DNA of 28,378 nt, taken from assembly GCA_040220235.1 (NCBI GenBank), contig JAVJTO010000106.1; one strand, given 5' to 3'. Positions 1-28,378 of the stretch are shown here, in pieces. This DNA comes from Coleofasciculus sp. B1-GNL1-01 (GTDB lineage: Bacteria; Cyanobacteriota; Cyanobacteriia; Cyanobacteriales; Coleofasciculaceae). The translations under genes were made by a program, and so were the position numbers. Position 1 is the stretch's first letter. Each line of letters opens with the position of its first letter. The notes below the pieces were generated by a model, which saw only the letters and a program-made list of their open reading frames with translations, did not search any database and was not told the DNA's origin.

Positions 1-5
1 TCAAT

Positions 6-42
6 GTTTACCCATTGAGGCTCTAGGTGTATATATTTCCTT
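6..42. repeat. 37-bp direct repeat, copy 1 (GTTTACCCATTGAGGCTCTAGGTGTATATATTTCCTT)
   Basis: Identical to 4336..4372 by direct comparison. Confidence 0.9.
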
Positions 43-273
43 ATGATAAAACCCTACCAAAAAAATGGCGCGATCGCCCTTGGAAAAAAATCATAACATC
101 CCCAACCGGGCGTACACTTGCCAATCAGCTTACAATAAAACCTAGTTGTGTTCTTTGACGGTATTGGTACACCTTGCCGCGGATTTGGACAGAGGCGTCG
201 TTTCGGTCCTCCGCTTCGCTGCGGACTCCACGAACCATGACATATTTTACCGTTAACGGCTACGAGAGAATTC

Positions 274-417
274 GCGGGCGTGATTGGATTGAATAGAAGG
301 GATGCGATCGCGTTTGGGTTGGGTTGAAGGGAAAGAGTGCGATCGCGTTAAGGTTAGGTTGAGGGGGAGAGAGTGCGATCGCCTTTGGGTTAGGTTGAGG
401 GAATAGAGTGCGATCGT
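274..417 (+). repeat. HIP1-anchored ~35-bp tandem repeat array A
   Basis: GCGATCGC at 304, 339, 375 and GCGATCGT at 410, separated by units like (G/C)TTTGGGTTAGGTTGAGGGGAGAGAGT. Confidence 0.9.
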
Positions 418-483
418 AATGCCTTTGACTCTTAAATAAAATAAGAAAAGACTCAATTATCACCGCACTCCGCGCACAAAACC

Positions 484-798
484 ATGGCACTCACCACCAC
501 CGAGTACAAATACATTCAACTTGATGAGCGCAATATTCCCATCATCGCCGGAACCACGATGAAAGTTGTGGAACTGATCACATCAGCTAAAGCTTACCAC
601 TGGACTCCCGAAGAACTACATACCAACTATCCCCATGTCTCCCTGAGTAAAATCTATTCAGCCTTAGCCTATTACTGGGATCATAAACAGGAACTTGACG
701 CCGATATCGAGCGACGTTATCAATTTGCCGAACAACTCCGACAGGAAGCAGGAGAATCTCCCATTGCCCAAAAATTGCGAGCAAAGGGGCTATTGTAG
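484..798 (+). CDS. DUF433-family protein, putative antitoxin
   Basis: PIIAGTTMKVVELI...TPEELHTNYPHVSLSKIYSALAYY matches the DUF433 pattern; stop overlaps the downstream GTG (TAGTG). Confidence 0.85.
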   Translation: MALTTTEYKYIQLDERNIPIIAGTTMKVVELITSAKAYHWTPEELHTNYPHVSLSKIYSALAYYWDHKQELDADIERRYQFAEQLRQEAGESPIAQKLRAKGLL

Positions 799-1145
799 TG
801 AGTATTGCTCTTTATATGGATGAACAAGTCCCCAAACCCATTACAGTTGGGTTACGTCAACGAGGCGTAGATGTTTTGACTACTCAAGAAGACAAGCACA
901 CAGGAGTCCCTGATCCGATTTTACTTGACCGCGCCGCAGAACTTGGGCGGGTTATTTTCTCTCAAGACGATGACTTTCTTTCAGAAGCTCATCGGCGTCA
1001 GGTAGAGGGGATAAATTTTGCAGGCGTTATTTATGCTCATCAGCGGAACGTTTCTATTGGAGACTGTGTGCGAGATTTAGAACTGATTGCTAAAGCCTGC
1101 GAACCTGGAGATTGTAGCAACCGAGTCCACTATCTTCCTCTGTAA
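798..1145 (+). CDS. DUF5615 PIN-like putative toxin
   Basis: LYMDEQV...LRQRGVDV...PDPILLDRAAELGRVIFSQDDDF is the DUF5615 PIN-like signature; usual partner of DUF433. Confidence 0.85.
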   Translation: MSIALYMDEQVPKPITVGLRQRGVDVLTTQEDKHTGVPDPILLDRAAELGRVIFSQDDDFLSEAHRRQVEGINFAGVIYAHQRNVSIGDCVRDLELIAKACEPGDCSNRVHYLPL

Positions 1146-1158
1146 ACTTGTGCCAAAG

Positions 1159-1405
1159 GCGATCGCGTGGTGATTCGGTTGAGGGGAGAGAGTGCGATCG
1201 CCTTTGGATTAGGTTGAGGGGAGGAAGTGCGATAAGCTTCGCTTGTGCCGAAGGCAATCGCGTTTGGGTTAGGTTGAGGGGAGGAAGTGCGATCGCGTTT
1301 GGGTTAGGTTGAAGGGAGAGAGTGCGATCGCCTTTGGGTGAGGTTGAAGGGAAAAAGTGCGATCGCTCTTTGGGTTGAAGGGAGAAAGTGCGATCATGCG
1401 ATCGC
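1159..1405 (+). repeat. HIP1-anchored ~35-bp tandem repeat array B
   Basis: HIP1 at 1159, 1194, (split 1229-1261), 1289, 1324, 1359, 1398 with GGTTAGGTTGA(G/A)GG-type units. Confidence 0.9.
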
Positions 1406-1436
1406 ACGTCAGCGCTTACGTGATACCTTCAGTAAG

Positions 1437-1775
1437 CTACGCTAACGCAAATTCAGTATATTGTCTAACATGAGGTGGATGAAACGCTAAAACAATCTCC
1501 TCTCGTGCAATCCCTTTGATCAACAAATCTGTCGCCACTCCATCCTCTGTCCAATCTTCCTCAATCCAAATTTTGTCATCTTTCAAACGTATATGAATCA
1601 TCACACTCTTAATCCGCTCATCTTTGTGCCAACCCATCAACAGCAAAAGGTAATGATCATGTATCTCATCAAAAGCTAAAGCACTTTCAGTTGTCGAACC
1701 CGATTTTTGATTGAGTTGATGATAGTCTGTTAAAACATCTTGGATGATTTGACGATAATGCTTTAATCTATCCAT
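1437..1775 (-). CDS. xisI: XisI-family protein
   Basis: FDEIHDHYLLLLMGW...IHIRLKDDKIWIEEDWTEDGVATDLLIKGIAREEIVLAFHPP. Confidence 0.9.
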   Translation of the reverse strand: MDRLKHYRQIIQDVLTDYHQLNQKSGSTTESALAFDEIHDHYLLLLMGWHKDERIKSVMIHIRLKDDKIWIEEDWTEDGVATDLLIKGIAREEIVLAFHPPHVRQYTEFALA

Positions 1776-2179
1776 TGCACAATTACCTCACTCTCGGCAT
1801 CAACAATTAACAACTTCACTTGATTACGATTGATAATCATCTGGGTTAACTGGCGTTGAAAATAACTTTTATAGGTTCCTTGTGTAATCGCCAAATACAG
1901 TTCAAAATCTAATGCTGTTTCTAGCAAAATATCTCGATAAACAACATACTGACCCACAGCTTGCTCTAAGTCTTTAATAAATGAGCGACCTAAAAAACTT
2001 TTGACTTCAACAAGAATTTTTTGACCCTGTTTTTCGGCTACTATTGGTTTTTCGGCTGCAATATCCACGTATAAGCGATCGCCACCATACTCCAAAGAAT
2101 AATCTTCCGTTAAAATCTCCCACCCATCCTTGACCAATGCAAATCTCACAGCATTATGGTAAATATCCTTAGTCGGCAT
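1763..2179 (-). CDS. xisH: XisH-family protein (PD-(D/E)xK-like fold)
   Basis: MPTKDIYHNAVRFALVKDGW...DIAAEK...VEVKSF...AVGQY; 13-nt overlap with xisI. Confidence 0.9.
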   Translation of the reverse strand: MPTKDIYHNAVRFALVKDGWEILTEDYSLEYGGDRLYVDIAAEKPIVAEKQGQKILVEVKSFLGRSFIKDLEQAVGQYVVYRDILLETALDFELYLAITQGTYKSYFQRQLTQMIINRNQVKLLIVDAESEVIVQWID

Positions 2180-2227
2180 CTATAGTGTTGAAGTACATAC
2201 CCCTTCAATTTTAACGAGATATAGGAG

Positions 2228-2488
2228 GCGATCGCCTGTCTTAGGATTGAAGGTAGAGAGAGCGATGGCGTTAGCGGAGTGGGGCGCTCTTAGCGCACAG
2301 CGCTGCTGCGTTAGACAAGCGACTCTGAAAGAGTCAGCGAGATCGCGGGCGTGATCAGATTTGGGCATAGAGTGTGATCGCGTTTGGATTAGGTTGAAGG
2401 GAGGAAGTGCGATCGCGTTAAGGTTACGGTTGAAGGGAAGAGAGTGCGATCGCCTTTGGGTTGGGTTGAGGGAAGAGAGTGCGATCGC
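2228..2488 (+). repeat. HIP1-anchored tandem repeat array C between the divergent xisH genes
   Basis: HIP1 at 2228, split 2262-2346, variant GTGATCGC near 2374, then 2409, 2446, 2481. Confidence 0.9.
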
Positions 2489-2558
2489 ACTTTTGATGAA
2501 TTTCCAGTTACAATAACCCTTAAAGACGCTTGCGTCATGTCAAATTATCCATCTGTCT

Positions 2559-2975
2559 ATGCCAGCCAAGGATATTTTTCACAACACCGTTCGATTAGCC
2601 CTAGAAAAAGATGGCTGGGTAATCACCGATGATCCTTTACACCTGAAAGTTGGCGGAACAGAAATGTATATAGACTTAGCTGCAGAACGATTAATTGCTG
2701 CCCAGAAAAATGGTCAAAACATAGCCGTTGAAATCAAAAGTTTTTTGCGAGAATCGGAACTAACTGAATTTCACTTAGCCCTTGGTCAATTCCTGAACTA
2801 TCGCTTGGCATTAAAGCAAAAATTACCCAATTTTGTTTTATACCTAGCCATTCCTACAGATACTTATAATACCTTATTCCATCGCCAATTCATTCAGGAC
2901 GCTATCGAAGAATATCAACTAAAACTACTAATTTTTGACCCCAATAAACAGAGAATTGCAGCATGGAAAGCTTAA
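2559..2975 (+). CDS. xisH: XisH-family protein
   Basis: MPAKDIFHNTVRLALEKDGWVITDDPL...DLAAE...AVEIKSF...ALGQFLNYR. Confidence 0.92.
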   Translation: MPAKDIFHNTVRLALEKDGWVITDDPLHLKVGGTEMYIDLAAERLIAAQKNGQNIAVEIKSFLRESELTEFHLALGQFLNYRLALKQKLPNFVLYLAIPTDTYNTLFHRQFIQDAIEEYQLKLLIFDPNKQRIAAWKA

Positions 2976-3292
2976 ATATAAAAGAGATAGTCCAACAAAT
3001 CATCAAAGCGCACGCTATCAATCTTAAAGATGATCAGACAGAAGTCCAACTCATTTTTGATAATGAGCGTAATCATTACCTAATGATGGTAGTAGGTTGG
3101 TATGACCAACGACGGGAATATGAGAGCCTAATTCATATTGATATCAAAGATAGCAAAATTTGGATTCAGAGTGATGGAACTGAAATAGGAGTAGCCAAGG
3201 AATTGGTTGAAGCTGGAATTCCACGACAGGATATAGTTTTAGGATATAAGTCTCCCTTTAAACGGCAATTTACTGAATATGCTCACCTGTAA
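2963..3292 (+). CDS. xisI: XisI-family protein
   Basis: FDNERNHYLMMVVGW...IHIDIKDSKIWIQSDGTEIGVAKELVEAGIPRQDIVLGY. Confidence 0.92.
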   Translation: MESLNIKEIVQQIIKAHAINLKDDQTEVQLIFDNERNHYLMMVVGWYDQRREYESLIHIDIKDSKIWIQSDGTEIGVAKELVEAGIPRQDIVLGYKSPFKRQFTEYAHL

Positions 3293-3318
3293 TCTGTAGA
3301 AGGAGTTGCACGCCAATA

Positions 3319-3484
3319 CCCGGATTTCTCACAAGTTTTGCGATCGCACTCTCCAAAACCTTTACCTAGACTAGGTTCTGGGCATTTTTGATGAACCAAG
3401 AATTTCGACAGAGTGTTGAATGCCTTATTTTACCGTCGATCCAGGCTTTATAAGCCTTTGGGGAATCGTGGTGAGAAATCCGGG
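3319..3484. mobile_element. 166-bp MITE with 14-bp terminal inverted repeats and 5-bp target duplication
   Basis: CCCGGATTTCTCAC (3319-3332) / GTGAGAAATCCGGG (3471-3484); CAATA on both sides (3314-3318, 3485-3489). Confidence 0.85.
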
Positions 3485-3628
3485 CAATAGCCCATACTTT
3501 GGTAGAACGCACTCAGTACCAGAGTCACGTCATGCTATTGGCAATGGATTTGCCATCATTCAACAGAACCGAAACCCCATCTACAGGCGGACACATTTTC
3601 ATAAGATGAAAGTATACCAGAAAAAAGC

Positions 3629-3667
3629 GCGATCGCTCTTTGGGTTGAGGGAAGAAAGTGCGATCGC
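3629..3667 (+). repeat. HIP1-unit-HIP1 (array D, short unit variant)
   Basis: GCGATCGC TCTTTGGGTTGAGGGAAGAAAGT GCGATCGC. Confidence 0.85.
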
Positions 3668-3706
3668 ATAACTTGTAAAATGGGTTTCGTTCCTAGTAAC
3701 ATTGAC

Positions 3707-4053
3707 TTATTTCCCAAAGTCTTTAGAAGTCAGGGAAAGTCCAGGATTCAAATCATTAAAAAACTTGGCTAGAGATTTGGCTTGAGCTTTGCTCACCCCC
3801 CTTTCACCATTAATAATCTCCCTGACAAGCTCAAGAGAACCAAAAATCTCCACTAAAGTAGCAGGCTGCACATCCAACTCGTGCATTAGAGACTCCATTG
3901 TCGCCTTCTGCCTTGGGATACTTTTTCTGAACATCTAACAAATTAGACCACTTTGCTTTAGACGCAAAGTTATACCAGTCATTGAGAGCGTCTTCAGCAA
4001 TCTTCGTGTTCAACCCAGAATTCCCGCAACTTTGCTTTGCTGATTACATGCAT
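3707..4053 (-). pseudogene. higBA: Decayed higB-higA toxin-antitoxin pair: frameshifted HigB N-terminus joined by deletion to the HigA HTH C-terminus
   Basis: ATG 4053 gives MHVISKAKLREFWVEHED, a frameshift near 4000, then AEDALNDWYNFASKAKWSNLLDVQKKYPKAE; from ~3905 another frame reads MESLMHELDVQPATLVEIFGSLELVREIINGERGVSKAQAKSLAKFF (HigA-like HTH). Confidence 0.8.
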
Positions 4054-4161
4054 CCCTTTTTGTCTCTATAGCCTGTATCCGTTACCATCATTCAACAGAA
4101 CTAAATTTCTACTTACAGGCGCACACATTTTTCCACTCTAAAAGTATACCAGAAAAATAGT

Positions 4162-4250
4162 GCGATCTGCGCTAGCTCTTTCAAGCCGCTCCGCTAACGC
4201 AGCAGCGCTTCGCTATCGCTCTTTGGGTTGAAGGGAGAGAGTGCGATCGC
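4162..4250 (+). repeat. Split HIP1 plus short unit plus HIP1 (array E)
   Basis: GCGAT...ATCGC (4162-4219) then TCTTTGGGTTGAAGGGAGAGAGT GCGATCGC. Confidence 0.8.
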
Positions 4251-4299
4251 TGTGGGAGCATGTCAAGTTTGCACAAAATGGCCCAGTTAGTTGGCTCTC

Positions 4300-4328
4300 G
4301 TTGGGTTTCGTTCCTCAACCCAACCTAC
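4300..4328. repeat. REP-like hairpin GTTGGGTTTCGTTCCTCAACCCAACCTAC
   Basis: GTTGGGTT/AACCCAAC stem with CTAC end (GTAG on the minus strand); partial copy near 3680. Confidence 0.75.
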
Positions 4329-4335
4329 AAAGGTG

Positions 4336-4372
4336 GTTTACCCATTGAGGCTCTAGGTGTATATATTTCCTT
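4336..4372. repeat. 37-bp direct repeat, copy 2
   Basis: Identical to 6..42. Confidence 0.9.
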
Positions 4373-4543
4373 CAAGTAAACCGTGATCCTACTAGATTGG
4401 TAAAAAAGAGCGATCGCGGTCATATTTGTTTCAGGAGTTGCTTGCACAAATGTACAGAGTGAGAGGGGTTCAAAAAATGCATTTATGTCCCTCGCTTGTA
4501 GGCATTCCGTTATTTAGTTTTGGGGGTAAATTAAAATGTATCA

Positions 4544-6453
4544 TTAATTTCCTTTTACCTGAAGTTCATACAGATTCCAAAATGCCCCATTTAATGCCGA
4601 AAACTTGATTGGAGTAATCCGATCGCGTACTGCTTGCAACGAAAGGGAATTCACTAAATAAAAAAACGGAACTTGTTCCTGGACAATTTGTTGAAATTGA
4701 CCATAAATTTCTTGGCGCTTCCGCTCATCTAACTCCTTCACCCCTTCCTCAAATAAACGATCAATTTCCAGTTCCCAATCTGAGACTTTCCAGCCTTGAA
4801 TCGGCGGTTCTCCTGGCATTTGCCCCTGGTTGAATTGATGTAATGAGCCTTGGGAATACCAAATATTAAAGCTATTGTGAGGTTCCACACCACCTCCACC
4901 AAATCCACCAACATACGCTTCCCAGTCTCGACTCATCAACTTCTGCACAATCACATTAAAGTTAATTACCTGTAAATCAGCTTGAATCCCTAGATTACTC
5001 AAATCCTTTTGAATCTGAACCGCCGCGTCGATACGAGACTTTTCTTCGGCTTTCACCAACAGTGTGAATTGCACCGGGTTATCCTCCCAGTCTAAGAGTT
5101 TCCCTTGGTCATTATATTTAAATCCCGCATTGAGGAGTAATTGCTTCGCCTTTTGCGGGTTATACGCATAAACCTTTAAGCCCTCCTGTGGAGACAAATA
5201 ATAAGGACTTTGCACAGCAATAGGCGAATGCTGTAATTCACCCAATCCTCGAAAAATATTGGTTTTCATCGCGTCGCGGTTAATCCCATAAGCCACAGCT
5301 TGGCGAAAGGCTAACGTATTAAACCAACGAGATTTTATCGGATCAACAAAGGGTTCTCCTTTTTCATTCTTGGCTTTGTTGAGATTGAAGCCAAAAAATC
5401 GGGTATCTGAGGAAGCACCACCATTATAAATCGTATAGTTTCCCCGGTTTTCTTCCTGCTTGAGTAAGCCAAACATTTCCGGCGCAACGTCCAGACTATC
5501 CAGTTCTCCCGAACGAAATCGAATAAACTGGTTATCGGTATTTTCAATAATTTGGACAACAATTCGCTCGATATAAGGTTGAGACGTTCCTTGACTATCC
5601 TGACGCCAATAGTAAGGATTACGCTGAAAAATTATTCGTTGAGCCGGGGTATAACTGACCATCTGATAGGGACCATTGCCAATGATTTGTTGAGGCTCAG
5701 TGTCGGTTCCCCAAGTGGACAGGAAATTCAGGTTACCATTCGCATCGGTAGTGTTGATCGACTCTTGGAGAATATGCTTGGGTAAAATAGTAATACCGCC
5801 AGCATAACGTAAAAATGGGGCAAAGGGTTCAGGAACCGTAAACTCAACTCGCCGTTCATCAAGTTTTCTCACCGAAGGAAATGCGCCTGAAGTCCCAATT
5901 CGTAGAATATCTCTGACCCCCGTAGAAATCTTTTCATTCAGATAAATCTGATTATAAGTAAAGACAATATCATCAGCCGTGAACGGTTCTCCATCCGACC
6001 ATTTTAATCCAGGGCGTAGCGTAAACGTAATTCGGCGTTTATCCTCCGAGATATCCCAAGATTTCGCCAATCCCGGTTCTAATTCAGAGGTGATCCCATT
6101 TTCATTAATCAATCCATCATAAATCAAGCCAAAAACAATCCGACTAAAAAACGATTCACTAATCGCCGAATTAAACGTATCCGGATCAGAAGGAGACACA
6201 AAAACCAGTTGTGAAACTTGAGCCGCCTTACTTTTAAACTGACTGGGATTACAACTACTGAGACTGGTAAGTAGGTGGGGACAATTAAAGTTAACGGTGG
6301 GGATCGTCATTCGTCATTCGTCATTCGTCATTTGTAAGGGTTTGAGGCTTGTTAACATAACTTAATATGGTTGAGTTTATTTCCACCAACCTACTTAACC
6401 GTAAACATAGAAAGGAGAAACAATAAAAACCAACGGCGAATTCGATCAATCAT
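4544..6453 (-). pseudogene. Peptide/nickel ABC transporter solute-binding lipoprotein (family 5), signal peptide interrupted by a MITE; mature part intact (ORF 4544..6310)
   Basis: LAKSWDIS...FTLRPGLKWSDGEPFTADD family-5 signature; removing 6270..6397 restores MIDRIRRWFLLFLLSMFTVTSLSSC in frame. Confidence 0.8.
6268..6397. mobile_element. TA-flanked MITE (AGTAG...CTACT ends), copy 1, with internal (CGTCATT)n
   Basis: TAAGTAGGTGG...CCAACCTACTTA; near-identical ends at 22810..22993; TA duplication shown by ORF restoration. Confidence 0.9.
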
Positions 6454-6569
6454 AAGTAGATGGACACAATTAAAGTTAACTGTTGAGATTAGGGAACAGG
6501 GAACAGTAAAGGTTTGAGGGTTATTTACAAAAGTTAATACAGTGCCGTTTCCTTTTACCCGACTACTTA
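6453..6569. mobile_element. TA-flanked MITE, diverged copy 2 with internal GGGAACA repeats
   Basis: TAAGTAGATGGACACAATTAAAGTTAAC...CCGACTACTTA; shares ACAATTAAAGTTAAC and GGTTTGAGG with copy 1. Confidence 0.8.
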
Positions 6570-6609
6570 TTTCCAAAATTTCTAAACTTGTTCTCCCCAT
6601 CCCTTAACC

Positions 6610-6651
6610 CCCTCTGCGCCCTCTGCGTAAACCGCTGCGCCCCTCTGCGTT
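6610..6651. repeat. Short CTCTGCG-type tandem repeat
   Basis: CTCTGCG/GCTGCG repeated 4 times. Confidence 0.6.
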
Positions 6652-6685
6652 AAAAAAACATCACTCTGAACCTTCTCCCTTACCC

Positions 6686-8467
6686 CTACTCCTCAGAAAT
6701 TCTCAACTCGTGGATATTCCAGAACGCACCCCCTAAAGCCGAATACTCAATCCCCTCCACGCGATCGCGCACAGCCGTCATCGATAGCGGATTCACCAAA
6801 TAAATAAAAGGTAAGTGTTCTTTAATCAGGCGTTGGGCTTCACCATAAATGGCTTTGCGCTTCTGTTCATCTAACTCTTGAGACCCTTTAACATAGAGAT
6901 CATTAATCTCTTTCTCCCAAGGCGCAACTTCCCACCCTTGAATCTCCGGTTGACCAACCGTTGGTTTTTGATTAAAACTGTGCAATCCACCTTCCGTAGA
7001 CCAGACATTAGCACTATTATTCGGTTCTAATCCGCCACCGGAAAAACCCAGGAGATGACATTCCCAATCCAAGCTATTACTGAGTTTTTCCACTAAAGTA
7101 CTAAACGCAATCGGATTAAAATCCACTTGCATACCAATTTTCGCCAAATCTCGTTTAATTTGCGCTCCCATGGCTTCGCGCAGTTTATTCCCCGCATTGG
7201 TAATTAAGGTAAAACGCACTCGATTCCCTTGATCGTCGAGGAGTTGTCCTTCATCGTTATACTGGAAACCTGCGCTTAACAGTAATTCCTTGGCTTTGTC
7301 CCGATTATATTCGTAAATTGGCAGTCCCTCTTCTGGAGACAAATAATAAGGACTTTGTACCGGAAGATTGGAATACTGCGGTTCACCCAATCCCCGAAAC
7401 GAGTTATCAATCATCGTTCTTCGGTCAATCGCATAAGCCACTGCTTGTCTAAATTCCAAGGTATTGAACCAACGAGATTTCATCGGTTCAATTAAGGGTT
7501 CGCCATCTCGACTTCCTTTGTTCAGATTGAAGGAAATAAAACTAGAACTTAGGGTGGGACCGCCAACGTAAATATTAAAGTTACTGCGTTCCTCTTCCCG
7601 CTTAAGGAGGGAATAGAAATCCGGTGAGACACTAATCGCATCTAACCCACCAGAACGAAATTGCAAAAAGGCAGTATCGGTGGATTCAACAACTTCCCAG
7701 AAAAGGCGATTAATATAAGGTTGGGGTTGACCTTGAGGTCCCTTGCGCCAGTAATGGGGATTGCGGCGAAAGACTAAGCGTTGATTGGTATTGTAGCGAT
7801 CCAGTTGATAGGGTCCGTTGACAATAATTTTATCCGGGTCAGTATCCACCCCCCAAGTGGTCATAAACTTGGGTCTTCCTTCTTGGTCTTTCTCAGTTAC
7901 CGTATCCTTAAGGGCGTGGGCGGGTAAAATTGCCAGTCCTGTGGTGCGAAGAAAGGGCGCAAAGGGTTCGGGTGTGCTAAATTCAACTCGTCTTTGATCA
8001 AGTTTCCGCACGCTGGGAAAGCCGCGTGTTTCGCCAATTCTGAGAATGTCGCGAGTATCGGTAGGAATGTCTTCGTTGAGATAGATATCGTTATAGGTAA
8101 AGACGACATCATCAACCGTTAAAGGTTCTCCATCAGACCACTTTAATCCCTCTCGCAGGGTAAAAACAATCCGCTGTTGGTTATCGGAGATATCCCAAGA
8201 CTCAGCCAGAGAGGGTTCAATTTCTCCGGTGACACCATTTTCAGTTACCAGTCCCTCGTAGGTATACCCAAAAATATTCGGCGACTCCTGAGAGAGGGCG
8301 TAGTTAAAGGTTTTGGGATCACTGAGAATACTGGTGACAAGTTGTGAACCCTGGGCGGCTTCCGAAGTAAAGGTTGCAGGGTTACAGGCGGATAGTGCGA
8401 TCGCAATGATACAGGTCAGTAGACTCAGACACCAGCGACGCAAAGGAATATTTGCCAAGATAGTCAC
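6686..8467 (-). CDS. Peptide ABC transporter solute-binding lipoprotein (OppA/AppA/DppA-like, family 5)
   Basis: Lipobox LSAC after RRW plus hydrophobic stretch; SDPKTFN, LAESWDIS, FTLREGLKWSDGEPLTVDD. Confidence 0.92.
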   Translation of the reverse strand: MTILANIPLRRWCLSLLTCIIAIALSACNPATFTSEAAQGSQLVTSILSDPKTFNYALSQESPNIFGYTYEGLVTENGVTGEIEPSLAESWDISDNQQRIVFTLREGLKWSDGEPLTVDDVVFTYNDIYLNEDIPTDTRDILRIGETRGFPSVRKLDQRRVEFSTPEPFAPFLRTTGLAILPAHALKDTVTEKDQEGRPKFMTTWGVDTDPDKIIVNGPYQLDRYNTNQRLVFRRNPHYWRKGPQGQPQPYINRLFWEVVESTDTAFLQFRSGGLDAISVSPDFYSLLKREEERSNFNIYVGGPTLSSSFISFNLNKGSRDGEPLIEPMKSRWFNTLEFRQAVAYAIDRRTMIDNSFRGLGEPQYSNLPVQSPYYLSPEEGLPIYEYNRDKAKELLLSAGFQYNDEGQLLDDQGNRVRFTLITNAGNKLREAMGAQIKRDLAKIGMQVDFNPIAFSTLVEKLSNSLDWECHLLGFSGGGLEPNNSANVWSTEGGLHSFNQKPTVGQPEIQGWEVAPWEKEINDLYVKGSQELDEQKRKAIYGEAQRLIKEHLPFIYLVNPLSMTAVRDRVEGIEYSALGGAFWNIHELRISEE

Positions 8468-8507
8468 GAATCCTATTGAAAGCTTACACCCCTAATTTTA
8501 GGGCTAG

Positions 8508-8535
8508 GTAGAGACGTTGCATGTAACGTCTCGAC
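8508..8535. repeat. GTAG-family REP-like palindrome
   Basis: GTAGAGACGTTGCATGTAACGTCTCGAC; relatives at 14901 and 25527. Confidence 0.8.
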
Positions 8536-8841
8536 AACCCTGTTAGGCTTCAGCCATCCGCCTCACAACTGAAGGGGTGACAAGCTGTCTGAAACCCTTG
8601 ACAATGAGGCTTTGAGCGACATTAATATCTCCAAAGATGAAGCCTTATTGACAGATGAAAACCACAGCCATGAGATATATTCAAGCGAAGCGTTGTGCAG
8701 GGGGTATGGGGGAGGCACTCGTCCCCCATCGGGGGGTCTGGGGGGCTGGTCCCCCAGAGACAAACCTCTATCTTTGACCCTATCTGTGACGAGAAGAAAT
8801 GGGCTAAAAGCCAGATAGCTCAACACTCCAGCTAGCGTGTA

Positions 8842-11800
8842 TTAATCCTCATCCTCCTCATCCTCCAGATATTCCTCCGCCAACTCGTCAGAGTCCTCAT
8901 CCCCATCCATCAACGACTCAAAATCGCTGGTATCCTCTTCTTCCATACTGTACGCGCGAGCCGTGCGATCGTCTAGCACTTCTAAGGAATCATCTTGGTC
9001 GAATTCACTACTCTCATTCAGATCGCCAAAATCATACTCAGCACCGCCATTGGCGGAATCAGCATCGACACCACTGGTTGGATCTTCATAAGCGTTATAC
9101 CCGGTTCCGGCGGGAATCAGGCGACCAATAATCACGTTCTCCTTCAAACCCCGCAACCAATCGGATTTCCCTTCAATAGCCGCTTCAGTGAGGACGCGAG
9201 TAGTTTCCTGGAAGCTAGCGGCGGAGATGAAGCTATCCGTATTCAGTGAAGCTTTAGTAATCCCCAACAATACTGGCGTATATTGAGCCGGTGCGCCCCC
9301 AGTAATTGCCATGGCTTCATTCACGGTCTCAATTTGCCGTAACTCCACCAATTCTCCAGGTAGCATTGTGGTATCACCCCCATCATCAACCCGAACTTTC
9401 GAGGTCATCTGACGAACAATCACTTCGATATGCTTGTCCGAGATATCGATTCCCTGGGATTGATACACCGACTGGACTTCATTAACCAGAAAGGCTTGTG
9501 CGGCTTGTAGTCCTGCTAAAGCACCTTCATAGATTCCCTTTTCTTCCACGGTGAAATTAAAGAAAATCTCCAGAATCTCGTGGGGATTTGCCGGTCCATC
9601 TGTTAACGGTTGACCGACCTTAACAAACTGAGCATCAGAAACCATCGCGTTTTGTCCCGGACTCACCGGATAATCTGTAATCACCCCTTCCGGTTCAATC
9701 ACCTTGATATCAACGGTTTCATCTTCCTCATACACCACCTGCGTCTCACCGGGACGCCGGGCTAATACACAGGCTTCTTTGGGTTTACGGGCTTCTAGGA
9801 GTTCTTCAATCCGGGGTAGCCCTTGAATAATATCCCCTGTCTTTGCCCGCTCAAACACTAGCAGCACCAGGTTGTCACCCCGTTGCACCAAGTCTCCATT
9901 ATCAATTTGCAGCACCGCACCCGGAGAAACTCGATAAGGACGTGCGAGTCGCAACGTTACTGAGTCTTCGTTAACTTGGACAACTTGTCCGGATTCAGAG
10001 GCTTGCACATTGGCGGCGAGAAAATCAGTCTCCACGACTAAATCTCCCACCTTCACCTGAGGTGTGCCACTAATGGGAACGGTAATCCGATCCGCATCCC
10101 GAACCACCAGTACCCGGCGAATGGCTTCCACGCCTTCGCGAATCCCTCGGACTTCACCGGATTCTTTACACTGAATTTCGGTGCGGGCGACGACGTCTTT
10201 GGGCGCAATTTTATCCCCATCGTTAACCAACAGCCGAGTTTGGGTACTTCCCCCTAAGGGATCAGCGGAGGTATCGCGCCGGATCACCAACGATTCCAGG
10301 ATCACCAACTGCAACCGCATGTCCTCTGGATCATCCGACTCTTCGGCTGTGACTAATTCAATATCCGCTGAAAGCTGAGAAGCGGAATGATCGCCGTCGG
10401 ACTCCTGAGTCATGTCCAAAACGAGTTGAGTTCGCAGCAACTCTAGTCCTTCAACGGACTTAATCCGCTCTCCATCTTTGTAGGGTAGCCGCTGAATCGT
10501 CCGTAGCTCAATCCCGATCGCACTCTCGCCATCCGACTCACCACCCTCGGTAGAACCGTTGGCACTGTCGATGGAGGCTTGAGAGGGGACATCGGGTTCA
10601 TCGGGAATGTTAAACTCTACCACAGGTCTGAGCAGTAATGCCATGCCCTCTGGCGTCTCGGCGACTTCCCCATACCGCAGTTCTGCCACGCTTAACCCAG
10701 GGACAGGTTCTGTACCCGGATGTACCAGCTGACCTTCAGAGGCAAAGGCGTCGGGTACTTCATCCACCAAATGCAAGTCTCCGGGCTTAATCACAATTTC
10801 CCGCAGAATGTCATTCTTCTGCACAACTTCGACAATCCCTCCCGATTGGCAGAAGATATCTTTCACCACTTCTGTCCCGGCTTCCACATATTGACCGTCT
10901 TCCACTAGCAGCAACGAGATATCTTTATTAACCTCGTGGCATTCTTCGGGAATCCACAGCAGGGTGCCGCCTTTGGTGATTTCGTATCCTTGCTTGGCTT
11001 TACCGCGCTTAGCGACTTCTACGCCGCCATACTTAATAATCCCCCCAGTCTGGGTGCGATAGCGATCATCAACCAGCTCCGCTACCACTTGATTATTTAA
11101 CACTTTTGTGCCTGGGGTTGCCTTGAGCAAGAAGCGCTGGTTATTGGCGGTGTGAATCACATACTGTTCGCGACCCCCACTGCTTTCCATTCGCACCGCT
11201 GCTTGGTCTAGGCGTACTGACGCGGTGATGATGTCAATTTCCCGCTTACCAGGGGTCAGGCGCACTACACCACCGTTTTGGCTGACTAATTTGGTTTCTG
11301 CTAACACAGAACCCGGTTCCACGGCATCCCCGTTTCTGACCACGGGTTCGGCACCCGGAGGCAGGTTATACACCTCGCCTGATAACACCCACAACAAGCC
11401 ACCCCGCTGGGCAATGCGGGTCGTATTGCCTTGGCGATCGGTTTTTTCTTCGGGAATCAAGTCGGCAAACAGGACTTCTCCCGCCAAATCCGAGGCGACG
11501 TCTTTTGCGGCTTTTTCCGTAGATAGGCGAGATTTCCCTAACGCCACTTCTGCCAAAAGCTGTTCCGCTTTCACCTCTTGCCCATCGCTAACCAGGAGGA
11601 TGGAACCGGGCGTGACGGGAACCGTCTTGGCTTTCCCCTTATTGATGGGTTCCAGAATCAGTTCACCGGCGACTTCCACCTGTTCCCGCTCTTCCCCATG
11701 GCGGGTACGCACACCTCGGGTACGCAGACGGCTAGAAAAGCGGACAACGCCATCAAACGCCGCTGAGACTTGGCGGGCGACTTCCCCGGTGAATACTCCC

Positions 11801-12840
11801 CCGGTGTGGAATGTCCGCATGGTTAGCTGAGTTCCGGGTTCACCAATGGACTGAGCCGCAATAATACCCACGGCTTCGCCCAAGTCTACCATGTGTCCAT
11901 GTGCCAAACTCCAGCCGTAGCAATGCTGACAAACTGAGCGCGAGGCTTCACAGGTTAGGGGAGAGCGAACCATCAACTCTTCCACCTTCGCTTCGCCGAT
12001 GATGTCGGCTAAATCGTCGGAGATGGCTTGGTTCCGTTTGGCGATCACCTCTTTGGTTTTCGGATGCAGCACATCAGCGGCTAGGACTCGCCCCAAGAGA
12101 CGATCTTGTAGGGGAATCAGCACGCGATCGCCATCTGTCATCGCGGTTAGCTGGATGCCTCGGGTTGTCCCACAGTCCACTTCCCGGACAATCACATCCT
12201 GAGACACATCCACCAGACGTCGGGTCAGATACCCTGAGTCAGCCGTTCTCAGGGCGGTATCCACCAGTCCTTTCCGTGCCCCGTAACTGGAAATAATATA
12301 TTCGGTAACCGTTAACCCTTCCCGGAAATTGGTCTTGATCGGCAGGTCAATAATTTCCCCTTGCGGATCAGCCATTAGACCCCGCATCCCGACCAATTGG
12401 CGCACCTGAGACAGGTTTCCTCTTGCCCCAGAAAACGCCATCATATAGACCGAATTCAAGGGATCAGTTGCCTTGAAATTGACCACCACTTCATCTTTCA
12501 GGGCTTCCGACGTACTATTCCAGGTATCAATTACTTTCTGGAATCGTTCAACTTCGGTGATTTCCCCCCGACTGTAACGTGCTTCCGTGGCGCGAATCTG
12601 GGCTTCTGCCGCTTCTAGCATCTCCCGCTTTTTCGGCGGGACAAGTAGGTCATCGACACTAATTGAAACTCCCGCTTTGGTGGCATAGCGGAAGCCTAAA
12701 TCCTTCAGCTTGTCAGCCATCTGGGCGGTACGGGCGCTGCCATACTTGGTAAACGCCCAGGAAATCAGTTTTTTGAGCTGACCTTTATCAACGACTCGAT
12801 TGTAGAAAATCGATTCTTTTTGTCCTTTGTCATTCGTCAT
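8842..12840 (-). CDS. rpoC2: RNA polymerase beta' subunit (cyanobacterial RpoC2)
   Basis: [66 protein letters not shown]. Confidence 0.99.
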
Positions 12841-12885
12841 TTGTCATTCGTCCTTGGTGATTCGTCCTGGGTGATTCGTCCTGGG
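12819..12885. repeat. Heptamer tandem repeat (TT(T/C)GTC(A/C)-type) overlapping the rpoC2 start
   Basis: TTTGTCC TTTGTCA TTCGTCA TTTGTCA TTCGTCC followed by (T/G)GGTGATTCGTCCT x2. Confidence 0.8.
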
Positions 12886-12892
12886 TTTTGGT

Positions 12893-14776
12893 TCAGGTAA
12901 TCATCAGGGCATCTTGAATGGCTTTGTTGTAAATAATCCGACCTGGTGTCGTGCGAACGTACTGCGAAATCAGTTCTCCATCTGCCGTTTCTCGGACGCG
13001 GCGGTCTTTATAGACTTTCGTCACCGTCCCATCCGAAGAGGTTTCTGAGGAAATCACCTGCCCATCCTCCGACTTGCCTGCCTGAATCTTGCCATCGAAA
13101 CGCACCCAGACGTAAGCATGTAACTCAACTTGCTGGTGTTCAAAGGCGCGGATGGCATCATCCAACGAAGCAAAATAGCGACCCTCTCCTTTTTTGGCAT
13201 GGGGATTTTCGGCGGTAAGGTAATAGCAACCCAACACCATGTCCTGACTGGGTGCGACAATCGGACGTCCTGTTGCTGGAGAGAGAATATTATTGGACGC
13301 CAACATTAACAATCGGGCTTCGGCTTGGGATTCCAAAGACAAGGGAACGTGAACCGCCATCTGGTCACCGTCAAAGTCCGCGTTAAAGGCAGGACAGACT
13401 AAGGGGTGAAGTTGAATAGCGCGACCTTCAACCAAAATTGGTTCAAAGGATTGAATCCCTAGGCGGTGCAGTGTTGGCGCTCGGTTGAGCAAGACGGGAT
13501 GACCGGCAATCACTTCTTCTAGCACGTCCCAAACGCTGGCATCACCGCGCTGAATCAGTTTTTTGGCGGCTTTAATGTTATTCACTAACCCTTGACTAAT
13601 CAGGCGATGGATCACAAAGGGTTGAAACAGTTCAATCGCCATTTCGCGGGGTAAACCGCACTGGTGAATTTTCAGATTCGGACCGACGACAATTACCGAA
13701 CGTCCGGAGTAATCCACCCGTTTCCCCAGCAGGTTTTGGCGGAATCGACCCTGTTTCCCTTCAATAATGTCCGACAATGACTTTAATGCCCGATTATTCG
13801 CACCCACCACCGTGCGTCCTCGGCGTCCATTATCAATCAGCGCATCAACCGCTTCTTGCAGCATCCGCTTTTCGTTGCGGACAATAATTTCTGGGGCGAG
13901 GATTTCCTGGAGGCGTGCCAAGCGATTATTGCGGTTGATCACCCGGCGATACAAGTCATTCAAGTCTGAAGTCGCAAAGCGTCCACCATCGAGCTGAACC
14001 ATGGGACGCAGATCCGGCGGGATGACCGGAATCACCGTCAGCACCATCCACTCGGCTTGCGACCCGGTGGCGATAAAGTTATCAATTACCCGCAGTCGCT
14101 TAATCAGCTTTGCCCGCTTTTGACCTTTGGCGTTGCTGATGTCCTCGCGCAGTTTTTCGGCTTCGTTGTCTAAGTTGACATCTTGCAAGAGTCGTTGTAG
14201 AGCTTCTGCACCAATGCCCACTTCTACGCCATTGAGTTCGGAGTCTTCACTGTAAAGTTGCTCCTCAATTTCCAGCCATTGGTCTTCAGTCAATAGCTGT
14301 TTATAGCTGAGATTTTCAGCATTCCCTGGACTCAGAACAACATAAGCATTGAAATAAACAATCTGCTCGACATCCCGCAACGGCATATCCAAGAGAATAC
14401 TCAGGTAACTGGGAATTCCTTTGAGATACCAAACATGCGCCACAGGCGCCGCCAGTTTAATGAACCCCATGCGATGTCGTCGTACCCGCGACTCGGTGAC
14501 TTCCACGCCGCAGCGTTCACAGACAATCCCGCGATGGCGAACTCGTTTATATTTACCGCAGTGACATTCCCAGTCTTTGGCTGGACCAAAAATCCGCTCA
14601 CAAAATAGCCCGTCCATTTCGGGTTTGAGCGTGCGATAGTTAATCGTTTCCGGTTTTGTCACTTCCCCTACCACTTGACCATTGGGTAGGGTGCGTTCTC
14701 CCCAAGTACGGATGCGCTCTGGAGAGGCGATACCAATTTTTACGTAGTCAAAGCGTTGTTCTTGTTGCTGTTTCAT
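12893..14776 (-). CDS. rpoC1: RNA polymerase gamma subunit
   Basis: NADFDGDQM catalytic motif, Zn finger CHCGKYK...CERC. Confidence 0.99.
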
Positions 14777-14797
14777 CGTCCAGGGTTTTTAGGGTTT

Positions 14798-14928
14798 CAG
14801 ACGTGCCATGGCGCGTCTTGAATTTTGAATGGGTAGGGGCGGGTTTGACGACTATCGTGTTTGATTCACCCAGATGTAACTCAACCCGCCTCGACTGGGT
14901 GTAGAGACGTTGTAAGCAACGTCTCTAC
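14798..14928. repeat. Cluster of three REP-like hairpins in the rpoB-rpoC1 spacer
   Basis: AGACGTGCCATGGCGCGTCT; GTAGGGGCGGGTT...AACCCGCC; GTAGAGACGTTGTAAGCAACGTCTCTAC. Confidence 0.75.
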
Positions 14929-14948
14929 ATTATTCAACGAGAGAGACC

Positions 14949-17900
14949 TTATGTCTCTTCTTCTTGAAATTCCTCACTGCGGAGAGATTCATAAGTGGGT
15001 CGGCTGGGGGTACGACGGCGATCGCCATCTGCCATTAAATCGACTTCTAAGTCACGGCTAGAGCCATCGTCATCCGTTTCGACTTTGTGAACGGCAATAT
15101 CCAGTCCCAAGGATTGAAGTTCTCGCATCAACACCTTAAAGGATTCTGGCGTACCGGGTCGCGGAATTGCCTTGCCTTTAACAATGGCGTTGAGGGCTTC
15201 GTTACGACCTTGCATATCGTCTGATTTCACGGTGAGTAACTCTTGCAGGGTATAAGCCGCGCCAAAAGCTTCCAATGCCCAAACTTCCATTTCACCAAAT
15301 CGTTGACCGCCCTGCTGCGCCTTACCACCCAACGGTTGCTGAGTAACCAGGGAATAAGGTCCGGTGGAACGAGCATGAATCTTATCATCGACCAAGTGAA
15401 CCAGTTTTAACATGTAGGCGATACCGATTGTCACCGGACGATCAAAGGGTTCACCCGTGCGACCGTCAAACACCTGAATTTTACCGGGATTGTCTGGATC
15501 AAATACCCAATCTTGTCCCGTTTCTTCCCGCGCTTGCTGAAGTTTGCCATGAACAGTCAGCCGGGATGCTTCTTCCCCATACATTTCATCAAAGGGAATC
15601 ATTTTAAAGCGCAGGTCTAAGTTTTCACCCGCCCATCCCAGTAAACATTCAAAGACTTGACCGACATTCATCCGACTGGGAACGCCCAAGGGATTGAGAA
15701 TAATGTCGAGGGGAGTGCCATCAGGGAGGTAGGGCATATCTTCCATCGGCAGAATCCGGGAAATAATCCCCTTATTGCCGTGACGACCTGCCATTTTATC
15801 ACCCACCTGAATCTTGCGCTTCTGTGCCACATAGACGCGCACCACCATGTTGGCACCAGGGGGAAGTTCATCCCCTTGTTCACGGGTAAAGATGCGGACA
15901 TCCACAACCCGACCTTTTTCGCCGTTGGGAACGCGCAAGGAGTTGTCCCGCACATCCCGGGCTTTTTCCCCGAAAATCGCCCGCAGCAGTTTTTCTTCGG
16001 GGGGTTGATCTGATTCCCCTTTGGGGGTGACTTTCCCGACGAGAATGTCTCCGGCTTCTACCCACGCCCCGATCCGAATAATTCCTTGTTCGTCGAGTTG
16101 GCGCAGCGAATCTTCCCCCACGTTGGGAATTTCACGGGTGATTTCTTCGGGTCCGAGTTTGGTTTGTCGGGCTTCAATTTCGTATTTTTCAATGTGAATA
16201 CTGGTGTACACATCATCCAACACCAGTCGTTCACTAATCAGGATGGCGTCTTCGTAGTTGTAGCCTTCCCAAGGCATATATGCCACCAGAATGTTCTGCC
16301 CTAATGCCAGTTCTCCCCCTTCAGTGGCTGAACCGTCAGCTAGGATTTGACCGGCTTCCACGTCATCCCCGTAGAAGACTAACGGACGCTGATTTAAGCA
16401 GGTGTCTTGGTTAGACCGCTGATATTTCTGGAGTTCATACTCGATGATTTCTGGTTCGCTCGTCTGTTCTGTCTCTAGGCTGTCTCCGGGCAAGGCGGGG
16501 GTGCTGGGAGCCGTTTGGACGCGGATTTTGGTGGCATCCACATAAACAACCTCACCCGCTTTGCGTGAGACAATCACCATCCCTGAATCTCGTGCGGCTT
16601 GGGCTTCCAAGCCTGTACCCACTAAGGGGCGTTCTGGACGCAACAAGGGGACGGCTTGCCGTTGCATGTTGGAACCCATCAGGGCGCGGTTGGCGTCGTC
16701 ATGTTCCAGGAAGGGAATGAGTGAGGTTGCCACGGAGATAATTTGTACCGGAGAGACCGCCACAAAGTCTACTTGATCCGGGGTGGTGGTGGTGAATTCT
16801 TGGCGATAGCGCACGGGAACCGATTCGCCCAAGATATAACCATTTTCATCCATGGGGATGTCACCGGGAGCAACGCGCAAGTCGTCCTCTTCATCAGCAG
16901 TCATGTAAAGCGGTGCTTTGTCTTTAATCACCCGCCCGTTTTCTACGGGGTACGAGGGGGTTTCAATAAAGCCGTAGGCGTTAACTCGTGCATGGGTGGC
17001 TAAGGAACCAATTAGACCAGCGTTGGGTCCTTCGGGCGTCTCAATGGGGCAAATCCGTCCATAGTGCGAGGGGTGAATATCCCGCACCGCAAACCCCGCC
17101 CGTTCACGGGTTAAGCCACCCGGTCCAAGGGCAGATAAACGGCGTTTGTGGGTTAACTCAGCTAGGGGATTGGTCTGATCCATGAATTGGGATAGCTGAG
17201 ATGAGCCAAAGAATTCTTTAATCGCCGCGACTAGGGGTTTGGGGTTGACCAAGGAGGCGGGGGTTAGGGTATCGGAATCAGAAACGGTCATCCGTTCCCG
17301 AATAATCCGTTCTAAACGATTCAATCCCACCCGCACCTGGTTTTGCAGCAGTTCACCCACGGAACGCACCCGACGGTTCCCCAAGTGGTCGATATCGTCG
17401 GTGCTGCCAATATCAAATTCCAGGTTGATCAGGTAATCGATCGCGCCCATGATATCTTGGGGCGTCAGCACCCGAATTGTATCAGCCACATTTAGGCGCA
17501 ACTTGCGGTTAATTTTGTAGCGACCGACACGACCGAGATCGTACCGTTTGGCGTCGAAAAAGCGTGAGTCTAATAACTGCTGACCGCCGCTGACTGTCGG
17601 CGGTTCACCTGGACGGAGCTTGCGATATAGCTCCATCAGAGCTTCTTCTTCACTGGGATTGCCTTCTTTGTCTAAGGTCTTTTGATAATAATCGGGGTGA
17701 CGCAGGGCATCGATAATTTCGTTGTCCGAGAGTCCCAGGGCTTTTAAGAGAACTTGGGCAGACAGTTTCCGGGTTTTGTCGATACGAACCCAGACTAAAT
17801 CATTTTTGTCGGTTTCAAATTTTAACCATGCGCCTCGGTTGGGAATTAACGAAGCGGAGTAGGTGCGGCGTCCGTTTTTGTCGATTTCCGACTTGTAGTA

Positions 17901-18299
17901 GACGCCGGGACTGCGGACAATTTGATTGACAATGACCCGCTCGGCACCATTAATAATAAACGTACCGCGATCGGTCATCAGGGGCAGATCGCCAATAAAG
18001 ACTTCTTGCTCTTTAATCTCACCTGTCTCTTTGTTGATCAGGCGAGTGGGGACATACATTTGCACCGCATAAGTGCTGTCTCGCCGCTTGGCTTCATCCA
18101 CATCGTATTTAGGGCGCTTGAGCTTATAGTCTTTGCCGATAAAGTGGAGTTCCAGCTTACCTGTGTAGTCACTAATCGGTGAGAAGCTGTCAAGTTCTTC
18201 AATTAACCCTTCTTCAAGAAACCAGCGAAAACTGGCTCGCTGAATTTCAACTAGGTCTGGTAATAGATAGGTGGGAGTTGTATAAGTTTGAGTCGTCAT
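14949..18299 (-). CDS. rpoB: RNA polymerase beta subunit
   Basis: [43 protein letters not shown]. Confidence 0.99.
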
Positions 18300-18751
18300 G
18301 CTTTTCCTTCTGGAGAGGGTGAATCAGCGTCAGGATGGGCTTCACAGCCAAGGTAGAGGCAGAATTTGCTCCTCTAGTCAGCGATCCTGAGCAATACGAT
18401 AGTATGATTGGCTATATCCATCGGGGTAGATACCAGTCAGCGTCTAGCGCTGCCAAGCCGAGAATTTTTACCTCAAAGAAGCAATAAGAGAGTCTGAGGA
18501 TAATAACGACTGTCTTAATAATCGGCGGGAGCGTTTTAATGATAATGATGATACAGGGCTTGATCTACAATGAGATAGAATCGGCGGCATCTTCTCCTCG
18601 TGGGCAGTTGGGCATCAATTAAGGATTGTTTCGGGGTAGGCAGTGATGGCGGGATAAAACTTGAGAAAATTTTATACATAGTAACTCTTCTTAATCAATT
18701 ATGGCGCAAGCCCAACGGGATTTACCTGTTTGCCACTCCTTTTTTGGCTTT

Positions 18752-18813
18752 AGGGGAAGATGGGGGAGATGGGGAAGATGGGGGAGATGGGGAAGATGGG
18801 GGAGATGGGGAAG
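18752..18813. repeat. 9/18-bp tandem repeat GGGGAAGATGGGGGAGAT
   Basis: About 3.5 copies of the 18-mer. Confidence 0.85.
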
Positions 18814-18967
18814 TAATAGACTGACATAGTTGAAAACGTAATCATTGAACCCAAACCCCCATTTTTTGACCTAACCCTAGGCTCATCGGGCATAATAAAT
18901 TTTATGGTTGGCGATCGCGAACTGGTGTTCTAGTGCGTCCTGGCAGAAATAACTGAACAGCTAACAT

Positions 18968-19033
18968 CTCCCCCTGCTCCCTCTGCTCCCCCTGCTCCCT
19001 CTGCTCCCTCTGCTCCCCCTGCTCTCCCTGCTT
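18968..19033. repeat. 9-bp tandem repeat CCC(C/T)CTGCT
   Basis: About 7 copies visible. Confidence 0.85.
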
Positions 19034-19076
19034 CATCGTATCTACGAAGCTGCTCAAGTATTTTTGCCGCGCGGCA

Positions 19077-19871
19077 CTAGGCATCATCTACGCTCAGATT
19101 AAACAGCCGACAGGCATTCTGGGTAGTTTCTTGTGCCAAGGTTTCCAGGGGAATCTGCCGCAGTTTGGCAACACAATCGGCAACATGGTACACGTTAGCG
19201 GGTTCATTGCGCTTCCCCCGTTTGGGTACGGGGGCGAGGAACGGACAATCTGTTTCAATCAGCAGGCGATCGCTTGGCACTAGAGTGGCTGATTCTTTAA
19301 TGGCTGTGGCGTTTTTAAAGGTGACAATACCACTAAAGCTAATATAAAAACCTAGATCCAAAAACCACTGAGTCTCCTCTGGCGTTCCCCCCCAACAATG
19401 CATCACACCTCGAATGGGTCCCACCTCTTGACAAAACTGCTTCACCTGATCACGAAGATCAGCAGCAGCATCGCGACAGTGAATAATTACGGGTAAGTCA
19501 AGCTCGTGAGCGATCGCAAGTTGTGCAGCGAATACCTGCTTTTGCTGGTCTTGGTTTTCGGCTTTGTAGAAATCTAGTCCCATTTCCCCAATTGCCACAA
19601 CTCTGGCATCAGAACCTGCCAAGGCGCGAATTTGATCCGCCATCTGGGGCGTCCATTTGTGGGCATCTAGGGGATGTAAGCCGACAGCGAAAGACAGTTC
19701 GGGGAATTGATCCGCTAACTGCTGAATCCCGGAAAACTCCGACGGTTCAACACAGGAATGCACTAACTGCACGACGCCGACATCCCGCCAGCGATCGCGC
19801 ACCGCTTCTCGATCAGACTCGAAGACATCGAAGTTGATATGAACATGGGTGTCTATCAACTGCATTGACAT
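19077..19871 (-). CDS. tatD: TatD-family hydrolase/DNase
   Basis: [42 protein letters not shown]; conserved position between rpsT and rpoB. Confidence 0.95.
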
Positions 19872-20245
19872 TGTGTGTGTCCTCTCCTGCTCAATTCTTA
19901 TCCAAGATCAACCCAAGGAGCCAACATTTTTCCTAGCTTAGAGCTTATTTGGGAATTAGCACGCTCTTAATTAAAATCGGGTGTCACTCACATCTTGTAC
20001 CCGTCTTCCCAACCCCCTAGGGATTAAACCCTAGGCTAAAAGCTCAAATCCGCTCAAGCTTACTAGATAAGAGTTTGCGGGTGTTTACCCGCCTCAGCCT
20101 CAGTGAGCTAACGGCAGAAATAACTGACTAGCTAAACTTTCCCCCAGCTCCCAGACGTGCCGTGGCACGTCTCTACATTTTCTACATTGCTCCCCCAGAT
20201 TCAGGGGCATGGACTCAACGGCTCACGTCTTTCCGCCACCCTGCC

Positions 20246-20587
20246 CTAGGATGCCTCTGTCGTTTCAGCCGTCGATGTTTCAGCCGCTGGAGGATTCAGT
20301 TGAGCCTGTACCTTCTTGAGCTGCTTTACCAGACGGGACTTCTTACGAGAACCATTGTTACTGTGCAGAACGCCCCGCTTCACCGCTTTGTCTATCTTAG
20401 AGTAAGCAGCAGACATACGATTTTTGACATCCTGCAACGATTCAGGACTTGGCTGACGGGCGTAATCCTCGACAGCCTCAAAATATTTTTTCATCAGCGT
20501 TCTCACCGCTGATTTATAGGTCTTATTACGAACTCGGTTTCGTTCAGCGATTTTGATACGTTTAAGAGCAGACTTACTATTAGCCAC
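20246..20587 (-). CDS. rpsT: 30S ribosomal protein S20
   Basis: [22 protein letters not shown]...[22 protein letters not shown]. Confidence 0.97.
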
Positions 20588-20799
20588 AGAAATCTTCCGG
20601 AAAACTAAGGTTTGAGATTCTAATTTACAAAATACCAGAACAACTACTATAACATCTATGTCAAAAGTGTCGCGAGTCCAGAAAAATCCAGGTAAGCTAG
20701 AGAAGAGAGTCTAGGGAAGGACGGACTCCCGCTCAGGGAACTCTCTGTTTTTATCCTAGTCTCCCACGGGTAATACCTCATGATAGGCACTCCGACTCC

Positions 20800-22110
20800 A
20801 TGCTGCGAATAATCACTCAGCAGGCTGAGGCAAAAAATGAACTGCGGCGGATCTGCGATCGCACCTCCCACGATGGAATCATGCACAAAGAGGCGACGGT
20901 GCGAGAAGTCTTGCAGACGGTAAAACGCCAAGGGGATAAAGCCCTCTTGCACTATACCGAAGAATTCGATCATCAACGTTTAACCCCTGACCAACTGCGT
21001 GTCAGTGGCTCAGAACTGGATGCTGCCTACCAGCAAGTATCCAAGGAACTCCTGGATGCGATTCAGTTGGCAGCAAGGCAGATTGAAGCCTTTCACCGAC
21101 AACGTGTCCCCAAATCTTGGGTGCAGTTTGGCGATGATGAGGTGGTTCTGGGCAAACGCTACACGCCAGTGGATCGAGCCGGACTCTATGTTCCTGGCGG
21201 TCGAGCCGCGTATCCGAGTACGGTGCTAATGAATGCGATTCCGGCAAAAGTGGCAAAAGTGCCTCAAGTCGTGATGGTCACACCTCCGGGCTTGGAGCAA
21301 AAGATTAATCCAGCCGTCCTCGTCGCTGCCCAAGAAGCAGGTGTGAGCAACATTTACCGCGTTGGCGGTGCCCAAGCGATCGCGGCTTTAGCGTATGGAA
21401 CCGAAACCATTCCCAAGGTAGATGTGATTACTGGTCCAGGGAATATCTACGTCACCCTGGCAAAGAAACTCATCTACGGAACTGTGGGCATTGATTCCCT
21501 TGCCGGTCCTTCAGAGGTACTAATTATTGCCGATAGTAACGCTAACCCCGTCTATGTCGCCGCCGATTTATTGGCACAGGCAGAACATGACTCGCTAGCG
21601 GCGGCGATTCTCGTGACGACAGACTCGACATTGGCAAAAAACGTCCAAGCCGAAGTCAAACACCAACTACAGGATCATCCCCGACGCGAACTCACCGAAA
21701 AAGCGATCGCGCACTACGGCTTAATTATTGTCGTCGATTCCCTGGAAACAGCCGCTGAACTCTCTAATGAATTTGCCCCCGAACACTTAGAACTAGAAAT
21801 TACCGAACCCTGGGACTTACTCAACCAAATCCGCCATGCGGGTGCCATCTTCCTGGGAACCTCCACCCCAGAAGCCGTGGGGGACTATATCGCCGGACCC
21901 AATCACACCTTACCCACCTCCGGTGCTGCCCGCTACGCTTCGGCGTTGGGTGTAGAGACATTCATGAAGCACTCGAGTCTGATTCAATATTCCTCAACCG
22001 CCCTGAATAAAATGGCAGGAGCGATTCAGGTGTTGGCACAAGCCGAAGGATTACCTTCTCATGCCGATTCCGTGCGCTTACGCACCTTTGGCGATCGACA
22101 TTCGGATTGA
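20800..22110 (+). CDS. hisD: Histidinol dehydrogenase
   Basis: GLYVPGGRAAYPSTVLM, GPGNIYV, AGPSE, DLLAQAEHD, APEHLE, GPNHTLPT. Confidence 0.97.
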   Translation: MLRIITQQAEAKNELRRICDRTSHDGIMHKEATVREVLQTVKRQGDKALLHYTEEFDHQRLTPDQLRVSGSELDAAYQQVSKELLDAIQLAARQIEAFHRQRVPKSWVQFGDDEVVLGKRYTPVDRAGLYVPGGRAAYPSTVLMNAIPAKVAKVPQVVMVTPPGLEQKINPAVLVAAQEAGVSNIYRVGGAQAIAALAYGTETIPKVDVITGPGNIYVTLAKKLIYGTVGIDSLAGPSEVLIIADSNANPVYVAADLLAQAEHDSLAAAILVTTDSTLAKNVQAEVKHQLQDHPRRELTEKAIAHYGLIIVVDSLETAAELSNEFAPEHLELEITEPWDLLNQIRHAGAIFLGTSTPEAVGDYIAGPNHTLPTSGAARYASALGVETFMKHSSLIQYSSTALNKMAGAIQVLAQAEGLPSHADSVRLRTFGDRHSD

Positions 22111-22119
22111 GACAGAGCA

Positions 22120-22168
22120 GGGGGAGCTGGGGAAGCTGGGAAAGCTGGGGGAGCTGGGGAAGCTGAGG
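22120..22168. repeat. 9-bp tandem repeat GGG(G/A)(G/A)AGCT
   Basis: About 5 copies downstream of hisD. Confidence 0.8.
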
Positions 22169-22246
22169 ACGAATATTCTCAATGACCTCTTCCCCAATAA
22201 CTGACCTTAAGAGTACTATTTAATTCCCCATTCCCTGTTCCCGAAC

Positions 22247-22281
22247 AAAGGACAAATGACAAATGACCAAGGACAAATGAC
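22247..22281. repeat. Heptamer repeat (AA(A/G)(T/G)GAC-type)
   Basis: AAAGGACAAATGACAAATGACCAAGGACAAATGAC. Confidence 0.8.
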
Positions 22282-22380
22282 TTTTGTCAAACCAGTAGAC
22301 AAAACCTCTGATCAAGAGGGAAAATTCCTATTGCTGGGAGCCGATCGCTCACAATCGCTCATGAATGAGGAGAAATTTTG

Positions 22381-22806
22381 GTGCTAAAGACGATTCTGGT
22401 AGCTCTCGACAGCTCCAAGCCAACCTATCGCTTAATTGAAACCCTGGATAACCTACAAATAACATCAGCCGCCAAAATTATCTTGTGCCATGTCATGCCT
22501 CCTCAAGACCCTGACATGGACATCCCTGTAGATCGTCCACATCCTTCGGAGGAGTTTCTTTACCAAGAAACCGAACAGCAACTGCACCTGTATCAATCTA
22601 AACTCCCTTGTTCGAGTGAAATTCAAATTGTTAACGGTGATCCCGCCGCCGAAATCATTCGCCTTGCCCATATTTACCACGCGGATTTAATTGTGATTGG
22701 CACTCGTGGATTGACAGGCGTAAAGCGAATTTTGCAAGGTTCGGTGAGTAGTCAGGTGGTGGCTGACGCCCCTTGTTCGGTATTGGTGGTTAAGGCGAAT
22801 GAATAG
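22381..22806 (+). CDS. Universal stress protein (USP family)
   Basis: KTILVALDSS, GDPAAEII, ADLIVIGTRG...LQGSVSSQVVADAPCSVLVV; GAGGAG upstream (TTG at 22378 is an alternative start). Confidence 0.93.
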   Translation: MLKTILVALDSSKPTYRLIETLDNLQITSAAKIILCHVMPPQDPDMDIPVDRPHPSEEFLYQETEQQLHLYQSKLPCSSEIQIVNGDPAAEIIRLAHIYHADLIVIGTRGLTGVKRILQGSVSSQVVADAPCSVLVVKANE

Positions 22807-22809
22807 TCT

Positions 22810-22993
22810 TAAGTAGGTGGGGACAATTAAAGTTAACGGTGGGGAACTCGCTTTCGCGAGAAGCAAGCTACGTCATTCGTCGTTCGTCATACTCGCTCCC
22901 TTGAGAAGCAAGCTACGTCATTCGTTTATGTAAGGGTTTGAGGCTTGTTAACATAACTTCATAAGGTTGAGCTTATTTCCACCAACCTACTTA
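22810..22993. mobile_element. TA-flanked MITE copy 3 with nested small inserts
   Basis: Ends match 6268..6397; interior has two ACTCGCT...GAGAAGCAAGCTAC inserts. Confidence 0.9.
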
Positions 22994-23096
22994 TGTCATT
23001 GGTCATAATCAAGGGAGTGAGAAACAAGCTACGTCTTATGTCATGATCGTCCCCAGTTTCCAGACGCGCCATGACACGTCTCTACATCACTCCCCT

Positions 23097-23140
23097 ACCT
23101 TCCCCATCTCCCTCATCTCCCTCATCTCCCTCATCTCCCC
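23097..23140. repeat. 9-bp tandem repeat CCCTCATCT
   Basis: About 4 copies. Confidence 0.75.
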
Positions 23141-23226
23141 CAGCTTCCTCTAAATGCTTAACACAAACTCCGGAACGATAGTAGAAAATATGGAGGTAAA
23201 AAGGGTGCAGCTATTGTGTATAAAAG

Positions 23227-25467
23227 ATGACCGCAGAAACCTTTGATCAACAGATTACCTTATCCCTCAGACGTGTAGAAACGCTTTGGCAACAGGCACA
23301 CGAATCACTCAAATTGCCCGCACTGGAGTCTCCACACACGGAGGAGATCCCAAACCAGCAGCAACATTTACTACTGGAGAGTTTGACTGAACTGTCCCAT
23401 TCCCTGCAAGAACTACAATTTGCTGCCGGAGAACTACGCCAACAAAATGATAAATTAGTCCAAAGCCAGATTGCTCTGGAAGCGGAACGCCAGCGTTACC
23501 GGGAATTGTTTGAGTTTGCTCCCGATGGCTACCTGGTTACAAATCCCGACGCGATCATTGTTGAGGCAAATCAAGCCGCCGCCCAATCACTAAACTTTTC
23601 TCCAGAACGTCTGGTGGGCAAATCCTTCGCCGTTTTTGTCGCGACTCAAGAACGACGGGACTTTTATTACAAGTTGAGTCAGTTAAAACAGGGGGAGTCG
23701 ATCAATAATTGGCCCGTCCAGATTCAACCCCGTGGTGATACCTCATTCCTCGCTTCCCTAACTGTTGCGCCTGTGCAAAATCCAGCGGGTCAGGTGATTG
23801 GATTGCGCTGGCGGTTACAAGATTTGACGATCGCACGCTATAAAGATTCTATGCAATCCCACGTTCATTCTCGGTTTGGTTCCATTGTGAATCGAACAGT
23901 TATTGGTCTAGGACTTCTAGATCATCAGGGGAACCTGATCGAATATAACCCCAAACTTCAGGCAATGCTCGGTTGTCCGGCTGAGGAATTAGCACCCACG
24001 TTGATGAGGTGGATGAATTTAGATAAGCCAGGAATGGAATCGGCAATGTTTCGCCAATTAATCGCGGGTGAACGTCATTCCTACCAATTGGAGAAGCCTT
24101 TCCATCATCCGGATAGCCCCATCGAATGGGGACGACTTACCGTGGCGCTGGTGCAGGAGACATCAGACGAACCTATTTCAGTCATTTTTATCCTGGAGGA
24201 TATTAGTCAACAAAAACGTCTGAAAGCCAAGCAACAAGAAGTAATTCGTCGTCAACAAGCGATTCAACAGCAGCAAGCGGTTAAACAAAAAGCCAGTCAG
24301 CCGGAGAAAACGTCTCCTGTTCCCCCTCCTCCTGCAACTCCAGACACCTCCGTCGAACAACTGGGACAACTACTAAATACGATTCTCTCCAATTCTAGTG
24401 ACTTTTTTCTGGTGTGCGATCGCACGGGCAAATATGTCTATGTGAATCAATCCGCAGCCCAGGCGTGGGGACTTAGCCAAAAGGATTGTATCGGGAAAAC
24501 GTGGCATGATCTGAAGCTATCCACTGAGCAGATGAAACAGTTGGATATTCAACGGGACATTGTTTTAACTACAGGACAATCTGTCTCCGACGAAATTACC
24601 TTAACCACGGTTGAGGGAGTGAAGGATTACGAGTATACAATGACTCGCTTGGATCATCTTGAAGGGGACGGCGGTGCCGTTGTGATCACGTTTAAAGATT
24701 TGAGCGAACAAAAACAGGCGAGGGTAGCCGCTAGTGAAGCCATGGCAAAAGAAGCGGAATATCGGGCGCTCAAATCCCATGTTGACCGATTGGCTTCCGT
24801 GATTACCCAAGAACTCCGCCATCCTCTGAACACGATTTTTTCCCATGCGAAATACCTGGAAAATAATCCTGATTCTGACACGGAGAACAACACCCTTTAC
24901 TATCTCCAGCGCATCCAAGGAAATGCTCAACGGATTAACCAAATCCTGAATGATCTGCTATTGATTAAAAAGATTGAAGCCAAGCAACTGCGTTTAAATC
25001 TCACGGAACTGGATTTAACTCCGTTGTGTCAAGAATTAATCACCCAATTACAGGAACGTACACCGTCGAAACCTCAGATTAGTTTTGTTGGTTCAGAATC
25101 CTGTTATGGTATTGGTGATGAAAGATTGTTGCGTCGGATGTTGACAAATTTACTAATTAGTGCATGGCGATATGCACCAGAGGATAGTCCGATCAAGTTG
25201 GAATTGTCGTGTCAAGATGAAAAGGTGGTATTTCGTATCCCCGATTTTGGCAGTGGGATGCCCGAATCTGAGCAAAAGGTTTTCTTCAGCGCCTTCGACA
25301 CCAATCGTCAGGGTAATGAGATGATGGGGAGTCATTTAGGGCTGATGCTGGTTAAATATTGTGTGGATGTACAAGGGGGTGCGATCGCGGTAGAGTCTCA
25401 AGCAGAAGCAGGAAGTACGGTGACGATTACCCTACCTTTACCACAACCTAGGCAGGATAACTCCTAG
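23227..25467 (+). CDS. Multi-PAS sensor histidine kinase-like protein with degenerate H, N and G2 boxes
   Basis: PAS starts (YRELFEFAPDGYLVT; GLGLLDHQGNLIEYN; FLVCDRTGKYVYVN), HisKA-like QELRHPL, HATPase-like C-terminus GGAIAVESQAEAGSTVTITLP. Confidence 0.88.
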   Translation: MTAETFDQQITLSLRRVETLWQQAHESLKLPALESPHTEEIPNQQQHLLLESLTELSHSLQELQFAAGELRQQNDKLVQSQIALEAERQRYRELFEFAPDGYLVTNPDAIIVEANQAAAQSLNFSPERLVGKSFAVFVATQERRDFYYKLSQLKQGESINNWPVQIQPRGDTSFLASLTVAPVQNPAGQVIGLRWRLQDLTIARYKDSMQSHVHSRFGSIVNRTVIGLGLLDHQGNLIEYNPKLQAMLGCPAEELAPTLMRWMNLDKPGMESAMFRQLIAGERHSYQLEKPFHHPDSPIEWGRLTVALVQETSDEPISVIFILEDISQQKRLKAKQQEVIRRQQAIQQQQAVKQKASQPEKTSPVPPPPATPDTSVEQLGQLLNTILSNSSDFFLVCDRTGKYVYVNQSAAQAWGLSQKDCIGKTWHDLKLSTEQMKQLDIQRDIVLTTGQSVSDEITLTTVEGVKDYEYTMTRLDHLEGDGGAVVITFKDLSEQKQARVAASEAMAKEAEYRALKSHVDRLASVITQELRHPLNTIFSHAKYLENNPDSDTENNTLYYLQRIQGNAQRINQILNDLLLIKKIEAKQLRLNLTELDLTPLCQELITQLQERTPSKPQISFVGSESCYGIGDERLLRRMLTNLLISAWRYAPEDSPIKLELSCQDEKVVFRIPDFGSGMPESEQKVFFSAFDTNRQGNEMMGSHLGLMLVKYCVDVQGGAIAVESQAEAGSTVTITLPLPQPRQDNS

Positions 25468-25526
25468 GCGATGACGATGGGGAATAAAATCCCAATCCGA
25501 TATAACCCTGGTGTGCTTTCAGGATG

Positions 25527-25554
25527 GTAGAGACGTAGCATGCTACGTCTCTAC
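25527..25554. repeat. Perfect 28-bp GTAG REP-like palindrome
   Basis: GTAGAGACGTAGCATGCTACGTCTCTAC equals its own reverse complement. Confidence 0.85.
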
Positions 25555-25587
25555 AGTATTCTGGAGGGGTGTTCAACCGAGTTTGAA

Positions 25588-25719
25588 TATAGCACTACGC
25601 ACTCTAGTTAGGACATATCAAGAAAACATAAAATCGCTCAATCCCTTATCAGGTAAGCGTTTTCCTTCACTATTGCCTATTGCCCATTGCCCATTCATTG
25701 CCCAGCGCGTAGCGCTATA
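25588..25719. mobile_element. MITE with TATAGC(A/G)CTACGC inverted ends and internal ATTGCC(C/T) repeats
   Basis: TATAGCACTACGC / GCGTAGCGCTATA (12/13 inverted match), terminal TA. Confidence 0.75.
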
Positions 25720-25826
25720 AACCATCTGCCATCTACTTTTTGCTGTAGAATTGGGCGTTCGGCTGAAATATCGAACTCAGTTAACCAAATCGTCAAGTTT
25801 TTGCTATCATAGCTATCTAGTGAGTC

Positions 25827-25908
25827 GCGGACGTGGCGGAATTGGCAGACGCGCTAGATTTAGGTTCTAGTACCGCAAGGTGTGAAGGTTCAAGTCCTTT
25901 CGTCCGCA
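25827..25908 (+). tRNA. trnL: tRNA-Leu (anticodon TAG), CCA not encoded
   Basis: Acceptor GCGGACG/CGTCCGC-A, D loop GGAATTGGCAGAC, anticodon stem CTAGA-TTTAGGT-TCTAG, long variable arm, GGTTCAAGTCC. Confidence 0.97.
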
Positions 25909-26196
25909 TTTAAGAAGAACAAAGAAACTTCTGATCTTCCTGATCGAGAATTCAAAATATTAGATCAGGAGCAAAATGCTTTGTATACATTATCTGAACA
26001 ATTTGATATACGTCATACAACCTATTTCTTGTGGGTAGTGGATGACCGTGTTTGGGTATATTCTGGTGATCTAGGAACTTTTTTCTGGGAAAATGAGCCG
26101 GACAAAAAAAAATGGCAGCGTCATGTATATGCGCGTAGTGATGTGCCAGCGCCTAGCTATTTAAAGGAGCAAAGACCTAGATTACATCAGCGTTGA
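25909..26196 (+). pseudogene. 5'-truncated hypothetical gene abutting the tRNA 3' end
   Basis: Open frame with protein-like aromatic content (HTTYFLWVVDDRVWVYSGDLGTFFW); its only early start lies inside the tRNA. Confidence 0.5.
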
Positions 26197-26394
26197 ACCC
26201 TTATTGTTTTCTGTTCCCTGCTTCCTGTTTTCAATACATGATCGCACTTTGTTAAGTTTTCTGTATAGGGGTAGAATGCGATCGCCTGTTTGGGGGTATG
26301 CTTAAAGATATTTTCTGCTATCCATCTCATAGACGCGATCGCGCCTCCTGGGAGGGACAGAAAAGACCAGCATCAATCAGGGGAACCTCTGGTC

Positions 26395-26973
26395 ATGTCT
26401 TTCCGAGAACCCATCCGCAAACCAAATTTCTCACCTTTGAGTCGGAAGTCCGACACCAATCCGTTGCAGCGACGCCGTTTCAAAGTTCCGAAACCCCAGA
26501 AACCTGTGGTGCGACGCTCACCGGAGGAACAGAAGGCGTTTTTGCAACAGAAACTGGATCAGTCGGCTTTTGTCGGTTACAACGGTCTTAATGTCCCGGT
26601 TAATGTCCCTCAAACCCCACCCCCACAACCTGTACAGGAGAAGCCCACTGATGCAGGGTTAGAAGATAACGCTCAACAGCCAGAGGTTTCCGAGGCGGAA
26701 GCAACAGAGACTCAGGAAGAGGAAACGGTTCAGCCAAAGGAAGGTTCAGAAGCCGAATTATCACAGAACCCCGAATCCCCGGATACAGAAGTAGAGGGAG
26801 AGGCTGTCACCCCTGCTCAACCCTCAGCAGCAGAGAGTGGAAACAACCCATCCCCAAAACCCAATTTACAAGCTCAACTAGAAAAAGTATCTCGTTCGAG
26901 TTCCAATTTGCTGAATATTCCTGTCAAGGCTCCAGGAAAAGAACCACCGTCAATGCCAAGGGCTGAGACCTGA
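26395..26973 (+). CDS. Low-complexity P/E/Q-rich hypothetical protein, possibly 3'-truncated
   Basis: ORF with ATG at 26395; internal repeated motif; stop lies inside a dispersed 15-mer. Confidence 0.6.
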   Translation: MSFREPIRKPNFSPLSRKSDTNPLQRRRFKVPKPQKPVVRRSPEEQKAFLQQKLDQSAFVGYNGLNVPVNVPQTPPPQPVQEKPTDAGLEDNAQQPEVSEAEATETQEEETVQPKEGSEAELSQNPESPDTEVEGEAVTPAQPSAAESGNNPSPKPNLQAQLEKVSRSSSNLLNIPVKAPGKEPPSMPRAET

Positions 26974-27286
26974 AGGGGTGACAATGCCTCATTCCAGGGA
27001 GCAAGCTGACGGGTTACTCGCTTGCGTGAACCATGAATGTACGTGAAGGAATAGAGCAGCGGGGTGAGGGGTCTGACCCCTGATTCGCCAGCAGTATCAA
27101 GGGGCTGGGGGTGAGGGCTGTAGCGTCACCTACAGAGGGTGGTGCAACGGTAAAGCTAGCTTGTGCGATCGCGTAAGACCCAAACGCCGAATATCATGAT
27201 TTGGCACATTTTGTCAATTTAGCAACAAAAATTAATAGAGTTACCCTCTACATTAGAAATAGAGATAAAAAAGAGGGATAGTGATC

Positions 27287-27745
27287 ATGGGCTTAATCAA
27301 CAACATCGAAGTTCGTCCCTTGGAATCGGTCAAAGGCGGAACAGTCGATTTTTACACCCCCCAATCGAGTCACGAAACCATGCTGGTGCAGATTCCACCT
27401 GCTACCGTGGAAGATCTATTTGTTCACCGATTTCAAACCGATCAACTTTTAGTAGTGCGGGGAAGTTTTGTCTTGGTGGTGCTAAGAAATCGTCAGTATG
27501 ATTATATTCCTTTAATTGACTCCCAGCCAACAGTGGTGCAAGTGCCAGTCGGAATTCTTCATGGTGCAATTAATCTCAATTCCGAAGCTTGTGTGGTAGT
27601 GAATGCGGTCTTGCGTCACGGTACACCTCATGAACGGGATTATCAGCCAATCAAACCACCGTTCCCTTACGATTTAGAATTGGCTCAAGCTAAGTTAACA
27701 GAAGTCACTTGTTCAACGAACACCCCATTATTAGCAGTCAATTAA
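27287..27745 (+). CDS. RmlC-like cupin (dTDP-4-dehydrorhamnose 3,5-epimerase-like)
   Basis: Cupin motifs LFVHRFQTDQLLVVRG and VQVPVGILHGAIN; GAGGG upstream. Confidence 0.75.
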   Translation: MGLINNIEVRPLESVKGGTVDFYTPQSSHETMLVQIPPATVEDLFVHRFQTDQLLVVRGSFVLVVLRNRQYDYIPLIDSQPTVVQVPVGILHGAINLNSEACVVVNAVLRHGTPHERDYQPIKPPFPYDLELAQAKLTEVTCSTNTPLLAVN

Positions 27746-27789
27746 TTGAACCCTTGCACAATTCAGCCGAAAATTGGCACTAAATTATA

Positions 27790-28245
27790 TTAAACCATCG
27801 CAGGTGTTTTCTGACTCCGAAACTGCGTAACTTTCATCCGCATGGTTGGCGGTGGCGCAACGGTTAAACCCCGACGAGTTGGCTTAATTGGACGATTATC
27901 TGCCAAGGTTAGTTCACAGCGCGATACAATCTTGGCTAACACCAATTTCATCTCAAATAGAGCAAGTGCTGACCCAATACAGCGACGAATTCCTCCCCCA
28001 AAGGGTAAATATTCGTACTGAGAATATTGCCGTTCTAAAAACCGTTCAGGTTTAAACCGTTTCGGTTCGGGATAGATATCCTCCCGCTGATGAGTCAGAT
28101 AAATCGAAGGTAGGAGTGTTGTCCCTGGCTCAAAAGTGTGACCCATAATTTCGATGGGAGATTTAACAATTCGGGGAAAAGGATTTAAAGCAATGGGATA
28201 AATCCGTAGCGTTTCCTGGCACACGGCTGTTAAATAACCTAGACT
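27790..28245 (-). pseudogene. Cytochrome P450 C-terminal fragment (CYP110-like)
   Basis: ExxR (QETLR), PERF, FGGGIRRCIG heme motif; in-frame stop upstream at 28273-28275 and no P450-like sequence beyond ~28245. Confidence 0.85.
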
Positions 28246-28378
28246 CCGCACTTCAACTTGAAGTACAAAAAACTACATGGCTGATACAGGCAAAAAGTCC
28301 GAAAAATTAAACCTTTGAATATCTTCTAAAGAAACAGTAATTGTTTTTGGGACTCTTGAGAGTTTTTTTGAGCAGCCT

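Follow-up and report, generated by a model that had tools for sequence, protein, structure and literature searches.

The attC sites of integrons are imperfect palindromes carrying R and L boxes. Integron and CALIN arrays are presented, in the sections of PMC4889954 that deal with them, as rows of short cassettes that are polarised and variable, hold many toxin-antitoxin (TA) modules, and gain, lose and reorder their content. The arrays we describe here are likewise variable, polarised rows of short TA-rich cassettes, but they have no IntI or attC-like fold, their joint is an 8-bp palindrome found genome-wide, their cargo lies on both strands, and non-coding modules and tandem units are shuffled as well. 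That palindrome, HIP1 (GCGATCGC), is placed at exact rearrangement ends in passages of PMC4390886, PMC13756078 and bioRxiv 10.1101/2024.09.10.611283, which cover the smtB deletion of Synechococcus PCC 6301 and, in PCC 7002, plasmid recombination and improved integration with HIP1. The same octamer marks exact rearrangement ends here, but whereas the published cases are single laboratory events, we find natural polarised multi-cassette arrays exchanging between loci and genera, in a genome where HIP1 elsewhere is not a breakpoint. In the literature searched, from which subscription papers were mostly absent, no description of such arrays was found, the matches being to HIP1 biology, integrons and small repeats.

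The window, a stretch of 28,378 nucleotides from the mat-forming cyanobacterium Coleofasciculus sp., opens with an array that begins at the contig edge and that in the related locus L037 continues leftwards (L037 1481-1892 matches window 1-414 at 93%). The layout recognised in the earlier note was borne out: five co-oriented blocks of a ~35-bp unit, each unit bounded by HIP1, alternate with a DUF433/DUF5615 cassette, two xisH-xisI (xisHI) pairs and a broken higBA pair. Leftmost are the cut-off end of a further module (1..69), corresponding to the region upstream of a UPF0175/DUF3368 pair in L037 (Pfam), and a HIP1-bounded non-coding module (70..303, + strand; S5...E2, 226 bp, with a degenerate unit at its end and no Rfam match), whose start follows a different module at HIP1 in L034 and whose end recurs in seven places. 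Block 1 (304..417, +; three units of 35-36 bp) precedes the DUF433 (484-798, +) and DUF5615 (PIN-like; 798-1145, +) genes, a cassette (484..1145; Pfam) that also occurs in L034 and L038 with other neighbours. Block 2 (1159..1405, +; six units), in which a 25-nt SDR5-like insert (1234-1258) splits the HIP1 site at 1229, is followed by the first xisHI copy (1437..2179, -; Pfam XisI/XisH), which single contigs span in all four environmental sequencing runs. Block 3 (2228..2488, +) comprises a degenerate unit, a HIP1 site split by nested small inserts (2262-2346) and four units. The second xisHI copy (2559..3292, +; Pfam XisH/XisI) is spanned by one contig in one of the four runs (X2), and its module holds a dispersed ~170-bp insert (3319..3490; about ten further genome copies) that one contig of X2 skips. 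A shared module-end motif, E1 (3579..3628, +; nine array copies and 26-29 profile matches in the genome), abuts HIP1 ahead of block 4 (3629..3667, +; a single 31-bp unit) and the higB-higA pair (3707..4110, -; Pfam remnant). Positions 4113..4250 (+) hold a second E1 motif, a HIP1 site that a nested insert (4162-4219) interrupts, and block 5 (a single 31-bp unit). The right border segment (4243..4417, +), which lies between two HIP1 sites and is 97.7% identical in L073, is followed by an ABC peptide-binding protein gene (4544-6310, -; Pfam), whose 3' end faces it. Judged by eye, E1 is possibly a leftward promoter with a leader, although the promoter scan did not flag it; that scan, run together with a terminator scan, did no better than chance, finding 5 promoter-like sites where 8.6 were expected.

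The ~35-bp units form tandem arrays at 303-416, 1177-1376 and 2369-2488, with HIP1-to-HIP1 units beginning at 304, 339, 375, 1159, 1194, 1254, 1289, 1324, 1359, 2374, 2409 and 2446. Five repeat blocks are indeed present, but only the first three are tandem, blocks 4 and 5 each consisting of one short unit (at 3629 and 4212), and the degenerate unit at 2228 is an addition to the earlier description. As a class the units measure 25-37 bp, are C-poor and constitute the smallest modules of the arrays. A profile search of the 8.66-Mb genome confirmed that all units lie on the + strand (15 matches of at least 40 bits in this array), with only two further places in the genome scoring strongly and no match of at least 14 bits in the window past 4250; a pattern search of the genome matched 11 times on the forward strand and 0 times on the reverse, and the reversed-pattern control gave 0 matches. 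Exact HIP1 sites occur at 3.8/kb across 23 array regions versus 0.81/kb in the whole genome, and AGT precedes HIP1 at 101 of 208 array sites versus 4.5% of genome half-sites. The units run head to tail without spacers and an Rfam search of positions 1-4600 gave 0 matches, and a CRISPR array was rejected on these grounds. Across the order the unit pattern matched in 18 of 301 genomes; among 10 such loci inspected there was one clear array (L099), the other nine having none and lying mostly inside ordinary genes.

Three HIP1 sites of the array are split by small inserts (1229-1261, 2262-2346 and 4162-4219), and in L073 the equivalent sites carry the same insert at some positions and lack it at others. 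This recalls SDR5, a small dispersed repeat reportedly described by Elhai et al. in 2008. SDR5 is characterised, in passages of PMC4390886 and PMC5861425, as a small insert placed, when HIP1 is read on the - strand, between its bases 3 and 4, and the inserts here interrupt HIP1 at that same bond; the likeness drawn here is one of insertion site, the insert at 1234-1258 having 25 nt and Nostoc SDR5 21 nt. Whereas SDR5 splits HIP1, the 35-bp unit and the gene modules keep a whole HIP1 on each side, and SDR-like repeats were not found outside Nostocaceae according to a part of PMC5861425. A 37-bp stretch at 6-42 is repeated exactly at 4336-4372. As attL/attR of an island it was rejected, its left copy lying upstream of a further module (L037) and its right copy being kept in the gene-free L073.

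Comparison with relatives came out in favour of the earlier note on both checks it proposed: regions marked by the unit hold TA-type and other small accessory genes, and strains vary in cassette content and order, the differences ending at the repeats. Several arrays so marked carry other TA-type cargo, and the same cassettes recur at different loci in different order: higBA stands before DUF433/DUF5615 in L034 and after it in the window and in L038, while L067 has higBA alone between clpX and spoIID (gene names read from translations). In the L073 allele the units are present, in freely varying number, and the genes are absent. Across genera, three cassettes share 86-94% identity, in comparison with ~65-76% identity to G000 for flanking genes. 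The 146 long alignments all run in the same direction as the units, and gene modules do not change orientation, the single inversion seen being a 65-bp module flipped between two HIP1 sites. In contigs from the environmental runs, the HIP1 sites at 70-77 and 3629 are joined to other modules. A back-joint from 1158 to 304 appears in three of four runs, in contigs only, and is also explained by a similar unit after the cassette, as in L038; all four runs were available as contigs, the best containing 0.28 of the words. We left L040-L042, L063, L068, L070, L072, L074, L098, L100 and the short loci L011-L030 out of counts as representing the same place.

Among 24 array regions, alignments ended at HIP1 in both partners at 79 of 126 ends on the right and 22 of 134 on the left. 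Chance would place 9.4% of ends there in a single sequence and 0.8% in both partners; the pairs lack independence, many being supplied by the E0 family of 14 members, and array borders were set by eye. Distinct right ends lay within 3 nt of the HIP1 edge in 93 of 167 cases, 43 of them at offset 0. These figures come from chained alignments; a strict-scoring run, which they replaced, had broken alignments up within cassettes and put 20 of 147 ends at HIP1. Control DNA (415 kb of G003 versus G000) had 3 of 178 indel ends at HIP1, and HIP1 was rejected as a genome-wide indel joint. Under a looser analysis 44 of 358 ends were in units of both partners and 236 at neither HIP1 nor units, and 99 of 187 distinct left ends were more than 40 nt from HIP1, so other processes must act too. 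More than one class of neighbour was found in 7 of 18 start families and 5 of 14 end families, each including at least one class of non-unit DNA, and only 0-6 identical bases flank HIP1 at the swap joints. The proposal that the repeat blocks act as recombination joints thus holds in part: rearrangement does end at the repeats, but the joint itself is the HIP1 octamer and the units are the smallest modules, since bare-HIP1 swaps occur between unique sequences (S5, S7, S10, E0, E1, E3, E6, E8) and a module has been inverted between HIP1 sites.

The cargo agrees only partly with a TA cassette system. DUF433/DUF5615 and the HigB remnant show the type II toxin-antitoxin layout of adjacent small toxin-family and partner genes, and related arrays carry HigB, ParE, PemK, BrnT, Phd and UPF0175/DUF3368 (Pfam); the cargo is not TA-only, as many modules are non-coding and one allele is gene-free. 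With 25.8 bits the HigB remnant stays below its Pfam cut-off (27), and nothing matched the higA remnant; compared with the intact copies of L034 and L067 (91-98% identical to the remnant), the pair has lost ~356 bp to a deletion at 3905/3906, which breaks it. The earlier suggestion that XisH/XisI are TA-like was not confirmed; the literature found instead makes them a likely endonuclease together with a recombination directionality factor for XisF. The reach of the cassette system is local: most TA genes lie outside arrays, and only 7 of 84 outside TA-type matches are bracketed by non-coding HIP1, a count that for random small ORFs averages 3.3 (95% range 0-7); bracketing was rejected as a general trait of TA genes. 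Non-coding HIP1 density around TA genes outside arrays is modestly raised (1.54 versus 0.87/kb).

That rearrangement occurs mostly at HIP1 suggests cassette swapping without known integron machinery. We lean towards the view that polarised accessory arrays are built by host recombination that takes shared array repeats as its anchor and HIP1 as the place of resolution, and it is on balance probable that this region is one of a few such arrays whose modules (TA-type gene pairs, other small genes, non-coding pieces and units) begin and end at HIP1. Modules would be lost by deletion between HIP1 sites. Their gain or movement would follow pairing by incoming or ectopic DNA through sequence common to the arrays, namely unit tracts, E0/E1 end motifs or neighbouring modules, with general host machinery that favours HIP1 presumably resolving the joint. 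An array-encoded integrase would be unnecessary and polarity would be imposed by the shared anchors; TA-type cargo may persist because, going by what is known of these families, its modules are small and self-contained and probably have addictive or protective effects. Several observations count against general host machinery: the lone 65-bp inversion is unexplained by slippage, HIP1 joints might be expected genome-wide yet are absent in the control, and the AGT flank could be a specific signal, although many such sites belong to related units.

These same points lend something to a less likely explanation, in which a dedicated HIP1-directed cut-and-join activity moves modules at AGT-HIP1 sites, as an integron analogue with a trans-acting enzyme. 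Such an activity, perhaps whatever inserts SDR5-like elements into HIP1, would recognise the polarised AGT-HIP1 sites and excise, insert and sometimes invert modules, so that TA/defence arrays are traded between genera, a scenario we hold to be doubtful. It would account for the exact joints with their few extra identical bases, the inverted module, the polarised AGT flank, the SDR5-like inserts at the described bond in several array HIP1 sites, and the changes of order, which require reinsertion or duplication beyond deletion alone. Yet no recombinase is common to the arrays, the contigs show no unambiguous circle, and orientation is kept in every long alignment but for the one inversion, though a palindromic core permits both. 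Nor did any of 21 genomes encode an IntI above cut-off (TIGR02249; best score in G000 41.6 bits versus 265), which upholds the earlier description of an integron-like layout without integrase. This result also bears on the idea, which we consider very improbable, that the arrays are an integron relic (CALIN) or were built by a REP-associated tyrosine transposase (RAYT), despite a cassette-like layout with TA cargo like that of chromosomal integrons. In line with the earlier claim that attC is absent, the five unit-containing stretches pair almost only through their HIP1 copies in a fold-only test, without an attC-like stem, and a hairpin at 181-262 was rejected as attC, folding no better than shuffles (z 0.02). 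As in the REP/RAYT systems treated in parts of PMC5581495, a RAYT-like gene or remnant (62-64 bits versus the NCBIfam RAYT cut-off of 80) and GTAG-type REPs occur inside several arrays (L001, L032, L034, L037, L066), and some left breakpoints fall at CTAC beside a REP; unlike them, the window has no RAYT, close RAYT relatives lie mostly outside arrays and joints are at HIP1. Units were present at 2 of 30 RAYT-relative loci, both known array copies, and G000 has no match to that RAYT at E<=1e-40; we reject RAYT as the engine on this evidence and note that it behaves as cargo in some arrays. Rather improbable, too, is that the 35-bp units are the joints, as a minisatellite in a TA hot spot acted on by ordinary homologous recombination or slippage with HIP1 incidental. 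Units do flank most window cassettes on both sides, their free variation in number and the ends shared within units fit, and co-orientation would follow automatically, but the bare-HIP1 swaps between unique sequences and the peak of right ends at the HIP1 edge speak against it.

The function of HIP1 has been open for ~30 years, as passages of PMC5861425 and PMC13756078 put it. The arrays are a naturally occurring example of rearrangement ends coinciding with HIP1 at a much higher rate than in control DNA, and a compact substrate in which to ask whether HIP1, methylation, the flank or the 35-bp unit drives recombination. If the integron-analogue explanation were true, HIP1 would gain a natural function, that of a site-specific joint between cassettes. 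The arrays also represent a route by which TA-type modules pass between cyanobacterial genera without an integron.

The 8.66-Mb genome contains 7,011 HIP1 sites, and the window is the start of its contig (C106). Tandem-repeat, unit and Pfam annotation agrees with the earlier note on the positions of the repeat blocks and of all four gene modules, and the note's claim of co-orientation holds for every unit copy in the window, all on the + strand. A whole-genome profile search gave 15 unit matches of at least 40 bits in the window array, two at C46:2895-2971 with weaker ones alongside and one at C172:17527, with a top match elsewhere in the genome of only 19.6 bits. The unit pattern was present in 5 of 8 genomes of the same genus (Coleofasciculus) and 1 of 32 other relatives, in all of which a reversed control pattern had 0 matches; a second pattern matched in 18 of 301 genomes of the order, and 1 of 10 order-wide pattern loci inspected held a clear array.

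The cargo of unit-marked regions comprises PemK/DUF2281 (locus L001), Phd/ParE with a RAYT-like gene (L032), HNH with a partner, an addiction-module/ParE pair and Tox-PL-2 (L033), intact higBA plus DUF433 (L034), a ParE-like gene, BrnT and XisI (L035), UPF0175/DUF3368 (L036 and L037), and DUF5615 and PemK/Arc (L039), together with several small genes without a family. XisH/XisI as a TA pair, raised in the earlier note, is unconfirmed in the accessible text of PMC4853749. Exceptions are the lone unit at C172, which lacks a TA neighbor, and L073, an allele at the window's site with a run of units and zero genes, whose right flank is 97.7% identical. Arrays occupy several distinct loci, each with different flanking genes, and the binding-protein gene adjoining the array site has no unit alongside in G002, G003 and G005. 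Two ABC peptide-binding protein genes stand in tandem at 4544-6310 and 6686-8467 (DNA ~66% identical); the former is absent here in several same-genus genomes and present in G008 and L073. Genes with eCIS-core domains (Pfam) directly adjoin arrays L036 and L039, and, as read from translations, the neighbors of L066, L069, L073, L075 and L077 are eCIS-core or similar-looking large genes; this suggests an overlap with polymorphic-toxin or immunity loci. Array-flanking genes are joined differently among strains (L033, L044-L047 and L067 vs C106, C46, C72, C73 and C77 of this genome), and clpX adjoins spoIID in two strains but the binding-protein gene in a third; rearrangements may therefore also take place at array sites.

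The cassettes vary between loci and strains, as had been proposed. higBA was found at five loci (the window, L034, L038, L067 and L076), preceding DUF433/DUF5615 in L034, coming after that pair in the window and in L038, and standing alone in L067. Modules are mobile between loci and genera: a BrnT module recurs at 86-90% identity in L006, L035 and, in another genus, L065, an addiction module in L033 and L039 (88%), and a DUF433/DUF5615 module in L039, L075 and L099 (93-94%); the flanking genes of L039 and L065 match this genome at ~65-76%. Contigs from four environmental runs break at module borders, with different modules after HIP1 at 70-77 and at 3629.

We cut 23 array regions at HIP1 and grouped the pieces into start and end families, which recur with changing neighbors. 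More than one neighbor class, each time including a non-unit neighbor, remained after collapsing for 7 of 18 start families and for 5 of 14 end families, with 0-6 identical bases beyond HIP1. Since this grouping is anchored on HIP1, we also used plain alignments of 24 regions, in which, with regions bounded by eye and pairs non-independent, both partners have HIP1 at 79 of 126 right ends and at 22 of 134 left ends (chance, 0.8%), and 93 of 167 distinct right ends fall within 3 nt of the octamer edge. The same criterion placed 3 of 178 ends at HIP1 in a control of 415 kb of ordinary G003 DNA vs this genome. The joints are HIP1-exact, and polarity is conserved, with 146 of 146 alignments co-oriented with the units. 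Of the 358 ends in a looser run, HIP1 accounted for 78 and units in both partners for 44; the other 236 included, among the matches listed, REP clusters, internal deletions, split HIP1 sites and left edges of shared end motifs. AGT stands on the 5' side of 101 of 208 array HIP1 sites vs 4.5% of genome half-sites, and one 65-bp module appears inverted between two HIP1 sites (L035 vs L036 and L075). The HIP1-placed ends, non-unit neighbors and inverted module indicate that HIP1 is the joint, where the earlier note had taken the repeat blocks for recombination joints; the units are the smallest modules.

Many modules end in E0 or E1, two related motifs with 26-29 genome profile matches, 11-13 of them followed by HIP1. 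These ~45-bp motifs are dispersed, often beside HIP1, REP-like palindromes and Uma2/TA-type genes, and occur at 3579-3628 and 4113-4157 in the window and at C88:115700-116550, C15:27270-27880, C91:770-4080, C92:49600-50700 and ~20 more sites in the genome. On C88 the motif is in tandem with ~256-bp spacing; on C91 it lies between PIN and ParE-like modules, in an array of a second type that lacks the 35-bp unit. E0 holds a candidate leftward sigma70-like promoter, seen by eye, and a promoter scan left the window copies unflagged; the motif could combine a promoter and a conserved leader. Non-coding HIP1 brackets 7 of 84 TA-type matches outside arrays, and the HIP1-joined cassette system is local.

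HIP1 sites split by inserts, some nested, at 1229-1261, 2262-2346 and 4162-4219 resemble SDR5, which the accessible text of PMC5861425 reports from Nostocaceae only; this genome is non-Nostocaceae. One HIP1-splitting insert is present four times among the units of L073. Other window repeats are a dispersed element with dozens of genomic copies (4253-4335), a ~130-bp repeat near 6268 (6268-6400), and tandem repeats of 7 and 9 bp that lie between rpoB/rpoC region genes (18753-19032 and 22116-23150). A C-poor spacer separates 30 of 166 HIP1 pairs lying 18-48 bp apart in this genome, which indicates that short unit-like modules of other sequence occur outside arrays. L134 (G023:C46:14402-17941) has 22 HIP1 sites in 3.5 kb and an adjoining RAYT-like gene, without the 35-bp unit.

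In its workings the array resembles the cassette rows of integrons, yet it does not qualify as one as integrons are described in the accessible text of PMC4889954: IntI gave nothing over the cut-off in 21 genomes, and fold comparison saw no attC-like fold for the units. An Rfam search gave no match, and the array is not a CRISPR array. A RAYT-like gene is present in several arrays, and of 30 loci examined that hold its relatives only 2 have units; an integron or RAYT origin is very improbable. Recombination through units only, the process to which the unit-internal ends would belong, is quite unlikely beside the non-unit neighbors and HIP1-exact joints. A host-type process, combining HIP1-site deletion with array-anchored recombination resolved at HIP1, seems reasonably probable. 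Modules would be lost via deletion between HIP1 sites, and gained or reordered when recombination is anchored by array sequence that both partners share and its joint is resolved at HIP1, an exchange that would work similarly to homology-facilitated illegitimate recombination. The proposed mechanism is compatible with published work in which, in the accessible text, a precise deletion has HIP1 at its flanks and integration is more efficient with HIP1 (PMC13756078; bioRxiv 10.1101/2024.09.10.611283). The accessible text of PMC4390886 mentions some evidence that recombination at HIP1 is site-specific, and also the insertion bond of SDR5. That a dedicated HIP1 enzyme makes the joints is a doubtful alternative.

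In the literature searched, cassette arrays joined at HIP1 were nowhere described. The array belongs with known HIP1-linked recombination, with some chance that a new enzyme system lies behind it; comparatively well supported is that the array is a real cassette-swapping system with HIP1 as its joint.
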